UHGV virus genome: UHGV-0075699
Reading direction: 5' to 3' (one strand)
Source of the DNA: a virus
Length of the DNA: 19,854 bases
In this document: one piece after another, positions 1 to 19,854 of the stretch
Layout of the letters: each line of letters begins with the position of its first letter
Position numbering within the stretch: position 1 is the stretch's first letter
Notes under the pieces: model-generated
What the model was told of the DNA's origin: nothing
The model's input: the letters and a program-made list of their open reading frames with translations, nothing else
The model's database searches: none
Translations under genes and position numbers: made by a program

Positions 1-558
1 GTCCTCATCGAATGCCGCCAGTTCGTCATATCCGGCAACATCAACCGATTTCTCACGATAGTTCTTTGCAGCCTTACCGCCGAGACACCAGAAACCGCGA
101 CCGTTAGAGAATCGCTTCATGCTGAGCGTGTTATTGCGGTGCTTTTTCCCATACCACGGCGCCAGCGCCAGCAGTGCGGGAATATCACGGATCGTCGGCT
201 CAACATGCGACTTCATGAAGTTTTCGGCATCGCCGTCGGTCGGCAGCCAGATGAGGGAATTTCGCTGCTTATGCTCAATAAAATAGGAATAGACGCCCAG
301 CAGCATCTTCGAGTAACCGACACGGGCAGATTTCACAACGTTCACTTCCCGTATGTAGTCATTCCCCATCGCATTCATTATTGCGCGCTGGAAAGGCAGC
401 GTGACCCAGCGCCCTTCCTGGTAAGCTGATTCTTTCGGCAAATAATAATTATTGTCTGCCCACTCCACTGCCGTTTGCGGCTCCGGGCGATAGAGTGAGC
501 GCAGCCCGGCGCGCGCGGATGACTGCAGCCCCTTAATCTGACTGTTCGATATATTCAC
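1..558 (-). CDS. A: Terminase large subunit (lambda gpA-like), N-terminal portion; CDS continues past window start
   Basis: Minus-strand translation from GTG at 558 reads VNISNSQIKGLQSSARAGLRSLYRPEPQTAVEWADNNYYLPKESAYQEGRW...DVAGYDELAAFDED, collinear with the recalled N-terminus of lambda gpA; the frame runs open to base 1. The plus-strand ORF 139..429 is antisense to it. Confidence 0.9.
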   Translation of the reverse strand, partial: MNISNSQIKGLQSSARAGLRSLYRPEPQTAVEWADNNYYLPKESAYQEGRWVTLPFQRAIMNAMGNDYIREVNVVKSARVGYSKMLLGVYSYFIEHKQRNSLIWLPTDGDAENFMKSHVEPTIRDIPALLALAPWYGKKHRNNTLSMKRFSNGRGFWCLGGKAAKNYREKSVDVAGYDELAAFDED

Positions 559-1078
559 TCAGCAACCCCGGTATAATTTCATCCAGCGCAGCTGCCTTGT
601 TCATGGCTTTGATTACGTCCTTTTTAAGGAAATCAATGTGTCGATTCTCCAGCTCAGGAAACCGCCGCTGCACCGACAGGGGGATCCCGTCCAGGATACT
701 GGCTATTTCGCCGGCCACGCGTGAAAGCACGAACGTGCAGAATGCGGTCTCCACCACCTCAGCGGAACTTTTGGCGTTTTTTAGCTCCTGGGCATCAGCC
801 TGCGAGCGGGTCAGACGGTAGCGCTCATAATCAATTGTTCCTGGCTGCAGATCAGATTCACCAGCCTTACGGAGCTCTTCAACTTCCTTTCTCAACTTTT
901 CGTTTTCGATGTCAGCATCACGTTGGGCAAACCACTTAATCACGGCAGCGGAATCGTAAAGAACCTCATTACCTTTGCCACCACCACGCACAAACGGCAT
1001 CCCCTGATCCTGCCAGTTCTGAATCGTACGAATGCTGACACCAAAAATATCGGAGAGCAGTTTTTTGTTCACCTCCAT
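533..1078 (-). CDS. nu1: Terminase small subunit (lambda Nu1-like)
   Basis: ORF-track protein MEVNKKLLSDIFGVSIRTIQNWQDQGMPFVRGGGKGNEVLYDSAAVIKW... (181 aa from the ATG at 1078) matches recalled lambda Nu1 in sequence and length. AGGAG Shine-Dalgarno lies 5 nt upstream; the 3' end overlaps the gpA start as in lambda. Confidence 0.9.
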   Translation of the reverse strand: MEVNKKLLSDIFGVSIRTIQNWQDQGMPFVRGGGKGNEVLYDSAAVIKWFAQRDADIENEKLRKEVEELRKAGESDLQPGTIDYERYRLTRSQADAQELKNAKSSAEVVETAFCTFVLSRVAGEIASILDGIPLSVQRRFPELENRHIDFLKKDVIKAMNKAAALDEIIPGLLSEYIEQSD

Positions 1079-1099
1079 ACGCACTCCTTAGGCGAAAAC

Positions 1100-1290
1100 G
1101 GGGTACGGAAACGATCATGGGTGATCCGGACAGGAAACGGTCTGATGGTTTCCTTTCTTTTCAGGCATCAACCAATTAATAAACAATGAGTTAAAAAGTA
1201 GAAGAACGGAAACGCCTTAAATCTCAAAATTTTCATATGTAGCGAGAATCCGCGAGGTCGCCGCCCCGTAATCACTCGAACTTCTGGAAA
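1100..1290 (-). other. cos site (cosN cohesive-end sequence plus cosB-like terminase-binding region), lambda-type
   Basis: Reverse complement of 1249-1270 reads ACGGGGCGGCGACCTCGCGG, followed by ...TATGAAAATTTT...TTTAAGGCGTTTCCGTTCTTCT...CTGAAAAGAAAGGAAAC..., nearly collinear with the recalled lambda left end (GGGCGGCGACCTCGCGGGTTTTCGCTATTTATGAAAATTTTCCGGTTTAAGGCGTTTCCGTTCTTCTTCG...CTGAAAAGAAAGGAAACGACAG). It sits immediately upstream of the Nu1 start. The 12-nt cohesive end maps to about 1255-1266. Confidence 0.75.
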
Positions 1291-1371
1291 GGACCCGTAA
1301 CGATAATGGTTATCATTAATGTTTGAATGGTCATTCATCGAGGCCGCTCATTGAACAGCCTCTGTGAATGC

Positions 1372-1791
1372 TCAGTCTGAGGACGCGCCGCCGTCAGCCT
1401 GCAGAACAGCTTCGGGAATGTGAGTTTCCAACGTCTCATTCTCGAATACCTTCAGACCATTGAAACCAATCCAGGTGGAGGACTGATTCACATTTCCCGC
1501 AATGAAGTCAGCAACGTCAGCCAACAGGCCACCAACCACTGCCTCTGTGTTCTGCCGCCAGTAGTTTTCGATAGCGACCAGCAGCGGATCAGAGCCGTTC
1601 TTTGTCATCTGTTCGCCTACTGAATAGGCCTTTTTCTTGGCTTTGTTGGTGACGCAAAGCAGCTGGCTGGTTTGCACTGCCACCGATTCAAGGTTATTCA
1701 CCTGCACCGTGATGGCGGCGACTTTATTACCGTCATTGTTGGTGCTCGACGCGTAGAACATCGAGATGGTCAGCTCATTACGGTTAAACAT
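1372..1791 (-). CDS. Hypothetical protein (139 aa), second gene of a coupled pair between lysis genes and cos
   Basis: Intact ORF whose ATG overlaps the stop of the upstream gene (ATAATG at 1789-1793), indicating translational coupling. No recognisable motif. Confidence 0.5.
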   Translation of the reverse strand: MFNRNELTISMFYASSTNNDGNKVAAITVQVNNLESVAVQTSQLLCVTNKAKKKAYSVGEQMTKNGSDPLLVAIENYWRQNTEAVVGGLLADVADFIAGNVNQSSTWIGFNGLKVFENETLETHIPEAVLQADGGASSD

Positions 1792-2117
1792 TATTGGCTC
1801 CGATGATTTCGATGGTTGCGGTTACGGCGTGAACGTTGCTTTTGGTTCTCCTCCTGAGGTAGGAGCTCACCCTCGCGCGCTGGTGGCTGCTCACTCACCC
1901 GAGCAGATGCGGGCGCTGCTGCTGCTGGTGCTGGTGCCTGTTTCGCTGGTGGTGTATATGGCTCGCCACCAGCTTCAATTTCGACCTTGAGATAAGGGGT
2001 CGTTTTCATGCTATGAGTGAAGTGAACCGTGCTGACAGGTAGGCCCATATAGGACTTGCCATCGCGTTCAAGGCTCACCAGCACCCCGTTAACGTATTCA
2101 ATTTTTAAACTCTGCAT
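1791..2117 (-). CDS. Hypothetical protein (108 aa) with Pro/Ala-rich linker and basic low-complexity C-terminus
   Basis: ORF with AAAGG-type RBS about 8 nt upstream of the ATG at 2117. Globular-looking N-terminal 55 aa followed by PPAKQAPAPAAAAPASA. Translationally coupled to 1372..1791. Confidence 0.45.
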   Translation of the reverse strand: MQSLKIEYVNGVLVSLERDGKSYMGLPVSTVHFTHSMKTTPYLKVEIEAGGEPYTPPAKQAPAPAAAAPASARVSEQPPAREGELLPQEENQKQRSRRNRNHRNHRSQ

Positions 2118-2135
2118 CGGGTTACCTTTTACGAA

Positions 2136-2160
2136 TAAAAAAGCCCCGCGTATGCGAGGC
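2136..2160 (-). terminator. Rho-independent terminator (minus-strand sense) upstream of the 2117 gene
   Basis: Minus-sense RNA forms GCCUCGC-AUAC-GCGGGGC (7-bp stem with one G-U pair) followed by UUUUUUAUU; plus coordinates 2143-2160 stem, 2136-2142 A-run. Confidence 0.5.
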
Positions 2161-2292
2161 TACTGGCTAAATATCAGGGTGTTACTGTGAAACCTCAGCG
2201 TGTAAGGTTACGGCTCAGCCCGTCCGTGGTGGGACACTGACGAACATGTAATGGCAGAGAACTGGCTGATTAGTTCTGCTTAAGGAAATGAG

Positions 2293-2754
2293 ATGGCAAT
2301 TAATTTACCAGTGTACTTTATGAACAGCAGCGGGGAATTTTCAACTACACCGCAACCAATGGCTGTACCCGTGATAGTTGTCACATTTGCAGCGGTTGAC
2401 AAAGATAATCATTATCAAATACCGAACCCCGAGAAACATGAATCAGCTATGGTTCTGATCGATACTGGTGCTACCGCCTGTTATATCGATAATGATTTTG
2501 CTGATGAATTAGAACTCCCAGTTACCAGCGAAATCCAAGTTCGGGGAGGAACTTCTACAATTAATTCAACAGCTCGCAGGGCGGTTATGAGCCTAACAAA
2601 CGACGGGCGCCTTTTTTCTCAAGAATTTCATGCAACCCCTTTAGTTAATAATGGGCGACACTTCAAAGCAATTCTTGGGATGGAGTTTCTTCAACACTGC
2701 TCATTCACGCTTGACTACAAAAATAACAAATTCGAGTTGTTGTTTAATAGTTAA
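2293..2754 (+). CDS. Retropepsin-like (clan AA) aspartic protease, moron gene
   Basis: Protein contains VLIDTGATACYID (D-T-G-A catalytic motif in hydrophobic context) and a C-terminal AILGMEFL motif resembling the retropepsin I-I-G-R-D-x-L element. AAGGAA RBS 5 nt upstream of ATG. Gene is visibly AT-richer than its flanks and opposite in orientation to the late operon. Confidence 0.65.
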   Translation: MAINLPVYFMNSSGEFSTTPQPMAVPVIVVTFAAVDKDNHYQIPNPEKHESAMVLIDTGATACYIDNDFADELELPVTSEIQVRGGTSTINSTARRAVMSLTNDGRLFSQEFHATPLVNNGRHFKAILGMEFLQHCSFTLDYKNNKFELLFNS

Positions 2755-2929
2755 GCCATGCCGGTAGAAATACTACTGTGGTTTCTGAGTGCGGCTCCCC
2801 CATCAGCGGCTTGCTATCACATGGTGCTTGCCGCTGTCCCCAGATATTAATCATTCTCAGATCTATAACCTCCACATCCTTGTTACATATTGCATCTTCC
2901 TGCATTTTAATGCACTGGGCTAAGGTCAT
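2744..2929 (-). CDS. Hypothetical small protein (61 aa), uncertain
   Basis: ORF with GAGGA RBS 4 nt upstream of ATG at 2929, just downstream of the Rz stop; no motif recognised. 3' end overlaps the convergent protease gene by 11 nt. Confidence 0.25.
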   Translation of the reverse strand: MTLAQCIKMQEDAICNKDVEVIDLRMINIWGQRQAPCDSKPLMGEPHSETTVVFLPAWLNY

Positions 2930-2968
2930 ATTGTCCTCGGTTATCCCCTAGTAGGGATTTTGATTATG

Positions 2969-3481
2969 TTATCCCTTAGCAGGGATAGAAGTTCTCACCG
3001 ATTTGTAAATCCGCTCACAGATCATTCCTGCGGTGTAGCGTTCGTCAGCGATTTCAGCATACCGTCGAGCTTCTTCTGCAAGGTCTCCAAGCATGTCGGC
3101 GAGCATTCCGGCGGTGGTGCCGGTTGTTTTGCTTCTGACGGTAGCGGCAAGACTTGTGGTGTGCTTTGCGGCGTCCAGGCGGGTGGCAAAGGCTTTTGCC
3201 TGCTGGCGCAGCTGGTTAACAGTGCCAGAGAGATTAGCAGCAGCAGCACGCGCTGCAGCGGTTTGAGCTTGAGCATCTTGTACGGCCTCATCGCGGGCGA
3301 TCAAGCGCCCCTGTTCAATCATCCGGGCGACGGTTTGCGCATTCACTGCCTGTGCCGATTCGTCAATATCACGTTGCAGCCATTTGGATTGCCACTGTGT
3401 ATCCTTCCAGAATGCACCTGCGCCAAATGCACCGGTGAGGATCAAACCAATCACAAAACCTTTTGCTTTAGCGCCCATCAT
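2969..3481 (-). CDS. Rz-like inner-membrane spanin (i-spanin)
   Basis: N-terminal TM segment ([18 protein letters not shown]) followed by an Ala/Gln-rich predicted coiled-coil periplasmic domain; located immediately after the lysozyme gene with overlapping start; a second gene is embedded in another frame. Start placed at the ATG at 3481 (ORF track begins at TTG 3484). Confidence 0.8.
3022..3276 (-). CDS. Rz1-like outer-membrane lipoprotein spanin (o-spanin), embedded in Rz
   Basis: Alternative-frame ORF wholly inside Rz; [23 protein letters not shown] has a signal peptide ending in a lipobox-like LLTSC, followed by a Pro-rich mature region ([18 protein letters not shown]). Classic embedded Rz/Rz1 architecture. 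Confidence 0.7.
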
Positions 3482-4007
3482 CAAGCCCCCAGCACGTCAG
3501 CGCACTTTCCTGATCACGGCGCGTTACCTGCCCGTAGCAGTTATTGGAGCGCACCCGGCAATCCTTCCCTCCGTCTTTAATCCACCAGCGAATCGCTTCA
3601 CATGCGCCTTTACGGTCGCCAGCGTTAATCCGCTGGTAGAACGTCGACGGGAAGCAGCGACCGGGACCGATGTTGTACGGACAGAATGAGGCAATGCCGA
3701 CTTTTTGCGGTGGGGTCAGTGGAACGTGGATATTCCGATCAACCCACGCCAGCGCCTTATCACGTTCGACAGCATTCACCTCATCGCATTTGGTCTGGGT
3801 CAGTTTCATACCCTGCGTGACGGGTTTACCATCAATACGCGTGGCACCGCGGCAAATAGTCCAGATCCCCTGGCTGCCATCGCGATACGCGGTCAGCCTG
3901 TTCCCTTCTTTCTCATCAAGGAACTGATCCATTAGAGTAGGCGCAGATGCACCGGCAGCAATGAGCGCCAGCATGGCAGCGCTGAGTTTTGTTTTCATCG
4001 ATGCCAT
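3468..4007 (-). CDS. Endolysin, GH24 lysozyme (T4/P21-type) with N-terminal secretion signal or SAR domain
   Basis: [23 protein letters not shown] matches the E..D..T catalytic triad spacing of T4-type lysozymes; the N-terminus [21 protein letters not shown] is hydrophobic and Ala/Gly-rich with an AxA site. Confidence 0.85.
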
Positions 4008-4008
4008 G

Positions 4009-4257
4009 TCAGTGATCCTGCGGTGGCGGGGTTATATATCCGCGCGCCAGGGCTTTTTCATATGCTCTGGTCTGGCGCCGCTTGAAATAGAAGTTAACGA
4101 AAAATGTCAGCAGGCCAATTACAAATCCTCCGATAACCGCTACCAGGTTCCAGTCGAGATCATGAATCCATTTGGCAAGACCACCCCAGCAGATGAGGCC
4201 GCCCGAAGTGCAATAACCCACTGCCGAAGCAATTTTGTCAGGCATGGTTCTGTTCAT
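4009..4257 (-). CDS. Class II holin, phage-21 S-like (pinholin-type) with dual-start motif
   Basis: Starts MNRTMPDKIASAVGYCTSGGLICWGGLAKW...: two in-frame ATGs 4 codons apart (4257 and 4245) as in holin/antiholin pairs. Two TM segments, the first Gly/Ala/Ser-rich, and a basic C-terminus. AGGAGG SD 7 nt upstream. Pattern resembles recalled S21 ([26 protein letters not shown]...). Confidence 0.75.
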   Translation of the reverse strand: MNRTMPDKIASAVGYCTSGGLICWGGLAKWIHDLDWNLVAVIGGFVIGLLTFFVNFYFKRRQTRAYEKALARGYITPPPQDH

Positions 4258-4311
4258 CCGACACCTCCTGTTGAGGTGCTGTGTGCGTGAAATGAAGTGA
4301 GGAATGAGGGC

Positions 4312-4340
4312 AATAAAAAAGGCCGCCACAGAGGACGACC
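4312..4340 (-). terminator. Probable intrinsic terminator downstream of hicB (minus-strand sense)
   Basis: Minus-sense RNA GGUCGUC-CUCUGU-GGCGGCC (7-bp stem with two G-U pairs) followed by UUUUUUAUU; lies between the hicB stop (4365) and the holin RBS. Confidence 0.45.
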
Positions 4341-4364
4341 TTTTGATAGTGGGGACTGCACTGA

Positions 4365-4772
4365 TTACCGGACAATTATTTCCATTTTTTGTCCTAGTAC
4401 CGATAGTGCTTTTTGAATGGTGTCGATCTTGGTGCTATGACCAAGAGACACGATTCGCTGTACCTCCTGAGGGCGCGTATTAATCATGCGGGCCAGTTCA
4501 GCGTTACTGGTATTGGTACTGACCAGGCGGTTTAGCAATAATACCTTCGCCGCCACGCTTGATGGCACTTCAACAAACGCCTCACCCTCTGCTGAAGGTG
4601 CGGGGATCTCCCGGCGGTCGTCAAAATAGAAATCAAACGCCGTAACCAGGGCATCCTGCGCCATTTCTAACGCTTCCTCCCTGGTTGCCCCTCCCGTCAT
4701 TGCCTCGGGGATATCTGGGAAAAATACCGCCCAGCCGGTTTCGTCATGCTCAAAATTTACCGGATATCTCAT
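4365..4772 (-). CDS. hicB: HicB antitoxin
   Basis: From the internal ATG at 4772 the protein reads MRYPVNFEHDETGWAVFFPDIPEAMTGGATREEALEMAQDALVTAFDFYFDD...LSVLGQKMEIIVR, matching the recalled E. coli HicB pattern (MRYPV...FVDIPEA...DAL.TAFDFYFED...). Directly downstream of hicA. Confidence 0.85.
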   Translation of the reverse strand: MRYPVNFEHDETGWAVFFPDIPEAMTGGATREEALEMAQDALVTAFDFYFDDRREIPAPSAEGEAFVEVPSSVAAKVLLLNRLVSTNTSNAELARMINTRPQEVQRIVSLGHSTKIDTIQKALSVLGQKMEIIVR

Positions 4773-4819
4773 ATTGATTAAGTGAATCTCCACGAGTACC
4801 AGCCCCGGAGGGCTGGTTT

Positions 4820-4996
4820 TTATTTGATACCGAGTTGCTTCAAAATTGCTTTTCTCAGCGGCTCCGGGATTTCCTTGCCCGGGTGTCTCGGCATTATCGT
4901 TTGCTTGCCGTTGAGGTAAATTTTTAAGTGGTTGGTACCATCTTTAAACTCTGCCCCTTGAGCTGCAAGCCAACGCCTGAACTCGCTTTGCTTCAC
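4820..4996 (-). CDS. hicA: HicA mRNA-interferase toxin
   Basis: 58-aa ORF (below the ORF-track size cutoff) found by manual translation: VKQSEFRRWLAAQGAEFKDGTNHLKIYLNGKQTIMPRHPGKEIPEPLRKAILKQLGIK, closely matching recalled E. coli HicA (MKQSEFRRWLESQG...NHLKL...MPRHP...EPLRKAILKQLGL). GTG start preceded by AGGAGGAGG. Confidence 0.85.
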   Translation of the reverse strand: MKQSEFRRWLAAQGAEFKDGTNHLKIYLNGKQTIMPRHPGKEIPEPLRKAILKQLGIK

Positions 4997-5026
4997 TCCT
5001 CCTCCTGTCTGTTTAACTTGAGATAA

Positions 5027-5080
5027 TAATAAACATTTTTGTTTATTAAATCAAGCTAAAATATAAACATTTTTGTTTAT
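5027..5080. promoter_or_regulatory. Two palindromic operator-like sites upstream of hicAB
   Basis: TAATAAACA-TTTT-TGTTTATTA (5027-5048, perfect 9-bp arms) and ATAAACA-TTTT-TGTTTAT (5063-5080), same core repeated about 35 bp apart, located between the late terminator and the hicA RBS. Confidence 0.5.
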
Positions 5081-5110
5081 CCAGAGAGAGGGAGAGTGCG
5101 AGATAAACCA

Positions 5111-5134
5111 ACAAAAAACCCCGCCGAAGCGAGG
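5111..5134 (-). terminator. Late-operon terminator (tR'-like) downstream of the late promoter
   Basis: Minus-sense RNA CCUCGC-UUCG-GCGGGG (6-bp stem, UUCG tetraloop) followed by UUUUUUGUUGG; plus coordinates 5119-5134 stem, 5113-5118 A-run. Confidence 0.6.
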
Positions 5135-5171
5135 TTATTTATAAAAATGGCAAGATATCAAATTACCTCAA

Positions 5172-5200
5172 AATATCGCTCATTTTGTTGCATTTTGCAA
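5172..5200 (-). promoter_or_regulatory. Candidate late promoter (pR'-like) immediately downstream of Q
   Basis: On the minus strand TTGCAA (-35, 5195-5200), 17-bp spacer, GATATT (-10, 5172-5177), about 25 nt after the Q stop and about 55 nt upstream of the terminator; the position is analogous to lambda pR'/qut. Confidence 0.4.
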
Positions 5201-5225
5201 GCCTGATTAAAGGAGATAGCCAACT

Positions 5226-5945
5226 TTAATCACATTTTTCCGTTCTGACCTCTTCTATTTGCTCATGATATGTGTAGATGTTCTGCAATGCGTTGTTATC
5301 CATCTCAATGAAAGCCGTTTTAAGTCGTTCCCAATGCCCGGCATAAACCCTTTTCCAGGTTGAGCGGTCAACTGAAACCATACGCGCCAGAGCTGCGCCA
5401 GCGTAGGTTTTATACGTCTCATTATTCCGGGTCGCTGCAACCTCCTGGCCAGCCAGCCAGACCAGCCCCACAAGCTTTTTTATTACTCTCGATTGGATCG
5501 CCCTGCCTACTTGATAGTTCTGATATTCAGTCCAGACGTGTTCACACATCAGCGTCTGGTAACGGAAATTTAGATCGAAGCCATAGCAATAGCGCACCCA
5601 TGCCTGGTGATGTTCTTCCAGCAGGTTTACAGCGCGCCTCCACGGTGAATAACCGAATTCAATATCATTGATGGGCGGCATTGGCCGGCGGCGGCTGCGG
5701 GTCTCCATCACATAAACTGGAGTAGTCAGTGCCTTAACCACCGACGGGCCACAACCAATCCCCCCTTCCAGATCGACAAGATTGCGAGAGCACCGCGGAT
5801 TTTTATTCTTATCTGCCGGTGGGTTCTCGCTGAATGCCTCGAGTTGTCCCTTTGTTGCGCCGGATAAATCCAACAACGCTCGACGCACTTCAATACGGGT
5901 ATATTCCAGGTTTTGTAGGTTCATACTGCTCAACGCTCCATACAC
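5226..5945 (-). CDS. Probable late antiterminator Q (Qin/82-type Phage_antitermQ-like)
   Basis: 239-aa ORF located exactly where Q sits in lambdoid phages (after the nin-region genes, directly before a promoter-terminator pair and the lysis cassette). Assignment rests mainly on position and size; start could be GTG 5945 or ATG 5924. Confidence 0.5.
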   Translation of the reverse strand: MYGALSSMNLQNLEYTRIEVRRALLDLSGATKGQLEAFSENPPADKNKNPRCSRNLVDLEGGIGCGPSVVKALTTPVYVMETRSRRRPMPPINDIEFGYSPWRRAVNLLEEHHQAWVRYCYGFDLNFRYQTLMCEHVWTEYQNYQVGRAIQSRVIKKLVGLVWLAGQEVAATRNNETYKTYAGAALARMVSVDRSTWKRVYAGHWERLKTAFIEMDNNALQNIYTYHEQIEEVRTEKCD

Positions 5946-7006
5946 TATGCTTTTATAATTGCGCCGATCGCCATAGCTCGATCAAGAAAACGGAACAGCA
6001 GCTCCAACTGCGTGCCATTCTTCTCTTCAAAGGCGTTAACATCGGCATGTAGCTCGTCGTGGCACTCTCTGCACAGAGGAAACACGAAGAGATCGTGGGC
6101 TTTGGTTGCGGTACCGCCCATGCCATGGCCGATGACATGATGCGGATCGTCAGCTGGTCTGCGGCAGCATTCGCATGGTTGATGCTTAACCCAGTCGGTA
6201 TAAGTCTTGCTTACCCAGCGACGGCGCTTTGGCCTGAGCATGAAAGATTCCGGCGATTCCGGATCGGCAGTCAGCGCAAGCCCCTTCGGCTGGTCCTGGT
6301 GCGCCTGGACATTTTCGTTGCGCCTGCATTGCCTTGCTGTGCCTGCAGCTGGCAGTTTCTCCTGCAGAATGCTGGTGGCCGGTAAAGTAGGCCGGATATC
6401 GCTTTCTTTATACACCGACAGGAACGGCTCTTCAGGCAACCCTAGACCACGCTGCGCCATCGTCTCCGTAATGGCATCGGCTATACCTGACTGAACTGCC
6501 CACCAGCACAACTCTGCGATTGAAAGAGAGCGTTCTTTGTTATAACCGAGCCCGATCAGCACAGTATCTATTACCCAGTCGACTACATTACGAAGTGCCA
6601 GCGCCTCGATAGCTGGAGTCGACTGCTCCCGCAGTTTATTGTCACAATGCCAGCACACCAGCAACGCACCAGGCGGATGTCGCATCGTTACCATCTCGTT
6701 ATGGTGGTACTCGGAATGAGGGTACTGGCACCTCTTCAGCCGGAGAAACAGCCACCGTTCAAGCGCTGGCAATCCACCAGCAGCACGAATCACACGCTCA
6801 TCGGAAAAGAATACGTGCAGGCTGGAATCCTCCGCTAAAGGTTGTCGGGCATCAGGGACACGACCAGATGGCAAGCGGGCCATATTTTGTGGTTCAGCCT
6901 CGACTAAAACACGCCCGGCAGAAAACAGGTGCATCAGATCACGGCCGGGCTTAAATAGAACCACGCCGAGGCGTGGCACAATCTCAGGGGTGAGTAACGC
7001 TCTCAT
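5945..7006 (-). CDS. Cys/His-rich nin-region protein, DUF968-like with HNH-like metal-binding C-terminus
   Basis: C-terminal region HQPCECCRRPADDPHHVIGHGMGG...FPLCRECHDELH has paired CxxC and His clusters typical of HNH/zinc-binding nucleases; a second Cys cluster (LLVCWHCDNK) lies mid-protein. Start overlaps the MTase stop. Confidence 0.45.
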   Translation of the reverse strand: MRALLTPEIVPRLGVVLFKPGRDLMHLFSAGRVLVEAEPQNMARLPSGRVPDARQPLAEDSSLHVFFSDERVIRAAGGLPALERWLFLRLKRCQYPHSEYHHNEMVTMRHPPGALLVCWHCDNKLREQSTPAIEALALRNVVDWVIDTVLIGLGYNKERSLSIAELCWWAVQSGIADAITETMAQRGLGLPEEPFLSVYKESDIRPTLPATSILQEKLPAAGTARQCRRNENVQAHQDQPKGLALTADPESPESFMLRPKRRRWVSKTYTDWVKHQPCECCRRPADDPHHVIGHGMGGTATKAHDLFVFPLCRECHDELHADVNAFEEKNGTQLELLFRFLDRAMAIGAIIKA

Positions 7007-8853
7007 GCAACCTCACGCCGACCAGAAACACAAATTTCAGGAAGGTTTGCTCTTACAATCGCCTCAGCAAAGGGCGGCGGCACGGCGTTTCCGCACCTGG
7101 CGACTTGTTTCTCTTTCGAGTACCTCTTGCCGCGGTAGTCACGATCAATGATGTACCAGTCAGGGAATCCCTGAGCGCGGTAAAGTTCATGCGGCTGCAG
7201 CATGCGCATTCCGATATCAACAATGCGGTAAACAATACCCTTAATCGTCACCAGTTCGCTGACGCCAAAAGAATTCAGGAACTCTTTGACCTGATCCGCC
7301 CGGCGCTCGTCGTAATCATTAGCCGCCAGCAGCGCGCGAACCTCTCCAACATGCTGACCTCCAGCGGTGATTGTCGGCATTGGTTCACTGGTGCGCTGGC
7401 CATCGCGGCAGGTACCGCGCAGTTTAACCAGATGAGACGTAACCAGCGCATGGTGATCGACTGTGGTAACTGAGTGTGCAGGATCGTCCAGTCCGACGCC
7501 CGGGCCGGTATAGTTCCCGCCGTAGTGTTTCGCCAAAAACGCAGTTGTTACGGCAAATTTATTGCCACCAGCTACAACTGTTCCCAGCGGTTTACGCAGA
7601 TTTAGAACGCGCGGCGACTGCCCTACACGTTCGCCATACCCCATCTGAATAAGTGTGGCCGCGACAAGCTGTGACTTCCCCCCGCCGCCAGCGGTAATTG
7701 TTGCGCTGGGTTCATCCGCCCGGTGGCCGATGCTGGCGCCGAACTGACGCGCGATAACTGGCGCAACCAGGCAGGAGCGAGACTGTTTAAGGATGGTATG
7801 AGCGGGTTTATTCAATGGCCGCGGTTTCGCCTGGTACTCGCTACCCCCATTACCTGCCAGGAATGGAACCAACGTCGGTAACGCCAGCGCATAACCGTGG
7901 GTTTTGGTGATGGTTTGCAGGGGATCGGCCAGCGACTGTCCGCGGAAGCAATCATATTTACCGCGTGTTGTGGTGTGGTTGCATTTGACGATGAACGGAT
8001 TATCACTTTCGACGACAAACCGCTGGATGCCGCGCGCTATCCGTTTCAACGTGTTAATGGCCAGCGGCTTTTTACGGTCAAATATCGATGGTGCAGGAAT
8101 AGACCAGTCGATACACTCAGCAGCTGTCCGCCATGGTGCCAAATTTCCGGATTTAACTGCTGCGGATTTAGGGTCACCGTGAGTGACTCCCGGCCAGGCA
8201 ATGGGTTTATCGTCACAACGCATCAACATGAAGAATCGCTTGCGGATCGTCGGAGCACCATAATCACTGGCACGCAGTTCGCGATATTCGACCTTATACC
8301 CGAGGCCAGCAATCAGTCGTTTGGCTTGTTTGCCATCCGAGGATATGCCGAGAAATTCGCAACATTCGTACAGAGCCGGGTGATCCGCAGGTATACCAGT
8401 GGAAAGCATTCCAACAAATGCCAGGAAGGTTTCACCAGAACGCTTAGGATCAGGACGCATCTCACATGAAAGCAGCGGGCCCCACGTTTTAAATTCTTCA
8501 ACATTTTCGAGAGCCATTACACGAGGGCGAACATCCAATGCCCAGCGAACAGATACCCAAGCCAGGCCACGAATCTCACGTTTTACCGGTTTACTGCCGC
8601 GCGCCTTTGAATAGTGGGTACAATCCGGGCTGAACCATGCAAACCAGACAGCCTTTCCACCTGTCGCAGCGACAGGGTCAACGTCAAAGACGTTTTCACA
8701 ATAATGAAGCGTGTCCGGGTGATTCGTCCGGTGCATGGCCACGGCGTTTTCGTCGTGGTTAATGGCAATATCAACGCTGCGGCCGATCGCCATTTCTATC
8801 CCGGTAGATGCCCCACCACCGCCAGCAAAATTATCAACAATCAGCTCACGCAT
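7003..8853 (-). CDS. DNA (cytosine-5)-methyltransferase with large variable/target-recognition region
   Basis: Motif I DNFAGGGGAS (AdoMet binding), motif IV SPDCTHYS (catalytic Pro-Cys), motif VI ENV, C-terminal CGNAVPPP (motif X). About 400 aa lie between motif VI and the C-terminal motifs. Confidence 0.85.
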   Translation of the reverse strand: MRELIVDNFAGGGGASTGIEMAIGRSVDIAINHDENAVAMHRTNHPDTLHYCENVFDVDPVAATGGKAVWFAWFSPDCTHYSKARGSKPVKREIRGLAWVSVRWALDVRPRVMALENVEEFKTWGPLLSCEMRPDPKRSGETFLAFVGMLSTGIPADHPALYECCEFLGISSDGKQAKRLIAGLGYKVEYRELRASDYGAPTIRKRFFMLMRCDDKPIAWPGVTHGDPKSAAVKSGNLAPWRTAAECIDWSIPAPSIFDRKKPLAINTLKRIARGIQRFVVESDNPFIVKCNHTTTRGKYDCFRGQSLADPLQTITKTHGYALALPTLVPFLAGNGGSEYQAKPRPLNKPAHTILKQSRSCLVAPVIARQFGASIGHRADEPSATITAGGGGKSQLVAATLIQMGYGERVGQSPRVLNLRKPLGTVVAGGNKFAVTTAFLAKHYGGNYTGPGVGLDDPAHSVTTVDHHALVTSHLVKLRGTCRDGQRTSEPMPTITAGGQHVGEVRALLAANDYDERRADQVKEFLNSFGVSELVTIKGIVYRIVDIGMRMLQPHELYRAQGFPDWYIIDRDYRGKRYSKEKQVARCGNAVPPPFAEAIVRANLPEICVSGRREVA

Positions 8854-9742
8854 GGCTCACCCCCTGCATGCTTTCTACCAGTCCACCAGCAACAGTGATG
8901 ATCTCGCTGGTGGGCATACGCTCCAGCCACAGCTGGTTAATTTGCGCCATCAGCTTGTTTTGCTGGGACGGCTCCAGTCCTTCGGATCCTTCTACCTGTC
9001 GAAACACAAGCCCTACCTCCAGTGGCCAAATACGCGATTCCGTCTCTGGTAATTGCGTAGGCGTTGCGAGTGGTTCTACTGCCGCCGGCTGCGACATTAC
9101 CTGTGCTGGAGTATTGCCAACAGCAAACTGCGCCAGCATCATGAACGCTTGCCCTTTCCTTTCCAGATCCGCACGGTGGATATAGCCGAACCGCTCCCCG
9201 CGCCAGGCCTTATCAAACACGGCAATGGCGCCCGCAAAAAACGCGCTGGTGGGCTTTTGCTTATCATCAGCAGGGACAAACCACGCCGGGAGGTCGAATC
9301 CAATACGACCACGAATAAACATGATGTGATCGGCATCTTCTGGCCACCATGTTTCGCTCGGTGCTGCTTTGATGAGAAATACATAGCGCCCGCCCTTCTC
9401 ACGCTGCGCTGACGCGTAATTCATGATGTGCGTCATGCCAGTTATCGCCTGCTTTTCGTGGTACTGGGAGCGGCTATACGGTGGGTTGCCAAAGCCAGCG
9501 CCGCCAAGTTCTTCCAGACGAGCGGACCAATCTTGCGTCAGCGCGTTGTCTTCGGCGGTGAACCATACCGGGCATTTTGCGTTGCTATCGTCAGCAAACA
9601 GGTCCAGTACCAGCGGTCCAAACATTGCGTTAACGCCCCAGAACAGCAGATCAGGCGTGCGCCACTGATCACCAACGTCTTTCAGAAAATGGGACGGTGC
9701 AGCGCGCATGGCCGCCAGCGATTCACAATATGCATTCGTCAC
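8846..9742 (-). CDS. Phage-type DNA N6-adenine methyltransferase
   Basis: Contains GFGNPPYSRSQ (the NPPY motif of N6-adenine / N4-cytosine amino-MTases) with upstream AdoMet-binding-like segment. 8-nt overlap with the downstream C5-MTase gene. Confidence 0.8.
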   Translation of the reverse strand: MTNAYCESLAAMRAAPSHFLKDVGDQWRTPDLLFWGVNAMFGPLVLDLFADDSNAKCPVWFTAEDNALTQDWSARLEELGGAGFGNPPYSRSQYHEKQAITGMTHIMNYASAQREKGGRYVFLIKAAPSETWWPEDADHIMFIRGRIGFDLPAWFVPADDKQKPTSAFFAGAIAVFDKAWRGERFGYIHRADLERKGQAFMMLAQFAVGNTPAQVMSQPAAVEPLATPTQLPETESRIWPLEVGLVFRQVEGSEGLEPSQQNKLMAQINQLWLERMPTSEIITVAGGLVESMQGVSHA

Positions 9743-9996
9743 GCCAGCACCTCCTGCACTACTTTCTCGACATGAGACACTCGGCCTTCCAGATCTGCAA
9801 CACTATCAACCAGCTCATCAACTGCCAGCTGTGCGCGATGTTTGGCCTGCATCAGTTCACGCAACGCCGGTACCAGCGCTTTTTTAAGCGCGTCCTTTGT
9901 GGCCCCCGTCTTTTCCAGTTGTTCGGCACGTTTGAGCATGTCTTCAGCCTGGCGGCGCAGTTGTTCAGGGGTTAGTGATATAACCTGCGATTTCAT
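9739..9996 (-). CDS. Hypothetical small coiled-coil protein (85 aa)
   Basis: ORF whose ATG overlaps the stop of the replication gene (ATGA) and whose stop overlaps the MTase GTG start; predicted helical, charged. Confidence 0.5.
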   Translation of the reverse strand: MKSQVISLTPEQLRRQAEDMLKRAEQLEKTGATKDALKKALVPALRELMQAKHRAQLAVDELVDSVADLEGRVSHVEKVVQEVLA

Positions 9997-10874
9997 GAAC
10001 GGAATCCTTTTGGCACGGTGTAATTGACATCTGAATAGCTGGACTTGAATGCCTGGTCTTCACTTCCGGCTTTAGCCCATTTTCCATCAACACATTTCGG
10101 GCGACCGGCAGCGGCCCACTTGGTTGCAGACTGGAGATATCCAGGGAATTTTGACGGCAGAAAGAGCGTGGTTGGTCGCAGATATTCAGCCATTTTTAGA
10201 TCTTTTCCCCACTTCTCAGCGCTGTAATCGACCACCAGCGCCAGTTCGTCAGGTGTAAATCCTTCGCGCAGCCTCCCCCGGATATGTTCCAGGGAGGTTT
10301 TGCATACCTGAAAACGTGAACCGGTTGTGAGGTTCAGGTGTGAAAGGGCCTGCTTAGCAAGATCGGTAATAACCACTTCCGGGTCGGGTTCCGCAGGAAC
10401 CGGACAAAGGGGTTTAGATCCTACTGATGGATCTGGTTTTGAATTTACTGACGGATCGTGTCCAGTTTCTGGACCCTGAGAACCCTGTTTTTTTGGCTCT
10501 TTCGGACGTTCAGTTTCTGGACGTCCAGATTCCGAAGGTTCAGATTCTGAACGTCCAGATTTTGGACCCTCATAATGTTCATTTGCAGCCTGCCGCAGCT
10601 TAGCCACATTCAAGGTGTAGAGATTGCTGGTGCTGCGCTGACCGAGACGCCGTTCTTTTTTGGTCAGCCAGCCATCTTTAACCAGCTCGCCGATCAAAGT
10701 GATAACGGTACTGCGCCCGGCGCCGAGCTGGCGCGCAATCGTCGCAACGCTTGGGTATGCGATCCCCTCATCACTGGCGTAATCAGCCAGGCGAAGCATG
10801 ATCAGTAATTTATTGCCTTTGATGCCTGCCGCGGCGCAACCATCCCAGACATATGCGGATAATTTAACGCTCAC
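9993..10874 (-). CDS. Replication initiation protein (N-terminal HTH, repeat-containing linker, conserved phage C-terminal domain)
   Basis: N-terminus LLIMLRLADYASDEGIAYPSVATIARQLGAGRSTVITLIGELVKDGWL is a winged-HTH of the phage replisome-organiser type. The central low-complexity repeat linker is encoded by DNA iterons. The C-terminus (LAKQALSHLNLTTGSRFQ...GFTPDELALVVDYSAEKWGKD) resembles the phage conserved C-terminal domain family. Confidence 0.65.
   Translation of the reverse strand: MSVKLSAYVWDGCAAAGIKGNKLLIMLRLADYASDEGIAYPSVATIARQLGAGRSTVITLIGELVKDGWLTKKERRLGQRSTSNLYTLNVAKLRQAANEHYEGPKSGRSESEPSESGRPETERPKEPKKQGSQGPETGHDPSVNSKPDPSVGSKPLCPVPAEPDPEVVITDLAKQALSHLNLTTGSRFQVCKTSLEHIRGRLREGFTPDELALVVDYSAEKWGKDLKMAEYLRPTTLFLPSKFPGYLQSATKWAAAGRPKCVDGKWAKAGSEDQAFKSSYSDVNYTVPKGFRS
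10422..10567. repeat. Iteron array (candidate replication origin) inside the replication gene
   Basis: Four perfect tandem 15-bp units at 10508-10567 (GTTCAGTTTCTGGAC, GTCCAGATTCCGAAG, GTTCAGATTCTGAAC, GTCCAGATTTTGGAC), a fifth copy at 10460-10474 (GTCCAGTTTCTGGAC), and a second repeat pair TACTGATGGATC / TACTGACGGATC at 10422-10433 and 10446-10457. Each unit is internally palindromic. Confidence 0.6.
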
Positions 10875-11050
10875 TTATCAATCCTCTTGAATCGGGCGCG
10901 GAAGATGATCATCGGAGCAGCACACTCCCACTCATATCCCGGGCGGCGGTAAATAACACGCTGGCGGCCAGCGTCGTATCCAGTCACATGCACAACGATG
11001 CCGTGTTGGTCACGATAAAGTAGGTCCATCGGTTGAATATGCTCTTCCAC
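10871..11050 (-). CDS. Hypothetical small protein (59 aa)
   Basis: Manually translated: GTG start at 11050 preceded by GGAGG at 5-nt spacing; stop TGA overlaps the GTG start of the replication gene (GTGA). VEEHIQPMDLLYRDQHGIVVHVTGYDAGRQRVIYRRPGYEWECAAPMIIFRARFKRIDK. Confidence 0.35.
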   Translation of the reverse strand: MEEHIQPMDLLYRDQHGIVVHVTGYDAGRQRVIYRRPGYEWECAAPMIIFRARFKRIDK

Positions 11051-11051
11051 A

Positions 11052-11756
11052 TCAGCCTCCCATCAGTTCAGAGGCATAGCGCTGTGCAATCCACTGGACG
11101 CCGCGGGGGGTTACTCGCGTTTGGGTGTAGGCATGACCAAAATCTGAAGTACCCGTTTTGACGGTAAACAGACCTTCACGCTGGCGCAGGGCATGAGGGA
11201 GCAGATTGCCGGACTGGCGAAACAGCACCTTGTCACGCAGTAGCGTGTCAATCATGGCCTTTTCTGGCATGTTGAGGATCTTCGCCGTCTCACGCAGACT
11301 TTTGGCACCGCCGGACTCTACGTAGTGGTTTACAAACGCTACCTTAGGCGCATCCTGCTGAACCTTATGCGCCAGCTGCGCATTCTGTTCAGCCATATCG
11401 GCAGCGAGTCGCAAGGCTTCAGGTAACGTTTGAGGAATGGCCGATTTGTTCTCAAGCTCCTGCCAGCGATCCACAACCGCCGCGGTAAACTCAGGAGACA
11501 GACGGGCAACCAAAACCAATGAGTCGCGCTTATTGAAGCGGTACTCCTTATACACGTTTCCGTTATGCTCAAAATCGAACTGCGCCAACGGCGCGGTTAA
11601 AAGACCAGCAGCTTTCAGGCGCTCAGCGGAGCGTTTGACATCACCATGTTTACTCTGAACCAGAGCGGCGATTTCCCGACTGCTCATTGTCACTACGCCG
11701 CCGAACACAGGGGAAAATCCAACAGCCGGGGCACGATTAATTGATTGCTGAGTCAT
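11052..11756 (-). CDS. Rha-family phage regulatory protein / antirepressor (KilA-C-like C-terminus)
   Basis: N-terminal segment [27 protein letters not shown]...[23 protein letters not shown] follows the Rha pattern; the C-terminal segment ([27 protein letters not shown]...GLFTVK...[13 protein letters not shown]) resembles antirepressor C-terminal domains. Confidence 0.6.
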
Positions 11757-11934
11757 TCGGTTTCACTCCTCTGGATCTATAGTCACCCACAGCCCACTCG
11801 GTAAAACTGTGGTTCACCTCTTCCCAGCCACCGGGTACTCTTACGGCATAGCAATACGTGACCGCGCCTTTGCCACCACGAACCGGCAATGCGCGGAGTT
11901 GCGAACGCGGGATATTTGCGGTTAAATTGCTCAT
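11737..11934 (-). CDS. Hypothetical small protein (65 aa)
   Basis: ATG at 11934 overlaps the TGA stop of the upstream regulator (ATGA coupling). [40 protein letters not shown]...; no motif recognised. Confidence 0.4.
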
Positions 11935-12488
11935 GCGGATTTCTCCATACACATTGATTTATTCGCCACGACGCCCGGAGCTGCACACTCGCGGGCGTCA
12001 CTCTTTTCTGGCTGGCAGAAAATGCGATAAACAAGAATCGAATGCTCCTGAAGTTTTTGAATAGAGCTATACAGCTCTCCATCGATCGCCGCGCGTTCAT
12101 GCGGCTCAATCACACCATCTTCGATCGCTACCCGAATCTGTTGCGAATAGGCTGTAATCTGTTCGATAACCTCAAGCAGTCCCTGATTGATATCTGCGTT
12201 ATCCACTTCTTCAATATCCGCTAGCGGAACAAAGACCCCGCCGGACTGGCGCGCGACCGCATCGGTGATGTGACTTGCGCCACCAGCACGCTGCAGCACC
12301 ATCGCCCACTCAAGCGGGAAGATCTGATCACCAGCGACGCGCAGGCGGTTGAATAAGGCGTTTTCAGTTATACCCAGCCATTCAGCCGCCTCGGCATAAC
12401 CTCCAGGCAGTTCAGTAATCGTTTTCTTGATCGCGGCCACCAACCAGGCTGGTTGACGCTCTACTTTCCAAATTGGCTCATTACCCAC
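11931..12488 (-). CDS. CII-like phage regulatory protein (Phage_CP76 / 186-CII-like family)
   Basis: Segment [55 protein letters not shown]...[18 protein letters not shown] fits the remembered conservation pattern of this family; position directly after cro; GTG start with AGGGGGGG RBS. Confidence 0.55.
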
Positions 12489-12532
12489 GGTTCCCCCCCT
12501 TTTTCTGTGGTTCTTGCTGTTGCAAGTACCTG

Positions 12533-12733
12533 TTATGTTTTGGAATAGATATCTGGCCTAAGCTGCGATCTGGTGATGGCACCGGAGGTGCTTTTCTCCA
12601 ACTTTTTTGCTAGGTCAAAACCAGCTTTCTTGTAGCCATTGAAAACCAAACGTAGGTAACCGGTAGTGGAGCCAACGTTTGTTGCTAATTTGCTCTGTTG
12701 TTCTTTGGTTAATGAATCCCAAAACTCTTTCAT
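12533..12733 (-). CDS. Cro-like repressor (YdaS-type HTH)
   Basis: 66-aa protein from the ATG at 12733 (MKEFWDSLTKEQQSKLATNVGSTTGYLRLVFNGYKKAGFDLAKKLEKSTSGAITRSQLRPDIY), strong AGGAGG SD 7 nt upstream; divergent from the CI repressor gene across an operator-rich intergenic region. Confidence 0.7.
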   Translation of the reverse strand: MKEFWDSLTKEQQSKLATNVGSTTGYLRLVFNGYKKAGFDLAKKLEKSTSGAITRSQLRPDIYSKT

Positions 12734-12820
12734 ATATGTACCTCCTGTGTACATATTACACGAAAGAAATGAACCTTCAAGGTACTTGTACCTTTACGGT
12801 ACACGCGGTTTAATTTCCCT
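12734..12820. promoter_or_regulatory. OR-like divergent promoter/operator region between cro and cI
   Basis: Palindromes ATATGTAC-N7-GTACATAT (12734-12756) and AAGGTAC-TT-GTACCTT (12779-12794). Candidate pR on minus (-35 TTGAAG 12775-12780, -10 TAATAT 12753-12758) and candidate pRM on plus (-35 TTGTAC 12786-12791, -10 TTTAAT 12809-12814) that would start at or next to the cI ATG (leaderless). Confidence 0.55.
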
Positions 12821-13495
12821 ATGAAAACAATCCAGGAAATCAGGCGTTTAAACGCCAGAAAGTTGAGAGATGGTGTTGGTGGAAATACTTTTTTTGCCAA
12901 TATGATTGATCGCGAGCCTACTCAAACAAGCCGGTTCATGGGGGACGGCGCGACAAAAAACATCGGCGATGCTATGGCAAGGCACATTGAAAAATGTTTC
13001 GACTTGCCAACTGGGTGGTTAGATCAAGAACACCAAACCACAAACGTGGCAAAGGCCCCTGATGTCTCCGATACAAATAGAAATATCACGATGGTTCCGG
13101 TTATATCCTGGGTACAGGCAGGAGCATGGACCGAAGTTGGTTATGCTGAGGTAGATTTGAATAGTACGGAAAACTATCCCTGTCCTGTCCCTTGTGGCCC
13201 GATGACATACATCCTTCGAGTAATTGGCGACTCCATGATCGATGAGTATCGCCCTGGTGATATGATTTTTGTTGACCCTGAGGTCCCCGCAGTCCATGGC
13301 GATGATGTTATCGCTTTGATGCACGACTCTGGAGAAACAACATTTAAGCGCCTGATTGAAGATGCCGGTAACCGTTATTTAAAAGCTCTTAATTCGAACT
13401 GGCCTGAACCCTATATAAAAATCAACGGTAATTGCTCAATCATTGGAACCGTGATTTTTTCAGGAAAACCAAGAAGATATAGAATAAAAAATTAA
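12821..13495 (+). CDS. CI-type prophage repressor (N-terminal HTH, C-terminal LexA-like S24 peptidase domain)
   Basis: C-terminal domain has the Ser-Lys dyad context (VIGDSM ... TFKRL) of S24 autocleaving repressors; N-terminal region is a small DNA-binding domain; divergent from cro; followed by a strong terminator. Confidence 0.85.
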   Translation: MKTIQEIRRLNARKLRDGVGGNTFFANMIDREPTQTSRFMGDGATKNIGDAMARHIEKCFDLPTGWLDQEHQTTNVAKAPDVSDTNRNITMVPVISWVQAGAWTEVGYAEVDLNSTENYPCPVPCGPMTYILRVIGDSMIDEYRPGDMIFVDPEVPAVHGDDVIALMHDSGETTFKRLIEDAGNRYLKALNSNWPEPYIKINGNCSIIGTVIFSGKPRRYRIKN

Positions 13496-13505
13496 TCCTT
13501 CCCTC

Positions 13506-13530
13506 AAAACCTGCTGCGGCAGGTTTTTTT
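13506..13530 (+). terminator. Rho-independent terminator of cI
   Basis: AAAACCTGCTGCGGCAGGTTTTTTT: perfect hairpin (CCTGC-UGC-GCAGG) flanked by an A-run and a 7-T run, 11 nt after the cI stop. Confidence 0.75.
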
Positions 13531-13534
13531 ACGC

Positions 13535-13570
13535 TTGACAATGTACCTATCAGATACATAATGTACCTAA
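13535..13570 (+). promoter_or_regulatory. pL-like early-left promoter with operator repeats
   Basis: TTGACA (13535-13540), 16-bp spacer, CATAAT (13557-13562); two copies of ATGTACCTA (13541-13549 and 13561-13569) overlap the spacer and start region. The same TGTACCT motif occurs in the OR palindromes. Confidence 0.55.
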
Positions 13571-14005
13571 AAGAAACAACATGAAAGCGCATTCCATCTT
13601 CATCCGTCGTGGGGACTGGTTTGTTACTGAAGGAGTGCGCTTCCAGTTGTGGTAATTGCGGCTATGCGCACGTGACGAGCCAAACCCGTTCAATGAATGC
13701 GTTTCCGGGTAGTGTACGTCGCCGGTTATGGCTTAACCCGGCAGGTGGAGGCAAGGGCTTTACCCGGGCGGGTGGAGCCCCCCCCGCCACAACTCGAATT
13801 GCTGTGTGTAGTCTTTGCCCAGTCTCCCCGATGGGCCCTTTTTTTACACAACAGGAAAGAGCACCGCCGGCGCCGGGAACTAACCCAGTCCGGATCCGGG
13901 TTCAAAGTGTGGACCCTCTCTCCTTCAGGCTCTGAACTGGTGCTCTCCCCTGTTGTGTATGGAGAAACTAATGGCGGTGGCAGCCGCCTTTCGAGAGGGT
14001 AAACC

Positions 14006-14377
14006 ATGAGTAATGATCGTATGACAGTCGTACCCGATTTCCTGGGTGAGCTGGACGCCGGCGTGTTCATGAACAAGATTGCGGCGGCTCTTAATACCAC
14101 CGCGCTCGGCGTTCTGAACAACGGCAACAAAGGCAAGGTAGTCCTCACCTTTGATTTTGAGCGTATGGGCAACTCTGTTGAAGAGAAGCGCGTCAAGATT
14201 AAGCACAAGCTGAACTACAGCACACCAACTCCCCGTGGCAAAGCGTCGGAAGAGGACACCACCGAAACACCAATGTGGGTCAACAAAGGCGGAAAGCTCA
14301 CCATCCTGCAGGAAGATCAGGGGCAGCTGTTCGGGATCACCGGCACGGTGGATGGAAAGCTTAAAGCGGCTCAGTGA
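14006..14377 (+). CDS. Hypothetical early-left protein (123 aa), YfdP-like by size and position
   Basis: ORF with GAGGG RBS 7 nt upstream; first gene after the pL leader; followed by DUF2303-like and HD-domain genes in the order recalled for E. coli CPS-53 yfdP-yfdQ-yfdR. Confidence 0.5.
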   Translation: MSNDRMTVVPDFLGELDAGVFMNKIAAALNTTALGVLNNGNKGKVVLTFDFERMGNSVEEKRVKIKHKLNYSTPTPRGKASEEDTTETPMWVNKGGKLTILQEDQGQLFGITGTVDGKLKAAQ

Positions 14378-14433
14378 TCCGCACCAACAAATTCACTGAT
14401 ACCACTTCGCTCATCAGTTAATAAGGAATTTTT

Positions 14434-15261
14434 ATGTCTCAGTTAGACAGCGGTACTTTTCAGCAGGTTAAAGACCTGGTGCTTTCCGGTTATCACCTGA
14501 ACGATATCCACGGTCTGGCCTGTCCGACGACCATTCTCCCGGAGGGAACCGAGGTCGCGAGTCTTGAGCGTTTCTCCCTGGAACGCTTCCGCTTCCGTGG
14601 CGCTATGGACACTACCAGCATTGATGATTTCGTTCGCTATTCCGCTGGCTATGCCAAAGAAGATGAAAAAGCACGTTGCTTCATCGATGCCGATAACATG
14701 CTGGCGCGCTCTATCTTCAACATCGGTACGCTGGATAACCCAGGCCACGCTGATAACGTCGCGTCAATCAAACTGAAAAAAACCGCCCCATTCCGCGCGC
14801 TGCTGTCGATCAACGGCGATCACCTTAATCAGAAGCAAATCGCCGAATGGCTGGAAGACTGGAGTGATTACCTTATTGCGTTCGATGCCGACGGCAAAAC
14901 GATGAAAATCGCCCAGGCAGCACAGGCAGTTCGCCGCGTCACCATTCAGCAAACTAACGCCTCCGATCATGAGGATGGTGATTTCAGTGGCAAAAAATCG
15001 CTGATGCAGAGTATCGAAGCCAGCAGTAAAGACGTGATGCCGGTAGCGTTCGAGTTCAAATGTGTGCCGTATGAAGGACTCGGCGAACGTGCATTCAGCC
15101 TGCGCAACAGTCTGCTGAAAAGTTCTGACCCGGTATTCGTCCTGCGTATCGTCCAGCTGGAAGCCCAGGAAGAAGCTATCGCTAATGAGTTCCGCGATCT
15201 GCTGACTGGTAAGTTCGACGGCAAGCCAGTGGAAACCTTTATCGGCAACTTCAAAGCCTGA
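14434..15261 (+). CDS. DUF2303-like protein (YfdQ-like), 275 aa
   Basis: ORF with TAAGGAA RBS; size and gene order correspond to the recalled CPS-53 yfdQ; no catalytic motif recognised by eye. Confidence 0.5.
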   Translation: MSQLDSGTFQQVKDLVLSGYHLNDIHGLACPTTILPEGTEVASLERFSLERFRFRGAMDTTSIDDFVRYSAGYAKEDEKARCFIDADNMLARSIFNIGTLDNPGHADNVASIKLKKTAPFRALLSINGDHLNQKQIAEWLEDWSDYLIAFDADGKTMKIAQAAQAVRRVTIQQTNASDHEDGDFSGKKSLMQSIEASSKDVMPVAFEFKCVPYEGLGERAFSLRNSLLKSSDPVFVLRIVQLEAQEEAIANEFRDLLTGKFDGKPVETFIGNFKA

Positions 15262-15275
15262 TTGCTCTCCATTAA

Positions 15276-15300
15276 ATCCCCGGCGCCGCGGGGATTTATT
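15276..15300 (+). terminator. Possible intrinsic terminator or attenuator after the DUF2303 gene
   Basis: ATCCCCG-GCGCCG-CGGGGAT hairpin (7-bp stem) followed by TTATT; weak U-tract, so it may be a partial terminator. Confidence 0.35.
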
Positions 15301-15393
15301 AAAGCGTAATCCTGCAATTAATCGCCACCTAGCGAGGGATTTCTACACCCAAAATTCAGCGCTATGCAGAGCGCTATTAAACGGAGAAATACG

Positions 15394-15921
15394 ATGAGCT
15401 TTATTCAAACACTGTCTGGCAAGCACTTTAACTATAACGATATTCAAGAGGACGCTATCGTCATTGAGGACATTGCAACAGCCCTCTCGCACATCTGCCG
15501 CTTTGCCGGCCATCTGCCGGAATTCTACAGCGTCGGGCAACATAGCGTTCTGGTTAGCCACCTTGTGCCGCAGGAGTTCGCACTCGAGGCTTTACTGCAT
15601 GACGCGGCAGAGGCTTATATGCAAGACATCCCTGCACCACTCAAGCGATTGCTGCCCGACTATCAGGTGATAGAAGCACGTGTTGATGCGGCGATCCGCA
15701 AAAAGTTTGGTCTGCCGGCGGAGCAGCACCCTACCGTTAAATATGCCGACTTAGTCATGCTGGCCAGCGAACGCCGTGATTTCGAGATCGACGACGGCAC
15801 TCACTGGCCTATGCTCGACGGAATTATTCCCACCGACCAATTCGTTATCAATCCCGTTCGCCCAGGTCAGTCCTATGGGATGTTCATGAACCGATTCCAC
15901 CAGCTGATGGAGCGGCGCTAA
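15394..15921 (+). CDS. HD-domain phosphohydrolase (YfdR-like)
   Basis: From the ATG at 15394 (GGAG RBS): MSFIQTLSGKHFNYNDIQEDAIVIEDIATALSHICRFAGHLPEFYSVGQHSVLVSHLVPQEFALEALLHDAAEAYMQDIPAPLKRLLPDY... has the H...HD metal-binding signature (HSVL...LLHDAAEAY) and is collinear with the recalled E. coli YfdR sequence pattern. Confidence 0.7.
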   Translation: MSFIQTLSGKHFNYNDIQEDAIVIEDIATALSHICRFAGHLPEFYSVGQHSVLVSHLVPQEFALEALLHDAAEAYMQDIPAPLKRLLPDYQVIEARVDAAIRKKFGLPAEQHPTVKYADLVMLASERRDFEIDDGTHWPMLDGIIPTDQFVINPVRPGQSYGMFMNRFHQLMERR

Positions 15922-16118
15922 TGGCACACGTAAAAGTAAAAGACCTCGTTGCGGCAGCTCATGCCGCATCACAGGGTTTGCCACCAGCAGAGGCAAAACT
16001 GATGCGTGATATCGCTACCCGTCTGGATGTGACTTATGTCGCGCTGACTGAATCGATGGATATCAATACCGCGCTGTCCGCCGATATTGCCAAGCTGCGC
16101 GAGGTTAGCAATGACTGA
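15921..16118 (+). CDS. Hypothetical small protein (65 aa)
   Basis: ATG overlaps the stop of the HD-domain gene (TAATG); stop overlaps the next gene start. Confidence 0.45.
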   Translation: MAHVKVKDLVAAAHAASQGLPPAEAKLMRDIATRLDVTYVALTESMDINTALSADIAKLREVSND

Positions 16119-16656
16119 TATCGCCCGACTGTTAACCAGTATCAAGCGCCGAGCAGCCCACGTAAAAGAATTCGGTGACGATATTACGTTTGTAAAGCTC
16201 GAAGACCTCGACGCGCTGGTAGAGGCGCTGGAGAAGGCGCAGACCCAATCCTCGAAGTGGCTTGAGGCCTACCACAAAGCCGTATCGATTGGCGCCCGAT
16301 ATGAGGAGCGCATCGCCGAGCTGGAGTTTATCCGCACCAGCGCTGACAAGGTGCAACGTGAGTTTGCCGAAGAACTGGGATGTGCTGGCGACAACGAGTC
16401 GATTTTGCAGGCTATTGAAGACCTGAAGGTACAAAGCGAAACCGCGCTCGAACTGAAGCAGGCAGCATTAGCCGATAATGCCCACCTCAAGCTTGAGCTG
16501 GAGATTCTGGGGTCCCGCACCGTCACCGTGAAGCTGCCTGACTTACGGCAGATTGTATCTGGGGACAGATATGTCTGGTCTGATGGCGTTTATAACTACA
16601 GCCAGGACGTAAAGGTAGCGCTGGCCTCCGCTGGCATCAAGTGGGAGGCTGAGTGA
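16111..16656 (+). CDS. Ead/Ea22-like coiled-coil protein (hypothetical)
   Basis: Start placed at ATG 16111 (ATGACTGA overlap with upstream stop). Long predicted coiled coil (LEDLDALVEALEKAQ...IEDLKVQSETALELKQAALADNAHLKLELE) and conserved-looking C-terminus (TVTVKLPDLRQ...); resembles the Ead/Ea22 family commonly found in this region of lambdoid phages. Confidence 0.45.
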   Translation: MTDIARLLTSIKRRAAHVKEFGDDITFVKLEDLDALVEALEKAQTQSSKWLEAYHKAVSIGARYEERIAELEFIRTSADKVQREFAEELGCAGDNESILQAIEDLKVQSETALELKQAALADNAHLKLELEILGSRTVTVKLPDLRQIVSGDRYVWSDGVYNYSQDVKVALASAGIKWEAE

Positions 16657-16856
16657 TGGCAGATACAACCGCTGAGTGGAGCCTTTCCCTCGATACGCAA
16701 TGCCCGAATTGCAAACACGTTTTCGATTTACGCCCAGAACTGGTTGATTGTGCTTCACCTGTCGAGGCTTGCGAAACAAATACCGTTGCTACGCGCGACT
16801 ATGAGACAGCGTGCCAGGAGTGCGGTCATGAGTTCACTGTCGATTTCATCTACTGA
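16656..16856 (+). CDS. Small zinc-ribbon protein
   Basis: CPNC ... CQEC pairs (two CxxC motifs about 35 aa apart); GGGAGG RBS 8 nt upstream of the ATG; start overlaps the previous stop. Confidence 0.5.
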   Translation: MADTTAEWSLSLDTQCPNCKHVFDLRPELVDCASPVEACETNTVATRDYETACQECGHEFTVDFIY

Positions 16857-16868
16857 AGGAGCCAACCA

Positions 16869-17045
16869 ATGACCAAATCAACCATAACCAGAGAGCGCCT
16901 GGAAAAAATTAAATCATGGCGTGAAACCTATGGAGCTGGAAGCAACGTAATGCTGCCAGCGGAAGAGGCTGAAGAACTGGCGCGTATAGCGCTGGCCGCA
17001 ATGCTCGCAGCCGTTCCACCAGCGTCGACACAGGAGAATATTTAA
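16869..17045 (+). CDS. Hypothetical small protein (58 aa)
   Basis: Manually translated ORF (below ORF-track cutoff) MTKSTITRERLEKIKSWRETYGAGSNVMLPAEEAEELARIALAAMLAAVPPASTQENI with GGAG RBS; fills the gap between the zinc-ribbon and exonuclease genes. Confidence 0.4.
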   Translation: MTKSTITRERLEKIKSWRETYGAGSNVMLPAEEAEELARIALAAMLAAVPPASTQENI

Positions 17046-17046
17046 C

Positions 17047-17616
17047 GTGAACCATTTAATGATCGACCTCGAAACTATGGGCAATAAGCCTGCTGCGCCA
17101 ATTGTTGCGATCGGCGCTGTATTCTTCGACCCGAAAAACGGTGAGCTGGGAGCCGAGTTCTATGTGGCCGTCGACCTCGCTAGCGCTATGGGTCAGGGGG
17201 CAACTCCTGACGGTGACACAATTCTGTGGTGGCTGAAGCAATCAGCTGAGGCCAGGGCCGCGATTTGTACCGACGACACTCATCACATCGATGAAGCACT
17301 TTATGAACTGAGTGACTTCATCAGTCGCAACTCTGAAAACCCGCGTTATCTGAAGGTCTGGGGCAACGGCGCCAACTTCGATAATGTCATTCTGCGAACT
17401 GCGTATGAACGAGCGGGCCGTATATGCCCATGGCAGTTCTGGAATGATAGCGACGTGCGCACCATGGTGCTGCTTGGTCGCCAGTTGGATTTCGATCCGA
17501 AGCGCGATATGCCGTTCGATGGTGTAGCCCACAATGCGCTGGCTGATGCTCGCCACCAGGTGAAATACGTGTCAGCAATTTGGCAGCGCCTGCTGCATAC
17601 CAGCACCGAAGAATAA
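17047..17616 (+). CDS. DnaQ-like 3'-5' exonuclease (DEDDh family)
   Basis: MIDLETMG (Exo I Asp/Glu), VWGNGANFD (Exo II Asp) and GVAHNALADARH (Exo III His and Asp, DEDDh type) in the expected order and spacing. Confidence 0.75.
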   Translation: MNHLMIDLETMGNKPAAPIVAIGAVFFDPKNGELGAEFYVAVDLASAMGQGATPDGDTILWWLKQSAEARAAICTDDTHHIDEALYELSDFISRNSENPRYLKVWGNGANFDNVILRTAYERAGRICPWQFWNDSDVRTMVLLGRQLDFDPKRDMPFDGVAHNALADARHQVKYVSAIWQRLLHTSTEE

Positions 17617-17659
17617 ACCAAAACGCCCGGGTGCAGCCGGGCTGTATGGAGATCCTGTC

Positions 17660-17869
17660 ATGGCAAAACTAATGAAGGCGAGTCAATGGGGCAAACGCGA
17701 ATTTGCCAAAGACTCTATTCCGGATAACCGAACCATTAAACGTTGGGTTGAAAATGGGCTACTCACAGGGAAGATCGTCGACGGTTCTGTTTTCGTCTTC
17801 GAGTCTGAAAAATGGGGAGTCGACTCAATGGTTAATCATACGGTTCGACAGCTAATAAATGAAGGTTGA
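17660..17869 (+). CDS. xis: Excisionase (Xis-like DNA-binding protein)
   Basis: 69-aa protein immediately upstream of and overlapping int; segment NRTIKRWVENGLLTGKIVDGSVFVFES resembles lambda Xis (ETVRRWVRECRIFPPPVKDGREYLFHES). Confidence 0.65.
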   Translation: MAKLMKASQWGKREFAKDSIPDNRTIKRWVENGLLTGKIVDGSVFVFESEKWGVDSMVNHTVRQLINEG

Positions 17870-17871
17870 CC

Positions 17872-19050
17872 ATGGCAGCCAGACCAAGAAAAAGAGAATA
17901 TCGCCACCTTCCAGAATATCTTTTATTTGATAAAGATCGCGGTGTTTATAAATTTACTCTTATAACAGGAAAGAAAAAGAACCTTGGTAAAGATCGAGCT
18001 ATGGCGATTGCTGTAGCTCGCGAATACAACCTAAGAATGAGACCATTAAACGTACCATCTGTTGATGTATTAATTAGGGAATCAGGTGGTATCGCTGGTG
18101 AGGCCAAACCATTTGCTGAATATGTAGACCATATTATGAACCGAGCAATTGAGAATGAGCGGCCATCACAAAATACCCTCGACGATTGGAATAATGATGC
18201 CATTCGTGTGAAAGAATTTTTTATCAATATTCCCGCTTGCGATATTGAACTGGAGCATGTAAACGCCTACATAAACCATTATCATGCTGAAGCTTCAGCA
18301 AACGTACAGAATAGGAAAGTCAGCTTCCTTAAAAAACTTTTCTCCTATGCGGTCGATGAATCATTAATGTTTGATAACCCGGCCACACGTAAAAAGATGC
18401 GCAGGACTGAGGAGAAGAAACGGCAGCGCCTGTCACTCGAACACTTTAAAGCCATCAGACGCGCCGCCGAGCCATGGCTACGGACTGCGATGGATTTAGC
18501 ATTGCAGACGACGCATGCGCGCCTTGAGGTGTCACGAATCCGATATTCAATCAGTGAGCCAAAAGATGGCGTCTGCGGGTGTGTATGGCTTGCACAGCCG
18601 GAAAACGGGATTTATGGCACGCTGTACATTCACCGCCAGAAAGTACAGAAGAAAGAGGCCTCGCATGTCGCAATCCCGATCGGGGAAGAGTTGAAGCGGA
18701 TTATTGACGAAAGCCGCGATAATGTAGCCAGCCCGTTTATCGTTCACCGGATTCCAGATAGGCAGGTTAAGCGTAGTAAAGAAGTTTCACACCCAACACA
18801 GGTTGCGCCGGACTATCTGAGCCGGTCCTTTTCAGCGGTGCGCGACAAACTTGGCTTATGCGACAAACTGGCGATGGACGAAAGACCAACCTTTCACGAA
18901 ATTCGAGCGCTGGCCGCCCATCTTTTTGATCAGCAAGGTATCGATCCGCAAGGACGAATGGCGCACAGTGATGCGAAGTCGACCAAGATTTACACGCAAA
19001 ACCATATCGATTGGGTTGTCGTTCCACATGGTGAAATTAAAGCCGGATAA
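17872..19050 (+). CDS. int: Tyrosine integrase (lambda Int family)
   Basis: C-terminal catalytic region contains PTFHEIRALAAHLF (H-x-x-R box, compare lambda PTFHELRSLSARLY) and the tyrosine-containing STKIYTQNH; arm-binding-type basic N-terminus. Start placed at ATG 17872 (GAAGG RBS); ORF track begins at TTG 17866. Lies next to the tRNA-derived att core. Confidence 0.9.
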   Translation: MAARPRKREYRHLPEYLLFDKDRGVYKFTLITGKKKNLGKDRAMAIAVAREYNLRMRPLNVPSVDVLIRESGGIAGEAKPFAEYVDHIMNRAIENERPSQNTLDDWNNDAIRVKEFFINIPACDIELEHVNAYINHYHAEASANVQNRKVSFLKKLFSYAVDESLMFDNPATRKKMRRTEEKKRQRLSLEHFKAIRRAAEPWLRTAMDLALQTTHARLEVSRIRYSISEPKDGVCGCVWLAQPENGIYGTLYIHRQKVQKKEASHVAIPIGEELKRIIDESRDNVASPFIVHRIPDRQVKRSKEVSHPTQVAPDYLSRSFSAVRDKLGLCDKLAMDERPTFHEIRALAAHLFDQQGIDPQGRMAHSDAKSTKIYTQNHIDWVVVPHGEIKAG

Positions 19051-19203
19051 CTGCTGTTATCTCTAAAATTTGTTGGGGTGAAACTCCCCCCTAACTCATT
19101 GATGTATATAGAGCATATTTTGCTAAAAAAGCACTGTTTGTTTATACATGCAAACATCCCTCTCCACCAGCAATGGCGCGGCTTTCAGCGTTTTGAAAGC
19201 GGT

Positions 19204-19251
19204 GTCATGGGGTGTCGGGGGTCGGAGGTTCAAATCCTCTCGTGCCGACCA
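19204..19251 (+). tRNA. 3' fragment (about 48 nt, anticodon loop to CCA) of tRNA-Pro(GGG); prophage attachment core, not an intact tRNA
   Basis: GTCATGGGGTGTCGGGGGTCGGAGGTTCAAATCCTCTCGTGCCGACCA matches the recalled 3' portion of enterobacterial proL (anticodon GGG, T-loop GGTTCAAATCC, acceptor CGTGCCG-A-CCA). The upstream 30 nt cannot pair with the acceptor 3' strand, so the 5' half of the tRNA is absent here. Confidence 0.55.
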
Positions 19252-19298
19252 AATCATTCACCGGTAGGTTATCTTAACCACCGGTAACCCCTTAAGAA

Positions 19299-19329
19299 CC
19301 CGCATCCTCTCTGAGCCTGCGGGTTTTTT
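19299..19329 (+). terminator. Probable terminator of the host tRNA locus
   Basis: CCCGCA ... TGCGGG inverted repeat followed by TTTTTT, about 50 nt after the tRNA 3' end. Confidence 0.4.
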
Positions 19330-19484
19330 AATGCCCGAATCCGCCCCACCGACACGGTCGCGGTCCGCGCTCGAATCCATCCCCGTTTCCGTGCTGCCGA
19401 TGAACAAACTCCGACCTTACTGATTGTAAAACGAAGAATAGCTTCTATTATTCGTCGTACTTGCCTGACACCGGAACAATTAAT

Positions 19485-19854
19485 ATGAGAGTTAATGGAC
19501 TTACGAAGGGATTTTTTATCCTGATTTTGCTGATGGTCAGCCTCGCCTTTTTTAATGTTCTTTCGCCTTATTATTCAGCCATACTGTGGGCCGCGATTCT
19601 GTCGGTCATCTTCAACCCGGTAAAGAACAAATTGCGGGCTCGCCTCGGTGAGCGCAATGACCTGGCATCGTTGTTGACCGTGGTGATTATCTGCCTGATT
19701 GTTTTCACGCCGCTGGCGATCATCATTTCATCGCTGGCGTTCGAGCTAAACCTGGTTTACACCCGGCTTCAGCATAATGACACCCAGTTTCCGGTGGTGG
19801 TGGCAAACCTGTTTGCCCATCTGCCCGAGTGGGCCAGAAGCTTTCTCTCCGAAC
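19485..19854 (+). CDS. Host inner-membrane protein, probable AI-2E (PerM/YdiK-type) transporter family; N-terminal part, CDS continues past window end
   Basis: Open frame from ATG 19485 to the window end: MRVNGLTKGFFILILLMVSLAFFNVLSPYYSAILWAAILSVIFNPVKNKLRARLGERNDLASLLTVVIICLIVFTPLAIII... shows alternating TM helices and the conserved loop pattern of AI-2E family proteins. Not in the ORF track because no stop codon falls within the window. Confidence 0.45.
   Translation, partial: MRVNGLTKGFFILILLMVSLAFFNVLSPYYSAILWAAILSVIFNPVKNKLRARLGERNDLASLLTVVIICLIVFTPLAIIISSLAFELNLVYTRLQHNDTQFPVVVANLFAHLPEWARSFLSE

Follow-up and report, generated by a model that had tools for sequence, protein, structure and literature searches.

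The late genes of lambda are read from the promoter pR' by a Q-modified polymerase that ignores intrinsic terminators, and the interval between Rz and cos in that phage holds bor, on the opposite strand. Extra genes that have their own promoter and a downstream terminator and are expressed from the prophage are known as morons, following the definition of Hendrix and Juhala. The two adjacent genes described here, named ORF-A and ORF-B, occupy the equivalent interval of a lambdoid prophage. Described counterparts of the pair are Gp61 and Gp62 of the Klebsiella phage phiKO2 and their equivalents in NAR688, ST846-OXA48phi9.1 and KpLi5, which show 37-42% identity for ORF-A and 59-65% for ORF-B, have the same A-B order, and are found just before the chromosome end or the small terminase gene. 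These homologs were still annotated as hypothetical in 2025. ORF-B has a further homolog in the gene for SSU5 gp114, a pHCM2-type gene of the family phrog_2473, which has the same size and motifs and aligns at 30-42% identity across more than 90% of the length; unlike ORF-B in the present locus, it has no ORF-A partner and is located near repressor-like and helicase genes instead of before cos. No functional data on PHROG 4567 or 2473, or on phiKO2 gp61 and gp62, were found in the literature.

The DNA analyzed, hereafter called the window, is a stretch of 19,854 nucleotides, UHGV virus genome UHGV-0075699. It is a lambdoid prophage, and its closest protein matches are to Raoultella terrigena (98-99% identity). 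The order on the minus strand is Q, pR'/tR', hicA/hicB, holin, lysozyme, Rz/Rz1, terminator, ORF-A, ORF-B, cos and Nu1, and the late genes are continuous on this one strand from pR' through the pair to Nu1. The features considered below are as follows.

5226-5945, minus strand: Q antiterminator gene (PF06323, E 3.9e-35)
5117-5200, minus strand: pR'-like promoter (TTGCAA-17-GATATT), 3' of the Q gene, and the hairpin of tR' (5136-5117), which is followed by a T tract
4329-2969, minus strand: genes for a P21-type holin, a lysozyme and Rz (DUF2514) with embedded Rz1
2293-2754, opposite strand: gene for a retropepsin-like aspartyl protease, between Rz and the terminator
2142-2161, minus strand: predicted intrinsic terminator stem-loop, AGCCTCGC-ATAC-GCGGGGCT (terminator scan and minimum-free-energy fold)
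2132-2141, minus strand: T tract of the terminator, TTTTTATTCG (sequence and terminator scan)
2124-2128, minus strand: Shine-Dalgarno of ORF-A, AAGGT, read from the sequence 6-7 nt 5' of the ATG
1791-2117, minus strand: ORF-A, 108 amino acids
1798-1801, minus strand: Shine-Dalgarno of ORF-B, GGAG, 6 nt 5' of the ATG and within the final ORF-A codons
1372-1791, minus strand: ORF-B, 139 amino acids
about 1148-1316, minus strand: lambda-type cos region, directly downstream of ORF-B
533-1084, minus strand: gene for the small terminase subunit Nu1 (PF07471, E 1.4e-94), the next gene of the transcription unit after the pair

This arrangement can be considered a version of the lambda late operon. A Q-family gene, a pR'-like promoter and a tR' hairpin are followed on one strand by the lysis cassette, cos and Nu1, in that order, and, as in lambda, the unit includes further terminators that need to be overridden. 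It differs in that lambda lacks ORF-A and ORF-B, and in that the window has hicAB between tR' and the holin gene and the retropepsin-like gene at the position that corresponds to bor. The cos region shows about 80% identity to that of lambda, HK629/630 and DE3; the matched segment carries a 'cos site' annotation in phage DE3, and GGGCGGCGACCT is readable within it at about 1266-1255. An earlier note, made from the letters of this DNA, had placed the pair between the lysis cassette and cos, and the positions of holin, lysozyme, Rz and Rz1 on one side and of cos and Nu1 (1084-533) on the other agree with that placement. ORF-A and ORF-B are the final genes at the right end of the virion chromosome, and circularization of the chromosome places them midway within the late transcription unit.

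The lengths of the two ORFs, their strand and their one-base overlap are as the earlier note had given them when compared with the sequence and the ORF list. Base 1791 is common to the TAA stop codon of ORF-A (1793-1791) and the ATG of ORF-B (1791-1789), generating the sequence TAATG, and the minus strand across the junction reads CGG AGC CAA TAA TG TTT. The pairing was compared in 89 loci from 3 annotated phages, 80 viral contigs and 6 genomes; 88 of these loci have ORF-A immediately 5' of ORF-B and in the same orientation. When the junctions and flanks of 89 loci (these 88 paired loci and the window) were inspected, 76 had a one-base overlap of the type TAATG or TGATG, 10 had an overlap of -8 to -17, and 3 had a gap of +2 nt, that is, the stop and start codons overlap in 86. 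GGAG is found 6-8 nt before the ORF-B start in every one of these junctions, with identical spacing in those of 30 distinct loci. Because the overlap and the embedded GGAG are kept across loci, translational coupling of A and B is a conserved property of the pair. The synteny check that had been proposed therefore gave a clear answer, in that the two genes do travel together; the possibility that they are spurious, unconserved ORFs is ruled out because the pair is conserved and moves as a unit. The identities of the A types and the B types are poorly correlated between loci, and therefore A and B can be recombined.

The DNA upstream of the pair is less uniform. A gene for an HNH endonuclease overlaps the ORF-A start by 4 nt (ATGA) in 57 of the 89 loci, which have no upstream terminator, and the resulting HNH-A-B trio precedes a P27/HK97-type terminase, as it does in phiKO2 (Gp60-61-62) and ST846-OXA48phi9.1. 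The HNH gene is absent in the window and 30 other loci. In the window and 19 of the others, all with lambda-type Nu1/A terminases, a hairpin with a T tract is found instead, 22-25 nt before ORF-A. Thus, compared with the phiKO2-type phages, in which the pair follows and is coupled to an HNH gene, the terminase is of the HK97/P27 type and no terminator lies upstream, the window has a lambda-type Nu1 and a terminator in place of the HNH gene.

Both proteins belong to families without an assigned function in the PHROG collection. ORF-A matched phrog_4567 with an E value of 1e-31 over residues 1-106 of 108, and ORF-B matched phrog_2473 with an E value of 1.1e-59 over residues 1-137 of 139. A large protein database included 83 relatives of ORF-B and 19 of ORF-A, to which a profile of the A domain added 53; the homologs of ORF-A have 90-112 amino acids, and the relatives of the A domain have 40-110 in all cases. 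Relatives with a named source, all of them annotated as hypothetical, come from Klebsiella, Raoultella, Pluralibacter and Shimwellia, the first three of these including the homologs of ORF-A. The ORF-B family is compact, with only 51 clusters at 50% identity in an exhaustive profile search of 1.8 billion protein representatives. An alignment-based locus search for distant ORF-B relatives was unsuccessful, since no stretch was conserved enough, and two single-protein scans were empty. At the DNA level, megablast found almost no near-identical sequence in the phage collection and none in E. coli genomes. Homologs of 167-221 amino acids that could have been taken for domain fusions were rejected, as their extra length consists of out-of-frame read-through tails.

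Pairwise dN/dS values were 0.14 for ORF-B, 0.28 for the ORF-A domain and 0.46 for the ORF-A linker and tail. ORF-A and ORF-B are genuine genes under purifying selection. The earlier note had also stated that neither protein belongs to a recognizable family, and this holds for the curated families and the structures searched: Pfam, NCBIfam and PADLOC had no model for A or B at E ≤ 1; diverse members of the two families gave scattered single matches at E ≤ 10, with no consistent family among them; and no match was found in the PDB or among solved or predicted viral structures. No homology or fold match in these families and structures pointed to a biochemical activity of A or B. One PDB entry, the cytidine deaminase EfCDA (8x6u), was matched by ORF-A with an E value of 0.004, but the alignment was limited to the first 47 residues, corresponding to the non-catalytic N-terminus; the match was gone with the broader A-domain profile and was judged to be due to chance.

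An AlphaFold2 model of ORF-A has a four-stranded beta domain at residues 4-49 with a pLDDT of about 85, the remainder being disordered. The Pro/Ala-rich linker and the basic tail that had been noticed in this protein are present, the tail being RSRRNRNHRNHRSQ. In an alignment of 46 variants the conserved parts are the domain (LKIEY..G.L and HF.H), the motif GE(L/H)(L/V/M/I) and the Arg-rich C-terminus. The motif, which is invariant and reads EGELL at residues 82-86, lies inside the variable Pro/Ala/Glu/Gln linker. ORF-B was modeled with confidence (pLDDT 87, pTM 0.81) as an acidic alpha/beta protein in which a meander of four strands is followed by two helices, a strand and a final helix. The motif GSDPLL..E..WR is invariant in it. 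Neither the sequence nor the model of ORF-B shows a membrane segment or signal sequence.

The hairpin that precedes ORF-A (2161-2142) is located in the late operon 3' of the lysis cassette and of the inserted opposite-strand gene. It has 8 base pairs, 6 of them G-C, with a 4-nt loop, and is followed by the T tract TTTTT(T)ATT. It is present in the minimum-free-energy fold and is the strongest of 7 terminator-like sites in the region 1000-3100, compared with 2.1 ± 1.5 sites in shuffled sequences. The end of the stem (2142) is separated from the ATG of ORF-A (2117) by 24 nt containing the T tract and the Shine-Dalgarno sequence, and a promoter scan predicted no sigma-70-like site between hairpin and ATG. 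The earlier note was right that a terminator lies just upstream and leaves no room for a promoter; its figure of about 20 nt to the ribosome binding site has to be corrected, as the distance is approximately 13 nt to the Shine-Dalgarno sequence and 24 nt to the ATG. Alignment of 16 distinct copies of the hairpin, in which the similarity between loci starts at the hairpin and AAGGTA is conserved at the ORF-A start, showed 95.2% of the cells paired, compared with 34-60% for slid controls; two stem pairs have changes on both sides, that is, compensatory ones, and the loop is variable. The copy in locus L016 is degraded. Where nothing is inserted (loci L018, L025 and L029) the hairpin follows Rz by about 50-80 nt; in the window and several other loci differing opposite-strand cargo genes are found between Rz and the hairpin. 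The core of the stem, CCTCGC/GCGGGG, is identical to that of the tR' terminator of the same phage. No Rfam family was found in the window, which means that no known sRNA ends with this hairpin. It has the structure and the pattern of conservation of an intrinsic (Rho-independent) terminator and is predicted to be one.

Expression of the pair by read-through of this terminator, for example by Q-modified polymerase as the earlier note proposed, fits the context, which includes Q, pR', tR', late genes on one continuous strand and no predicted promoter after the hairpin. The dependence of ORF-A and ORF-B on read-through is thus supported by the sequence and by analogy with lambda. The same hairpin precedes cos, Nu1 and the entire head and tail operon. 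Since the terminase and head genes are downstream of it, a viable phage must read through the hairpin, and read-through is a need of the whole phage and not a peculiarity of the pair. Read-through of an internal terminator at this place is textbook lambdoid late transcription, a design that is already known. Two further observations bear on the timing. The proteome of a lysogen of the telomere phage NAR688, which carries an ORF-B homolog, included nine phage proteins, and none of these was one of the four hypotheticals encoded beside the small terminase gene (PMC12042878), in weak agreement with expression restricted to the late phase. The Proteus-like group, a lambdoid lineage that is AT-rich and unrelated, has ORF-B alone in 61 loci, downstream of tR' and a second terminator, lacking a promoter and about 50 nt before the holin gene. 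This placement also agrees with expression that would be late only.

The distribution of the genes outside the compared loci can be summarized by their presence in different backgrounds. The pair is the last gene unit before cos or the small terminase gene in all 89 Klebsiella-group loci, and the terminases beside it are of three unrelated types: lambda Nu1/A, P27/HK97-type and phiKO2-type. No covariation of the pair with the terminase type was evident among the 89 loci. The lambda-type cos segment is common to 98 phage records; ORF-B is found in only 24 records, nearly all of other phage groups, and lambda-type phages with this cos/Nu1 module lack the pair. In other lineages, an HMM search found 83 loci that have ORF-B but no A-like gene. 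ORF-B was also found without A in 933 plasmid records, mostly SSU5-like phage-plasmids of approximately 110 kb and linear prophages of approximately 52 kb, and in the SSU5-like records that were inspected it is part of an operon of small genes near repressor-like and helicase genes. Because ORF-B occurs without ORF-A elsewhere, on the holin side and in phage-plasmids, and because lambda-type relatives lack it, it can be considered accessory; ORF-B and the pair have the pattern of a mobile accessory module, apparently not that of core packaging machinery. As a dispensable mosaic extra at a module boundary, missing from close relatives of the flanking modules, the pair resembles the lambdoid morons. 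It differs from them in having its terminator upstream, in its late-operon orientation, in not being seen in the lysogen proteome of the related phage, and in having no promoter of its own, the 24 nt between stem and ATG containing no predicted sigma-70-like site. By that definition, the neighboring protease gene on the opposite strand is a much better candidate for a moron than ORF-A and ORF-B are.

The explanation that we consider best as a whole, with a probability of about 0.6, is that ORF-A and ORF-B constitute a conserved two-gene accessory cassette of temperate enterobacterial phages that is expressed late under the control of Q and whose two products would act together. The pair would be transcribed, with no promoter of its own, as part of one late operon with its start at pR', 3' of Q, and only a Q-modified, terminator-resistant polymerase would pass both tR' and the second terminator (2161-2142). 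This second terminator could serve as an insulator: unmodified polymerase, such as that producing transcripts from a promoter-like site in front of hicAB, would be halted before reaching ORF-A, ORF-B, cos and the terminase and head genes. ORF-B would then be translated by re-initiation at TAATG or from the GGAG inside ORF-A, resulting in co-expression of both proteins. These steps of expression (operon, read-through, insulation and coupling) are based on the sequence and on comparison between loci, with read-through and insulation deduced from lambda biology. For what may follow co-expression, including an A-B complex, we can offer an outline. In the late phase of infection A and B would cooperate in the cytoplasm; ORF-A could be an adaptor made of the beta domain, the flexible linker, the GELL sequence as a docking motif and an Arg-rich tail with affinity for nucleic acid or for the acidic ORF-B, and ORF-B would be the functional globular partner or effector. 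The role of the cassette might be a late interaction with the host or counter-defense, or the modulation of the lysis or packaging stage; each of these is a tentative guess, and none of them comes near even odds.

The main rival of the accessory cassette is a role in DNA packaging, in which A and B would be accessories acting at cos, such as helpers of the terminase or of the HNH protein in cos cleavage, or helpers in the termination of packaging, with the Arg-rich tail of A binding DNA near the chromosome end. What keeps it alive is the invariable position of the pair directly before cos and the small terminase gene in the Klebsiella group, together with the 4-nt overlap of the HNH gene with ORF-A in 57 loci and the basic nature of the tail. 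HNH genes located beside cos and terminase genes are known packaging components (PMC3592412). This role is nevertheless unlikely in view of the three unrelated terminase types that accompany the same pair with no evident covariation, the lack of the pair in lambda-type phages that share the cos/Nu1 module, and the occurrence of ORF-B alone and far from any terminase gene, by the holin gene or in the small-gene operons of SSU5-like elements; moreover, N15-like relatives outside the phiKO2 group were not among the matches. A lysis-stage accessory, for example a regulator of lysis timing, composed of ORF-B with or without A, is a still weaker candidate, and we consider it improbable. In each of the two lambdoid lineages the lysis cassette is only 0-2 genes away from ORF-B, which lies right after Rz/Rz1 in the window and in L018, L025 and L029 and about 50 nt before the holin gene in the 61 loci of the Proteus-like group, but this proximity is confounded by the fact that the lysis and packaging modules adjoin in these phages. 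The protein lacks a membrane segment or signal sequence, and in SSU5-like phage-plasmids its neighbors are repressor and helicase genes and not lysis genes.

The gene order, the small sizes and the overlap of stop and start codons are also reminiscent of type II toxin-antitoxin loci, with A as an antitoxin, whose beta domain would be joined to a disordered neutralizing tail, and B as the toxin; a folded N-terminal domain followed by a disordered tail with a short motif indeed resembles antitoxins of the MazE/AbrB type. We find such an identity hardly credible. Comparison of the A domain with the N-terminal domains of AbrB, MazE and Kis by hhalign gave a probability of 1.7%, and an AbrB/MazE identity for ORF-A was rejected on that basis; no Pfam toxin or antitoxin family was matched even at E ≤ 10; and the pair has a terminator 24 nt upstream and no promoter of its own. 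Besides, ORF-B is widespread without ORF-A, in the 83 loci of other lineages and in SSU5-type plasmids, and the pair is held to one late-operon position and not scattered over different contexts. With respect to the hairpin, its main role could be that of an element at the end of, or for the processing of, an mRNA, either stabilizing the lysis transcript at its 3' end or protecting the 5' end of the message that includes A, B and the terminase. The location directly after Rz where nothing is inserted, the fixed distance of 22-25 nt to the ATG of ORF-A and the maintenance of the stem while the loop varies would be compatible with this. Nearly every copy, however, has an unbroken T tract after the stem, which is the signature of intrinsic termination, and the stem core is the same as in tR' of the phage, so this role is doubtful as the principal one. 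The terminator and mRNA-element roles of the hairpin are not mutually exclusive.

Regarding what the accessory cassette means for these phages, the logic of the operon confirms known lambdoid biology rather than extending it, and nothing at present indicates a specific new mechanism. The value of the locus is in its proteins. ORF-B is carried by phage-plasmids (about 900, enterobacterial) and by many lambdoid, HK97-like and N15-like prophages, including elements that are common in clinical Klebsiella; its family has no annotation or recognizable fold relative and is under strong purifying selection. The architecture of ORF-A, in which a small domain is joined through a linker with a short motif to an Arg-rich tail, is unusual. 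A bolder view, which we put forward as a rather long shot, is that ORF-B may define a new and widespread family of phage effectors to which phages of the Klebsiella group would have recruited ORF-A as an adaptor with a nucleic-acid-binding, Arg-rich tail, and that together they could perform an undescribed function late in infection, such as neutralizing a defense that senses terminase or packaging, or shielding the cos-proximal DNA end. The assignment of a function to A and B would annotate thousands of 'hypothetical' genes and could expose a new late interaction between phage and host.

The interval between Rz, a gene of the lysis cassette, and the late terminator, the minus-strand hairpin and T tract beginning at 2161, includes in the window the following features:

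2943-2958: palindrome ATCCCCTAGTAGGGAT, located just past the Rz stop
2293-2754, plus strand: gene for a retropepsin-like aspartyl protease (PF13975/PF13650)
2162-2192, minus strand: element of about 30 nt, CAGTAACACCCTGATATTTA(A/G)CCAGT, immediately upstream of the terminator

The protease gene, which is opposite in strand to the late operon, occupies the position of bor in lambda and looks like a classic moron. Its protein cluster is also found at the identical site in the compared loci L016, L026, L084 and L089. Against PADLOC, the protein weakly matched the candidate defence protein PDC-M08B, and the gene may have a function in defence. Palindromes related to ATCCCCTAGTAGGGAT come after Rz, beside the late terminator, in loci L018, L025, L029, L035 and L038; in the window the protease insertion parts the post-Rz palindrome hairpin from that of the late terminator. 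The palindrome may also act, when read on the plus strand, as a terminator for the protease gene. The element abutting the terminator is kept in loci whose Rz-terminator interval holds differing opposite-strand cargo genes, and it is missing from those where the terminator directly adjoins Rz. Two possible identities for this element are a shared outward promoter and the recombination joint of an insertion hotspot.

Three other ORFs were considered, one of them close to cos and two upstream of the antiterminator gene Q:

1168-1338, minus strand: ORF of 56 aa overlapping the lambda-like cosN/cosB region
within 5945-8853, minus strand: gene for a DUF968/HNHc-like protein of 353 aa
within 5945-8853, minus strand: gene for a protein of 616 aa that includes a C-5 cytosine DNA methylase domain

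Family searches with the 56-aa ORF gave no match, and it is most likely not a gene. The orientation of the other two is that of the late/nin-region genes.

The start of the late operon and its counterpart in L093, an AT-rich lambdoid prophage of the Proteus-like group, include three further features:

5117-5200, minus strand: pR'-like late promoter and hairpin of its terminator tR' (AACCTCGC-TTCG-GCGGGGTT), downstream of Q
4365-4996, minus strand: hicA/hicB toxin-antitoxin pair, an insertion that separates tR' from the holin gene
5321-5842 of L093, plus strand: AT-rich gene for a membrane protein, equipped with a promoter-like site and a terminator of its own

The tR' hairpin has the stem core CCTCGC/GCGGGG in common with the 2161-2142 terminator. 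The hicA/hicB pair has its own promoter-like site at 5054-5026, and no minus-strand terminator was predicted between hicB and the holin gene, which raises the question of how the lysogen keeps the lysis genes silent. A tR' hairpin almost identical to that of the window is present within 5019-5109 of L093, a prophage otherwise unrelated. In Proteus-like prophages the membrane-protein gene is placed between tR' and the ORF-B homologue (18 of 83 loci), and it is a typical moron.

Follow-up and report, generated by a model that had tools for sequence, protein, structure and literature searches.

The window analysed here, a stretch of 19,854 nucleotides, comes from a temperate, lambda-like phage that belongs to the Klebsiella/Enterobacter group, and it carries an inserted cassette of about 0.8 kb that is a "double moron" of the HK022 gp22/gp23 type, with a retropepsin-like aspartic protease as its cargo. 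Along the + strand the cassette reads as a terminator for the late strand, a probably folded leader, the cargo gene and a small ORF, and late transcription meets these elements in reverse. We hold this architecture, with its retropepsin-like cargo, to be nearly certain. The functional model that we attach to the protease and its silencing is tentative and falls somewhat short of an even chance, while the best explanation as a whole, architecture and function together, stands for us in the balance.

The protease and its relatives

The cargo gene (2293-2754, + strand) encodes a protein of 153 amino acids that had been singled out by two sequence elements, LIDTGATA and ILGMEFL. Both are present on the + strand as described, at residues 55-62 and 127-133 respectively, and they hold the catalytic motif V53-L-I-D57-T-G-A60, with D57-T58-G59-A60 as the catalytic residues, and the second conserved element I127-L-G129-M-E-F-L. 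In the HMM search that had been suggested as a check, the protein scores above the gathering thresholds of three Pfam families: gag-asp_proteas (PF13975) with 33.9 bits (cut-off 28.2), Asp_protease_2 (PF13650) with 32.9 bits (cut-off 24.3) and RVP_2 with 23.4 bits (cut-off 20.3). It falls outside TIGR02281 (clan_AA_DTGA), which had been named alongside these families, as its 26.9 bits lie far under the NCBIfam cut-off of 57.95. The predicted structure is a retropepsin fold (single-chain model, pLDDT 90.8) and, together with the Pfam scores, upholds the single-domain retropepsin-like identity; in the NCBI annotation the protein already goes by the name "retropepsin-like aspartic protease", which the original prediction did not note. 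Judged from its sequence, ORF 2293-2754 is a real gene and no chance ORF, and its product is a soluble, single-domain clan AA retropepsin-like protein with an intact D-T-G-A site. Single-domain retropepsins need to form a homodimer in order to be active.

To our knowledge, hardly any work exists on bacterial retropepsin-like proteases, the best-studied of which is APRc of Rickettsia. APRc (PDB 5c9b/5c9f) is only 14% identical to the window protease; it is encoded on the chromosome of an obligate intracellular bacterium and anchored in the membrane, whereas the window protease is a short soluble prophage protein with a family-specific N-terminal extension. Retroviral proteases are part of a polyprotein and the protease domain of Ddi1 lies within a ubiquitin-shuttle protein, whereas the window protease is the product of a free-standing phage gene and is assumed to work as a homodimer. 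Literature searches found no study of a prophage-borne retropepsin-like protease, and nothing relevant on prophage retropepsins, PDC-M08 or DUF1327. Membership in PADLOC PDC-M08 was considered and rejected: the HMM similarity of the protease domain to component B is weak (E 1.2e-6), it is shared, weakly, by only 10 of 63 relatives and it is of the superfamily level, and the PADLOC models (PDC-M08A included) match none of the three neighbouring ORFs tested.

D57, T58, G59, A60 and G129 are invariant in the 63 relatives, down to about 20% identity. The clade itself consists of small proteins of about 145-180 amino acids with an invariant catalytic site and a clade-specific N-terminal extension carrying a P-I-x-F-M...G motif, and relatives with 30-35% identity occur in Klebsiella, Enterobacter, Pseudomonas and a Rhizobiales genome. 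In every context examined they are encoded on the opposite strand within the late operons of prophages, in slots that vary: after the lysis genes, between head-tail connector genes, or between the tail genes K and I or M and L. Their G+C content is 3-15 points under that of the flanks in every locus (18 loci). This newly defines a small retropepsin-like clade that lies backwards in prophage late operons from Klebsiella to Pseudomonas. The family is absent from sequenced phage isolates, a tblastn search of 50,697 phage records having returned no relative at E <= 1e-3. Longer relatives exist as well, namely tandem forms with two domains, one fusion to Dam and one to TPR; these are distant and uninformative for the clade.

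One could regard the gene as selfish or neutral cargo, or its product as a catalytically dead scaffold. Its close relatives are rare and form two clusters at 90% identity, the 5' end of the gene is damaged in one Enterobacter copy, which implies that the gene is dispensable, and no known function was found for any cargo of the chassis described below. We consider this reading improbable nonetheless, as the comparison with the 87%-identical copy of K. oxytoca gives a dN/dS of 0.26, indicating purifying selection, 161 K. oxytoca contigs carry one and the same allele, the model shows an intact fold with high confidence, and the D-T-G-A site and G129 are invariant as stated above.

An inserted cassette on a widespread chassis

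All genes around the protease ORF lie on the - strand, namely those for Q, HicA/HicB, holin, lysozyme and Rz/Rz1, and beyond Rz/Rz1 this strand continues with a 108-aa ORF, a 139-aa ORF and then Nu1. The protease gene thus runs opposite to the late operon, and it does so in a visibly AT-richer patch, both of which the original prediction had noted: G+C is 0.42-0.46 across 2100-3000 and 0.55-0.57 in the flanks, and it is 0.44 for the cassette against 0.514 for the whole window. The gene had also been assigned to the slot that bor occupies in lambda, between Rz and cos. In a lambda-type genome bor comes directly after Rz, in a place and orientation equal to those of the protease gene, and this part of the assignment stands; it needs the qualification that two further late-strand ORFs (1372-2117) separate the cassette from cos, where an exact copy of lambda cosN, GGGCGGCGACCT, is found at 1255-1266. 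The likeness to bor lies in the slot directly downstream of Rz and in the reverse orientation; the sequences are unrelated. Bor is a lipoprotein of the outer membrane, whereas the protease N-terminus, MAINLPVYFMNSSGEF..., read directly, has neither signal peptide nor lipobox.

The two-gene cassette extends from 2163 to about 2942. BLAST limits it to 2163-2965, and by eye its right end falls at about 2942, just past the ribosome-binding site of the small ORF. The empty site is seen in Klebsiella phage KpnBHU6 (L007), which matches the window at 1956-2162 and 2966-4278 with 33 bp between and lacks both the protease and the 61-aa ORF. The missing block is almost exactly the interval of 2166-2960 that had been proposed at the outset. 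Absence from a collinear related phage, combined with deviating base composition, characterises the DNA as a moron, in agreement with what had been expected. The same block has other flanks in loci L001 and L012-L016, and three sets of flanks are found around it: the lambda-like Nu1/A genes, HNH/TerS/TerL, and a different lysis cassette with a remnant of Rz. In Enterobacter, two elements share, at different slots and with 94% identity, a 770-bp block that comprises the leader, the protease gene and an ORF of 53 amino acids, which implies mobility as a unit, and the right edges of both the Klebsiella and the Enterobacter cassettes end just past the ribosome-binding site of the small ORF. The comparison that defined "morons" is said to be that of Juhala et al. 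in 2000. Prophage-expressed morons have been defined as reverse-oriented genes of low G+C content with signals of their own (PMC3594210). A megablast search of 2100-3000 against complete E. coli genomes gave no match.

At the Rz end, two ATCCC-N6-GGGAT hairpins (2943-2958 and 2971-2986, together spanning 2943-2986) belong to the backbone outside the cassette, and both copies are present in the empty-site phage KpnBHU6. The copy at 2943-2958 is a weak terminator-like site on the + strand in a terminator scan; its stem is retained in L001, where the loop is altered.

The conserved leader in front of the protease gene connects the cassette with a much larger family. This leader is found in at least 120 viral contigs and in the phages HK022, ES18 and mEp; of 5426 complete E. 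coli genomes, 224 (about 4%) have it, and at least 20 unrelated cargo families lie behind it. This type of cassette was first seen in HK022. A small convergent ORF accompanies the cargo in 103 of 106 cassettes, and in none of the cassettes surveyed do both of the nearest large ORFs share the strand of the cargo. The HK022 genes gp23/gp22 (record NC_002166) and the ES18 genes gp25/gp24 are annotated as morons. The window has the same features, with the leader at the start of the cargo, an antisense cargo and a small ORF on the late strand. HK022 and ES18 share with it a homologous leader of 150 nt (5' hairpin, P3, P4 loop and Shine-Dalgarno), which in HK022 is 63% identical to that of the window, as well as a cargo placed between late genes and against the tail or late operon, and a small convergent ORF that overlaps the 3' end of the cargo. 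They differ in that their cargo is a helical protein of 73 or 95 amino acids of unknown function rather than a 153-aa protease, that their slot lies between tail genes rather than after Rz, and that their small ORF is unrelated in sequence to the 61-aa ORF; in addition, HK022 has a clear terminator after its cargo gp23, whereas the window has no convincing one. The widespread HK022-type chassis with its conserved leader had not been recognised in the original prediction.

The position of the gene could be taken to mean that the protease serves the lytic cycle of the phage itself, for instance by processing virion, lysis or host proteins late in infection, since in every locus it lies among late genes near those for lysis, packaging or tails, and no promoter of the lysogen type was recognised. 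We judge such a role to be decidedly unlikely. The gene always stands opposite the late operon, so that late transcription yields an antisense RNA of the protease, its slot varies between phages, and the closely related KpnBHU6 does without it. The lack of relatives at tblastn E <= 1e-3 in sequenced phage isolates is also against a lytic role, as are the many unrelated small cargos of the chassis, which would be unexpected for a morphogenetic function, and the phage already encodes a standard S49 head protease.

At least 20 alternative cargos, the protease among them, use the chassis, which is present in the classic laboratory phages HK022, ES18 and mEp. This makes HK022 with E. coli K-12 an easy system in which to follow the expression and silencing of a moron, and the chassis a route to the functions of many small uncharacterised prophage proteins.

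The leader and the convergent small gene

The leader of the cargo gene comprises about 150 nt (2138-2290, + strand). An nhmmer profile built without any Klebsiella-type sequence matches this stretch, once only in the window, with an E-value of 1.1e-25 and 87 bits. The leader is probably folded, to judge from an alignment of 51 sequences. Its elements on the + strand are a proposed pseudoknot arm CUCAGCC (2214-2220), whose UCAGCC would pair with GGCUGA, a stem P3 (2221-2228 paired with 2235-2242), a stem P4 (2254-2262 paired with 2273-2279) that encloses the conserved loop UGGCUGAUUA (2263-2272), and the Shine-Dalgarno sequence AAGGAA (2282-2287). In the alignment 90.7% of the cells in the stems are paired, a share that drops to 28-45% once the partners are slid; both sides have changed in eight of the pairs, and U.G pairs favour the + strand RNA. 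Support for the structure comes from this 51-sequence comparison only; the leader of the window taken by itself folds no better than its shuffles (z +1.1). There is no match in Rfam 15 at E <= 1 for 1900-3100 of the window or for the HK022 and ES18 loci, the leader lacks RefSeq annotation, and the lambda DE3 region has no leader match. The P4-loop GGAUG is missing from the Klebsiella-type leader, and a general CsrA site was rejected accordingly.

At the far end of the cassette, a G+C-rich hairpin followed by a T-run (2136-2161, - strand) acts in sequence terms as an intrinsic terminator for transcripts in the late direction. The hairpin (2142-2161) has eight pairs, six of them G-C, and is followed by TTTTTT in the terminator scan. 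A hairpin of different, compensating sequence is found here in 51 of 51 aligned leaders, and in ES18 the authors assigned the equivalent hairpin to gene 24 as its terminator. The hairpin of the window is shared by KpnBHU6, which has the empty site. After the protease gene, the + strand has only weak terminator-like sites. No sigma-70-like promoter was found upstream of the gene, on either strand of 2130-2300, with relaxed thresholds included. Candidates rejected by eye in this region were a LexA box, in which the CTG-N9-CAG spacing is wrong, and consensus sequences for sigma-54, sigma-E and sigma-32.

The small ORF (2744-2929, - strand) lies on the strand of the late operon, encodes 61 amino acids and is convergent with the protease gene, which it overlaps by 11 nt. 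It had been pointed out for its good ribosome-binding site, and this is indeed present as GAGGA at 2934-2938, 5 nt upstream of the start codon. With about 13 nt of cassette upstream of its start codon, there is too little room for a promoter of its own. The ORF accompanies the protease in three flanking contexts and is intact in L001 and L012-L016, with identical start and stop and 70-72% amino-acid identity.

It could be argued that these 61 codons are no gene, but merely the antisense of the 3' untranslated region of the protease mRNA: the protein belongs to no Pfam, PHROG or PADLOC family and has no homologues outside the cassette, its single-sequence model is poor and uninformative (pLDDT 46), and one antisense frame has a similarly low dN/dS of 0.32. 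We find this rather unlikely, because start, stop and length are kept in two lineages despite 37 nucleotide differences between them, the dN/dS is 0.29 with an enrichment of synonymous over non-synonymous changes (Fisher p 0.0013), and the alternative + strand frame is interrupted in L012. The ribosome-binding site and the analogous small ORFs of other cassettes also speak for a gene, and in Pseudomonas the small ORFs show saturated synonymous change with dN down to 0.12. The 61-aa ORF is, by these patterns of substitution, a real gene under purifying selection and a part of the insert.

The small protein had been proposed as a possible partner or inhibitor. No homology could be detected between the small ORFs of the Klebsiella, Enterobacter and Pseudomonas cassettes (hhalign probability 0.4% between clades, no BLASTP alignment), the commonest small ORF of the chassis occurs with 12 different cargo size classes, and in Pseudomonas the two genes have diverged at different paces (dN 0.60 for the protease, only 0.12 for the small ORF). 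On such comparisons, the data argue against a cargo-specific inhibitor. A weak N-terminal "MTLxQ/ER.." motif may be shared among the small ORFs but is unproven; it reaches 4.3 bits in the window, a score that 4 of 2000 shuffles also attain, but only 0.4 bits in the K. oxytoca version.

A related idea is that protease and small ORF form a toxin-antidote pair for addiction or abortive infection, with the small protein or the antisense late RNA neutralising the toxin. These genes converge, overlap and travel as a single block, and the transcript of the late strand, which is terminated just beyond the leader and its Shine-Dalgarno sequence, is antisense to both over their full length. The conserved hairpin loop of the leader moreover holds CUGA, which is YUNR-like, of the kind used for antisense recognition. 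Such a pair nevertheless seems to us a less probable arrangement, with a low likelihood: the small proteins are non-homologous between clades and their commonest form is shared by many cargo classes, no promoter for the small ORF is visible inside the cassette, so that the "antidote" would be absent in the lysogen, no toxin-antitoxin family was matched, and the phage already carries HicAB near the cassette.

A possible role in the lysogen

Our best guess is that the prophage expresses the protease as a cytoplasmic protein to the benefit of the lysogen, and that the protease is silenced or counteracted during late transcription. It would be made from its own leader in the lysogen, independently of Q-dependent late transcription. 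Expression in the lysogen is suggested because it is usual for reverse-oriented morons; independent transcription is unproven because of the missing sigma-70-like promoter. The protease would form a homodimer, the form required of a single-domain retropepsin, and would work in the cytoplasm, where it may cleave one or a few specific proteins of the host or of foreign phages. The benefit to the lysogen would most plausibly come from excluding or aborting other phages, a defence role argued from analogy because no cargo of the chassis has a known function. When the prophage enters late transcription, convergent read-through would give an RNA fully complementary to the protease mRNA, and the same read-through would also express the 61-aa protein. 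Antisense RNA and protein together could then switch off or counteract the protease, sparing the development of the phage itself. The backwards placement makes a role in exclusion or defence, to the benefit of the lysogen, directly testable.

We speculate further, as a long shot, that the leader is an undescribed cis-regulatory RNA, with two hairpins and a loop-to-upstream pseudoknot before the Shine-Dalgarno sequence, which would define a large family of exchangeable prophage cassettes with a lysogen-expressed cargo and shut-off by a late small protein and antisense RNA. The retropepsin would then be a defence protease that cleaves a protein of the incoming phage, and the 61-aa protein or the antisense RNA would provide self-immunity. 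In its logic such a system would be analogous to BstA/aba. The moron gp15 of HK97 is responsible for superinfection exclusion (PMC3594210); it is likewise a small moron in a lambdoid late operon and may serve as a precedent for a role in protecting the lysogen, although gp15 is an inner-membrane protein without a protease domain.

The protease gene and the cassette that carries it

The 153-aa ORF at 2293-2754 on the + strand encodes a member of clan AA, the retropepsin-like aspartic proteases, by score, motif and fold. The active-site LIDTGATA and C-terminal ILGMEFL elements named in the original prediction are both present in its translation, at residues 55-62 and 127-133; of the HMM families proposed there, those of clan AA were matched by score but TIGR02281 was not, the protein not being a member of that NCBIfam subfamily (clan_AA_DTGA). 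Nor is it a member of the PADLOC candidate system PDC-M08. With its catalytic signature intact, the gene forms the cargo of a double moron of HK022 type, inserted after Rz, and we hold the identity of the protein and the nature of the cassette, taken jointly, with high confidence. Neither the annotation as a protease nor the idea of morons is new; in the literature we found no description of this retropepsin clade as prophage-embedded, as it is in every context examined here.

All neighbours of the protease, namely Q, HicA/HicB, a P21-type holin, a lysozyme and Rz with embedded Rz1, lie on the - strand, so the gene does stand opposite to the late operon, as had been read from the sequence. Past Rz come the cassette, a 108-aa ORF, a 139-aa ORF, Nu1 and the start of A, these neighbours likewise on the - strand. 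The 139- and 108-aa ORFs (1372-2117, between the cassette and cos) belong to PHROGs 2473 and 4567, function unassigned, and an exact match to lambda cosN lies at 1255-1266. The comparison with the bor slot is apt, since a lambda-type genome has bor immediately after Rz, likewise on the opposite strand, and the AT-richer patch is also there, with a G+C content of 0.42-0.46 across 2100-3000 against 0.55-0.57 on either side. Elsewhere the window, a metagenome contig of 19,854 bp, has genes for a CI-like repressor and CII, an integrase, an antirepressor and two DNA methylases, and so represents a lambda-like temperate phage. The HicA/HicB toxin-antitoxin pair (4365-4996, late strand) lies between the Q antiterminator and the holin, and in a K. 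oxytoca prophage relative the pair has the reverse orientation, with an N6/N4 methyltransferase after it. Upstream of Q (5945-9742) stands a series of DNA-modification genes: DUF968, a 616-aa C-5 cytosine methylase-domain protein and a 298-aa Dam-type adenine methylase.

Klebsiella phage KpnBHU6 aligns with the window over 1956-2162 and 2966-4278, and only 33 bp separate the two matches, so that precisely the block of leader, protease gene and 61-aa ORF is absent from it. In the K. oxytoca prophage the same block follows Rz, but an HNH/TerS/TerL packaging module comes next. Similarity of five IMG/VR genomes to the window is confined to 2076-3061, and there the block lies downstream of an unrelated lysis cassette, with the last ~30 codons of Rz as a remnant. 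These are the features by which morons were defined in HK97 and HK022 (PMC3594210). The empty site and the differing neighbours bear out the moron nature that had been proposed, and we have little doubt that the cassette belongs to the moron class and, by its leader, to the group of HK022 gp22/gp23. Codons 1-14 of the 108-aa ORF are carried with the cassette into other phages (2076-2117 is common to the K. oxytoca prophage and the five IMG/VR genomes). At the Rz end, a hairpin ATCCC-N6-GGGAT stands in two tandem copies (2943-2958 and 2971-2986) that straddle the last part of Rz; both are kept, with changed loops, in the cassette-less KpnBHU6 (437-452 and 465-480 of its locus), and the insertion point directly adjoins them.

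A leader shared with other cassettes

Conservation is far stronger in the 130-150 non-coding nt before the protease gene than in the protein: the leaders of the window, the K. oxytoca prophage, the Enterobacter elements and a lambdoid prophage with a distant family member share long identical stretches despite proteins that are 31-46% identical. The first elements of the leader, an A-run and then a G+C-rich hairpin, make up an intrinsic late-strand terminator whose sequence varies among cassettes with compensating changes. There follow CTACTG..ATATCAGG, a stem CAGGG/CCCTG, UCAGCC, stem P3 (CGUCAGUG-GUGGGA-CACUGGCG), a variable linker, stem P4, with variable stem sequence and conserved loop AUGGCUGAUUA, and AAGGA before the start codon. 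RNAalifold predicts pairing of UCAGCC with GGCUGA of the P4 loop. Of the cells in a five-helix model, 90.7% are paired, whereas sliding the partners leaves 28-45%, and double-sided pair changes number eight against 2-5 when slid; covariation scores 0.091, above the 0.066 +/- 0.004 of shuffles (0/500 as high), statistics that carry no phylogeny correction. At one position of P3, 37 of the 51 sequences have a U.G pair, which on the opposite strand would be an A.C mismatch; this favours the cargo strand, and the structure, if RNA, would be part of the cargo mRNA. By itself the window leader folds no better than shuffles, so comparison is what argues for the structure, which is supported, not proven. 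No Rfam match was obtained in the window, HK022 or ES18 loci, and no sigma-70-type promoter was located in the leader.

A profile built without Klebsiella-type sequences has a single match in the window, at 2138-2290 (E 1e-25), and none in lambda, KpnBHU6 or the Pseudomonas loci. At least 120 IMG/VR contigs contain the 19-nt core CCCGTCNGTGGTGGGACAC, whose conservation is partly by construction because an exact 19-mer seeded the alignment. The leader is found in HK022, HK633, mEp043, mEp213, ES18, SPN3UB and other phages. Of 5426 complete E. coli genomes 224 have it, in every case on the chromosome and at a place that bears no annotation. In HK022 (NC_002166 13978-14119) the gene behind it is gp23 ('srb', 'moron gene product'), located between tail genes I and J and convergent with the small gp22; in ES18 (NC_006949 18095-18225) it is gp25, located between tail genes M and L and convergent with gp24. 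Across 106 non-redundant cassettes it heads at least 20 unrelated cargo families (65-211 aa), with no known function in Pfam or PHROGs and one of them DUF1883; the 154-aa Enterobacter-type protease is the cargo at 18 loci. The nearest large ORFs are both on the opposite strand in 58 of these cassettes and both on the cargo strand in none. We found no description in the literature of one shared leader uniting more than 100 cassettes with unrelated cargos, or of covariation in it.

At the ten Pseudomonas cassette loci the conserved leader is of another kind; it occupies ~150 nt before the protease gene and consists in order of CATCCAGCGTGGATGG, GCCAGTAAC, GTAGTAGC and a hairpin CCCCGGTCC...GGACTGGGG with apparent compensatory changes. 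P. aeruginosa phage AUS531phi carries this type (1850-1985 of its locus) in the same slot between tail genes K and I, where it heads an unrelated cargo of 67 aa; here too a small ORF is convergent with the cargo (47-nt overlap). The motifs CAGTAAC and AGTAGC of the Pseudomonas leader also occur in the enterobacterial leader, on the opposite strand, which may be coincidence.

The convergent small ORF and a model for the cassette

The 61-aa ORF (2744-2929, - strand) is convergent with the protease ORF, overlaps it by 11 nt and is taken to be a real gene, in line with the earlier reading of a good ribosome-binding site: GAGGA stands 5 nt upstream of its start codon. Start, stop and length are identical in both Klebsiella lineages at 70-72% identity, dN/dS is 0.29 with synonymous changes enriched (Fisher p 0.0013), and the rival + strand frame is broken in one IMG/VR genome (L012). 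Pfam, PHROG, PADLOC and homologue searches gave no family and no homologues beyond the cassette, and structure prediction gave no usable model. In Enterobacter, an identical 53-aa protein (WP_023303625) stands beside the protease in two elements with differing slots, which share a 770-bp block, 94% identical, ending 9 nt past the small ORF start codon; the window cassette edge lies ~13 nt past its own. The small ORF thus brings its ribosome-binding site but no room for a promoter, and can only be read from late transcription of the phage that hosts it. The Pseudomonas cassettes carry a conserved convergent ORF of their own (64-79 aa, 45-nt overlap with the protease), with synonymous sites saturated and dN down to 0.12. 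Homology among the small proteins of the Klebsiella, Enterobacter and Pseudomonas clades was not detectable, their N-terminal 'MTL.Q/E R' likeness being weak.

From this architecture and from what is known of reverse-oriented morons we propose, tentatively and with more doubt than confidence, that the protease is made in the lysogen and silenced in lytic growth. Expressed from its own leader, it would dimerise and cleave specific cytoplasmic targets to the lysogen's benefit, most plausibly interference with other phages. Q-dependent late transcription would read through the cassette from the opposite side, so that the small ORF would be translated and RNA complementary to the entire protease mRNA and leader produced; the terminator (2142-2161), reached last, would act only on polymerase that is unmodified. 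In this way the cargo would be off, and perhaps antagonised, in the prophage's own lytic growth. Of the 106 cassettes, 103 have a small convergent ORF, and the commonest (74 aa, 57 cassettes) is paired with 12 different cargo sizes, which points to a part of the chassis and away from an inhibitor dedicated to one cargo; within the model, silencing by antisense RNA thus has better support than inhibition by the small protein.

Relatives of the protease in other elements

Gene calls place eight further relatives opposite to an unbroken late-gene run as well, but not in one slot: Pseudomonas prophages have the gene between tail genes K and I/J, a Rhizobiales genome has it flanked by head-tail connector genes, and elsewhere it separates lysis genes from terminase genes. 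The G+C content of the protease is below that of its flanks by 3-15 points in 18/18 loci examined. No relatives were found among sequenced phage isolates; a 46%-identical copy is present on two ~50-kb Enterobacter 'plasmids' with phage gene content. One of these, a 50-kb circular phage-like element (NZ_CP091500), has a second reverse-oriented protease gene (L032 7009-7560), annotated as ClpP proteolytic subunit, ~450 bp past the small ORF, between the cassette and the lysis genes. On E. asburiae plasmid p16773_4 (L033 2941-3405), the cassette lies between tail genes M and L; stop codons interrupt the 5' part of its protease gene, for which the annotation gives a shortened product of 124 aa, and the leader and 53-aa ORF are intact. 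The lambdoid prophage with the distant family member carries two pertussis-toxin S1/Scabin-like ADP-ribosyltransferase genes between Q and the holins (L010 7219-9196). Distant protein relatives (P0022, P0045 and P0061, 260-285 aa; P0031; P0079) include tandem two-domain forms, one Dam methylase fusion and one TPR fusion, the tandem forms resembling the single-chain pepsin-like arrangement.

Follow-up and report, generated by a model that had tools for sequence, protein, structure and literature searches.

Genes at the locus

The window that we analysed comprises 19,854 nucleotides of a viral genome, UHGV-0075699, and all features described below lie on its minus strand. Between positions 2969 and 4257 there are four intact genes, which code for a holin, a GH24 lysozyme, an Rz i-spanin and an Rz1 o-spanin. 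An earlier, sequence-only reading of this DNA had proposed a cassette with a class II holin, a lysozyme of the exported type and embedded spanin genes, and all these elements were recovered; the span that it gave is exact, running from the stop codon of Rz (2969) to Met1 of the holin (4257). The genes are tightly coupled, with a gap of 1 nt between holin and endolysin and an overlap of 14 nt between the end of the endolysin gene and the start of Rz. Such a four-gene host-lysis module is ordinary, and the same kind is known from Shiga-toxin (Stx) phages, this cassette type being on record for several of them, including 933W (PMC8136144, PMC9239132).

Identical cassettes are carried by four other contigs, which also hold full packaging and head genes. 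A megablast search of complete E. coli genomes returned only five partial matches, at 75–78% identity, and we therefore do not regard this as an E. coli element. For none of the four proteins was a specific family found in NCBIfam, and a search of the window for tRNA genes was negative.

Upstream of the cassette lies the gene of a Q antiterminator (5226–5945; PF06323, E = 3.9e-35), the presumed activator of late (lysis) transcription. A consensus scan placed a terminator-like hairpin just downstream of this gene (5117–5136), at the position expected of a tR'-like terminator. Another hairpin resembling an intrinsic terminator, with 11 bp and a U run (4311–4344; folding energy −15.9 kcal/mol, z = −2.9), is found between the stop codon of hicB and the holin start, and has to be read through by late transcription.

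A class II holin with a dual-start motif

The holin gene (4009–4257) encodes a long product of 82 residues, beginning MNRTMPDK, and from its second Met, Met5 (4245), would give a short product of 78 residues, beginning MPDKIAS (4009–4245). The protein matches Pfam family PF04971, 'Bacteriophage P21 holin S', over the complete profile (positions 1–64 of 64) with 81.4 bits (E = 4.7e-23), far above the family cut-off of 26 bits, as well as the holin family PHROG 20 (E = 1e-23), and by this assignment it is a phage-21-type class II holin. Its hydropathy profile contains two peaks only, at residues 9–28 and 36–58, and not the three or more TM helices of a class I holin; a basic C-terminal tail follows. 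The first segment, TMD1, is weak (mean Kyte-Doolittle 1.2), with 55% G/A/S/T, the same fraction as in TMD1 of S21, which agrees with the Gly/Ala-rich, S21-like first helix recognized in the sequence-only reading, whereas TMD2 is strong (mean 2.4; 22% G/A/S/T). The charge distribution suggests an N-in/C-in topology.

The dual start (MNRT-MPDK) had likewise been pointed out in that reading, and it holds among the homologues, where Met5 is invariant (39/39). A Met-initiated extension of two to five residues precedes it in 31 of these 39 sequences, and all but one of the extensions (30/31) contain K or R. The two to four residues ahead of Met5 are variable, yet a basic residue is retained, and the dual start M-x-[K/R]-x-M is kept across about 40 homologues; Met5 aligns with Met4 of both phage 21 S and 933W S. 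The long product, with its extra Arg3, is presumed to be the antiholin, and the short one the active pinholin. A strong Shine-Dalgarno (SD) sequence, AGGAGG, precedes the ATG of the long form by 6 nt, whereas Met5 has no good SD of its own, this AGGAGG lying about 18 nt upstream of it. On the identical contigs gene callers give a holin of 82 residues, and seven homologues in the databases are annotated from Met5 only. A longer ORF of 106 residues, from an in-frame GTG at 4329, was rejected, since this start codon belongs to the terminator hairpin ahead of the gene and nothing corresponds to it among the homologues.

Immediately upstream of the holin, folding in a 50-nt window identified a 7-bp hairpin (4261–4279; z = −2.3), whose 3′ arm is the SD serving Met1 and which is similar to the structures ('sdi') that govern start choice in lambda S and phage 21 S. 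Hairpins of different sequence occur at the same position in six divergent lineages, namely in relatives from Klebsiella, Enterobacter, Serratia, Erwinia and Pantoea and in 933W. With z-scores of about −2 the signal is modest, and two of the seven fall short of significance.

A GH24 endolysin with an N-terminal export segment

The endolysin gene (3468–4007) codes for a muramidase of 179 residues, of the GH24 (T4-lysozyme-like) family and of the 933W R/Qin RrrQ type, which matches PF00959 (E = 6e-24) and the endolysin family PHROG 7 (E = 2e-59), and which is 82.5% identical to 933W R. The catalytic residues are E34, D43 and T50; the first two are invariant, and at least 90% of the sequences share the third. 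Their spacing, E-x8-D-x6-T, is one residue longer than in 933W R; the Glu-Asp/Cys-Thr triad criterion for SAR endolysins is E-x8-D/C-x5-T. There are eight invariant Cys, which would putatively pair in four disulfides. Relatives in the PDB include R21 (3hde) and DLP12 RrrD. The AF2 model has a mean pLDDT of 80, and Foldseek searches against PDB and BFVD returned the GH24 fold class only and nothing on the state of the N-terminus.

Within the N-terminal 29 residues, K5 and K7 are followed by an uncharged run of 19 residues (codons 8–26; 3930–3986), with 58% G/A/S/T and an ASA motif after which comes Pro23. The hydrophobic N-terminal segment with an AxA site described in the sequence-only reading is thus present, as a predicted export segment. 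Its composition and conservation, the model confidence (pLDDT) and the alignment with R21 indicate that this export or membrane-anchor segment is most likely a SAR domain, as discussed below.

Nested spanin genes

The Rz gene (2969–3481) encodes an i-spanin of 170 residues that matches PF10721 (E = 4e-39) and PHROG 312, 'Rz-like spanin' (E = 5e-53). It has a single hydrophobic segment, an N-terminal TMD at about G8–W25, and a periplasmic part with 29% Ala+Gln; its only Cys is C155. A search against PF03245 (Phage_lysis), the lambda Rz family proper, gave no match, and as the protein belongs to PF10721 (DUF2514) instead, we consider it a functional analogue from another sequence family of i-spanins. 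PF03245 spanins do accompany some relatives of this holin. A TTG at 3484 was judged a less likely start than the ATG at 3481 from the SD sequences and because the gene callers give 170 residues on the identical contigs.

Rz1 (3022–3276) is an o-spanin, made as a precursor of 84 residues and matching PHROG 11621, 'Rz-like spanin' (E = 4e-9). As the sequence-only reading had stated, it is contained entirely in Rz in another frame, which proved to be +1. It extends from 0.40 L to 0.90 L of the Rz length, the usual embedded architecture, in which the start is at about 0.4–0.5 L and the end at 0.9–1 L (PMC6139136). A GAGG precedes the ATG at 3276 by 9 nt, and SD sequences and gene calls led us to prefer this start over an ATG at 3291. 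The lipobox, LTSC, fits the consensus [LVI][ASTVI][GAS]C, and the mature protein of 62 residues contains 13 Pro, an Ala (not Asp) at +2 and the motif ECSPTC. Compared with a Klebsiella prophage, Rz is 59% identical, and Rz1 is 56% identical in a gapless alignment; both overlapping frames are conserved as proteins, and the nested Rz1 is therefore not a chance ORF. The periplasmic Cys are C155 of Rz and C36 and C40 of mature Rz1, with ECSPTC kept in the Klebsiella relative, and these residues would be available for intermolecular disulfides.

SAR anchor or cleavable signal peptide

In a rival reading of this cassette, the N-terminus of the endolysin would be not a SAR domain but a cleavable Sec signal peptide, producing a soluble periplasmic 'secreted endolysin' (cf. 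fOg44) whose activity something else would have to hold in check until the holin fires. Crude hydropathy alone does not separate these two kinds of segment. The uncharged run of 19 residues is shorter than those of R21 and P1 Lyz (24 residues each), and the segment is less hydrophobic than their SAR domains. With the Hessa scale it sums to +2.9; the R21 and P1 Lyz domains reach +0.8 and +0.5, and OmpA, DsbA, MalE and others +2.4 to +8. Neither the Kyte-Doolittle nor the Hessa sums discriminated, and in length and hydrophobicity the segment, if anything, goes with the signal peptides. It also has their n-h-c layout, with two Lys, a hydrophobic core of 11–15 residues and overlapping AGA/ASA motifs. 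Moreover, the catalytic domain has a helix of its own before the catalytic Glu (13 residues, 22–34), so a cleaved product could fold, and there is the precedent of T4 RI, whose claimed SAR domain turned out to be a signal peptide that is cleaved off (PMC8385771).

The best AxA site, ending at ASA22, is followed by Pro23, and a Pro at +1 prevents cleavage by signal peptidase I (cited in PMC8385771); the site between AGA20 and S21 is formally allowed by the −3/−1 rule, and a rule-based scan (−3/−1 rule plus Pro vetoes), in which positions 17–21 were permissive, was non-discriminating. Among 113 endolysin homologues, Pro occupies position 21 or 23 in 110, and both AxA sites are spoiled by Pro21 in 40 of the 113. 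The segment is, in addition, conserved like the catalytic domain (entropy of 0.53 and 0.46 bits, respectively, against 1.94 bits for residues 2–7 of the n-region), with five invariant positions (L8, S9, L15, G19 and A22), which would be unexpected for a peptide that is discarded. In Lys44 of Oenococcus phage fOg44 and in T4 RI, the models for such processing, the Sec signal peptide is cleaved by signal peptidase I at an unblocked site, whereas here the best site is followed by Pro and the conservation resembles that of a structural element.

The AF2 model is very confident at this segment (pLDDT 94–95 for residues 11–30), and has two helices (10–17 and 22–34), not one protruding helix; on the pLDDT values, docking of the N-terminal helix may be envisaged. 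Full-length R21 (3hde) aligns with the endolysin over 175–182 columns, compared with 143 for truncated R21. Relatives down to 35% identity align from residues 3–10 onward, and they grade into proteins with R21-like SAR domains that reach the catalytic Glu and lack an AxA site; through such intermediates the segment aligns with the SAR domain of R21, and it is thus homologous to domains that are uncleavable. Partner swapping was also observed: the holin subfamily occurs in Serratia beside a SAR endolysin of the R21 type and in Erwinia beside one of the P1 Lyz type (with Cys in the SAR domain), and a Klebsiella phage combines an endolysin 93% identical to the present one with a canonical S21-type holin.

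The literature on a close homologue points in the same direction. In a survey of Stx phages the 933W R-type family comprises predicted SAR endolysins paired with pinholins (PMC8136144). 933W R itself, which has been handled experimentally as a SAR endolysin by the Young laboratory, is among the three 'other SAR endolysins' for which the Mu releasin gp25 raised release in E. coli (PMC9239132), and such a response to a releasin, which acts on membrane-held SAR endolysins, speaks indirectly against a cleaved protein. In the same work, release of a tethered, inactive form by a pinholin or by depolarisation is regarded as the 'definitive test' by which SAR endolysins are recognised (PMC9239132). 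A freely secreted, active muramidase would, furthermore, make a conserved and finely regulated pinholin pointless. Given the Pro after ASA, the conservation of the segment, the R21-type alignment, the confident model and the swapping of holin partners, we favour an uncleaved SAR anchor, which we hold to be probable, and consider signal-peptide processing of this endolysin unlikely.

Other explanations of the cassette

Two further explanations concern the cassette more broadly. The prophage could be decaying, or only one of the holin starts could be used, in which case the dual start and the hairpin would be relics with no regulatory role. The source is a metagenome contig, Met5 has no strong SD nearby, the hairpin signal is modest and the annotation of several homologues begins at Met5, all of which such an explanation would accommodate. 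Against it stand the integrity and tight coupling of the four ORFs, the occurrence of the identical cassette beside complete packaging and head genes on four other contigs, the invariance of Met5 behind residues that vary and still keep a basic one, and the recurrence of the hairpin with unrelated sequences; we regard it as very improbable. The gene order S-R-Rz/Rz1 downstream of Q would also suit a canonical large-hole holin and a cytoplasmic endolysin, the arrangement of lambda S/R, and nothing else speaks for this. It is already contradicted by the two TMDs of the holin, instead of three, and its membership in PF04971 and not in the lambda S family, by the basic and hydrophobic N-terminal extension of about 22 residues in the endolysin, which is absent from the P22 and T4 lysozymes, and by its eight invariant Cys, so that this explanation can practically be discarded.

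We conclude that the region is most probably a lysis cassette of the pinholin/SAR-endolysin/two-component-spanin type, from a lambda-like (lambdoid) prophage of Klebsiella and its relatives among the Enterobacteriaceae.

Relationship to known lysis systems

The closest known systems include the lysozyme family of the E. coli Qin prophage, beside the cassette of 933W, which is classed in the literature as pinholin plus SAR endolysin (PMC8136144, PMC9239132). The endolysin shares with 933W R the same eight Cys, and the core of its N-terminal segment, LSAA(M/V) and the 11 residues that follow, differs by one residue. Both cassettes have a dual-start PF04971 holin, a position downstream of Q and an Rz1 lipoprotein embedded in the +1 frame. 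There are, however, several differences. The holin shares only 32% identity with 933W S, and has a periplasmic loop of four residues and two conserved Cys in TMD1; the catalytic loop of the endolysin is longer by the one residue noted above; Rz is of the DUF2514/PF10721 type and not the lambda-type PF03245; no ant gene separates R from Rz; and a HicAB module is found where 933W has stx and nanS-p.

With phage 21 the cassette shares the Pfam family of the holin, its two TMDs, a SAR-like TMD1 and the dual start at Met1 and Met4/5 with a basic residue, and in TMD2 the two holins have G43, G48, T51 and N55 in common, with the same residue numbers. Within GH24 the endolysin is related to R21 (E = 4e-15 to 3hde), and its N-terminal segment can be aligned with the SAR domain of R21. 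That domain is nevertheless different, being an uncharged stretch of 24 residues that includes a GGG motif and nearly reaches the catalytic Glu, whereas the segment here has 19 residues with an AGASAP turn, and an amphipathic helix (DQFLDEKE) follows; the catalytic domains are only about 25–30% identical, and there are four extra Cys in the present protein. P1 Lyz resembles this endolysin in having an N-terminal export anchor, a GH24 domain with its own helix before the catalytic Glu, and periplasmic Cys, but it was only a weak structural match (rank 21), and in contrast to P1 Lyz the N-terminal segment here contains no Cys, so that disulfide caging of the P1 type, by a Cys of the SAR domain, is inapplicable.

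Proposed lysis mechanism and implications

For the pinholin/SAR-endolysin reading we propose the following sequence of events. Late transcription, licensed by Q, would proceed through the two terminators into the cassette. Translation of the holin gene from Met1 and Met5 would give two products, of which the longer, with its extra Arg, would by homology to the 71- and 68-residue forms of S21 act as the antiholin, and their ratio is probably set by the hairpin that sequesters the SD. Both forms would insert into the membrane with two TMDs, and the weakly hydrophobic TMD1 would then exit the bilayer. TMD2, which has a face of small residues (A40/G44/G48) and polar residues T51 and N55, may oligomerise to form small holes, and through these the proton motive force would break down on a programmed schedule. 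Meanwhile, the lysozyme would be exported by Sec through its N-terminal segment and, as suggested by its close experimental homologue, stay uncleaved, inactive and tethered to the inner membrane. Depolarisation would release it, with the segment refolding onto the catalytic domain, and the Rz/Rz1 complex would then disrupt the outer membrane.

That the N-terminal segment of the 933W R/Qin-type proteins is in fact cleaved by signal peptidase, like that of T4 RI, we consider unlikely, for all that it bears more likeness to a signal peptide than to the two SAR domains proven by structure. Were it true, an endolysin family very common in enterobacteria and Stx phages would consist of truly secreted, soluble enzymes, restrained not by tethering but by some other means; candidates would be the energised state of the envelope or the redox state of those eight invariant Cys, and the pair of conserved Cys in TMD1 of the pinholin might then share the same periplasmic redox logic. 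The nature of this N-terminus touches thousands of E. coli and Klebsiella prophages and, through lysis by Stx phages, bears on toxin release.

The importance of the present cassette beyond correct annotation is small. Three of its four genes carry the database labels 'lysozyme', 'class II holin family protein' and 'DUF2514', for which SAR-type endolysin, pinholin and i-spanin would be more informative names, and the embedded Rz1, an o-spanin, is absent from database annotation altogether. Published practice already treats the 933W R-type family as SAR endolysins.

Gene arrangement and spanins

ORF analysis of the window places four genes on the minus strand at 2969-4257. The holin gene (4257-4009, 82 aa) begins MNRTMPDK and has a second in-frame ATG at 4245; the endolysin gene (4007-3468, 179 aa) starts 1 nt after the holin stop, and the start of Rz (ATG at 3481, stop at 2969, 170 aa) overlaps the final 14 nt of the endolysin gene. 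Rz1 (ATG at 3276 to stop at 3022, 84 aa) lies entirely within Rz in the +1 frame. Holin, endolysin and Rz calls of the same lengths are found on the contigs with an identical endolysin (n = 4, one evidently the window itself), where Rz1 was left uncalled by the gene callers, as is usual for this gene. The holin matches PF04971, 'Bacteriophage P21 holin S', with 81 bits (E = 4.7e-23; cut-off 26 bits), and PHROG 20 (holin); the endolysin PF00959, phage lysozyme (E = 6e-24), and PHROG 7 (endolysin, E = 2e-59); and Rz PF10721 (DUF2514, E = 4e-39) and PHROG 312 ('Rz-like spanin', E = 5e-53). Rz1 gave no match in Pfam, and matched PHROG 11621 ('Rz-like spanin', E = 4e-9).

Hydropathy and composition indicate a single N-terminal TMD in Rz, followed by an Ala/Gln-rich periplasmic portion with one Cys, and the protein falls in the DUF2514 i-spanin family instead of the PF03245 Rz family. 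Judged from its sequence, the nested Rz1 is a real gene, a chance ORF being excluded. Rz is 59% identical to its counterpart in the Klebsiella prophage L007, and the embedded Rz1 frame is 56% identical over 81 residues, gapless and with the ECSPTC motif kept. Rz1 has the lipobox LTSC, and its +2 residue is Ala, so that it is without an inner-membrane retention signal; 13 of the 62 mature residues are Pro, and GAGG is found 9 nt 5' of its ATG. It spans 0.40-0.90 of the Rz length, a type of position shared by ~70% of embedded spanins (PMC6139136). In L007 and the Klebsiella relative L009, the embedded Rz1 (~3980-4235, locus coordinates) carries the non-consensus lipobox CSSC (LALCSSC), which a consensus regex misses.

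The holin

The sequence-only reading described a holin of the phage 21 S type with a dual start, open to challenge by three or more TM helices; both parts of this description held. Hydropathy gives only two hydrophobic segments followed by a basic tail, which rules out a holin of class I (three TMDs). TMD1 (I9-A28) is weak (mean KD 1.2; 55% G/A/S/T, two Cys) and TMD2 (W36-F58) is strong (mean KD 2.4). The protein aligns in register with S21, Met5 corresponding to Met4 of S21 71 and G43, G48, T51 and N55 coinciding; it is only 32% identical to S of Stx phage 933W.

All 39 holin homologues, which come from Klebsiella, Enterobacter, Serratia, Erwinia, Pantoea and others, keep Met5, Pro6 and Lys8, and 31 have a Met-initiated extension of 2-5 residues, containing Lys or Arg in 30 of them. 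A dual start with a basic extension of this kind marks the antiholin/holin pairs S21 71/68 and lambda S107/S105 (PMC9636201). A predicted 7-bp hairpin just 5' of the gene (4261-4279) pairs the AGGAGG that serves Met1, and Met5 is without a strong SD sequence of its own. Hairpins of unrelated sequence are predicted at the same place in five other lineages and in 933W (z-scores about -2 in five of seven), suggesting a putative 'sdi'-like control of start choice.

The releasable TMD1 contains two Cys, C16 and C23 (4189-4212, minus strand), that are kept in 39/39 and 38/39 homologues, respectively, and are absent from S21 and 933W S. It is possible that they form disulfides once TMD1 reaches the periplasm, which makes them a candidate redox lock.

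The endolysin and its N-terminal segment

The endolysin is a GH24 muramidase in which E34 and D43 never vary and T50 is kept in at least 90% of sequences; its PDB relatives include R21 (3hde) and DLP12 RrrD. It is 82.5% identical to 933W R, and the hydrophobic cores of the two differ at one position. The catalytic spacing (residues 34-50; 3858-3908, minus strand) is E-x8-D-x6-T (DGSQGIWT), as in Klebsiella phage ST846-OXA48phi9.1, whereas 933W R and most relatives have the one residue shorter E-x8-D-x5-T. Eight Cys (52, 74, 109, 118, 136, 150, 157 and 172) are invariant in 41 homologues, which is consistent with a disulfide-rich periplasmic enzyme; four have no counterpart in R21, and C150 and C157 stand on either side of an insertion that has pLDDT < 50 in the AF2 model.

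The N-terminal hydrophobic segment with an AxA site noted in the sequence-only reading is present in the protein, with both ASA22 and AGA20. In our view this segment is probably an uncleaved signal-anchor-release (SAR) domain, and a signal peptide removed on export is unlikely. Several features are neutral or favourable to cleavage. With 19 residues, its uncharged run is shorter than the 24-residue runs of R21 and P1 Lyz (sequences verified against the PDB). Its summed Hessa value of +2.9 falls in the range of the OmpA, DsbA and MalE signal peptides, R21 having +0.8 and P1 Lyz +0.5. AGA20|S21 is permissive in a loose -3/-1 scan, and in T4 RI what had been claimed as a SAR domain proved to be a signal peptide that is cleaved (PMC8385771). 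However, the canonical site ASA22 is followed by Pro23, and a Pro directly after the site prevents cutting by signal peptidase I (cited in PMC8385771). Pro occupies position 21 or 23 in 110 of 113 homologues, 40 of which have Pro21, spoiling both overlapping AxA sites. The hydrophobic segment is moreover as strongly conserved as the catalytic domain (0.53 versus 0.46 bits), with L8, S9, L15, G19 and A22 invariant, while the basic n-region is variable (1.94 bits); this suggests a structural role of the segment in the mature protein. The AF2 model (mean pLDDT 80) also speaks against cleavage, residues 11-30 having pLDDT 94-95 and being part of a helix-turn-helix (10-17 and 22-34) and not of a single protruding helix.

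An uncleaved SAR anchor is further supported by the relatives. An exhaustive search of 1.8 billion representatives gave 46 at E ≤ 1e-30; full-length relatives at 35-67% identity align from residue 3-10 onward and grade into R21-like N-termini, e.g. IVAVAAAAAIALASVLVRSYEG, which reach the catalytic Glu and lack an AxA site, so that the segment is homologous to genuine SAR domains. Part of it matches the latter half of the SAR domain of R21. In the structure search, the alignment covers 175-182 columns with full-length R21 and 143 with the truncated form. With the segment in the bilayer, the first turns of the E34-bearing helix would be buried, a plausible reason for inactivity of the tethered enzyme. 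Partner swapping also counts as evidence for the SAR anchor: in Serratia (L017) the holin subfamily of the window goes with an R21-type SAR endolysin, in Erwinia (L018) with one of the P1-Lyz type that has a Cys in its SAR domain, and in ST846-OXA48phi9.1 a canonical S21-type holin accompanies a 93%-identical endolysin. Finally, the Young laboratory works with 933W R as a 'SAR endolysin'; the Mu releasin gp25 enhances the release of three heterologous SAR endolysins, 933W R among them (PMC9239132), and a survey of Stx phages found predicted SAR endolysins together with pinholins in 99% (PMC8136144). The question of anchor or signal peptide is reasonable, but current practice has already decided for SAR.

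Proposed lysis mechanism and genomic context

The cassette shows the testable features of all three families (holin, SAR endolysin and spanin) and would work like those of phage 21 and 933W. It differs from them in the Rz family, in the divergent holin subfamily (4-residue loop and two conserved TMD1 Cys), in the one residue longer catalytic loop and in HicAB filling the moron slot between Q and S; these four details leave the kind of system unchanged. Given the observed gene identities, TMD number, dual-start conservation, nested dual coding and homologies, lysis may proceed through Q-dependent read-through of two terminators into the cassette and synthesis of two products from the holin gene. 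TMD1 of the holin would exit the bilayer and TMD2 form pinholes, collapsing the proton motive force; the endolysin, exported by Sec and tethered to the membrane, would be released by depolarisation and refold to active muramidase, and Rz/Rz1 would disrupt the outer membrane.

The cassette is part of a lambdoid late region. It is preceded on its own strand by Dam and Dcm-like methylases, then a DUF968 protein, the Q antiterminator (5226-5945), a terminator-like hairpin (5117-5136), HicA (4820-4996) and HicB (4365-4793), and a second such hairpin before the holin (~4311-4344, z = -2.9). Downstream are a convergent retropepsin-like ORF, two phage ORFs of no known function and the small terminase Nu1. 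The nearest phage DNA is that of Klebsiella phages (82-89% identity), with only five partial matches (75-78%) in complete E. coli genomes.

HicAB (4365-4996, minus strand), a pair of HicA toxin and HicB antitoxin, fills the slot taken by stx in Stx phages. A promoter-like site of its own is found at 5026-5054, and a terminator-like hairpin stands between it and the holin. HicAB adjoins the same holin subfamily, in opposite orientation, in Klebsiella (L007-L014, ~2218-2878) and Erwinia (L018, 1636-2286). In the Klebsiella prophages L007 and L011-L014, which share the holin/endolysin/Rz cassette, a gene of the Acb2/Tad1-hairpin family (anti-CBASS/anti-Thoeris-like; ~5555-5886) is located ~1.5 kb downstream of the spanin; the window lacks one at the matching position. 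The 153-aa ORF at 2293-2754 (plus strand) lies between the lysis genes and Nu1, is convergent with Rz and is conserved on the identical contigs; lambda and 933W have bor at this site. Its product has an aspartyl protease domain of retropepsin-like type (motif DTGA; matches to PF13975 and PF13650, E ~1e-7) and no family match in the PHROG search. A 61-aa ORF (2744-2929, minus strand) directly after Rz overlaps the 3' end of this protease-like gene; the gene calls of the identical contigs include it, and it has no match in Pfam or PHROG searches. Upstream of Q, at 7003-9742 (minus strand), are two adjacent DNA methyltransferase genes, followed by a DUF968/HNH-like gene. One methyltransferase has 616 aa, with a C5-cytosine methylase domain at the N-terminus, and the other is a Dam-like N6-adenine methylase of 298 aa.

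Follow-up and report, generated by a model that had tools for sequence, protein, structure and literature searches.

Introduction

Class 3 hicAB toxin-antitoxin (TA) loci encode a HicB with a C-terminal helix-turn-helix (HTH), and the hicAB locus of Escherichia coli K-12, with its operator hicO and the solved complex PDB 6HPB, is a member of this class (Gerdes 2024). In K-12, HicB dimers bind hicO, an inverted repeat (PMC10865869), and the operators BS1 and BS2 of Yersinia pestis hicA3B3 are bound by HicB tetramers (review PMC11594946). On IncI2 mcr-1 plasmids, the hicA^T B locus contains a non-canonical internal terminator, with which hicA mRNA is present at a level ~10-fold above that of hicB mRNA (Lin et al., NAR 2025, PMC11878559). 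HicAB biology is still ill-defined, and little work exists on copies carried by phages (PMC11594946). Accessory phage cargo is described by the moron concept (PMC3594210), and cargo located in the Q-S late leader is reported to be co-transcribed with the late genes after induction (PMC8065619).

Here we analyze a hicAB cassette in the viral genome UHGV-0075699, referred to as the window, which denotes the whole stretch of 19,854 nucleotides under analysis. Judged by homology and anatomy, the cassette is a complete HicA/HicB TA module, predicted to be self-regulated, that is carried as accessory cargo in an enterobacterial lambda-like prophage. On the same evidence it belongs to a known kind of module, class 3 hicAB as phage moron, in a well-preserved state, and constitutes no new system. 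As an explanation for the locus as a whole, a functional class 3 hicAB type II TA operon packaged as a phage moron is very probably correct.

Results

All elements listed in a first-pass annotation of this DNA were found again, throughout on the minus strand and with coordinates that differed by only 1-2 nt (Table 1). Its assignment of the two genes to hicAB is borne out by alignment to the respective families, as both proteins have Pfam matches and are homologous to the solved E. coli complex. HicA matches the HicA_toxin family (PF07927, E=1.6e-9) as well as E. coli HicA (6HPB_A, E=3.5e-22), and is ~63-65% identical to K-12 HicA by hand count on the 6HPB_A alignment (63.2% by tblastn to an E. 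coli record). The GxNH motif, whose histidine we take to be a catalytic-site residue, is retained, with GTNHLK aligned to GSNHLK. HicB matches the HicB_lk_antitox family over residues 3-61 (PF15919, E=2e-8) and aligns at full length, over residues 1-133, with 6HPB_B (E=2.6e-34), while HTH_3 scores weakly on residues 87-130, at 18.1 bits and under the Pfam cut-off. By these matches, HicB combines a partial RNase H-like N-terminal domain with a C-terminal HTH. Neither protein has a match in NCBIfam; in PADLOC HicA has none and HicB a weak one only, and the cassette is not filed as a defence system in either of the libraries searched.

The two genes form a bicistronic, toxin-first operon, with hicA followed on the same strand by hicB after a 47-nt spacer, a promoter-like site upstream of hicA only and a terminator after hicB only. 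The predicted promoter agrees with the consensus at 9/12 positions in the promoter scan, and relatives carry CTTGnn and TATAnT elements at matching positions. The terminator folds with -14 kcal/mol (z=-3.4) ahead of UUUUUU and occurs at this position in most of the relatives listed, with compensatory changes in the stem. The cassette thus carries a predicted promoter and a terminator of its own, as is characteristic of a moron, and both elements are conserved. In related cassettes, the similarity sets in exactly at the distal palindrome and stops after the T-run of the terminator, in agreement with the initial description of a self-contained unit reaching from promoter to terminator.

Table 1. 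Features of the hicAB cassette and its surroundings in the window, in the direction of late transcription.
Feature	Position	Strand	Description
Late-gene antiterminator Q	5945-5226	-	PF06323 Phage_antiter_Q, E=3.9e-35
Candidate late promoter PR'	5172-5200	-	TTGCAA-17 nt-GATATT; inferred, read from sequence
tR'-like intrinsic terminator of late leader	5111-5136	-	CCUCGC-UUCG-GCGGGG plus U6; stem 5136-5117
Variable cargo segment with hicAB cassette	4279-5112	-	834 bp; bounded by KpnBHU6 homology
Distal operator-like palindrome ATAAACA-TTTT-TGTTTAT	5063-5080	.	Exact copy of ATAAACATTTTTGTTTAT, upstream of -35
Sigma-70-like hicAB promoter	5026-5054	-	-35 TTGATT (5054-5049), 17-nt spacer, -10 TATTAT (5031-5026)
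Proximal operator-like palindrome	5029-5046	.	Exact copy of ATAAACATTTTTGTTTAT, overlaps spacer and -10
Shine-Dalgarno of hicA	5006-4997	-	AGGAGGAGGA; read with hicA
hicA	4996-4820	-	GTG start, 58 aa, stop within coordinates; Pfam and PDB matches
GC tetraloop hairpin	4798-4817	-	8-bp GC stem; begins 5 nt past hicA stop; conserved in family
hicB	4772-4365	-	135 aa from ATG; partial RNase H-like N-terminal domain, C-terminal HTH
Cassette-ending intrinsic terminator	4340-4312	-	GGUCGUC...GGCGGCC plus U6
Lysis cassette	2969-4257	-	Pfam PF04971, PF00959, PF10721
P21-type holin	4257-4009	-	Dual start MNRTM
Endolysin, lysozyme family	4007-3468	-	Pfam, ORF list
Rz	3484-2969	-	Pfam, ORF list
Nested Rz1-position ORF	3291-3022	-	Rz1 inferred from position only

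Of the elements expected ahead of the lysis genes, Q and the late-leader terminator (-14.8 kcal/mol, z=-4.3) are clear, and the late promoter is a weak consensus match (8/12 positions, under the scan threshold) in a stretch that is conserved in Klebsiella phage KpnBHU6. Gene calls in other assemblies start Q at an ATG giving 232 aa, and an AI-2E transporter gene in the flank shares 74% identity with its E. coli counterpart. KpnBHU6 is homologous to positions 2966-4278 and 5113-7095 of the window and has 2.27 kb of different cargo between these two segments, and the upstream homology ends just past the T-run of the tR'-like terminator. The breaks at 5112/5113 and 4278/4279 support the placement between tR' and holin that had been proposed for the cassette, which sits exactly between tR' and the holin leader, where related phages have nothing or other cargo. 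An empty site or other cargo is likewise seen in related phages whose Q gene or holin is the same. Behind one shared Q gene, of a type that differs from the window's, the three loci L187, L191 and L024 carry no cargo, other cargo and hicAB, respectively. The cassette is therefore present in some and absent from other phages at the same position, as seen directly in the comparisons with KpnBHU6 and among these three loci. A search for the exact empty site, tR' followed directly by the window's holin leader, found none. These alignments show a general hot spot for cargo exchange, which is empty or holds either hicAB or other cargo. As 5,426 complete E. coli genomes contain no exact or near DNA match and the DNA search of GenBank phages matched only the PR'/tR' flank, we conclude that the host is not E. 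coli; species-representative genomes yielded relatives of at most 83% identity only.

Among related cassettes, Q antiterminators from three Pfam Q families make up at least 23 of the 53 upstream neighbours, and approximately 40 of the 68 nearest downstream ORFs are holins, belonging to at least four families. This recurrence amid Q and holin genes that belong to unrelated families could indicate that the placement itself is functional, as could the orientation of the cassette along late transcription and the presence, between the genes, of a sense-strand hairpin that an antiterminated polymerase should ignore. The cassette's own repressed promoter, on whose transcripts hairpin and terminator act, would then be set against a terminator-resistant, Q-modified polymerase, and the HicA:HicB ratio would shift on induction, resulting either in prophage self-immunity via more HicB or in a timed toxin burst that aids the lytic cycle. 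However, sister phages carry unrelated cargo or nothing in the interval, the cassette is also found beside terminase, Mom, IS1 and chromosomal genes, and a simple hot spot accounts for the pattern, so that we consider a functional placement doubtful, if worth keeping in view.

Somewhat more tentatively still, the late-leader position and the sense-strand hairpin might make the HicA:HicB ratio depend on the transcribing polymerase, an idea we regard as improbable. Hairpin and exit terminator would operate on transcripts from the cassette's own HicB-repressed promoter, while Q-modified polymerase coming from PR' would ignore both. An internal hicB promoter would be a possible second layer, as codon 34 of hicA, which ends in A, creates a conserved (A/G)TAATG that may be the -10 element for hicB-only transcripts. 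If polymerase dependence were true, the module would distinguish lysogeny and superinfection from the prophage's own induction and would provide a prophage-borne abortive-infection toxin with a built-in self-immunity device.

The stem-loop noted between hicA and hicB in the first-pass annotation is present (-17.7 kcal/mol, z=-3.1); it was scanned as a terminator of the opposite strand, but comparison among relatives assigns it to the sense RNA. Its position is kept across relatives while the stem sequences vary widely, and at least seven kinds of single-transition stem variants all form G.U pairs on the gene strand, where the other strand would have an A.C mismatch; this indicates that the hairpin acts in the mRNA. 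Since the stem is followed by only one U here, and by 1-3 in relatives, the usual rules would rate the hairpin poorly as an intrinsic terminator, and in Rfam positions 4200-5300 gave nothing at gathering score, with sub-threshold terminator-like matches only. That the hairpin instead terminates antisense (plus-strand) transcription is very unlikely. Although the plus strand folds with similar stability, has TTTTTATTT behind the hairpin and is the strand listed by the terminator scan, more distant relatives retain the hairpin without the preceding A-run, the plus strand has no gene or promoter directed into it, and the strand asymmetry of the G.U pairs led us to reject an antisense terminator.

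The region upstream of hicA contains two exact 18-nt palindromes; allowing up to two mismatches, the window matches twice, against 0.06 expected, and none of 200 shuffles reached two. The core, TAAACA-N4-TGTTTA, is also that of the inverted repeat GTAAACACTAATGTTTAC, which adjoins TATACT on its upstream side in the region ahead of K-12 hicA. In related loci, 128 of 133 distinct upstream regions have at least one TAAnCA-N4-TGnTTA site and 100 have at least two (background rate 0.058 per 150 nt), with a variable half-site position that differs even inside single palindromes. Two-site spacings are 21-22 bp or 31-34 bp, approximately 2 or 3 helical turns, and in 104 of the 128 distinct regions with a site the proximal one starts 49-51 nt before the start codon, counted from the core TAAnCA…, whose first base is the second of the 18-nt palindrome. 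The shared K-12 core and the conservation in ~130 distinct related promoters support the suggestion, made at first pass, that the hicO-like palindromes are likely HicB operators. It is extremely unlikely that they bind another regulator (a phage repressor or host factor, for example) or represent recombination sites or mobile-element ends: cassette similarity starts at the distal palindrome as it would at an element end, but the opposite end of the cassette has no matching repeat, the core recurs ahead of hicA in the K-12 chromosome, in the region reported to contain the HicB operator hicO, and the sites accompany HicB-HTH genes into Betaproteobacteria and Acidobacteria at a fixed position relative to -10 and start codon.

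The dN/dS ratios against relatives (0.03-0.10 for hicA, 0.02-0.17 for hicB and thus 0.02-0.17 over both genes) correspond to strong purifying selection. Even against the closest relatives dS amounts to 0.4-0.9, yet both operators are retained at 18/18 positions in most close relatives. The collection has an identical HicB in 37 indexed blocks, and on all six contigs listed that carry it the gene order is unchanged. We give virtually no credence to an inactive, decaying remnant, for which nothing speaks beyond the general frequency of defective TA loci in prophages, since both frames are full length with the GxNH of HicA kept, dN/dS is far below 1, and conservation extends to promoter, operators, hairpin and terminator, all of them intact.

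Discussion

As a functional class 3 hicAB operon, the cassette would work as follows. HicB is proposed to bind both identical hicO-type palindromes, which lie 34 bp apart on approximately one side of the helix, with the -35 between them and the -10 element overlapped, so that the promoter would be auto-repressed in the lysogen. The predicted leader of ~23 nt retains the full Shine-Dalgarno sequence, and HicA and HicB should therefore both be made from the cassette promoter. In the mRNA, the GC hairpin after hicA could tip the ratio of hicA to hicB transcript towards hicA, either by weak, non-canonical termination or by blocking decay. The strong terminator past hicB would bar cassette transcription from the holin gene in lysogeny, while on induction Q-modified polymerase from PR' would read into the lysis genes across tR', the cassette and the cassette terminator. 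The likeliest role is that of a lysogen-expressed addiction or anti-phage cargo whose position would be a consequence of the cargo-exchange hot spot in the late leader. The coupling to the lytic switch or to abortive infection suggested in the first-pass annotation is plausible as a speculation.

Current understanding is unchanged by this locus unless its placement turns out to be functional. The cassette family is nevertheless of interest as it is large and well conserved, with an operator motif that can be read from sequence, two operators at whole-turn spacing and a hairpin that is missing in K-12. It offers a natural system for asking how toxin-first operons fix the toxin:antitoxin ratio, whether prophage hicAB protects the lysogen, and how late-leader cargo keeps the lysis genes off.

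K-12 hicAB resembles the cassette in its close HicA, its clearly homologous HicB, the toxin-first order and a TAAACA-N4-TGTTTA palindrome core adjoining the -10 element, and its reported mechanism, autorepression by HicB, is the one proposed here. Unlike K-12, which has one operator, the cassette carries two identical ones. Its leader is ~12 nt longer, and translation of hicA is accordingly expected on transcripts of the repressed promoter; in K-12, the P2 transcript yields HicB only, whereas the cassette promoter is predicted to yield HicA too. The cassette has no room for a CRP-S P1 promoter, possesses a conserved intergenic hairpin that K-12 hicAB lacks, and is borne by a prophage. Y. pestis hicA3B3 is similar in promoter layout, as its promoter is flanked by a pair of inverted repeats, of which the main operator is the one that overlaps the -10 element; its repeats measure 15 bp and its intergenic region 174 bp.

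The closest precedent for the hairpin is IncI2 hicA^T B, which likewise has a G/C-rich hairpin in the hicA-hicB spacer. That spacer spans 24 bp with UUU, in line with the tract of n=3 U expected of hicA^T B, compared with 47 nt and a single U after the stem in the cassette, and tblastn of the window's HicA and HicB against plasmids detected no homology to IncI2-type relatives. By this comparison IncI2 hicA^T B is a possible analogue, and we do not class the cassette with that group.

With regard to setting, lambdoid phages have morons such as the stx genes in their Q-S late leader, and these share with the cassette the insertion between tR' and holin and the orientation of the late operon; the cargo here differs in being a TA pair with its own predicted autoregulation and a strong exit terminator. 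Cronobacter phage ENT39118 (NC_019934) has a comparable arrangement, with a Q-like gene, a hicB that is 79% identical, holin, endolysin and an Rz-like spanin; hicA is unannotated in its record, and an additional ORF on the opposite strand separates Q from the cassette.

Identity and integrity of the hicAB pair

HicA of the window matches the Pfam family HicA_toxin (E=1.6e-9) as well as E. coli K-12 HicA (PDB 6HPB; E=3.5e-22) and retains the GxNH motif, with an identity to the K-12 protein of about 63-65% by hand count on the 6HPB alignment and of 63.2% to an E. coli record by tblastn. HicB matches HicB_lk_antitox (E=2e-8), and its alignment with K-12 HicB (6HPB_B, E=2.6e-34) covers the full length, including the C-terminal helix-turn-helix region, on which HTH_3 scores 18.1 bits, under the Pfam cut-off. 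Gerdes' class 3 comprises hicAB systems with an HTH-bearing HicB (PMC10865869), and since both proteins are homologous to the K-12 pair, HTH region included, sequence homology places the pair in this class. In comparisons with 18 relatives, dN/dS amounts to 0.03-0.10 for hicA and 0.02-0.17 for hicB while dS to the closest relatives is already 0.4-0.9, and hence strong purifying selection acts on both genes, which speaks against a decaying remnant.

ORF calling places every gene in this part of the window on the minus strand, and the coordinates of the first-pass annotation are correct to within 1-2 nt (see the table). The candidate late promoter is absent from the promoter-scan list because it matches the consensus at just 8 of 12 positions. 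The hicAB promoter sits between the two palindromes and overlaps them. The holin belongs to PF04971 and has the dual-start motif MNRTM, and the lysis cassette (3468-4257) looks P21-like; the N-terminus of the endolysin is hydrophobic, which suggests the signal-arrest-release (SAR) type. Upstream of DUF968 and Q, at 7003-9742, lie two genes for DNA methyltransferases, one of 616 aa and one of 298 aa (Dam family), an order that agrees with two comparison contigs (L086 and L087). ARAGORN found no tRNA genes in the window. Past the integrase (17866-19050), a partial gene for an AI-2E family transporter occupies 19492-19846; as it is just 74% identical to the E. coli gene, the host is not E. coli but another enterobacterium. 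Nearly all E. coli genomes contain a short piece of this flank at 99% identity or more.

Features of the hicAB region of the window, in transcription order, and of the corresponding interval in Klebsiella phage KpnBHU6 (L088)
Feature	Position	Strand	Details
DUF968/HNH-like gene	7006-5945	minus	upstream of Q gene in transcription order
Q antiterminator gene	5945-5226	minus	PF06323, E=3.9e-35
Candidate late promoter	5200-5172	minus	TTGCAA-17 nt-GATATT; read by eye from sequence
tR'-like terminator	5136-5117 + U-run	minus	terminator scan; -14.8 kcal/mol, z=-4.3
Palindrome, two exact copies	5063-5080 and 5029-5046		ATAAACATTTTTGTTTAT, 18 nt; repeat search
Sigma-70-like hicAB promoter	-35 TTGATT 5054-5049; -10 TATTAT 5031-5026	minus	promoter scan
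Shine-Dalgarno of hicA	5006-4997	minus	AGGAGGAGGA; strong
hicA	4996-4820	minus	GTG start, 58 aa
GC tetraloop hairpin between hicA and hicB	4798-4817		
hicB	4772-4365	minus	135 aa
Terminator after hicB	4340-4312	minus	-14 kcal/mol, z=-3.4
Holin, P21-type lysis cassette	4257-4009	minus	ORF calling and Pfam
Lysozyme-family endolysin	4007-3468	minus	ORF calling and Pfam
Rz with nested ORF in Rz1 position	3484-2969	minus	ORF calling and Pfam
KpnBHU6 type II-like DNA methyltransferase	L088 2582-3631	minus	cargo
KpnBHU6 HicB_lk_antitox ORF	L088 2136-2546	opposite strand	cargo; full length, different from the window's HicB

Conserved twin palindromes, probable HicB operators, upstream of hicA

The palindrome is not a chance feature of the window: with up to two mismatches allowed, ATAAACATTTTTGTTTAT is matched twice against 0.06 matches expected, and none of 200 shuffles reaches two. 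On the K-12 chromosome, GTAAACACTAATGTTTAC lies immediately 5' of the hicA -10 element TATACT, and the core TAAACA-N4-TGTTTA is common to this repeat and the window palindromes. We searched for TAAnCA-N4-TGnTTA within 150 nt of the start codon in 80 viral contigs and 80 species-representative genomes encoding HicB relatives of 50-96% identity. At least one site is present in 128 of the 133 distinct upstream regions and at least two in 100, compared with a background rate of 0.058 per 150 nt in the same loci. Counted from the 16-nt core, which starts one base inside the 18-nt palindrome, the proximal site begins 49-51 nt 5' of the start codon in 104 of the 128 regions with a site. The motif accompanies HicB-HTH genes into Paraburkholderia, Rhodocyclaceae and even Acidobacteria. 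The core shared with K-12 and this family-wide conservation strengthen the earlier proposal that the palindromes are likely HicB operators.

The two sites lie 21-22 bp apart in 29 regions and 31-34 bp apart in 68 (34 bp in the window), a bimodal spacing. As these distances correspond to about two or three helical turns, they suggest that both sites may be occupied from one face of the DNA by a HicB dimer of dimers. Among close relatives the inter-site spacer varies freely, and most keep both operators at 18/18 positions. An extra half-site, TTAAACA on the gene strand, lies in the hicA leader (5010-5016, roughly positions +4 to +10 of the predicted transcript); close relatives keep it, and more distant ones have TGTTCAACA there.

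HicB is the only product of the K-12 P2 transcript, which starts one base 5' of the hicA ribosome-binding site (Turnbull and Gerdes, 2017, as summarized in a citing paper). The gap between -10 element and Shine-Dalgarno sequence is 19 nt in the window but 7 nt in K-12, so that the window's promoter would be expected to yield both HicA and HicB.

Codon 34 of hicA ends in A (ATA or GTA) in 61 of the 76 distinct family members with Ile or Val at this position, compared with 21% of the other Ile/Val codons of hicA and hicB (Fisher p ~1e-27, kinship ignored). The A-ending codon preserves (A/G)TAATG (4893-4898, hicA codons 33-35), which coincides with a sigma-70-like match in the promoter scan (TTTACC-16 nt-GATAAT, 4920-4893) and may act as an internal promoter for hicB-only transcripts. 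K-12 hicA has GTC at codon 34.

A sense-strand hairpin between hicA and hicB

In the terminator scan, the hairpin between the two genes scores as terminator-like on the non-gene (plus) strand; on the gene strand it is followed by a single U. A general role as antisense terminator can be dismissed, as more distant relatives retain the hairpin without the A-run before it. The spacer is shorter than 30 nt in 12 of the 152 loci with both hicA and hicB, and most of the remaining loci carry a GC-rich hairpin that begins 3-10 nt past the hicA stop and usually has a tetraloop. The stems vary widely (CCAGCCC, GCUGGCUCA, CCAACUCC, AGGCCCC, GUGGGCGGC and GUUGGGGC, among others). At least seven kinds of single-transition stem variants occur, a count that ignores kinship; each of them forms G.U on the gene strand and would be an A.C mismatch on the opposite strand, and the reverse case, G.U on the non-gene strand only, was not seen among the stem variants compared. 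Because all transition variants pair in this way, the comparison settles the sense strand as the functional one.

A cargo site in the late leader

Similarity among related loci starts exactly at the distal operator and stops just past the T-run of the terminator about 20 nt after hicB, in agreement with the self-contained unit described in the first-pass annotation. This terminator is present in most relatives among the matches listed, with compensatory stem changes. The placement between late terminator and lysis genes is borne out by KpnBHU6, which is homologous to the window over 2966-4278 (lysis genes and 22 nt of holin leader) and 5113-7095 (tR', PR', Q and DUF968), the homology breaking at 4278 and 5113. 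Between these flanks it carries 2.27 kb of other cargo (L088 1782-4052), including a different HicB-like ORF between tR' and holin, and therefore more than one kind of HicB-like gene uses the site. In Citrobacter phage phiNP the Q-holin interval holds a dam methylase and a hypothetical gene. Among loci with another Q type, one is without cargo (L187), one has 1.4 kb of other cargo (L191) and one has hicAB (L024).

Immediately upstream of the holin, hicAB occurs in 5 of the 23 loci with the window's holin family. In the 80 viral loci, Q antiterminators of three Pfam families (PF06530, PF03589, PF06323) make up at least 23 of 53 upstream neighbours, and holins of at least four families about 40 of 68 nearest downstream ORFs; other loci adjoin terminase, Mom or IS1 genes. 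In the assembly collection, 37 blocks are indexed for the identical HicB protein, with the order DUF968, Q, hicA, hicB, holin, lysozyme in 6/6 of the contigs listed. A further viral contig (L027) encodes a HicA 83% identical to that of the window.

As the promoter scan gave no promoter-like site between the hicB terminator and the holin start, and the holin leader common to KpnBHU6 is just about 22 nt, late transcripts presumably must cross the cassette. In the lysogen, the exit terminator would keep the cassette promoter from driving holin expression. A coupling of the toxin-antitoxin pair to the lytic switch through its placement appears unlikely to us, and the data are accounted for more simply by a cargo hot spot. 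In other lambdoid phages, the late-leader interval is occupied by cargo such as stx. PMC8065619 describes cargo genes that are co-transcribed with the late genes after induction, and PMC3594210 the moron concept. The evidence supports a late-leader moron consisting of a class 3 hicAB operon, and with it the original description of a hicAB module with twin palindromes between the late promoter/terminator and the lysis genes.

Comparison with known hicAB systems

As a class 3 hicAB, the cassette is a known kind of module. What our analysis adds is that its palindromes match the K-12 operator core, that the two operators are conserved across the family and helically phased, and that the hairpin is conserved and belongs to the sense strand, together with the exact cassette limits and their presence/absence polymorphism among related phages. 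The same arrangement is found in Cronobacter phage ENT39118 (GenBank); its record (NC_019934) annotates hicB and leaves out the 58-aa hicA just upstream (about 2774-2947). Yersinia pestis hicA3B3, as reported in PMC11594946, resembles the window in having two operators, one over the -10 element. The hairpin is absent from the K-12 hicA-hicB region and has its nearest precedent in IncI2 plasmids, where the hicA-hicB spacer contains a G/C-rich hairpin with UUU after it; this non-canonical terminator raises hicA mRNA to about 10 times the level of hicB mRNA (PMC11878559). Because tblastn of HicA and HicB against plasmids detected no homology of the IncI2 system to the window's pair, and the U tract is only 1-3 nt in the window's family versus UUU in IncI2, we do not file the module as a member of the IncI2 internal-terminator subfamily but propose an analogous role, in which the hairpin would serve as an attenuator or decay barrier and raise the hicA:hicB ratio.

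Follow-up and report, generated by a model that had tools for sequence, protein, structure and literature searches.

The minus strand of positions 5203-5111 very probably carries the late-gene control cassette (pR', qut and tR') of a lambdoid prophage with a Q antiterminator of the Q82 family, and the host of this prophage is probably Klebsiella. The cassette lies in a stretch of 19,854 nucleotides of the virus genome UHGV-0075699, hereafter called the window. A first-pass annotation had already described a unit of Q, late promoter and terminator in this place; all elements of the cassette were recovered at the coordinates given there, on the minus strand, and the reading is supported at the level of sequence, with the cassette following Q in 118 of 121 loci. 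For the most part nothing is changed by this, as a textbook regulatory unit has been annotated correctly. The survey of related loci, moreover, yields a consensus of the phage 82-type cassette over about 120 loci, and the cassette is a reliable marker for the annotation of late promoters in enterobacterial prophages. The same survey separates the constant parts read by sigma70 from a spacer that tracks the Q clade, which gives a concrete candidate for the binding site of the only Q family still without a solved structure.

The Q gene and its genomic position

The protein encoded upstream of the cassette (5945..5226, minus strand, 239 aa, with the stop codon TAA at 5228-5226) had been taken for Q, and database comparisons agree with this assignment. 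The open reading frame matches Pfam PF06323 (E = 3.9e-35), scoring 122 bits where the cut-off is 25 and spanning positions 1-216 of the 220 in the profile. It also matches PHROG 304, 'anti-termination protein Q-like' (E = 6.3e-70), and a tblastn search aligned 89% of the query with the Q protein of phage 82 (31.6% identity, E = 1e-27). PF06323 represents the Q82 family, one of three unrelated families of Q proteins (PMC9388147), and judged by these matches the frame encodes an antiterminator of that family. A protein of Klebsiella phage KpnBHU6 is 91% identical to the Q of the window, and a comparison with solved structures found no relative. The frame is opened by GTG 5945; the true start is likely the ATG at 5924 (M8), which is aligned with the starts of the relatives.

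Upstream of Q are CI-, Cro- and CII-like genes together with replication and methylase genes, and a holin and an endolysin follow downstream on the same strand. Q is hence found at the end of the early-right operon and before the lysis genes, which is the position of its family. The gene that abuts Q (5945-7006, minus strand) is of the DUF968/HNH type, and its stop overlaps the GTG of Q at 5945. It is present in 101 of the related loci, and the phiNP record labels a homologue as a second 'antitermination protein Q', probably a misannotation. A 616-aa C5 cytosine methylase is encoded upstream of the DUF968/HNH gene (7003-8853, minus strand).

Promoter elements and predicted start

The predicted pR' begins with the palindromic -35 element TTGCAA (5200-5195, minus strand; 4/6 to consensus), which starts exactly 25 nt after the Q stop, in line with the distance of about 25 nt given in the first-pass annotation. 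It is followed by a spacer of 17 nt, AATGCAACAAAATGAGC (5194-5178, minus strand), and by the -10 element GATATT (5177-5172, minus strand; 4/6 to consensus). After GATATT the minus strand continues with TTGAGGT, AATTTGATATCTTGCCATTTTTAT and AAAT into the terminator hairpin.

Taken alone, the two hexamers (8/12) are not above chance, as 56 sites of equal quality are found in the window, and because they match at only 8 of 12 positions the TTGCAA-17-GATATT pair is absent from the list of a consensus promoter scan with a threshold of 9/12. From these counts one could argue that the hexamers are fortuitous, that the hairpin behind them is a plain terminator of the early operon or an insulator of the hicAB genes that come next, and that the late promoter lies elsewhere, for instance before the holin; hicAB, moreover, has a better promoter of its own (TTGATT-17-TATTAT, 5054-5026, minus strand, 9/12), which the scan does list. 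We consider such a coincidence extremely improbable, however, because a block of about 90 nt that includes the 17-nt spacing and the -10-like element is kept ungapped in 119 loci and follows Q whatever cargo comes next, because the sequence after the U-tract is not conserved, and because the register of the block matches the pause signals of 82 pR'. The composite cassette read as a late promoter unit is indeed far above chance, since a leave-out profile, from which both the window and its nearest relative had been excluded, gave a single match in the window when both strands were searched (5203..5113, E = 1.2e-19).

The window and seven phages, phage 434 among them (an alignment of eight sequences), align from the -35 element to the U-tract without any gap. 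The Q proteins of the compared phages are 49-91% identical to that of the window, apart from the 82-like Q of phage 434 at 31%. TTGCAA and the 17-nt spacing are invariant in this alignment, and over the wider set of loci TTGCAA occupies the aligned -35 position in 115 of 119, while the -10 element is either GATATT or CATATT in 109 of 119. In 109 of the 119 loci the -10 element opens with G or C, and only nine have the consensus T there; this conserved departure from the consensus is possibly part of the Q site, or possibly keeps the promoter weak.

Transcription is predicted to start at 5164..5166 (minus strand). The register was taken from 82 pR' (initial AAA, GCC at +15-17) by way of an ungapped alignment with phage 434, gcAAATTTGGTATGTTG; the phage 82 record (X92588) ends at the Q stop, and phage 434 serves as the proxy for the region past Q. 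Position 5165, which aligns with +1 of the 82 and 434 pR', is a T in the window, and the start is therefore uncertain by 1-2 nt and the lengths given below by about 1 nt. Transcription probably begins at G 5166 or A 5164 instead.

Conservation of the cassette among Q relatives

Relatives of Q were collected from 32 bacterial genome loci, 80 viral contigs and phage records, 121 loci altogether. In the window and in 118 of the 121 loci, 119 sources in all, the profile has a single match, which lies downstream of Q and on its strand; among the three loci that gave no match, two have no DNA after Q. The distance between the Q stop and the -35 element is 30 nt in 83 loci, 25 nt in 13 loci including the window, and 2-3 nt in seven, whereas the -35 element overlaps the last Q codons in 12 loci, as in 82 and 434, and lies 1.1-2.3 kb away in another four. 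In these four loci the DNA between the Q stop and the cassette (L089:3239-4335, L025:3203-4715, L028:3176-5489 and L033:3203-5048) carries apparent defence genes, coding for DUF4760, STAND/AAA NTPase and DUF7380 plus DUF4209 proteins. The promoter cassette is therefore separable from Q.

Conservation is unevenly spread along the cassette, with a consensus fraction of 0.99 for the -35 element, 0.90 for the spacer, 0.93 for the -10 element, 0.86-0.87 for +6..+17 and 0.73 for the hairpin. It falls to 0.37 in the 40 nt after +55, so that the cassette ends abruptly, on its 3' side, with the terminator. Homology to the nearest phage also breaks off in this place, at about 5113. Small open reading frames were considered as an explanation of the conservation and rejected, as the only frames in 5100-5230 are 21-36 aa long and open with TTG or GTG. 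In two loci (L013 and L030) the promoter and spacer are retained, but similarity is lost from roughly the pause element onward and the hairpin is missing from its usual place; their cassettes look like recombinant or decayed forms.

The predicted pause element

Phage 82 pR' has an initial AAA, a -10-like pause element including an extended -10 and a GCC 'discriminator' at +15-17; an AT-rich run follows, with a pause at +25/26, no other terminal base being as effective as U (PMC5001585). The window has, in the corresponding register, the predicted sigma70-dependent pause element TGATATCTT plus GCC (5160-5149, minus strand). It is composed of an extended TG at 5160-5159 (+6/+7), the -10-like TATCTT at 5157-5152 (+9..+14) and GCC at 5151-5149 (+15-17), and is followed, again on the minus strand, by the AT-rich ATTTTTA at 5148-5142 (+18-24) and by the T/U at 5141 (+25), which would by homology be the position of pausing or Q loading. 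The exact sequence TGNTATNTTGCC occurs only once in the window.

These features are also widespread among the relatives. The TG is kept in 107 of 119 loci and a hexamer of the TAnnnT type in nearly all, the triplet at +15-17 is GCC in 81/119 and GTC in 27/119 (108 together), and the aligned +25 position is T in 107/119. As far as they can be read from these letters, the predicted pause features share the register of the published pause signals of phage 82 pR'. The likeness to an 82-type unit, which had earlier been put forward for comparison, is thus borne out by the presence of TGATATCTT-GCC-ATTTTTA-T at 5160-5141, with phage 434 as the proxy.

The terminator and the short leader

The predicted tR' (5136..5111, minus strand) is an intrinsic terminator with an 8-bp stem AACCTCGC/GCGGGGTT, a UUCG loop and a U-tract. 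The hairpin AACCTCGC-UUCG-GCGGGGUU occupies 5136-5117 and is followed by TTTTGTT; the U-run extends over 5118-5113, its first two residues also closing the stem, and a further U-rich tail reaches 5110. Its folding energy is -13.5 kcal/mol (z = -3.9; 0 of 200 shuffles were as stable), and a consensus terminator scan lists it on the minus strand. The UUCG-tetraloop terminator that had been noticed downstream of the promoter is accordingly found with its hairpin at +30..+49 and its U-tract running to about +55. The 3' end of the RNA is predicted near 5112-5110, and the terminated RNA would be about 53-56 nt long, compared with about 25 nt predicted for the paused RNA. The phrase 'very short predicted paused transcript' in the first-pass annotation conflates the terminated product with the paused one.

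The short leader is common in the relatives. The hairpin has its 3' end at +46..+53 in 79 of 87 distinct cassettes, with a mode of +49 that is also the value of the window, and among 70 distinct segments covering +26..+60, 65 form a predicted hairpin with a U-tract in the same place (median dG -12.0). The phage 434 record annotates a terminator that starts 49 nt after the Q stop. The compactness claimed for the unit is real in comparison with the 194-nt 6S RNA of lambda, but it is no peculiarity of the window: in this branch of the Q82 family short leaders are the rule, and the trait belongs to the family. Exceptions were found among more distant family members. Two E. coli prophages, L036 and L037, lack the hairpin at the usual position; the first terminator-like hairpin after it in L036 ends near +64, for a leader of roughly 70-75 nt. 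The leader of Klebsiella phage ST11-VIM1phi8.1 is about 95 nt long, and Gifsy-1, N15, PY54 and Vibrio phages lack such a cassette directly after Q.

Two versions of the stem occur in the relatives, AACCTCGC/GCGGGGTT and AAACCCGC/GCGGGTTT. RNAalifold returned no pairs on a MAFFT alignment of 50 terminator segments, in which the two stem versions align out of register, and stem conservation was judged by single-sequence folds. The UUCG tetraloop was rejected as a conserved feature, since the loops vary freely and UUCG is present in only a few relatives.

It had also been suggested that so short a distance restricts the point at which Q engages. This adds little: the +25 pause lies 5 nt before the hairpin, and because Q loads only at the pause in the systems that have been studied, the short distance imposes no obvious extra constraint.

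A different use of the short leader may be considered, in which selection acts mainly on the constitutive RNA of about 55 nt, as an sRNA that works in trans in lysogens like StxS. Transcripts from pR' that terminate at tR' give rise to StxS, a regulator of host genes, and short RNAs under antitermination control have been reported for phages 21, phi80, 82 and P22 (PMC7547250). The 56-nt RNA of the window folds at dG -14.8 and leaves +1..+23 unpaired, as an AU-rich 5' arm that is followed by the hairpin and a U-tail. The conservation of +1..+25, however, is fully accounted for by pause signals at the DNA level, and the window as a whole has no match to any Rfam family at the gathering thresholds; in the region itself, at E up to 1, only terminator-driven matches below threshold (such as istR and RsmY) appeared. 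A leader selected mainly as an sRNA, as proposed by analogy with StxS, seems quite unlikely to us. It would be compatible with the late-gene control cassette, which we retain as the preferred reading.

The promoter spacer as a candidate Q-binding element

In phage 82 the Q-binding element (QBE) is placed between the -35 and -10 elements, within -31..+30 of pR' (PMC4914094). The corresponding part of the window is the 17-nt spacer at 5194-5178. Its first 13 nt read AATGCAACAAAAT in 92 loci and differ from this by a single base in another 10; the Q proteins of all 102 loci are at least 53% identical to that of the window. Q proteins at 47-54% identity are paired with spacers of the type AACCGAACAAA.. 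or AACCCGACACTTT, and those of the 82/434 type with AAGTAGATTAAAA or AACTGGATTAAAA. The elements read by the host sigma70 are constant across the loci, while the spacer changes with the Q clade.

We infer from its position and from this co-variation that the spacer at 5178-5194 is a candidate QBE at which Q would bind. Shared descent could produce the same pattern, and the spacer of 82/434 is also coding. A qut site that overlaps the promoter, as had been expected from the first inspection, receives indirect support from the known location of the QBE (PMC4914094) and from the spacer that changes with the Q clade. The clade-specific AATGCAACAAAAT would define the DNA site for a branch of the Q82 family that has no solved structure.

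The same letters can also be read from the other strand. The plus strand has TTGTTGCATTTTGC at 5185-5198, which overlaps the self-complementary TTGCAA of the -35 element and fits a CII-type box (TTGT-N6-TTGC); the spacer might then serve, alone or in addition, to start an antisense transcript of the paQ type across Q that damps late expression during lysogenisation. The phage 434 record annotates a comparable site on the same TTGCAA as a CII site and the -35 element of paQ, and the window does encode a CII-like activator (PHROG 101). This protein is 185 aa long and of a different type from lambda CII, however, and TTGT-N6-TTGC is found twice in the window against 4.4 occurrences expected by chance. 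In addition, an acceptable -10 element is absent from the plus strand about 15 nt downstream, and the spacers of several Q clades are without the pattern. A CII-type function of the spacer is therefore, in our opinion, very improbable; it would be compatible with the late-gene control cassette, and we keep to the spacer as a candidate QBE.

A broader proposal is that the RNA of about 55 nt has been co-opted as a trans-acting sRNA of the Hfq type, as StxS was; separately from this, AATGCAACAAAAT would be the Q site of this branch. The proposal is unlikely in our estimate. If true, the RNA would represent a widespread prophage sRNA, as the cassette is present in at least 119 loci, and these span Klebsiella, Enterobacter, Kluyvera, Erwinia, Mixta, Serratia and Rahnella.

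The hicAB cargo and the downstream genes

Directly after tR' the window has a hicAB toxin-antitoxin cargo (4365..5080, minus strand; Pfam HicA_toxin and HicB_lk_antitox), composed of hicA (4996-4820, minus strand) and hicB (4793-4365, minus strand). Two identical 18-bp palindromes, ATAAACAAAAATGTTTAT, are located at 5063-5080 and 5029-5046 (0 expected), one of them overlapping the -10 element of the hicAB promoter; they are presumably HicB operators. The Q-modified polymerase would have to transcribe through this self-regulated module toward the lysis genes. Among the 119 loci, hicAB follows tR' in the window only, and this placement directly after tR' is the only feature specific to the window. 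What lies between tR' and the lysis genes varies among the loci, with methylases, small open reading frames and hicAB among the cargo. Judged from these sequences, cargo is exchanged at the end of the tR' terminator, which forms a junction of mosaic recombination.

A very stable hairpin at 4798-4817 (dG -17.5, z -4.6) lies within the 26 nt that separate the hicA stop from the hicB start. It is not a terminator of hicAB, because a T-run follows on the plus strand only, and it might be involved in RNA processing or stability, or in stopping antisense transcription. After hicB there is a second terminator-like hairpin with U6 (4344-4315, minus strand; dG -14.0, z -3.8), which overlaps the long, GTG-started version of the holin open reading frame and is absent from the list of the consensus terminator scan. 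The holin (about 4239-4009, minus strand; Pfam Phage_holin_2_1) and the endolysin (4007-3468, minus strand; Pfam Phage_lysozyme) follow.

Proposed mechanism

The mechanism is transferred from phage 82, to whose Q that of the window is only about 31% identical. The host sigma70 polymerase would initiate constitutively at the weak TTGCAA-17-GATATT promoter, and after about 21 nt sigma70 would bind again, to the TG-extended -10-like TGATATCTT in the transcribed region. The polymerase is then expected to pause near +25, aided by GCC at +15-17 and by the U at the end of the RNA. As long as Q is missing, the polymerase would escape from the pause, transcribe the hairpin at +30..+49, terminate in the U-tract and free the RNA of about 55 nt. 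After its level has risen, Q would bind the promoter spacer with the candidate QBE AATGCAACAAAAT, and this spacer-bound Q may join the paused complex and convert it into a terminator-resistant polymerase. Readthrough would then proceed over tR' into hicAB and its terminator (4344-4315) and further to the holin, the endolysin and later genes.

Comparison with known systems

The closest parallels are drawn with phages 82 and 434, with which the window has in common the Q family (PF06323), the -35 element TTGCAA and the 17-nt spacer. The TG-extended -10-like element at +6..+14, a triplet of the GCC type at +15-17, the AT-rich run and the U at +25 are likewise shared. With phage 434 the likeness extends to an intrinsic terminator that ends near +50, where the leader is about 55-60 nt long; a full-text literature search for t82 returned no match. 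On the other hand, the Q of the window is only about 31% identical to that of phage 82, and the 82/434 spacer reads AACTGGATTAAAA in contrast to the candidate QBE AATGCAACAAAAT of the window. Their -10 element is TATACT and not GATATT, and their promoter overlaps the last Q codons, whereas that of the window begins 25 nt after the Q stop. Moreover, transcription starts at AAA in phage 82, compared with a T at the aligned +1 of the window.

Phages of the 21/933W type resemble the window in their order of Q, pR', tR', cargo and lysis genes, the cargo being stx there and hicAB here, and in a short constitutive transcript from pR', which is a prediction for the window; their Q is of another family (PF06530). 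In Stx phages a leader of 258 nt gives rise to a 74-nt Hfq-binding RNA with demonstrated targets (PMC7547250), whereas the RNA of the window is predicted from the sequence alone.

Lambda differs from the window in its unrelated Q family (PF03589), in its pause at +16/17 and in a terminated RNA of 194 nt as opposed to the approximately 55 nt predicted here. The general arrangement is nevertheless shared: a constitutive promoter directly after Q, a promoter-proximal, sigma70-dependent pause where Q loads (both by prediction in the window), and a terminator before the lysis genes that releases a short RNA in lysogens, as would be expected for the window as well.

Follow-up and report, generated by a model that had tools for sequence, protein, structure and literature searches.

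The window, that is, the whole stretch of 19,854 nucleotides analyzed here (UHGV virus genome UHGV-0075699), is a lambdoid prophage in which the gene next to the antiterminator gene Q codes for a 353-aa protein of the YdfU/DUF968 family. The protein is an ordinary member of that family and belongs to the HNH superfamily. To judge from its residues, its C-terminal module is a complete zinc-type HNH site and is predicted to be active. A second Cys/His cluster, in mid-protein, is predicted from alignment and modeling to be a structural zinc site within a pseudo-HNH module. As to function, we lean somewhat toward a zinc-dependent HNH endonuclease or nickase of recombination or replication intermediates, an alternative to NinB plus NinG that is possibly assisted by RecA.

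Family membership and position in the prophage

Pfam DUF968 (PF06147) was matched with 231.7 bits (E 6.8e-69; the gathering threshold is 27.8 bits) by residues 161-348 (5963..6526), which align to profile positions 2-171 of 171. PHROG 96 ('HNH endonuclease') was matched along nearly its whole length (E 2.2e-146, residues 1-350 against positions 1-333 of 334). The match to HNHc_6 (PF16784) was confined to the HNH core and, at 22.1 bits (E 1.2e-4), lay under the 26.6-bit gathering threshold, so the protein is a relative of the HNHc_6 group and not a member. An earlier sequence-only reading had named DUF968, HNH and NinG as the profiles to be searched: DUF968 was clearly positive, and NinG (PF05766) gave no match at E <= 0.1 with this protein or with any of 22 family members. 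No NCBIfam model matched the 353-aa protein. A PDB sequence search with the protein and with the family profile returned YbcO alone (E 0.22-0.99) and no solved close relative.

The family is large and already classified, and the novelty of this routine member is low. Matches to the protein numbered 185 among phage records (tblastn), among them YdfU of Stx2 phages, SfV orf45 and mEp460 gp49 at 55% identity over residues 1-350, and Citrobacter phiNP and the Escherichia phages LLS and Eeyore at about 70%. A large protein database gave 1625 matches, one of them 100% identical; the closest named relatives are 'DUF968 domain-containing proteins' of Klebsiella, Citrobacter and Mixta (70-81% identity). 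An exhaustive search of 50%-identity representatives gave 1252, of which 78 had E < 1e-30. DUF968, together with DUF1364/YbcO, forms group 7 of the His-Me finger nucleases, where YdfU is mentioned by name (Jablonska et al. 2017, PMC5714182). The same survey listed RusA, Q and antirepressor genes as DUF968 neighbors and hypothesized a NinG-like role in recombination (PMC5714182). DUF968 proteins of Gram-positive bacteria combine an Orf-like domain with HNH (Curtis et al. 2014, PMC4118853). Our literature search found no experiment on the function of YdfU or of the enterobacterial family. Fusions of the N-terminal domain were considered as a functional clue and set aside: the partners are tail-fiber, portal and capsid fragments, and these chimeras of decayed prophages are uninformative.

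The gene is tightly packed between its neighbors (Table 1). The last base of its TAG stop is the first base of the earliest possible Q start, GTG at 5945, and its start codon shares bases with the stop codon of the C5 methyltransferase gene upstream (ATGA, 7003-7006), which suggests translational coupling of these two genes. The sequence-only reading had put the protein directly upstream of Q, and the profile matches of the downstream ORF bear this out. On the minus strand the early-right operon runs cro, CII, rha, replication gene, N6-methyltransferase, C5-methyltransferase, DUF968, Q, and the DUF968 gene is thus the final delayed-early gene of the rightward operon. About 5 kb, including one lysis cassette, separates it from the packaging genes. 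Homologs of RusA, NinG, NinB and YbcN were not found within the window, nor was a recombinase seen across the 19.8 kb from int to terS. With recombinase, RusA and NinB/NinG all missing, reliance of the phage on host RecA is plausible. A nucleotide search of phage records gave one partial match, to a Klebsiella phage, at 83%.

Table 1. Features of the DUF968 protein and of its surroundings in the window (residue numbers refer to the 353-aa protein)
Feature	Position	Strand	Remarks
terS-like gene	533-1084		past the lysis genes
HicA/HicB, P21-type holin, lysozyme and DUF2514 spanin-like protein genes			beyond Q and the hairpin
Terminator-like hairpin	5136-5117		beyond the Q gene
Q antiterminator gene	5226..5945	-	PF06323, E 3.9e-35; phrog_304, E 6.3e-70
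DUF968/YdfU-family HNH protein CDS	5945..7006	-	complete, ATG start, 353 aa; ORF list, PHROG 96
Predicted HNH (His-Me finger) nuclease core, residues 270-345	5972..6199	-	
Basic motif RPKRRRW, residues 258-264	6215..6235	-	just ahead of the HNH core
Variable, gap-rich linker, residues 191-250	6257..6436	-	predicted disordered; pLDDT 35-67
Helical domain with predicted beta-beta-alpha zinc module, residues 56-190	6437..6841	-	
Predicted zinc site 1 (C93, H101, C118, C121), includes CWHCDNK	6644..6730	-	alignment of 22 homologs
N-terminal segment, residues 1-55	6842..7006	-	sequence-conserved; pLDDT 43-63
C5 cytosine methyltransferase gene, 616 aa	7003..8853	-	PF00145; PADLOC MTase_II
Dam-like N6 methyltransferase gene	8846-9742	-	
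HTH_36/Phg_2220_C replication protein gene	9993-10874	-	
Rha/ANT antirepressor gene	11052-11756	-	
CII/CP76 gene	11931-12488	-	
cro-like gene	12533-12754	-	
CI-like repressor gene	12821-13495	+	left arm
Integrase gene	17866-19050	+	left arm
Rv2179c-like exonuclease and DUF2303 protein genes		+	left arm

Two Cys/His clusters

The sequence-only reading had noticed two clusters of possible metal ligands in the ORF at 5945-7006, and both are present. CWHCDNK comprises residues 118-124; a check by hand placed the C118 codon at 6653-6655 and the C121 codon at 6644-6646. The C-terminal cluster consists of CECC (278-281), HH (289-290) and CRECH (312-316), followed by H320. Conservation was scored over 22 diverse full-length representatives (down to 25% identity, mean column identity 38%). 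Retention of the Cys/His residues in homologs, on which the earlier reading had made its case depend, was seen in 19-22 of the 22, at 25-55% identity. The family match and the conserved Cys/His positions are therefore not due to chance.

The structure was modeled with AlphaFold2 from a 38-sequence alignment. Confidence in the model of the whole protein is moderate (mean pLDDT 70, pTM 0.47) and differs by region: residues 56-190 reach about 90 and the HNH core 80-89, but definition is poor at the N-terminus (1-55) and in the linker (190-250). When residues 1-195 were modeled by themselves, the pLDDT was 80.5 and the secondary structure did not change.

The C-terminal core has C278, C281, C312 and C315 as zinc ligands, H290, H316 and H320 at the catalytic center, and an invariant aspartate, D305. 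C278 and D305 are present in all 22 homologs and C312 in 20; C281, H290, H316 and H320 are each kept in 19, as is Cys or His at position 315. The modeled core has the beta-beta-alpha-metal fold of the His-Me finger superfamily, and both the catalytic His and the metal-binding His of the helix are in place and conserved across homologs. Together with the DUF968 match and the conserved ligands, this upholds the HNH-like C-terminus that the sequence-only reading had proposed. In three divergent members (P0187, P0193 and P0255) all catalytic His residues are lost together and cluster 1 is kept. The basic motif ahead of the core is also well conserved (P259 in 21/22, K260 in 22/22) and may bind DNA, as the basic N-terminal part of Ref does (PMC4330346).

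Around the other cluster the model has a beta hairpin (strands 105-110 and 113-118) and a helix (119-125), packed against helices. Residues 56-190 would, on this model, form a degenerate HNH-like module of treble-clef-like appearance. C93 and C118 are present in all 22 homologs and D122 in 20. Position 101 is Cys in 12 and His in 9 of the 22, and position 121 is His in 17 and Cys in 5; such interchange of Cys and His at two of the four positions is the pattern of a structural zinc site. A second active HNH site was considered here and rejected, because residue 110, which closes strand 1 and is where a catalytic His would be expected, varies among the homologs and because the Cys/His swaps are like those of zinc ligands. 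Neither PDB nor BFVD contains a significant match to the N-terminal fold, and the N-terminal half has no structural match to NinB/Orf. Within residues 1-55, G14, P20, G21, F28, G31-L34, P39, G48 and Q55 are invariant among close homologs in the alignment, and this segment might serve in binding a partner.

DUF968 genes at other loci and alternative functions

The genomic company of DUF968 was studied in 80 loci from genomes of Enterobacterales species, scanned by tblastn with reference proteins. Downstream sequence of 1 kb or more was available at 78 loci. At 77 of them a Q gene follows immediately, at a distance of about 4-100 bp, and five Q families are represented. Three Q types account for 58 of the 78: that of phage 82 (28), that of lambda (16) and PF06323, the type found in the window (14); at one of these 58 loci (L041), RusA is inserted between DUF968 and Q. 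At 19 of the other 20 loci the downstream ORF is Q-like (DUF1133 plus PF06530, or phrog_753 'anti-termination protein Q-like'). NinG, NinH, NinB, YbcN and YbcO were detected by tblastn at none of the 80 loci. Upstream sequence of 5 kb or more was available at 71 loci; RusA occurs at 34 of these, the N6 methyltransferase likewise at 34, and the C5 methyltransferase at 21. For the reciprocal set, IMG/VR supplied 54 usable NinG loci; because their NinG is in every case 98% or more identical to that of lambda, they do not count as independent samples. They have NinB in 53 and NinH in 38 cases, and DUF968 and RusA in none. The two sets are indicative of mutual exclusivity between DUF968 and NinB/NinG in the sampled loci. 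NinG thus is accompanied by NinB and NinH and never by RusA in the sample, whereas DUF968 often occurs with RusA. The co-occurrence in 34/71 loci, as also in SfV and mEp460, rules out DUF968 as a RusA substitute, and the DUF968 protein is therefore not simply 'the' junction resolvase of these phages.

These distributions bear on what the protein does. The apparent translational coupling to methyltransferase genes would fit a restriction-like or host-directed nuclease that spares methylated self DNA and cuts unmodified DNA of the host or a competitor, or else a McrA-like enzyme that depends on modified DNA. However, the methyltransferases are optional, so the nuclease occurs without them in about half of the prophages; methyltransferases of these types are common beside NinG too (29/54 loci), and the matches to McrA are weak and limited to the generic HNH core. 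The protein matches no PADLOC defense family, for which reason a part in a defense system was rejected, and the methyltransferase-linked reading as a whole appears rather improbable. We consider it still harder to credit that the gene is a selfish, free-standing HNH homing endonuclease spreading by cutting phage genomes that lack it. Free-standing phage HNH genes are often mobile, and the mosaic junction next to five Q families is as expected of a moving cassette. The protein, however, has no homing-type DNA-binding modules, its Pfam matches being DUF968 and HNHc_6 only. The same slot is occupied in 77/78 loci despite differing flanks, with no common target site evident, and a family of 1625 matches is conserved over its full length. 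The exclusion of NinB/NinG, moreover, suggests functional replacement and not parasitism.

The adjacency to Q could instead point to a mainly non-catalytic DNA-binding or regulatory protein with a vestigial HNH, acting, for example, with Q or in late transcription. Some database records do call homologs 'antitermination protein Q' or 'transcriptional regulator' (PMC5714182), and the three members without catalytic His retain the N-terminal zinc module. But the 'Q' labels seem to have been carried over in annotation, 19/22 diverse members, the window's protein included, retain the catalytic residues, and a specific protein partnership is unlikely since the neighboring Q proteins belong to five families. 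We therefore regard a regulatory role as very doubtful. The sequence-only reading had offered a NinG/Rap-like recombination nuclease and a packaging-associated nuclease side by side. The recombination reading is the one favored here. A packaging HNH assisting terminase at cos/pac, like HK97 gp74, would represent a role common among siphophage HNH proteins (reviewed in PMC12817073), but the gene is in the wrong operon for packaging and SfV has a separate packaging-side HNH, which makes this the explanation with hardly any claim on our belief. The appropriate annotation in the window is a YdfU-family HNH endonuclease, not a packaging nuclease.

Related nucleases and a proposed mechanism

Compared with YdfU of the E. 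coli Qin prophage and its counterparts in Stx2 phages, SfV and mEp460, the window's protein is alignable over the full length and shares the length, both Cys/His clusters and the slot directly upstream of Q. There is no substantive difference, and it is a divergent ortholog. The most informative relative beyond the family is Gp16 of the Staphylococcus (S. aureus) phage PhiNM1, which binds dsDNA and nicks plasmids (Xu et al. 2026, PMC12817073). Gp16 interacts with RecA, which stimulates it, and normal phage DNA replication and yield depend on it (PMC12817073). It is an HNHc_6 protein (E 4.9e-117) that also scores above threshold for DUF968 (29.1 bits vs 27.8). It aligns to residues 278-329 with 38% identity over 52 aa (E 8e-8), and the alignment equates C145/C148 with C278/C281, H157 with H290, C181/H184 with C312/C315, H185 with H316, and H189 with H320. 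Both genes are early and lie in the replication/recombination region. The proteins differ in size (223 aa in Gp16) and at the N-terminus: Gp16 has a NinB/Orf-like domain there, unlike the window's protein, whose N-terminal half has the zinc beta-beta-alpha and helical module and no detectable NinB similarity.

The resemblance to P1 Ref (PDB 3PLW) is in the fold only. RecA_dep_nuc (PF16786) scored 13.4 bits (E 0.085) with the window's protein, below the 26.9 threshold, and BLASTP to Ref was not significant. Ref is a RecA-filament-dependent nickase anchored to DNA by a basic disordered N-terminus (PMC4330346). The RPKRRRW motif, directly ahead of the HNH core, has the corresponding location in the window's protein. 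The two differ in genomic context, and the region that is disordered and basic in Ref corresponds to a folded zinc module in the window's protein. NinG/Rap, a branched-DNA endonuclease, has the corresponding position in lambda, at the end of the nin region nearest Q; it too is a His-Me finger nuclease and has additional elements that bind zinc (PMC5714182). YbcO (DLP12/phage 82; DUF1364, PDB 3G27) is a 96-aa single domain without the N-terminal 260 residues.

The endonuclease or nickase that we favor would work as follows. From the last position of the delayed-early operon, the protein would be produced during replication and recombination of the phage DNA. The CCCC zinc site would hold the beta-beta-alpha fold of the C-terminal module, H290 would probably act as the general base, and the catalytic metal would be held by H316 and H320, with D305 or D287 as a probable further ligand. 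Residues 56-190, having lost the catalytic His, may have become a DNA- or partner-binding specificity module, joined to the nuclease through the flexible linker and the basic RPKRRRW. Nicking or cleavage of branched, D-loop or replication-intermediate DNA would then promote phage recombination and replication, so that the protein, a counterpart by position, would probably also be a functional stand-in for the lambda NinB(Orf) and NinG(Rap) pair. Host RecA may recruit or stimulate it, as with PhiNM1 Gp16 and P1 Ref. The substrate, the dependence on RecA and the role of the N-terminal module are the parts of this scheme that we infer.

A bolder version, in which we would place little confidence, makes the YdfU family a tandem 'pseudo-HNH + HNH' class whose dead module, together with residues 1-55, licenses the C-terminal nickase. 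Within that version, the N-terminal part would recognize either a structure in the DNA or a protein of the host, RecA or SSB for instance. If the class were real, one polypeptide would do the work of the NinB/Orf mediator as well as that of the NinG/Rap nuclease, and because of the invariant slot last before Q its expression would coincide with the changeover between early and late replication.

What the present analysis adds for this family is the putative structural zinc in the pseudo-HNH module, the nearly invariable position last before Q whatever the Q family, and the exclusion of NinB/NinG in the sample. The Gp16 result (2026), coming from a Gram-positive relative, makes the YdfU family directly testable. 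Should YdfU act like Gp16, it would represent a third nin-region solution beside NinB+NinG and YbcO+RusA, and it could affect how prophages are induced and how Stx phages replicate. A large proportion of the lambdoid prophages of Enterobacterales, Qin of E. coli K-12 among them, have a DUF968/YdfU gene, and many Shiga-toxin phages carry one just upstream of Q and the stx region.

The boundary between the DUF968 and Q genes

At the DUF968 loci collected from Enterobacterales genomes (L007-L086), the gene that follows DUF968 is a Q antiterminator gene, which is drawn from five different families: PF06530, PF03589-like, PF06323, DUF1133 together with PF06530, and phrog_753. This makes the DUF968/Q boundary a sharply conserved mosaic junction. 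The ortholog in Citrobacter phage phiNP is itself labelled 'antitermination protein Q (ater Q_2)' in its record. This label looks like an annotation error, transferred from the adjoining true Q gene.

Features of the window and the phiNP ortholog
Feature	Coordinates	Strand	Remarks
DUF968 ortholog in Citrobacter phage phiNP (phiNP coordinates)	8001-9068		71% identical
Two tandem methyltransferase genes	7003-9742	-	apparently translationally coupled into the DUF968 gene
Strong terminator-like hairpin	5117-5136	-	8-bp stem in which 5 pairs are GC; TTCG loop and T-run
HicA toxin gene	4820-4996	-	PF07927, 1.6e-9
HicB-like antitoxin gene	4365-4793	-	PF15919, 2.3e-8

Genes and signals around the junction

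Upstream of DUF968, the first of the methyltransferase pair is a Dam-like N6A enzyme of 298 aa. The C5 enzyme is unusually long (616 aa), and its PF00145 match is broken into three stretches. No restriction partner is visible for the two methyltransferases. The same methyltransferase arrangement is found in phiNP. Farther off, the early-left region (14006-17616, plus strand) codes for a DUF2303 protein and an Rv2179c-like 3'-5' exonuclease; among its ORFs other than those at 14006-14377, 15364-15921 and 16087-16656, no Red, RecT or Erf recombinase is recognisable.

On the other side of the junction, the hairpin lies about 90 bp past the Q stop codon and is a candidate for tR', on which Q would act. 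A simple scan for PR' gave no promoter-like match. The HicA and HicB-like genes (together 4365-4996) are placed after Q and before the holin gene, where morons classically lie, on the downstream side of the late promoter.

Divergent and chimeric family members

In three divergent members of alignment A2, which comprises 22 diverse full-length proteins of the family, H289/H290, H316 and H320 are all lost together (P0187, P0193 and P0255). The N-terminal zinc site (C93, C/H101, C118, H/C121) is retained in all three. Loss of the catalytic histidines but not of the zinc site suggests that the N-terminal module has a function independent of catalysis. In six other database 'proteins' (P0122, P0128, P0150, P0161, P0166 and P0194), the YdfU N-terminal part is fused in frame to fragments of tail-fibre, tail-tip J, portal or capsid proteins. 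These fusions are most likely deletion scars of decaying prophages or assembly chimeras, rather than real domain architectures.

Follow-up and report, generated by a model that had tools for sequence, protein, structure and literature searches.

The two methyltransferase (MTase) genes described here belong to a gut lambdoid prophage and are located in its early-right operon, both on the minus strand of the 19.9-kb contig that was analysed as a whole (the window). The upstream gene (8846..9742) encodes an N6-adenine DNA MTase of 298 aa with matches to PF05869 and TIGR01712, and the gene that follows (7003..8853) encodes a C5-cytosine DNA MTase of 616 aa with a match to PF00145. Both ORFs of the tandem described in an earlier note on this DNA were recovered, as was their 8-nt overlap, ATGCGTGA (8846..8853, minus strand), in which the adenine MTase gene ends and the C5 MTase gene begins, and which indicates that the two genes are translationally coupled. 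The adenine MTase gene starts with GTG, which overlaps the stop of the ORF upstream as GTGA and is preceded by AGGAGG, while the C5 MTase gene starts with ATG and has GGGGGTGAG as its Shine-Dalgarno sequence. The stop of the C5 MTase gene is overlapped in turn, by 4 nt (ATGA), by the ATG of a DUF968/HNH gene (5945-7006). The locus is flanked by replication genes and the Q antiterminator, a gene order typical of the early-right operon. In agreement with the earlier note, no restriction endonuclease family was recognised in any ORF of the contig, and within these 19.9 kb both MTases are orphans without a cognate endonuclease. Both genes are intact with conserved catalytic motifs, rather than the disrupted ones whose possibility had been raised in that note.

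The adenine MTase has two parts, a catalytic domain of the Dam family (aa ~17-199) and, C-terminal to it, a partner domain. It scores 141.8 bits with the Pfam Dam profile (PF05869; cut-off, 28.1) and 186.7 bits with the NCBIfam equivalog phage_N6A_met (TIGR01712; cut-off, 97.05), and the PADLOC model MTase_II (PDLC03332) covers the protein over its full length (1.6e-157). The NPPY of motif IV was read from the translation at aa 86-89 (9476..9487, minus strand) and aligns with the NPPY of T1 Dam (M.EcoT1Dam); together with the Dam-family scores above curated cut-offs, it upholds the assignment as an NPPY adenine MTase. The W-x-TP, LD-x-x-A and NPPYS motifs are common to T1 Dam and the adenine MTase, but the two proteins are only 25% identical (over 149 aa; E-value, 2e-10), and the latter has a ~100-aa C-terminal extension ending in the C5-partner domain. 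GATC is methylated by M.EcoT1Dam and also by a prophage relative of 35% identity, which shows off-target activity as well (PMC4996451). Given its match to the phage_N6A_met equivalog and its distant kinship with T1 Dam, which targets GATC, the adenine MTase would by default be expected to recognise GATC or a relaxed version of it, as judged from family membership. The specificities of the pair had been regarded as unknown, which is too strict for the type of the adenine MTase.

The C5 MTase scores 76 bits with PF00145 (cut-off, 22) in an alignment that is split in three by a long variable region, and 56 bits with NCBIfam TIGR00675, which is under the cut-off of 100.65. A protein of 100% identity (P0001) is found in public data. 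Read from the translation, all on the minus strand, are motif I (FAGGGG, aa 9-14; within 7003..8853), motif IV (SPDC, aa 75-78, with the putative catalytic Cys78; 8620..8631), motif VI (ENV, aa 116-118; 8500..8508), motif VIII (TIRKR, aa 202-206; 8236..8250), motif IX (RMLQPHELYRAQGFP, aa 550-564; 7162..7206) and motif X (GNAVPP, aa 588-593; 7075..7092). These motifs are intact and invariant among 42 homologs, down to 44% identity: the invariant residues include S75, P76, C78, S82, A84 and G86 in and next to motif IV, E116, N117 and V118 in motif VI, T202, R204 and R206 in motif VIII, which aligns with PDB 3g7u, and G588, N589 and V591 in motif X, and motif IX is conserved in homologs as well. 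Motif IV is of the form P-D-C, with one residue between Pro and Cys as compared with the canonical P-C; the variant is family-wide, and the PF00145 alignment spans it. We know of no characterised enzyme with a P-D-C motif IV. The AF2 model of the catalytic core has a pLDDT of >85, and a Foldseek search with the core gave TM-scores (target-normalised) of 0.64 to M.HhaI and 0.60 to M.HaeIII. The protein is, on the evidence of its motifs, a C5-cytosine MTase that is predicted to be active.

The distance from ENV to motif IX is 432 aa, and the "about 400 aa" given for this part of the protein in the earlier note was thus a fair estimate, but motif VIII had been overlooked; the variable region between motifs VIII and IX is ~343 aa long. 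The description of this region as unusually long holds in comparison with classical C5 MTases, but not within the large phage family to which the enzyme belongs, where such a length is ordinary.

The variable region was found to contain six tandem ~34-aa modules, in each of which a P-x-x-T-[IV]-x core leads through a hairpin loop into a second strand. According to the module HMM, the whole array spans aa 305-517 (7303..7941, minus strand), with M1 at aa 305-338 (7840-7941), M2 at aa 344-377 (7723-7824), M3 at aa 376-409 (7627-7728), M4 at aa 418-448 (7510-7602), M5 at aa 452-485 (7399-7500) and M6 at aa 485-517 (7303-7401), all on the same strand. Every module scores 22-44 bits with an HMM built from distant homologs only; the same HMM gave no match at i-E ≤ 0.01 among 274 shuffled proteins, and pairwise z-scores between modules reach 10. 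A unit of this build, with its P-x-x-T-[IV] core, loop and strand, typifies the target-recognition domains (TRDs) of C5 MTases; the domain check to which the earlier note had pointed thus yielded six tandem TRD-like modules. Neither the putative hairpin fold nor an independence of the modules was supported by two AlphaFold runs, in which the array was not resolved (pLDDT <50 at residues 288-483), and the module profile had no match among PDB chains. Conservation of all six modules is on par with that of the catalytic core, M6 and M1 being the least conserved (entropy, 0.56 and 0.54, respectively, versus 0.20-0.43 for M2-M5). Among orthologs of a given module, the positions of the hairpin loop vary less than the catalytic core does (entropy, 0.21 versus 0.41), whereas between the six paralogous modules the loops are the most divergent parts. 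The modules form one sequence family with hydrophobic second strands, and single-linkage clustering did not split them into discrete types.

The family of the C5 MTase comprises 3160 clusters at 50% identity from phages of Proteobacteria, Actinobacteria and other groups, and its members have 4-12 modules each. The length of the protein follows the number of modules n as 389 + 36.7 × n aa (r = 0.83, n = 215 proteins), and the start-to-start spacing of modules is mostly 31-42 aa. Among close homologs, the modules behave as cassettes. The window C5 protein and 120 homologs at 71-100% identity (121 proteins) show seven module architectures, which differ by the presence or absence of modules at three slots, one of the slots having two alternative cassettes. 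In homologs sharing 71-91% identity with the window protein, whole modules are gained or lost in register, and the neighbouring modules show no compensating change. In 57 family members the final module lies 20-29 aa before motif IX, which is the canonical position of a TRD. A literature search found no methylation data for any member of the family.

The C-terminal ~65-70 aa of the adenine MTase (aa ~229-298; 8849..9058, minus strand) constitute a small domain (small-domain HMM, 1.6e-28), which is matched by phrog_16025 at aa 234-292 and had no match in Pfam or PDB. In 80 out of 80 related IMG/VR viral loci, this domain is encoded directly upstream of the C5 gene and ends at the C5 start. It occurs either free (85 aa) or as a fusion to one of two MTases that are not homologous to each other. 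Where the domain stands alone, the C5 gene comes next in nine out of nine places, and in eight of them there is an overlap of 4 nt with the C5 start; in the remaining place (L099), the C5 start was called 63 nt downstream. The Dam domain is found upstream of the C5 gene in only 31 of the 80 loci. Thus, the two MTases paired in the earlier note are indeed adjacent here, but the constant partner of the C5 gene is the small domain, not the adenine MTase. The small domain is probably dedicated to the C5 MTase as a docking or accessory subunit, and its conserved placement suggests physical contact between the two. In public records, it is labelled either "hypothetical" or, wrongly, "DNA methyltransferase"; the strict linkage to the C5 gene points to a specific role that can be tested.

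With modest confidence, we favour the reading that the locus is a DNA-modification cassette of a temperate lambdoid phage, composed of a Dam-family MTase, a module-array multispecific C5 MTase and the partner domain. Given that they have the replication genes on one side and the Q antiterminator on the other, the MTases are expected to be silent in the lysogen and expressed in lytic growth, a timing that is deduced from position only. In the C5 enzyme, one catalytic core would be served by an array of six modules of ~34 aa. These are proposed to be paralogs of the hairpin at the heart of a C5-MTase TRD (a P-x-x-T-[ILV] strand, a loop and another strand), and each of them would most likely pair with the common catalytic domain to read a short target of its own, the mechanism known from the enzymes of the Bacillus phages SPR, phi3T, rho11s and H2. 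One target per module is what the array suggests. Since the long middle region is made of six copies of a putative target-reading hairpin element, the enzyme probably marks several sequences and so evades restriction enzymes: methylation of several sequences by one polypeptide would leave progeny DNA pre-protected against many 5mC-sensitive restriction enzymes. Through the small domain fused to it, the adenine MTase would be anchored to the C5 enzyme. An anti-restriction role would fit such an arrangement, but a net gain is an assumption, because a phage with dense 5mC would become open to attack by McrBC-type restriction.

The array may also be read as one target-recognition domain of the repeat type, in which the six modules co-fold into a beta-hairpin stack or solenoid that recognises one target only, or a small set of related, degenerate ones; a gain or loss of copies would in that case adjust affinity, footprint or degeneracy without adding independent specificities. 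Such a fold would account for the existence of a single module family, whose hydrophobic second strands must pack against something, for indels that are always in register, as expected of solenoid repeat proteins, and for modules that are not separable into discrete types by single-linkage clustering; in addition, none of the modules shows detectable homology to a TRD whose specificity is known. We nevertheless consider it unlikely, as whole modules come and go in 71-91% identical proteins while their neighbours remain without compensating change, the same slot may be held by two different cassettes, and the loops are strongly conserved in orthologous modules and divergent between paralogous ones. 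Moreover, in relatives, as in the Bacillus enzymes, a complete TRD core that suffices by itself is located where the terminal module lies. That position leads to another possibility, according to which only M6, the module nearest to motif IX and the positional equivalent of the canonical TRD, reads DNA, and the upstream modules are pseudo-TRDs or spacers derived from duplication, leaving the enzyme effectively monospecific. Inactive pseudo-TRDs have been reported in the multispecific MTases of Bacillus. M1-M5, however, are conserved like the catalytic core, with the loops as their most conserved positions, thousands of clusters keep arrays of 4-12 modules, and it is M6, along with M1, that is least conserved, which makes a sole function of M6 very doubtful.

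The orphan status of the MTases would have to be revised if, together with the coupled DUF968/HNH protein, they formed a phage restriction-modification or exclusion module. The overlap of the DUF968/HNH gene with the C5 stop, the match of its product to phrog_96 ("HNH endonuclease") and the co-occurrence of DUF968 in 34 of the 80 related loci speak for such a module. We hold it to be highly improbable: the gene is absent from the other 46 loci, it is missing in Salmonella, Klebsiella and Enterobacter contexts where the pair of small domain and C5 gene is intact, and the protein has no PADLOC match. DUF968 is also a common gene of the nin region in lambdoid prophages that carry no MTases.

As a means of anti-restriction, multispecific C5 MTases have entered the textbooks; a review of 2025 still cites them for temperate phages of Bacillus only (PMC12707154). 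It is conceivable, and we put it forward tentatively, that the C5 family as a whole consists of plug-and-play multispecific enzymes, in which one core carries 4-12 exchangeable ~34-aa cassettes, each with its own target, and that its enterobacterial clade adds a hitherto unrecognised partner protein of ~65-85 aa able to recruit an adenine MTase into the complex. If so, the multispecific principle would extend far beyond a few Bacillus phage cases. Should one module correspond to one target, recognition arrays would be common in temperate phages of Enterobacteriaceae (Klebsiella, Salmonella, Citrobacter and Enterobacter prophages), which are of relevance to the host range in phage therapy, to horizontal gene transfer and to the reading of 5mC methylomes. 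The natural cassette variants would serve as a ready deletion and swap series for assigning to each ~34-aa module the sequence that it reads, and a module-to-target map would aid the engineering of C5 MTase specificity.

The likeness to multispecific phage MTases seen in the earlier note is strengthened by the tandem array of six TRD-like modules and by their behaviour as cassettes. The enzymes used for comparison were M.SPRI (K02124), M.Rho11sI (X05242) and M.H2I (M72412), to which M.Phi3TI may be added by name. Like the C5 MTase described here, those of SPR, rho11s and H2 are phage-borne orphan enzymes with one catalytic core and several tandem elements between motifs VIII and IX. Their elements have a similar build: a (P/S/A)-x-T-[LIV] core, then a loop, then a strand; the T[LIV] cores are spaced by 30-48 aa in SPR and rho11s, as compared with a module spacing of 31-42 aa here. 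In both groups, near-identical proteins differ by whole cassettes, as Trautner and co-workers reportedly found for the Bacillus phage MTases; cassette behaviour of the latter is covered by an EcoSal review (PMC12707154). The last element lies ~20 aa before motif IX in the Bacillus enzymes and in many members of the C5 family alike, and an HMM of the last module and motif IX aligns collinearly with the C-terminal TRD and motif IX of SPR, rho11s and H2 (10.6 bits, against a 3-sequence database), the one collinear alignment that was obtained. The module HMM had no significant match to the TRDs of these three enzymes; with neither a Bacillus TRD nor a PDB match, homology of the modules to proven TRDs rests on the short core motif and on position. 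The C5 MTase differs from the Bacillus enzymes in the number of modules (six, and up to 12 in the family, versus 3-4 T[LIV] cores in SPR and rho11s), in motif IV (SPDC versus SPCQ), in an extra helical insert between motifs VI and VIII, in its Gram-negative hosts and in the dedicated small partner domain. Multispecificity is proven for the Bacillus enzymes, whereas here it is predicted from the sequence.

The best PDB sequence match of the C5 MTase is the putative MTase of prophage CP-933R (3g7u; E-value, 5.4e-9), which is likewise a prophage orphan C5 MTase and has motifs I, VIII and IX/X in common with it. At 376 aa, however, 3g7u is without a module array and has no counterpart to the variable region. 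Adenine and cytosine methylation are joined in one phage-encoded unit also in phage P1, the Dmt of which is reported to be a fused N6-adenine/C5-cytosine MTase; here, in contrast, two polypeptides are encoded by overlapping genes, and the link would be a small docking-like domain instead of a covalent fusion. Broad-specificity prophage MTases such as M.EcoGII are prophage-encoded orphans, silent in the lysogen, that shield exported DNA from many restriction systems (PMC12707154). The biological logic proposed for the present enzymes is the same, but M.EcoGII is a non-specific adenine MTase, whereas in the present case breadth would stem from the modules arrayed on the C5 enzyme.

The earlier note had described two tandem, overlapping MTase genes with no cognate restriction endonuclease, and all of its checkable details on the pair proved right: the N6-adenine MTase (298 aa) is encoded at 8846–9742 (−) and the C5-cytosine MTase (616 aa) at 7003–8853 (−), while none of the ORFs of the 19,854-bp window matches a restriction endonuclease family. 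The two genes overlap by ATGCGTGA, the Shine-Dalgarno sequence of the C5 gene (GGGGGTGAG) sits within the upstream adenine MTase gene, and the MTase block is translationally coupled throughout, with GTGA at the upstream end and ATGA at the downstream end. The adenine MTase carries the NPPY motif read previously (residues 86–89) and passes the curated cut-offs of both Pfam Dam (PF05869) and the NCBIfam equivalog phage_N6A_met. Disruption of catalytic motifs relative to active homologs, which the same note had named as a refuting result, is not seen in the C5 protein: the full set of C5-MTase motifs is present, and none of them varies across 42 homologs with identities as low as 44%. Motif IV, with the putative catalytic cysteine, reads S-P-D-C, not P-C, a variant common to the whole family. 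The C5 catalytic core is predicted by AlphaFold on a diverse alignment with pLDDT >85, and in a Foldseek search the core model matches M.HhaI, M.HaeIII, DNMT1/MET1 and the prophage CP-933R MTase (3g7u). The variable region of about 400 aa suggested before is a real long stretch, but motif VIII (TIRKR, 202–206) lies inside it, and the variable region proper is therefore ~343 aa long.

Domain prediction with profile HMMs, a check proposed along with that suggestion, revealed six tandem modules of ~34 aa each at C5 residues 305–517: M1 (GQSLADPLQTITK--THGYALALPTLVPFLAGNGGS), M2 (PRPLNKPAHTILK--QSRSCLVAPVIARQFGASIGH), M3 (GHRADEPSATITAGGGGKSQLVAATLIQMGYGER), M4 (VLNLRKPLGTVVAG-GNKFAVTTAFLAKHYGGNY), M5 (GVGLDDPAHSVTT--VDHHALVTSHLVKLRGTCRDG) and M6 (GQRTSEPMPTITAG-GQHVGEVRALLAANDYDER). 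Local scores of module pairs reach z = 10 against shuffles, and the consensus of the module HMM after iteration over 271 family proteins is GQPLDEPLPTVTAGNHHALVAAFLVKYYGGSVGS. An HMM built from distant representatives only gives 22–44 bits for each window module; none of the 274 shuffled control proteins reaches i-E 0.01 with it. The repeats are visible only through anchored pairwise scoring and profile HMMs: self-BLASTP of the C5 protein yields no off-diagonal matches, and Tandem Repeats Finder detects no DNA-level repeat in 7003–8853. The module repeat is ancient and detectable at the protein level only.

Mean pLDDT of the AlphaFold models is 43.5 on a shallow alignment and 62.1 on a diverse one, with residues 288–483 still below 50 in the latter. 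The first, low-confidence model predicts a strand-turn-strand in M1–M5 and a single strand in M6; since neither model is confident over residues 288–483, the module fold is a putative one. The loop following T-x-T is the most conserved part within orthologous modules (entropy 0.21 vs. 0.41 for the catalytic core), and the same loops are the most divergent part between the six modules. The constraint on each of the six modules is comparable to that on the catalytic core.

A search with the variable region alone retrieved 3160 clusters (50% identity), of which 570 have E <= 1e-30. Close relatives of the full-length C5 protein number over 8000 in prophages of Klebsiella, Raoultella, Salmonella, Citrobacter and Kluyvera, and every one bears just the name "DNA cytosine methyltransferase". 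The family is also present in 247 sequenced phages with Gordonia, Pseudomonas, Mycobacterium, Vibrio, Aeromonas and other hosts. Its members have 4–12 modules, spaced mostly 31–42 aa from start to start, and their length follows 389 + 36.7 × n aa, where n is the number of modules (r = 0.83, 215 proteins). Single-linkage clustering chained nearly all modules together, and typing was carried out by comparison with reference modules in close homologs only. Seven architectures were found among the 120 closest homologs and the window protein. The arrangement 123456 is shared by 75 proteins, including the window protein; the other six, in which letters denote extra cassettes, are 1a23456, 12345y6, 1234?y6, 1a2345y6, 1a2345x6 and 1235x6. 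They differ by module presence or absence at three slots, one of which accepts two alternative cassettes, x or y. All of the indels are in register, running from mid-hairpin to mid-hairpin and leaving a valid module each time.

An N6A-C5 fusion was expected in the long family members, but the scanned proteins of 940–1113 aa (P0125, P0157, P0185, P0232, P0172, P0178, P0237 and P0212) carry inteins instead. These are of the Hint_2 or Intein_splicing type, some with a LAGLIDADG homing endonuclease, and start at about residue 78–103, at or adjoining catalytic motif IV. Inteins are absent from the window protein, and the longest member, P0214 (1206 aa), showed no intein and no N6A domain on scanning.

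The adenine MTase shares 25% identity over 149 aa with T1 Dam (E-value, 2e-10). The target of M.EcoT1Dam is GATC, and the same site is methylated by M.Btr190III, a prophage relative with 35% identity, which shows marked off-target activity and seems to be silent in the host that carries it (PMC4996451). Given this relatedness and these targets, GATC or a relaxed version of it would be the default, if tentative, expectation for the window enzyme.

The flanks of 80 IMG/VR loci encoding 67–91% identical C5 enzymes were searched with pieces of the window genes. The Dam catalytic domain was found in only 31 of them, and a homolog of the last ~65 aa of the adenine MTase (ETESRIWPLEVGLVFRQVEGSEGLEPSQQNKLMAQINQLWLERMPTSEIITVAGGLVESMQGVSHA in the window) in all 80, always ending at the C5 start codon or shortly before it. 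This small domain occurs as a free protein of 85–91 aa, fused behind a Dam domain (298 aa, as in the window, or 440–460 aa with an insert), or fused behind an unrelated ~250-aa MTase with an FDPPH motif. In the 440–460-aa class (locus L011, 2626–4008, and similar loci), the insert between the Dam and small domains is ~160 aa long. The FDPPH form is also represented by a 251-aa gene upstream of a 690-aa Salmonella C5 homolog, with an additional MT-A70 adenine MTase one gene above it. In all nine Klebsiella and Enterobacter contexts, a free 85-aa gene directly precedes a 621–680-aa C5 MTase, overlapping its start by 4 nt in eight, and no adenine MTase was called near it. A search with the small domain gave 1078 relatives (E <= 1e-3), those named among the top 120 being almost all "hypothetical protein", and it matches nothing in Pfam or PDB. 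It corresponds to phrog_16025, the label of which, "DNA methyltransferase", was apparently given by association. In phages of Aeromonas, Pseudomonas, Ruegeria and Vibrio, no copy of the domain was detected in front of the C5 gene, and it is specific to the enterobacterial clade; nor was it seen fused to a C5 protein within the analysed set. Its invariable position next to the C5 gene, the translational coupling and the fusion to two different MTases speak for a partner dedicated to the C5 enzyme, and we propose a docking or accessory subunit.

The multi-module C5 MTase also recurs beside adenine MTases of unrelated families. In Salmonella prophages (loci L006–L009), the second gene upstream of the C5 gene encodes an MT-A70 (PF05063) protein, and in Pseudomonas phage phiC725A (L092) a "DNA adenine methyltransferase" gene overlaps the C5 gene downstream, with a DndC-like PAPS reductase upstream. 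In ST64B-type phages, a PAPS-reductase domain is fused to a Dam domain (phrog_33262).

The window corresponds to one complete contig of a human-gut metagenome (ENA ERZ1745588 NODE_363), in which a lambdoid temperate phage is represented by its immunity, early and lysis regions. Located on the plus strand are genes for a CI-like S24 repressor (12821–13495), a DUF2303 protein, an Rv2179c-like 3'-5' exoribonuclease (17047–17616; PF16473, 3.4e-74) and, just downstream of the latter, the integrase (17866–19050). The start codon of the repressor is uncertain, because it has 224 aa from the first ATG and public calls give 197 aa on the same contig and 224 aa on a second metagenome contig. The minus strand encodes, in transcription order, a CII-like protein, a Rha/KilAC antirepressor, an HTH_36/Phg_2220_C replication protein, an 85-aa ORF, the two MTases, a DUF968/HNH protein, the Q antiterminator, HicA/HicB, holin, lysozyme and Rz, then Nu1. 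Given this place in the gene order, repression of the MTases in the lysogen and their synthesis in lytic growth would be expected. The HicA/HicB toxin-antitoxin pair (4365–4996, −) occupies a typical moron position between the Q antiterminator and the lysis genes. A 153-aa retroviral-type aspartyl protease ORF (2293–2754, +; PF13975/PF13650), with neighbours on the opposite strand, matches the PADLOC candidate defence family PDC-M08B (E-value, 1.2e-6).

Among the readings weighed, the best supported, and in our view a moderately probable one, is that the locus is an orphan phage cassette, in which several recognition modules would serve one C5 catalytic core, in the manner of the multispecific Bacillus enzymes, and pre-methylate progeny DNA at several targets, while the small domain would tether the adenine MTase. 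The main rival, a single repeat-built target-recognition domain (TRD) whose copy number tunes one specificity, is rather unlikely; in-register copy-number change is typical of solenoid repeats as well, and the low confidence of both AlphaFold models over the array leaves room for such a structure. That only one TRD is live and the others are relics is very improbable, as M1–M5 are conserved. The DUF968 protein (5945–7006, −) has an HNH-like C-terminus (phrog_96, "HNH endonuclease") and its start overlaps the C5 stop as ATGA, which would suit the nuclease of a restriction-modification system; this candidate was rejected and the system is most improbable, since the gene is found in only 34 of the 80 related loci and is therefore probably an independent nin-region gene. 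Both genes clearly belong to known enzyme families and carry the matching annotation in thousands of genomes. The searchable full-text literature contains no description of this C5 family or of multi-TRD MTases outside Bacillus, nor of the tandem-module anatomy, the cassette polymorphism seen throughout this very large phage family or the obligatory small partner domain, although earlier descriptions of these three may exist. A 2025 review ascribes arrayed TRDs to Bacillus temperate phages only (PMC12707154).

For comparison, the gene sequences of the multispecific C5 MTases of Bacillus phages SPR, rho11s and H2 were retrieved. The module profile gives no significant match to their TRDs, and nothing in PDB at E <= 10. 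As no homology is detectable beyond the terminal module, the claim is that the present enzyme works like the Bacillus group, not that it is a member of it. The Bacillus variable regions contain 3–4 elements of the same form as the window modules (for example, GLSPTITTNKGEGLKIAVEY, GVSPTLTTMGEGHREPKIAVEY and EPAFTVNTIDRHGVAVGEY), spaced 30–48 aa, the last ~20 aa before motif IX in all three enzymes. The distance from the last HMM-detected module to motif IX is 20–29 aa in 57 members of the C5 family studied here, whereas M6 of the window protein is 56 aa away from motif IX because a helix (DYDERRADQVKEFLNSFG) is inserted. The HMM of the terminal-module segment is collinear with SPR 354–393, at only 10.6 bits (ePlhTvttkdrfGLVtveGeeY...RmLePrEL vs. 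EPAFTVNTIDRHGVAVGEYPKYRI-RRLTPLEC). The terminal module is thus equivalent, in position and at the level of motifs, to the core of a genuine TRD, and the upstream modules are its paralogs.

Follow-up and report, generated by a model that had tools for sequence, protein, structure and literature searches.

A probable replication origin within the linker-coding part of the initiator gene of a lambdoid prophage

In phage lambda and the Stx phages, the origin of replication occupies the middle of the initiator gene, where the linker between the DNA-binding N-terminal domain and the helicase-recruiting C-terminal domain is encoded. Lambda has four imperfect tandem iterons with hyphenated dyad symmetry and the Stx phages have six, the number varying between relatives. 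Published descriptions of lambdoid origins agree with this layout (PMC6022878, PMC7466680, PMC8022706), and the distantly related lambdoid initiators encoded by gene 18 of P22 and gene 18 of phage L have their own, distinct in-gene iterons (PMC8022706). With the tools used in this study, the iterons of lambda showed 75-85% identity and were followed by an AT-rich region and then by an inverted repeat, while the annotated rep_origin of P22 contained repeats, an A+T-rich stretch and then the G+C palindrome CCCCCT-AAA-GGGGG.

In the plasmids pSC101, R6K, RK2 and P1, a single winged-helix Rep protein encoded by the element binds repeats beside a melting region and has to bring in the host's DnaB. 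Iterons of plasmids are as a rule directly repeated, non-coding, 17-22 bp long and bound by monomers; DnaA boxes are usual, and the iterons belong to the origin and at the same time control copy number. In P1 oriR and oriC, GATC sites cluster in the melting region.

The window analysed here, the whole 19,854-nucleotide stretch of the viral genome UHGV-0075699, is likely to carry a comparable element. Positions ~10383-10567 are in all likelihood the replication origin of a lambdoid prophage, placed within the linker-coding part of its own initiator gene, a reading that draws on repeat anatomy, family-wide conservation, selection at the DNA level and covariation between recognition helix and iteron flanks, all of them observed by comparing sequences. 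An origin had been proposed here in the first-pass annotation, and these comparisons support it. The origin-in-initiator arrangement is known from lambda; here it would occur in an unrelated and poorly annotated initiator family. The features are as follows, with positions of the iterons relative to an invariant anchor.

9993-10874, minus strand: replication initiator gene, 293 aa, GTG start, stop included (ORF list, Pfam, PHROGs)
10569-10874, minus strand: N-terminal winged-helix domain, aa 1-102, putative iteron binder (AlphaFold2)
10553-10567: iteron 1, first in gene direction, GTCCAGATTTTGGAC on the + strand, dyad 5/6, position -108
10538-10552: iteron 2, GTTCAGATTCTGAAC, perfect 15-bp palindrome around a central base, position -93
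10523-10537: iteron 3, GTCCAGATTCCGAAG, most degenerate unit, dyad 3/6, position -78
10508-10522: iteron 4, GTTCAGTTTCTGGAC, dyad 5/6, position -63
10475-10507: spacer of 33 bp with an A7 run in gene sense (GAGCCAAAAAAACAGGG)
10460-10474: lone iteron 5, GTCCAGTTTCTGGAC, perfect palindrome GTCCAG-TTT-CTGGAC
10416-10457: conserved GATC-bearing low-stability block, GATCCGTCAGTAAATTCAAAACCAGATCCATCAGTAGGATCT in gene sense
10383-10405: G+C-rich inverted repeat, GTCgGGTTCC-tgc-GGAACCcGAC in gene sense
10131-10346, minus strand: C-terminal Phg_2220_C domain (Pfam), aa 177-248, probable replisome-recruiting part

The gene lies in the early-right operon, after the cro, cII-like, Rha/antirepressor and DUF4222 genes, and in this it resembles lambda, where cro and cII likewise precede the initiator gene. 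The start of the window gene overlaps the DUF4222 stop codon and its own stop overlaps the start of a gene for an 85-aa protein, which is followed by Dam, a C5 methylase, DUF968/HNH and Q. The gene encodes a replication initiator consisting of a winged-helix N-domain, a disordered linker and a Phg_2220_C C-domain. HTH_36 (aa 17-70, 4.1e-12, 46.1 bits, cut-off 25) and Phg_2220_C (aa 177-248, 4.2e-21, 75.2 bits, cut-off 27) were both matched above the Pfam gathering score, the same pair was found in relatives, and the PHROGs labels were 'primosomal protein' and 'replication initiation protein / O-like'. The homologues form 1372 protein clusters at 90% identity, usually named only 'conserved phage C-terminal domain-containing protein' and also 'GntR family regulator'.

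In the AlphaFold2 model, the N-domain (block-mean pLDDT 65-92) has helices at 5-16, 20-31, 43-50, 54-66 and 90-102 and a beta wing at 70-73/85-88, with aa 54-66 as the predicted recognition helix. Foldseek searches with this domain returned generic winged helices only, of MarR/ArsR type (best E 0.012), and no solved structure matched the initiator by sequence below E 0.067. The linker (aa 103-157) is rich in Ser, Glu, Pro and Lys and is predicted to be disordered (pLDDT <50), while aa 165-255 are helical in the model; for the C-domain there were weak PHROG matches to 'DnaD-like helicase loader', and weak DnaD_N matches turned up in Pfam. Phages of Streptococcus, Bacillus, Oenococcus and Lactobacillus were among the tblastn matches, their proteins labelled replication initiation protein or replisome organizer, and with such Gram-positive replisome-organizer/DnaD-like initiators the window protein has only the C-terminal Phg_2220_C in common.

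No homology between the initiator and lambda O was detectable (BLASTP E 0.8, hhalign probability 0.5%), and the window protein gave no match to Phage_rep_O (PF04492), which lambda O matches at 5.7e-36. BLASTP against P22 gp18 likewise found no homology (E 2.1); gp18 differs from the window initiator in having a lambda-O-type N-terminus and in being followed by the phage's own DnaB-type helicase gene 12. Unlike in lambda, no P-like loader gene follows the window initiator, and Pfam searches of the other ORFs of at least 90 aa found no phage helicase or loader gene between cI and Q or elsewhere in the window. Across 99 loci, lambda P matched two, one of which is presumably lambda's own.

A tandem repeat with a period of 15, 4.3 copies and 77% matches was reported by TRF at 10504-10567. 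Its units start at 10508, 10523, 10538 and 10553, a spacing of exactly 15 bp, so that the four units are head-to-tail as the first-pass annotation of this DNA had described them; with 65-83% identity to the reference copy they are not perfect, as it had also stated. The fifth copy lies 48 bp past iteron 4 and 2 bp from the conserved block, across a gap of 33 bp instead of the 34 bp given before. Each copy had been called internally palindromic, which is exact for two units (iteron 2 has the arms GTTCAG-ATT-CTGAAC) and becomes approximate in the other three, down to iteron 3 with GTCCAG-ATT-CCGAAG. In the minus-strand ORF 9993-10874, the repeats correspond to aa 104-125 and 134-152 and yield the peptide SGRSE SEPSE SGRPE TERPK as reported, and the iterons (10460-10567) encode aa 104-138, within the disordered linker. 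The iteron core can be written TCAGAATCTGA; a search of the window with the pattern GTYCAGWTTCTGRAC, allowing up to 3 mismatches, gave 16 strand-matches against 2.15 +/- 1.43 expected, a count reached by none of 200 shuffles, and ten of the 16 are the five iterons counted on both strands.

These sites differ from those of the described systems in several respects. The window iterons are 15 bp long and abut, whereas lambda's 18-bp iterons start 20-24 bp apart; with a centre-to-centre spacing of 15 bp (~1.4 helical turns) against 20-24 bp in lambda, O-some-like wrapping cannot simply be assumed. Unlike in lambda, a lone fifth site adjoins the putative melting block. The repeats of P22 (CGGTAAAAC type) and of L (TGTCCAACGGA) are unrelated to the window core YCARAWTCTGR. 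In contrast to plasmid origins, the window sites are dyad-symmetric and coding, and DnaA boxes are not enriched: TTWTNCACA with at most one mismatch gave 33 matches against 32.3 expected. A DnaA-box-like site at 10600-10608 was absent from SfII, the one relative checked by eye, and was discarded.

For comparison, 93 related loci with 37-97% aa identity were collected, from which 21 representatives with N-domain nucleotide identity below 93% were taken; they come from Klebsiella, Scandinavium, Ewingella, Rahnella, Pantoea and Erwinia. There was no close DNA relative among complete E. coli genomes, and the single one in the phage collection was Klebsiella phage KpnBHU6 (86.5%). The related loci carry 2-7 tandem units, usually 4-5, with the core YCARAWTCTGR in a strict 15-bp register, and the number of units differs between loci in 15-bp steps only. 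By the first-pass annotation's own standard, its reading would fall if the repeats were absent or degenerate in close relatives with intact replication genes; instead, tandem units occur at -108, -93, -78 and -63 from the invariant anchor in every one of the 21 representatives, as does the lone unit at -15 (family consensus CCAGAATCTGG). Further units occur in some representatives at -48 or farther upstream, and in class B relatives, defined below, the spacer region holds one or more extra iterons (units at -48). Across the 21 loci, iteron-like sites number 32.6 per kb in the linker versus 0.19 per kb elsewhere.

Synonymous-codon identity was 0.865 at aa 103-164 versus 0.451 in the rest of the gene, a constraint that could partly have another cause, as an antisense frame is open over the iterons in most relatives; none of 10000 random codon sets reached the linker value. 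Synonymous identity was 0.86 in the 33-bp spacer. At fixed linker positions, only TCA or TCT is used for serine, and this in genomes with saturated synonymous sites in the folded domains. When the protein was held fixed and codons were resampled in 5000 synonymous recodings, the 28 of 35 dyad pairs seen in the window compared with 17.1 +/- 2.4 and were reached by none of the recodings; in each of the 21 representatives at most two of 5000 did so, a test that is somewhat biased as the units were found through similarity to a palindromic core, with the bias limited by the fixed 15-bp register. The available lambda O set (80 loci, all 99-100% identical) was uninformative for the synonymous test, and lambda and P22 were used as controls for repeat anatomy and duplex stability only. 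Taken across these genomes, the comparisons demonstrate selection on the repeat DNA beyond protein coding.

Beyond the lone iteron lies the conserved block, which begins GATCCGTCAGTAAATTCAA in related loci, where it is nearly invariant. It contains two direct GATCCRTCAGTA repeats 24 bp apart and three GATC sites within 41 bp. The second repeat pair noticed earlier is real (TACTGATGGATC at 10422-10433, TACTGACGGATC at 10446-10457) and belongs to a 23-nt direct repeat whose copies are 78% alike. The block codons GAT CCG .. GTA .. TCA are identical in 21 of 21 representatives, with a synonymous identity of 0.91-0.95; the second GATC is lost in 2 of the 21, which weakens a strict GATC-pair model. 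In the window overall, GATC is not significantly enriched (89 versus 79.8). With 40% G+C, the block is the third least stable 25-mer of the window's initiator gene (z 1.64) and the least stable in 12 of 21 relatives; the same measure gave z 2.9 for lambda and 2.7 for P22, and the window block is far less A+T-rich than lambda's, as well as nearly invariant and GATC-bearing. It is a candidate for the site of first unwinding, for a host-factor site, or for both. Matches to an IHF site or a DnaA I-site in the block were poor by eye, and these were set aside.

The G+C-rich inverted repeat on the far side of the block was 95.7% paired over all cells in 18 relatives, compared with 24-39% in slid controls, and four of its nine pairs had changed on both sides; none of 500 shuffles reached the observed values. 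Judged by these alignments, the inverted repeat is maintained by compensatory changes. The stem alone could act as an RNA or DNA hairpin. The lone iteron, the GATC block and the G+C palindrome had not been set out as one anatomy in the first-pass annotation.

The relatives fall into two iteron classes, which covary with residues 54 and 58 at the start of the predicted helix 54-66. All 58 unique sequences with class A iterons (GT-core-AC) have R54/I58, and 29 of the 30 with class B iterons (CR-core-CR) have R58 and a residue other than Arg at 54, an association that could amount to about one event if the two classes reflect a single evolutionary split. SfII, YeP2, Klebsiella phage 1 and Phi06_2987 S obey the same rule. 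Both classes keep the DNA core, although their linker amino acids differ (SESGR versus SDASK). A lambda-O-type C-terminus is joined to the N-domain with its iterons and GATC block in SfII, Klebsiella phage 1 LV-2017 and two related loci (L013 and L014), and in gp24 of Aeromonas phage 56, at 30% identity, GCAGATTCTGC repeats and a GATCC pair are still found in the linker. By these comparisons, the N-domain and the repeats move as a single module.

Initiator binding, the site of unwinding, helicase recruitment and origin activity are what we infer from these patterns. Dimers of the N-terminal winged-helix domain would occupy the lone fifth iteron as well as the four abutting 15-bp dyad-symmetric ones, and the resulting nucleoprotein complex could stress the adjoining low-stability GATC block, which would open first, with the G+C inverted repeat as the far edge of the opened region. 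The Phg_2220_C domain would then recruit the host helicase machinery; as DnaA boxes, promoter-like sites and a phage helicase-loader gene were all lacking, this loading step is a guess. A literature search found no published binding or replication assay for the initiator family, and the sequences of the iterons and the block, looked up as text, matched nothing but unrelated primers.

Initiator-binding sites need not be origins. The array could serve autoregulation or copy control, through an early-right roadblock, titration or handcuffing, with the true origin elsewhere in the prophage. Plasmid iterons have this double role, the candidate unwinding block shows only a weak A+T excess in the window, and in 4 of the 21 loci an iteron-like site is found again, 273 bp upstream of the gene. 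We nevertheless consider this explanation unlikely, as the low-stability block and the G+C inverted repeat stand at fixed distance as in the proven origin of lambda and the annotated origin of P22, neither the 19.9-kb window nor the flanks of the 21 loci hold a second cluster of iteron-like sites, and the N-domain travels together with the repeats.

The synonymous sites could also be frozen by an overlapping antisense gene, since an ORF on the + strand at 10427-10603 (58 aa, MDLVLNLLTDRVQFLD...) is present in the ORF list and in 20 of 21 representatives its frame runs through the iterons and the first GATC repeat with no stop, for 55-146 codons and often with an ATG. However, where a palindromic repeat is open on one strand, a frame of the opposite strand is necessarily open as well, the ends of the frame shift by hundreds of bases between relatives, and in one locus (L045) it has only 23 codons despite intact iterons. 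Its product would be a low-complexity VQ(I/F)L(D/N) repeat, and no promoter-like site was found in 9600-13000. Antisense coding predicts neither the dyad symmetry, nor a 15-bp register with a lone unit at fixed distance, nor the compensatory inverted repeat, which is upstream of the antisense ATG. An antisense gene is very improbable.

Action of the palindromes in mRNA, as hairpins for ribosome pausing, mRNA stability or control of initiator translation, would fit the compensatory changes in the G+C inverted repeat, a classic signature of a selected stem, and the folding of the sense strand, which at -33.7 kcal/mol (single-stranded DNA parameters) was better than that of all 200 shuffles (z -3.2). 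Hairpins would not explain why the iteron sequence itself, YCARAWTCTGR, is kept in every copy and genome beyond what pairing demands, nor why residues of the recognition helix covary with the iteron flanks; no conserved stem takes in the nearly invariant GATC block, and Rfam gave no family at gathering score anywhere in the window. We regard an RNA role as highly unlikely to account for the array. That the repeat is a functionless by-product of a low-complexity linker grown by replication slippage is scarcely credible: the segment does encode a disordered Ser/Glu/Pro/Lys-rich linker and the units do vary in whole 5-aa steps, but synonymous identity is 0.865 versus 0.451 with TCA/TCT serines at fixed positions, the dyad symmetry is not reached by synonymous recoding, the DNA core is kept where the amino acids differ by class (SESGR versus SDASK), and the diverged spacers and flanks argue against recent recombinants sharing the segment.

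An origin within the initiator gene, the reading that we prefer, leaves the general picture from lambda and P22 unchanged. It matters because this initiator family is common in Enterobacterales prophages, and HTH_36 proteins of the same kind define several non-lambdoid replication units of Shiga-toxin phages, about whose replication proteins nothing was known according to a 2021 preprint. Locating a cis-acting origin together with the likely recognition residues would provide a concrete, clonable replicon, and the distinction between class A and class B could allow replication specificity and incompatibility classes to be predicted from sequence. It would also offer a clear case of a protein linker whose amino acids are dictated by the DNA sites lying in its coding sequence.

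A more speculative extension, which we hold to be doubtful, is a one-protein lambdoid replicon that uses the host helicase with no phage partner, is gated by Dam or SeqA, and has its linker sequence set by the origin. The winged-helix initiator would load the host helicase with neither a phage P nor a phage helicase, and Dam methylation or SeqA might gate firing at the invariant GATC beside the last iteron, a gating that the downstream phage Dam would tune. The DNA inverted repeat would force correlated Pro/Glu to Ala/Gln swaps in the linker.

Two of the GATC sites also form a terminator-like hairpin on the + strand (10414-10436), seen in close relatives only. In 64-68 of 99 loci, about two thirds of the relatives, the initiator gene is directly followed by a phage Dam gene.

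On sequence evidence, the repeat-bearing segment within the initiator gene (293 aa, minus strand, 9993-10874) is most probably a phage origin bound by the initiator's N-terminal domain. Iterons inside an initiator gene are a textbook principle and, since every lambdoid initiator is expected by specialists to have iterons of its own, the origin in the window would be a further case of it. The window is a lambdoid prophage with the following genes:

17866-19050, integrase
12821-13495, plus strand, S24-peptidase repressor
8846-9742, minus strand, Dam methylase (PF05869, 298 aa)
7003-8853, minus strand, C5 cytosine methylase of unusual length (616 aa) whose Pfam match falls into two stretches
5945-7006, minus strand, DUF968/HNH-like gene just upstream of Q
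4365-4793, minus strand, HicB-like antitoxin gene between Q and holin

After the repressor, the minus strand carries in order cro-like, CII-like, Rha/KilAC antirepressor and DUF4222 genes and the initiator ORF; beyond it come an 85-aa gene, the Dam, C5 methylase and DUF968/HNH genes, antiterminator Q, lysis genes and Nu1. From the repressor to Q, no gene for a helicase, primase or loader was found. In 64-68 of 99 loci a PF05869-type Dam gene immediately follows the initiator, as it does in the phages SfII, YeP2 and Klebsiella phage 1; a DUF4222 gene is upstream in 88 of 99. The DUF4222 stop overlaps the initiator GTG start at 10871-10874 (window 9993-11050) and the 85-aa coiled-coil-like gene (9739-9996) starts at 9996, overlapping the initiator stop; translation appears to be coupled along the operon. 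An ORF with retroviral-type aspartyl protease domains (2293-2754, plus strand; gag-asp_proteas, Asp_protease_2), which lies between the lysis and packaging genes on the opposite strand, looks like a moron-type insert.

The first-pass annotation had described four perfect tandem units and a fifth copy, each palindromic. In a repeat search the tandem units start at 10508, 10523, 10538 and 10553, spaced exactly 15 bp apart, and the lone unit at 10460, 48 bp before the start of the array. The coordinates, register and encoded peptide were right, as was the second repeat pair; the perfection was overstated, because the units are 65-83% identical to the reference copy and only two are perfect palindromes, two others having a 5/6 dyad match and one 3/6:

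10538-10552, perfect 6+3+6 palindrome
10460-10474, perfect 6+3+6 palindrome
10523-10537, dyad match only 3/6
10422-10433 and 10446-10457, second repeat pair (TACTGATGGATC and TACTGACGGATC), direct repeat D3

Tandem Repeats Finder gave a period of 15 bp for 10504-10567 (4.3 copies, matches only 77%). The iteron pattern is far above chance in the window, with 16 strand-matches against 2.15 expected and none of 200 shuffles reaching as many. A single iteron-like site with one mismatch (CCAAAATCTGA) was seen at 11137-11147, near the 3' end of the Rha/antirepressor gene and 273 bp upstream of the initiator start, an offset found in 4 of the 21 representative loci. Two adjacent weak palindromes in the early-left region (13900-13937; GTTCAAAGTGTGGAC and CTTCAGGCTCTGAAC), with three mismatches to the pattern, are likely chance matches.

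One genome scan and one viral-contig scan gave 93 related loci (37-97% protein identity), from which 21 representatives were chosen with <93% nucleotide identity in the N-domain. The genome-scan loci bear the titles Klebsiella, Scandinavium, Ewingella, Rahnella, Pantoea and Erwinia, with a single odd assembly labelled Chryseobacterium; the nearest protein cluster (94%) comes from Klebsiella pneumoniae. When iteron number and sequence were compared across these prophages, the repeats were present in all 21 representatives at fixed distances from an invariant anchor, GATCCGTCAGTA: -108, -93, -78 and -63 for the tandem units and -15 for the lone unit, with extra units at -48 or further upstream in some relatives. 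Unit number varies only by 15-bp (5-aa) steps, one locus (L024) being one unit short. Two iteron classes share the core YCARAWTCTGR. In class A, which includes the window, the dyad is lengthened to GT-core-AC and there are mostly four tandem units; class B has CR-TCAAAATCTGA-CR and four to seven units. Per unit length, the linker has about 170 times as many iteron-like sites as the remainder of the 21 loci. That the iterons are binding sites for regulation only is unlikely, no other candidate origin or iteron cluster having been seen in the window or in the 21 loci.

The Chryseobacterium-labelled locus (L003, CACSKA010000005.1) has a 65%-identical initiator, enterobacterial-type iterons and a layout nearly identical to that of a Scandinavium locus (L004). 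A similarly odd tblastn match is 'Elizabethkingia phage EKP1', and both labels may reflect mislabelling or contamination.

The lone iteron is followed by a nearly invariant block (10416-10457) with two direct GATCCRTCAGTA repeats 24 bp apart. This block is a reasonable candidate for the unwinding element, and the gene's least stable 25-mer falls inside it in 12 of 21 relatives. The assignment is weaker than in lambda, because the window block ranks only third (z 1.64) in a stability profile that, as a control, singles out the lambda high-AT region (z 2.9) and the annotated rep_origin of P22 (z 2.7). A link of the block to Dam methylation is only a lead, since 2 of 21 relatives have lost the second of its GATC sites. 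Beyond the block lies a G+C-rich inverted repeat (10383-10405), which judging from its alignment is kept by compensatory changes, with stems GGTTCC/GGAACC, GGTTGC/GCAACC, GGCTGC/GCAGCC, GGTTTC/GAAACC and GCCTGC/GCAGGC. Pairing holds in 95.7% of cells across 18 relatives, and both sides have changed in 4 of 9 pairs; none of 500 shuffles gave the observed values, and slid controls pair only 24-39%. The stem changes impose correlated amino-acid swaps (P-A-E to A-A-Q).

Synonymous constraint was measured as the share of identical codons where pairs of representatives have the same amino acid. This share is 45% in the N-domain, 47% in the C-domain, 84% in the iterons, 86% in the spacer and 91% in the lone iteron and GATC block; for aa 103-164 it is 0.865 versus 0.451 elsewhere, and none of 10000 random 62-codon sets was as high. 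Among the representatives, serine in the units is encoded by TCA or TCT only, at fixed positions, and the block codons GAT CCG .. GTA .. TCA are identical in 21/21. The amino acids are class-specific (SESGR vs SDASK) and the DNA core is kept.

An antisense ORF (10427-10603, plus strand; 58 aa, MDLVLNLLTDRVQFLD...) spans the iterons, and its frame is open across them in 20 of 21 representatives. It is very improbable as the cause of the constraint: the frame is broken in one relative (L045), its ends shift between relatives, and it leaves the dyad symmetry, the register and the compensatory stem unexplained. The ORF probably arises as a side effect of the palindromic repeats. That the palindromes act as mRNA structure is just as hard to credit, as the iteron sequence itself is conserved beyond pairing and no Rfam match was found, although such a role is possible for the G+C stem alone. 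A linker repeat kept only for its protein is inadequate, because synonymous codons resampled 5000 times with the protein held fixed fall short of the observed dyad symmetry (17.1 +/- 2.4 complementary pairs against 28/35 in the window units, 0/5000 as high; at most 2/5000 in any of the 21 representatives). Host-factor sites were also considered, and DnaA boxes and promoters were not enriched.

The initiator has two Pfam domains, HTH_36 (aa 17-70) and Phg_2220_C (aa 177-248), and is labelled 'primosomal protein' and 'replication initiation protein / O-like' in PHROGs. In an AlphaFold2 model built from 38 sequences, aa 1-102 form a winged helix that includes a beta wing and a recognition-type helix (54-66); pLDDT is <50 for the linker (aa 103-157), and the C-domain (aa 165-255) is helical. 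A fold search matched only generic winged helices of the MarR/ArsR type, whose dimers bind dyad-symmetric DNA.

The lambda origin lies midway in gene O and comprises four 18-bp dyad-symmetric iterons and a high-AT region of 39 bp; the gene product has an N-terminal DNA-binding part, a flexible linker and a C-terminal P-binding part (PMC6022878; PMC7466680), and lambda, P22 and L each have different iterons inside the initiator gene (Casjens and colleagues, PMC8022706). All three parts (iterons, candidate melting region, inverted repeat) have counterparts in lambda and P22, inside the initiator gene and in the order seen in the window, and the comparative evidence supports the lambda-like arrangement proposed in the first-pass annotation. 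The window element probably works like ori-lambda. In contrast to lambda, its sites are 15 bp long, abutting and about 1.4 helical turns apart, a lone site adjoins the candidate melting block, and the GATC-bearing block is invariant. The initiator falls outside the lambda O family (PF04492 is not matched, BLASTP E 0.8, hhalign probability 0.5%), and no P-type or gp12-type partner gene lies downstream of it. No paper describing an origin for this HTH_36 and Phg_2220_C initiator family was found in the literature; HTH_36 proteins are listed in a preprint on the replication units of Stx phages, where the replication proteins of those phages are called unstudied.

The two iteron classes are told apart by five alignment columns, including those of residues 54 and 58, where the recognition helix predicted in the AlphaFold2 model begins. 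R54/I58 is found in 58/58 unique class A sequences, and a non-Arg residue 54 with R58 in 29/30 of class B, a rule also obeyed by SfII, YeP2, Klebsiella phage 1 LV-2017 and E. coli phage Phi06_2987 S. The association is suggestive rather than statistical, because it possibly reflects one evolutionary split. In SfII gp41 (L096, SfII 30642-31583), Klebsiella phage 1 LV-2017 and the related loci L013 and L014, the N-domain, iterons and GATC block are coupled to another C-terminus, one with a clear resemblance to the C-terminal half of lambda O. These hybrid initiators are:

L096, L098, L013 and L014, lambda-O-like half WG..DL.CAEW...NVLSP.KLR.KWDEL

No annotated lambda-P-like gene adjoins the initiator in SfII or Klebsiella phage 1 LV-2017. 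Such joint movement is what an origin-specificity module would be expected to show. In Aeromonas phage 56 gp24 (30% identity), the linker retains GCAGATTCTGC repeats and a GATCC pair.

Follow-up and report, generated by a model that had tools for sequence, protein, structure and literature searches.

A probable immunity region of the e14/SfV type in a lambdoid prophage, with five predicted 17-bp operator sites

Genes and features of the region

The stretch of DNA analysed here (the window) covers 19,854 nucleotides of the virus genome UHGV-0075699. Between positions 12536 and 13578, it carries a small cro-like gene and a cI repressor gene, divergent and separated by an 87-bp intergenic region, then a terminator and a promoter, pL (Table 1).

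The C-terminal domain of cI belongs to the Pfam family Peptidase_S24 (E = 3.7e-25) and its best PDB match by phmmer is the C-terminal domain of lambda cI (1f39, E = 3e-9). The protein carries the motifs VQA-GAW, GDSM and FKRL, and its Ala-Gly site (A100, G101) and Ser/Lys dyad (S138, K176) are invariant in 33 homologues. cI is predicted to be an SOS-cleavable repressor. The N-terminal 80 residues have no Pfam match even at E = 10, and in the phmmer comparison with the PDB, lambda cI aligns to this protein over the C-terminal domain only. A profile of the N-terminal domain matches PDB 5d50_A, annotated "Repressor" (E = 1e-8, residues 1-72), as well as 7nkv/8c3l (E about 3e-4, residues 32-72) and, weakly, the HTH of HigA. 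A single-sequence AlphaFold model of cI was unusable (pLDDT 30).

Among known repressors, cI is 87% identical over 223 residues to YmfK/CohE, encoded by the prophage e14 of E. coli K-12, and 86.5-87% identical to the cI proteins of the phages SfV, SfIV, cdtI and Stx2c. The predicted recognition helix DREPTQTSRFMG is identical in cI and in YmfK of e14. The protein encoded by the cro-like gene matches Pfam YdaS_toxin/HTH (E = 4.7e-7) and PHROG 35, a family of transcriptional repressors; this gene is annotated as a 201-nt cro in SfV, cdtI and PhiR49_1.

Table 1. Genes, promoters, terminator and predicted operators of the region (positions in the window)
Feature	Positions	Strand	Description
cro-like gene, YmfT/CroE type	12536..12733	-	66 aa; ATG 12733-12731; Shine-Dalgarno AGGAGG = complement of 12741-12746
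OR-A (OR1-like predicted operator)	12737..12753	.	TGTACCTCCTGTGTACA; 11/12 specified consensus positions
pR (predicted)	12753..12780	-	-35 TTGAAG = complement of 12775-12780; 16-nt spacer; -10 TAATAT = complement of 12753-12758
OR-B (OR2-like predicted operator)	12770..12786	.	TGAACCTTCAAGGTACT; 10/12 consensus positions
pRM	12786..12821	+	-35 TTGTAC 12786-12791; 17-nt spacer; -10 TTTAAT 12809-12814; predicted +1 at A of cI ATG (12821)
OR-C (OR3-like predicted operator)	12787..12803	.	TGTACCTTTACGGTACA; 12/12 consensus positions
cI repressor	12821..13495	+	224 aa; N-terminal HTH-type DNA-binding domain (about residues 1-72) and C-terminal S24 self-cleavage domain
cI intrinsic terminator	13506..13530	+	hairpin 13506-13527 and T-run; -13.1 kcal/mol, z -3.74; inverted repeat found
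pL	13535..13562	+	TTGACA-16-CATAAT; 11/12 positions in promoter scan
OL1 (predicted operator)	13542..13558	.	TGTACCTATCAGATACA; 11/12 consensus positions; inside pL spacer
OL2 (predicted operator)	13562..13578	.	TGTACCTAAAAGAAACA; 10/12 consensus positions; over pL +1

Operator sites

The predicted operator unit of the region is a 17-bp inverted repeat, TGTACC-N5-GGTACA, present three times between cro and cI and twice at pL. With at most two mismatches, this pattern has exactly five matches in the whole 19.8-kb window, all within these two regulatory regions, for an expectation of 0.38 +/- 0.61 sites; five matches were reached in none of 200 shuffles. By comparison, ATGTACCT with at most one mismatch gives 19 matches vs 9.8 expected, and TGTACC by itself occurs 12 times in the window. 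A repeat search independently recovered the 17-nt family (12770, 12787 and 13542, with 12736 pairing with 13541) and a 20-nt tandem at 13540/13560. It had been proposed in an earlier note on this DNA that the same half-site, TGTACCT, flanks cI on both sides. It is indeed present on both sides, but its conserved core is TGTACC, the seventh base (T) lying in the variable centre of the sites.

OR-A covers the predicted start of pR and holds the cro Shine-Dalgarno sequence within its centre. It stands apart, 33 bp from OR-B, which overlaps the -35 element of pR and has its centre at -43 relative to the cI start. OR-B and OR-C adjoin, with 17 bp (about 1.6 helical turns) from centre to centre. OR-C, the sole operator with a perfect consensus, is placed on pRM (-35 element and spacer) and not on pR. 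The centres of OL1 and OL2 are 20 bp apart. OR-B and OL2 each deviate from the consensus at two positions, the right half of OL2 being only GAAACA, and may be weak sites or sites filled only cooperatively.

These predicted operators would be bound by cI and by Cro. In the literature searched, neither binding data for the present repressor, YmfK of e14 or cI of SfV nor mapped operators of YmfK/CohE or of the SfV cI were found; the two papers likeliest to define such sites, Allison 2002 (SfV) and Mehta 2004 (e14), were outside this search.

Conservation and co-variation in relatives

The phylogenetic footprint was built from 64 distinct OR and 82 distinct OL sequences, taken from loci whose cI is at least 74% identical. 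The loci of these relatives were retrieved by a protein-guided search; megablast against phages and E. coli gave few matches at the DNA level, as DNA identity within the group is only about 78%. The nearest relatives of the prophage are found in Klebsiella and other Enterobacteriaceae.

In both sets, the half-sites do not vary, whereas their 5-bp centres change freely. For example, the half-site columns of OR-C hold 1.68-2.0 bits in the 64 relatives vs 0.29-0.68 bits for the five centre columns, and OL1 shows the same conserved half-sites and variable centre columns in the 82 relatives. These half-sites of OR-C and OL1 fall in promoter spacers, where RNA polymerase sets no sequence constraint.

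The number of mismatches per operator is also steady among relatives. OR-C is perfect in 59 of the 64, and OR-A has one mismatch in 59 of the 64, with about 2 bits in each column of its arms. In OR-B, TGAACC never varies and GGTACT hardly does. OL1 is perfect in 66 of the 82 relatives and has one mismatch in the 16 others; OL2 has two mismatches in 72 of the 82, with an invariant left half and a right half kept as G(A/C)AACA. In the same way, the gap between OR-A and OR-B is 16 nt in 64/64 relatives, OR-C lies 17 nt from the cI ATG in 60/64, and the spacing of OL1 and OL2 is fixed.

More distant relatives extend this comparison. In Proteus (58% identical) and Salinicola (54%), the helix is kept as EPTQ(T/V/A)SR and the sites are still of the GTAC type. 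In relatives from Kushneria (about 45%), the helix reads EPPAASR, and TTAACC repeats are found instead, at pL and upstream of cI. Judged from these alignments, the predicted operator motif changes along with the recognition helix of the repressor.

Promoters, terminator and the start of the cI transcript

The promoter scan called only pL. pR and pRM match the consensus at 8/12 positions each, which is below the threshold of the scan, and their assignment therefore rests on conservation and on the start site known in e14. For pR, the TTG of the -35 element and ATATTA are conserved in relatives, and transcription is predicted to start at about 12746-12748. pRM lacks the usual A at -11 of its -10 element.

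The -10 hexamer TTTAAT of pRM ends 6 nt upstream of the cI ATG, where the earlier note had placed it, and none of GGAG, GAGG or AGGA precedes this ATG, as had also been noticed. Both features are widespread: a hexamer NNNAAT occupies -12 to -7 from the cI ATG in 62/64 relatives, and in 63/64 no Shine-Dalgarno-like sequence was found upstream of cI. Conservation of the cI N-terminus, MKTI.EIRR, extends down to 44% identity, so that this ATG is the true start of the protein. The window shares the geometry TTGTAC-17-TTTAAT-6-ATG with ymfK of e14, whose transcription start was mapped by dRNA-seq at distance 0 from the ATG (Romero 2014, text and Table S3, PMC4681348) and is listed as 1202157/1202156. 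Since this orthologue has the same promoter geometry and starts at its ATG, the earlier proposal that cI is leaderless is supported, the cI mRNA probably starting at its own ATG. In K-12, moreover, no start other than that of ymfK is listed over about 5 kb to each side of the e14 immunity region; ymfT and pL have no listed start, as would be expected if YmfK represses both.

The terminator and the following promoter that the earlier note had described after cI were both found. The terminator scan missed the former, the stem extending into the T-run, but folding confirmed it; it is annotated in SfV and conserved in relatives, although the sequences of its stem differ among them. pL is invariant in 82 relatives and is predicted to start at about 13569. 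Here it is followed by a non-coding leader of 436 nt that carries an RprA-like module, then by yfdP/Q/R-like genes. The other Rfam matches in 12400-14100, MIR535 and rsmX, are weak and far under the gathering scores, and were dismissed.

Interpretation and alternatives

The region 12536-13578 is very probably the immunity (lysis/lysogeny) region of a lambdoid prophage belonging to the e14/SfV immunity group. The lambda OR/OL-like layout suggested earlier thus holds at the level of arrangement, the predicted 17-bp sites lying on three promoters around cI. cI and the small Cro would be transcribed divergently from the 87-bp region holding three of these operators. A repressor at OR-A would cover both the start of the cro promoter and the ribosome-binding site of cro, while OR-B, on the -35 element of pR, would correspond by its position to the site from which lambda cI bound at OR2 activates pRM. 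Occupation of the adjoining OR-C would cover the -35 element and spacer of pRM. The strong pL, directly after the cI terminator, would be controlled through OL1 in its spacer and OL2 at its start.

In the lysogenic state, both pR and pL would be silenced by cI dimers bound at OR-A/OR-B and OL1/OL2, the weak pRM would make cI from a transcript beginning at the A of the ATG, and cI at OR-C would exert negative autoregulation. This order of site filling is presumed, and the activation of pRM from OR-B is suggested by the -43 geometry. As OR-B and OR-C abut, unlike the lambda operators, a pairwise cooperativity of the lambda style cannot simply be assumed.

In a first alternative, considered unlikely, the sites are real but would be read in pairs (OR-B with OR-C, OL1 with OL2) by a repressor tetramer, and not by independent dimers with pairwise cooperativity as in lambda. 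The closest solved relative of the N-terminal domain of cI is that of PDB 5d50, which we take to be the Rep repressor of the Salmonella phage SPC32H. This Rep reportedly acts in a non-canonical "trans" mode, paired sites being bound by a tetramer. The binding mode of the SPC32H Rep tetramer has been described (PMC9638917), and the profile match to 5d50_A over residues 1-72 is consistent with such a mode for cI, as is the centre-to-centre spacing of the two pairs, 17 and 20 bp, which is fixed in relatives. However, oligomerisation is set by the C-terminal domain, which here is of the lambda-cI-like S24 type and not of the SPC32H Rep type. Furthermore, OR-A stands alone. A switch wired unlike that of lambda, with tetramer units on OR-B+OR-C and OL1+OL2 and a tight negative autoregulation as default, has a similarly small chance of being correct; it is raised because the perfect OR-C lies on pRM, because OR-B and OR-C abut, and because the N-terminal domain is kin to that of a tetramer-binding repressor. 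If true, e14, SfV, cdtI and Stx2c phages would share a separate way of building the lysogeny switch.

The immunity-region reading with a single 17-bp unit also has to be weighed against the anatomy as the earlier note had drawn it, with two differently built palindromes (8-N7-8 at 12734-12756 and 7-N2-7 at 12779-12794) and two direct ATGTACCTA repeats at pL. That these would be the functional elements is very improbable, even though all three exist as written and GGTAC-TT-GTACC is conserved in most relatives. A single dimeric HTH protein cannot read half-sites spaced by both N7 and N2, whereas one 17-bp register fits all five sites. The first palindrome, ATATGTAC-CTCCTGT-GTACATAT, is present, but it lies over the -10/+1 of pR and the cro Shine-Dalgarno sequence, not over a -35 element as had been stated. 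AAGGTAC-TT-GTACCTT, although present too, was rejected as an operator: it arises where two 17-bp sites meet, the right half of OR-B adjoining the left half of OR-C, and its palindromic form is poorly conserved. Its 7-N2-7 arms are fully complementary in only 23/64 relatives, its outer TT belongs to the variable OR-C centre (columns 24-25, 0.29-0.39 bits), and no site of the N2 type exists at OR-A or pL. As to the two ATGTACCTA repeats, they are found at 13541-13549 and 13561-13569; at a distance of 11 bp, each is matched by a conserved right half, so that they are the left halves of the inverted repeats OL1 and OL2 and not direct-repeat sites.

The palindrome at 12734-12756 could also be viewed as an RNA hairpin hiding the cro Shine-Dalgarno sequence, and thus as a translational control and not a DNA operator. 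The Shine-Dalgarno sequence does lie in the loop of the 8-bp inverted repeat, which is fully complementary in 44/64 relatives, but this view is hardly credible. The conserved -10 element of pR (complement of 12753-12758) overlaps the right arm, so that pR transcripts, starting within the palindrome (about 12746-12748), would lack one arm of the hairpin; furthermore, the 17-bp pattern also occurs at four other places that have no Shine-Dalgarno sequence. Finally, GTAC is a short palindrome and TGTACC alone is frequent in the window, but the likelihood that the clustering reflects chance, promoter composition or a restriction/methylation target is practically negligible in view of the shuffles, of the invariant half-sites beside free centres in 64-82 relatives and of the shift of the motif with the recognition helix in Kushneria.

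Comparison with known systems

The region resembles that of lambda by its divergent cI and cro genes, its three 17-bp inverted-repeat operators at OR, its pL with operators, and the S24 C-terminal domain of its repressor, which includes an Ala-Gly site and the motifs of a Ser/Lys dyad. In lambda, as is predicted here, the middle OR operator is centred about -42/-43 relative to the start of pRM, the operator next to pRM occludes this promoter, and the cI mRNA made from pRM is leaderless. The differences are also numerous. The recognition sequence is TGTACC-N5-GGTACA here and of the TATCACCGCCGGTGATA type in lambda, and the N-terminal domain of cI has no detectable sequence relation to that of lambda. 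The OR sites of lambda are spaced by about 23-24 bp from centre to centre, whereas here OR2 and OR3 abut (17 bp) and OR1 and OR2 are 33 bp apart. No more than two OL sites were detected, and pL immediately follows cI, at a distance of about 0.75 kb from OR. Cro is an HTH protein of the YdaS type, and no N-like gene was seen beside pL.

The N-terminal DNA-binding domain of cI is homologous to those of 5d50 and of 7nkv/8c3k/8c3l ("Phage repressor protein CI"). However, the C-terminal domain and the mode of inactivation differ, with a predicted S24 self-cleavage here and an antirepressor there. The recognition helix reads EPTQTSRF in the window vs RSQNLVNRW in the aligned structure; since these residues differ, the operators should differ as well.

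The likeness is much closer with e14, where ymfK (cohE) is cI-like and is accompanied by ymfT (croE) and ymfL. The gene order is alike (cII-like, cro, cI, terminator, pL), as are the position and spacing of the five operators and the geometry of pRM, whereas the identity of the DNA is only about 77-78% and the operator centres differ. The pL operon of e14 reads into ymfJ and int/xis, whereas the pL leader of the window is different. Direct comparison with e14 of K-12 and with SfV found matching half-sites at the matching OR and OL positions. In SfV, the "putative operator region" 26377..26445 of the GenBank entry U82619.2 (2002) spans OR-A to OR-C exactly, starting at the left edge of the former and stopping at the right edge of the latter, and the terminator and the two-site pL are as in the window. 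Related cI and cro genes are also carried by SfIV, cdtI, Stx2c phages, Ayreon and 2H10, although the host and the remaining genome differ in this group.

This control region is thus of an e14/SfV lambdoid type that is already known, a textbook case involving no new principle. The assignment to this immunity group means that the prophage should share its repressor specificity with e14, SfV/SfIV, cdtI and Stx2c phages. Resident prophages of the group, including the cryptic e14 of K-12, are predicted to repress the pR and pL of one another. Furthermore, the comparative set yields a clean predicted operator consensus, TGTACC-N5-GGTACA, for YmfK/CohE, a K-12 regulator still listed as "putative".

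The immunity region and its predicted operators

The region from 12533 to 13580 comprises, in order, a cro-like gene, an 87-bp intergenic region, the repressor gene cI and a terminator with a promoter (see table); the gene located leftward beyond the cro-like gene encodes a CII (CP76)-type regulator according to a domain search. On the best-supported reading, this region very probably functions as a switch of lambda type within the e14/SfV immunity group (e14 is a cryptic prophage of E. coli K-12 and SfV a Shigella phage).

One 17-bp inverted repeat, TGTACC-N5-GGTACA, accommodates all the sites. Allowing up to two mismatches, it has exactly five matches in the 19,854 bp and no others in the window: three between cro and cI (OR-A, OR-B and OR-C) and two at pL, the promoter found after the cI terminator (OL1 and OL2). 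Thus, a common half-site flanks cI on both sides, as the earlier note had claimed. A repeat search run without knowledge of the motif also picked out this 17-nt family, along with the 20-nt tandem found at pL. The half-site as written in the note, with at most one mismatch, gives 19 matches in the window versus 9.8 expected, an about 2-fold enrichment that understates the signal because its register is wrong.

Predicted features of the immunity region, with mismatches of the operators to TGTACC-N5-GGTACA
Feature	Position	Strand or direction	Description	Mismatches	Relatives
cro-like gene, 66 aa	ATG at 12733	leftward	YdaS-type HTH product
cro Shine-Dalgarno	complement of 12741-12746	minus	AGGAGG
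pR (cro promoter)	complement of 12780-12753	minus	TTGAAG-16-TAATAT		TTG and -10 conserved
pRM (cI promoter)	-35 12786-91; -10 12809-14	+	TTGTAC, 17-nt spacer, TTTAAT, 6 nt to ATG
cI repressor gene, 224 aa	12821-13495	rightward	Peptidase_S24 domain, E = 3.7e-25
cI hairpin terminator	13506-13530	+	-13.1 kcal/mol, z -3.7 (folding)
pL	13535-13562	+	TTGACA-16-CATAAT, near-consensus, 11/12 positions (promoter scan); directly adjoins cI terminator
OR-A	start 12737		operator, cro-cI	1	one mismatch in 59/64
OR-B	start 12770		operator, cro-cI	2	two mismatches in 50/64
OR-C	start 12787		operator, cro-cI	0	perfect in 59/64
OL1	start 13542		operator, pL	1	perfect in 66/82
OL2	start 13562		operator, pL	2	two mismatches in 72/82

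At pL, where the relatives show no variation in either the -35 or the -10, OL1 occupies the spacer and OL2 lies over the start. The pR start is predicted at about 12746-12748 and OR-A therefore spans it; the centre of OR-A contains the cro Shine-Dalgarno and OR-B lies over the pR -35. OR-C covers the -35 and the spacer of pRM, and the centre of OR-B is found at -43 from the cI ATG, the position of OR2 relative to pRM in lambda. Both pR and pRM match 8/12 consensus positions, which is below the call level of the promoter scan; they are putatively assigned from their conservation, together with the start site known from e14. Binding of the repressor to the five predicted operators is inferred.

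Conservation among relatives

The loci compared were 137 relatives retrieved by protein search and 5 annotated ones. Restricted to a cI identity of at least 74%, they gave 64 distinct cro-cI and 82 distinct post-cI regions. Among the 64 cro-cI regions, the half-site columns of OR-C carry 1.68-2.0 bits, 10/12 being invariant, while its five centre columns carry 0.29-0.68 bits and the flanking spacer is equally variable. OL1 follows a similar pattern in the 82 post-cI regions. Such conservation of the half-sites points to a sequence-specific protein, since RNA polymerase leaves promoter spacers unconstrained. Furthermore, the spacing is rigid, with 16 nt from OR-A to OR-B in all 64 relatives and 17 nt from OR-C to the cI ATG in 60 of them.

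In Proteus and Salinicola, whose cI is 58% and 54% identical, respectively, the predicted recognition helix EPTQ(T/V/A)SR is retained and so are GTAC-type sites. Kushneria prophages (cI about 45% identical) keep the gene layout, but their predicted helix is EPPAASR, not EPTQTSR, and TTAACC repeats (e.g., TTGACCGTATTAACCAAATGATTAACCATG) replace TGTACC both at pL, 80-120 nt beyond the cI homologue, and upstream of this gene, at a distance of about 100 nt. Together these relatives form a natural specificity control and, on this comparison of sequences, Kushneria would represent a natural switch of specificity inside one repressor family.

A probably leaderless cI transcript

The earlier note also proposed a leaderless cI. 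No Shine-Dalgarno-like sequence was found upstream of the cI ATG in the window or in 63 of the 64 relatives, 62 of which have a -10-like NNNAAT at -12 to -7 from this ATG. The start codon is fixed by the reading frame, which is closed by a stop at 12770-72 and contains no other start between that stop and 12821, and by the N-terminus MKTI.EIRR, conserved down to 44% identity. The orthologue ymfK of e14, preceded by the same TTGTAC-17-TTTAAT-6-ATG arrangement, is one of only five leaderless mRNAs identified by differential RNA-seq in E. coli K-12, its transcript beginning with the start codon itself (distance 0; Romero et al. 2014, PMC4681348), which supports the proposal. In the start-site list of this study, the e14 immunity region and about 5 kb to each side of it contain a single entry, that of ymfK (RVS 1202156/7), and lack one for ymfT, the cro counterpart, and for the e14 pL. 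These absences fit a fully repressed cryptic prophage in which YmfK would repress both.

The repressor protein and alternative readings

The C-terminal domain of cI is lambda-cI-like (best PDB matches 1f39 and 3bdn), and A100, G101, S138 and K176 are invariant among homologues. For residues 1-75 (12821-13045), Pfam gave no family at thresholds as loose as E = 10. A profile built from 25 homologues matched PDB 5d50 'Repressor' in its N-terminal domain (E = 1e-8), a protein that we take to be Rep of the Salmonella phage SPC32H, then 7nkv/8c3l 'Phage repressor protein CI' (E about 3e-4) and, weakly, HigA HTH domains. A single-sequence AlphaFold model (pLDDT 30) was discarded. As judged from these matches, cI is a predicted mosaic, since it joins a 5d50-type N-terminal domain to a lambda-cI-like S24 domain.

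Two repeats touch this gene: a 19-nt direct repeat (17/19 positions) between 13333-13351, within cI codons (ETTFKRL), and 13572-13590, at the pL transcript start, and a 15-nt inverted repeat (14/15 positions) between 12838-12852 and 13343-13357, with one arm in the 5' part and the other in the 3' part of cI. A rough hand count makes both repeats rarer than expected, at about 0.002 and 0.02 per region, respectively; they may be the trace of a mosaic joint. Inside its 3' end, cI also holds a promoter-like TTTTCA-17-TAGAAT (9/12 positions; 13457-13485, + strand) just before the stop and terminator; an sRNA, svsR, was proposed at the cI 3' end of the E. coli lambdoid prophage NC-SV (PMC12803456, 2026).

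The relation to 5d50, the abutting of OR-B and OR-C and the 20-bp spacing of OL1 and OL2 would suit a variant of the switch in which a repressor tetramer occupies paired sites; with a lambda-like C-terminal domain, this variant is rather unlikely. The operator anatomy of the earlier note has little chance of being literally right. Its lambda-like logic stands and all the elements it quoted were found where it had placed them, but its operator elements are better read through the single 17-bp repeat: ATATGTAC-N7-GTACATAT is OR-A plus 3 flanking bp per side, and each ATGTACCTA 'direct repeat' is a left half, one of OL1 and the other of OL2, whose right half follows 11 bp downstream. The second palindrome, AAGGTAC-TT-GTACCTT, is rejected as an operator: it is the right half of OR-B abutting the left half of OR-C and is fully complementary in only 23/64 relatives. 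An RNA hairpin covering the cro Shine-Dalgarno is highly improbable, since it would share part of one arm with the conserved pR -10. Chance, or a restriction or methylation target, hardly deserves consideration, with 0.38 +/- 0.61 matches to TGTACC-N5-GGTACA expected and five reached in 0/200 shuffles.

The pL leader

The stretch from pL to the yfdP-like gene (13570-14005) is a site of variable cargo: a tRNA-Gly(CCC) in the Hafnia phage yong2 (2867-2940), orf33 and a terminator in SfV and, in most relatives, a conserved leader of another kind (ACAGCGAACAGGCAGGACGCCCACGAAGTAGCC...). In the window, the 436-nt pL leader carries an RprA-like module (13743-13846, + strand; core 13795-13821) that scores 45.7 bits (E = 1.3e-4) against Rfam RF00034, short of the gathering score (70). 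Over the 27 nt CGAATTGCTGTGTGTAGTCTTTGCCCA, it agrees fully with nt 57-83 of E. coli K-12 rprA, in the RprA 3' half, and a terminator hairpin and a U7 run come next; its 5' half bears no relation to RprA. Exact copies of the 24-mer core were found in 64 IMG/VR viral contigs, where the upstream sequences represent at least 10 unrelated contexts, none of which resembles the host rprA 5' half; some copies directly follow tRNA-like 3' ends. Compensatory changes accompany the differences among the terminator stems. The whole resembles a module carried by phages, 'RprA 3' half plus terminator', whose candidate roles are those of an sRNA mimic, of an early terminator or of a recombination/att remnant. 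The 282-nt leader of the window is strongly structured (-109.5 kcal/mol, z -2.7).

Comparison with known systems

A cI about 98% identical is found in Klebsiella spallanzanii and several IMG/VR viral contigs. Those of the Shigella phages SfV and SfIV, of cdtI, of Stx2c phages and of others are 86.5-87% identical, and YmfK of e14 is 87% identical. A literature search found no footprints or EMSA for any member of the e14/SfV group. The e14 repressor (cohE/ymfK) is described as SOS-responsive (bioRxiv 10.1101/2020.11.19.390815). The GenBank record of SfV (U82619.2) annotates the cI terminator and a 'putative operator region' (26377..26445), which, once aligned, runs from the first base of ATGTACC (OR-A) to the last base of GGTACA (OR-C). 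From this annotation and the e14 data, both the layout and the leaderless transcript were therefore already known for orthologues, and the system of the window belongs to a known immunity type.
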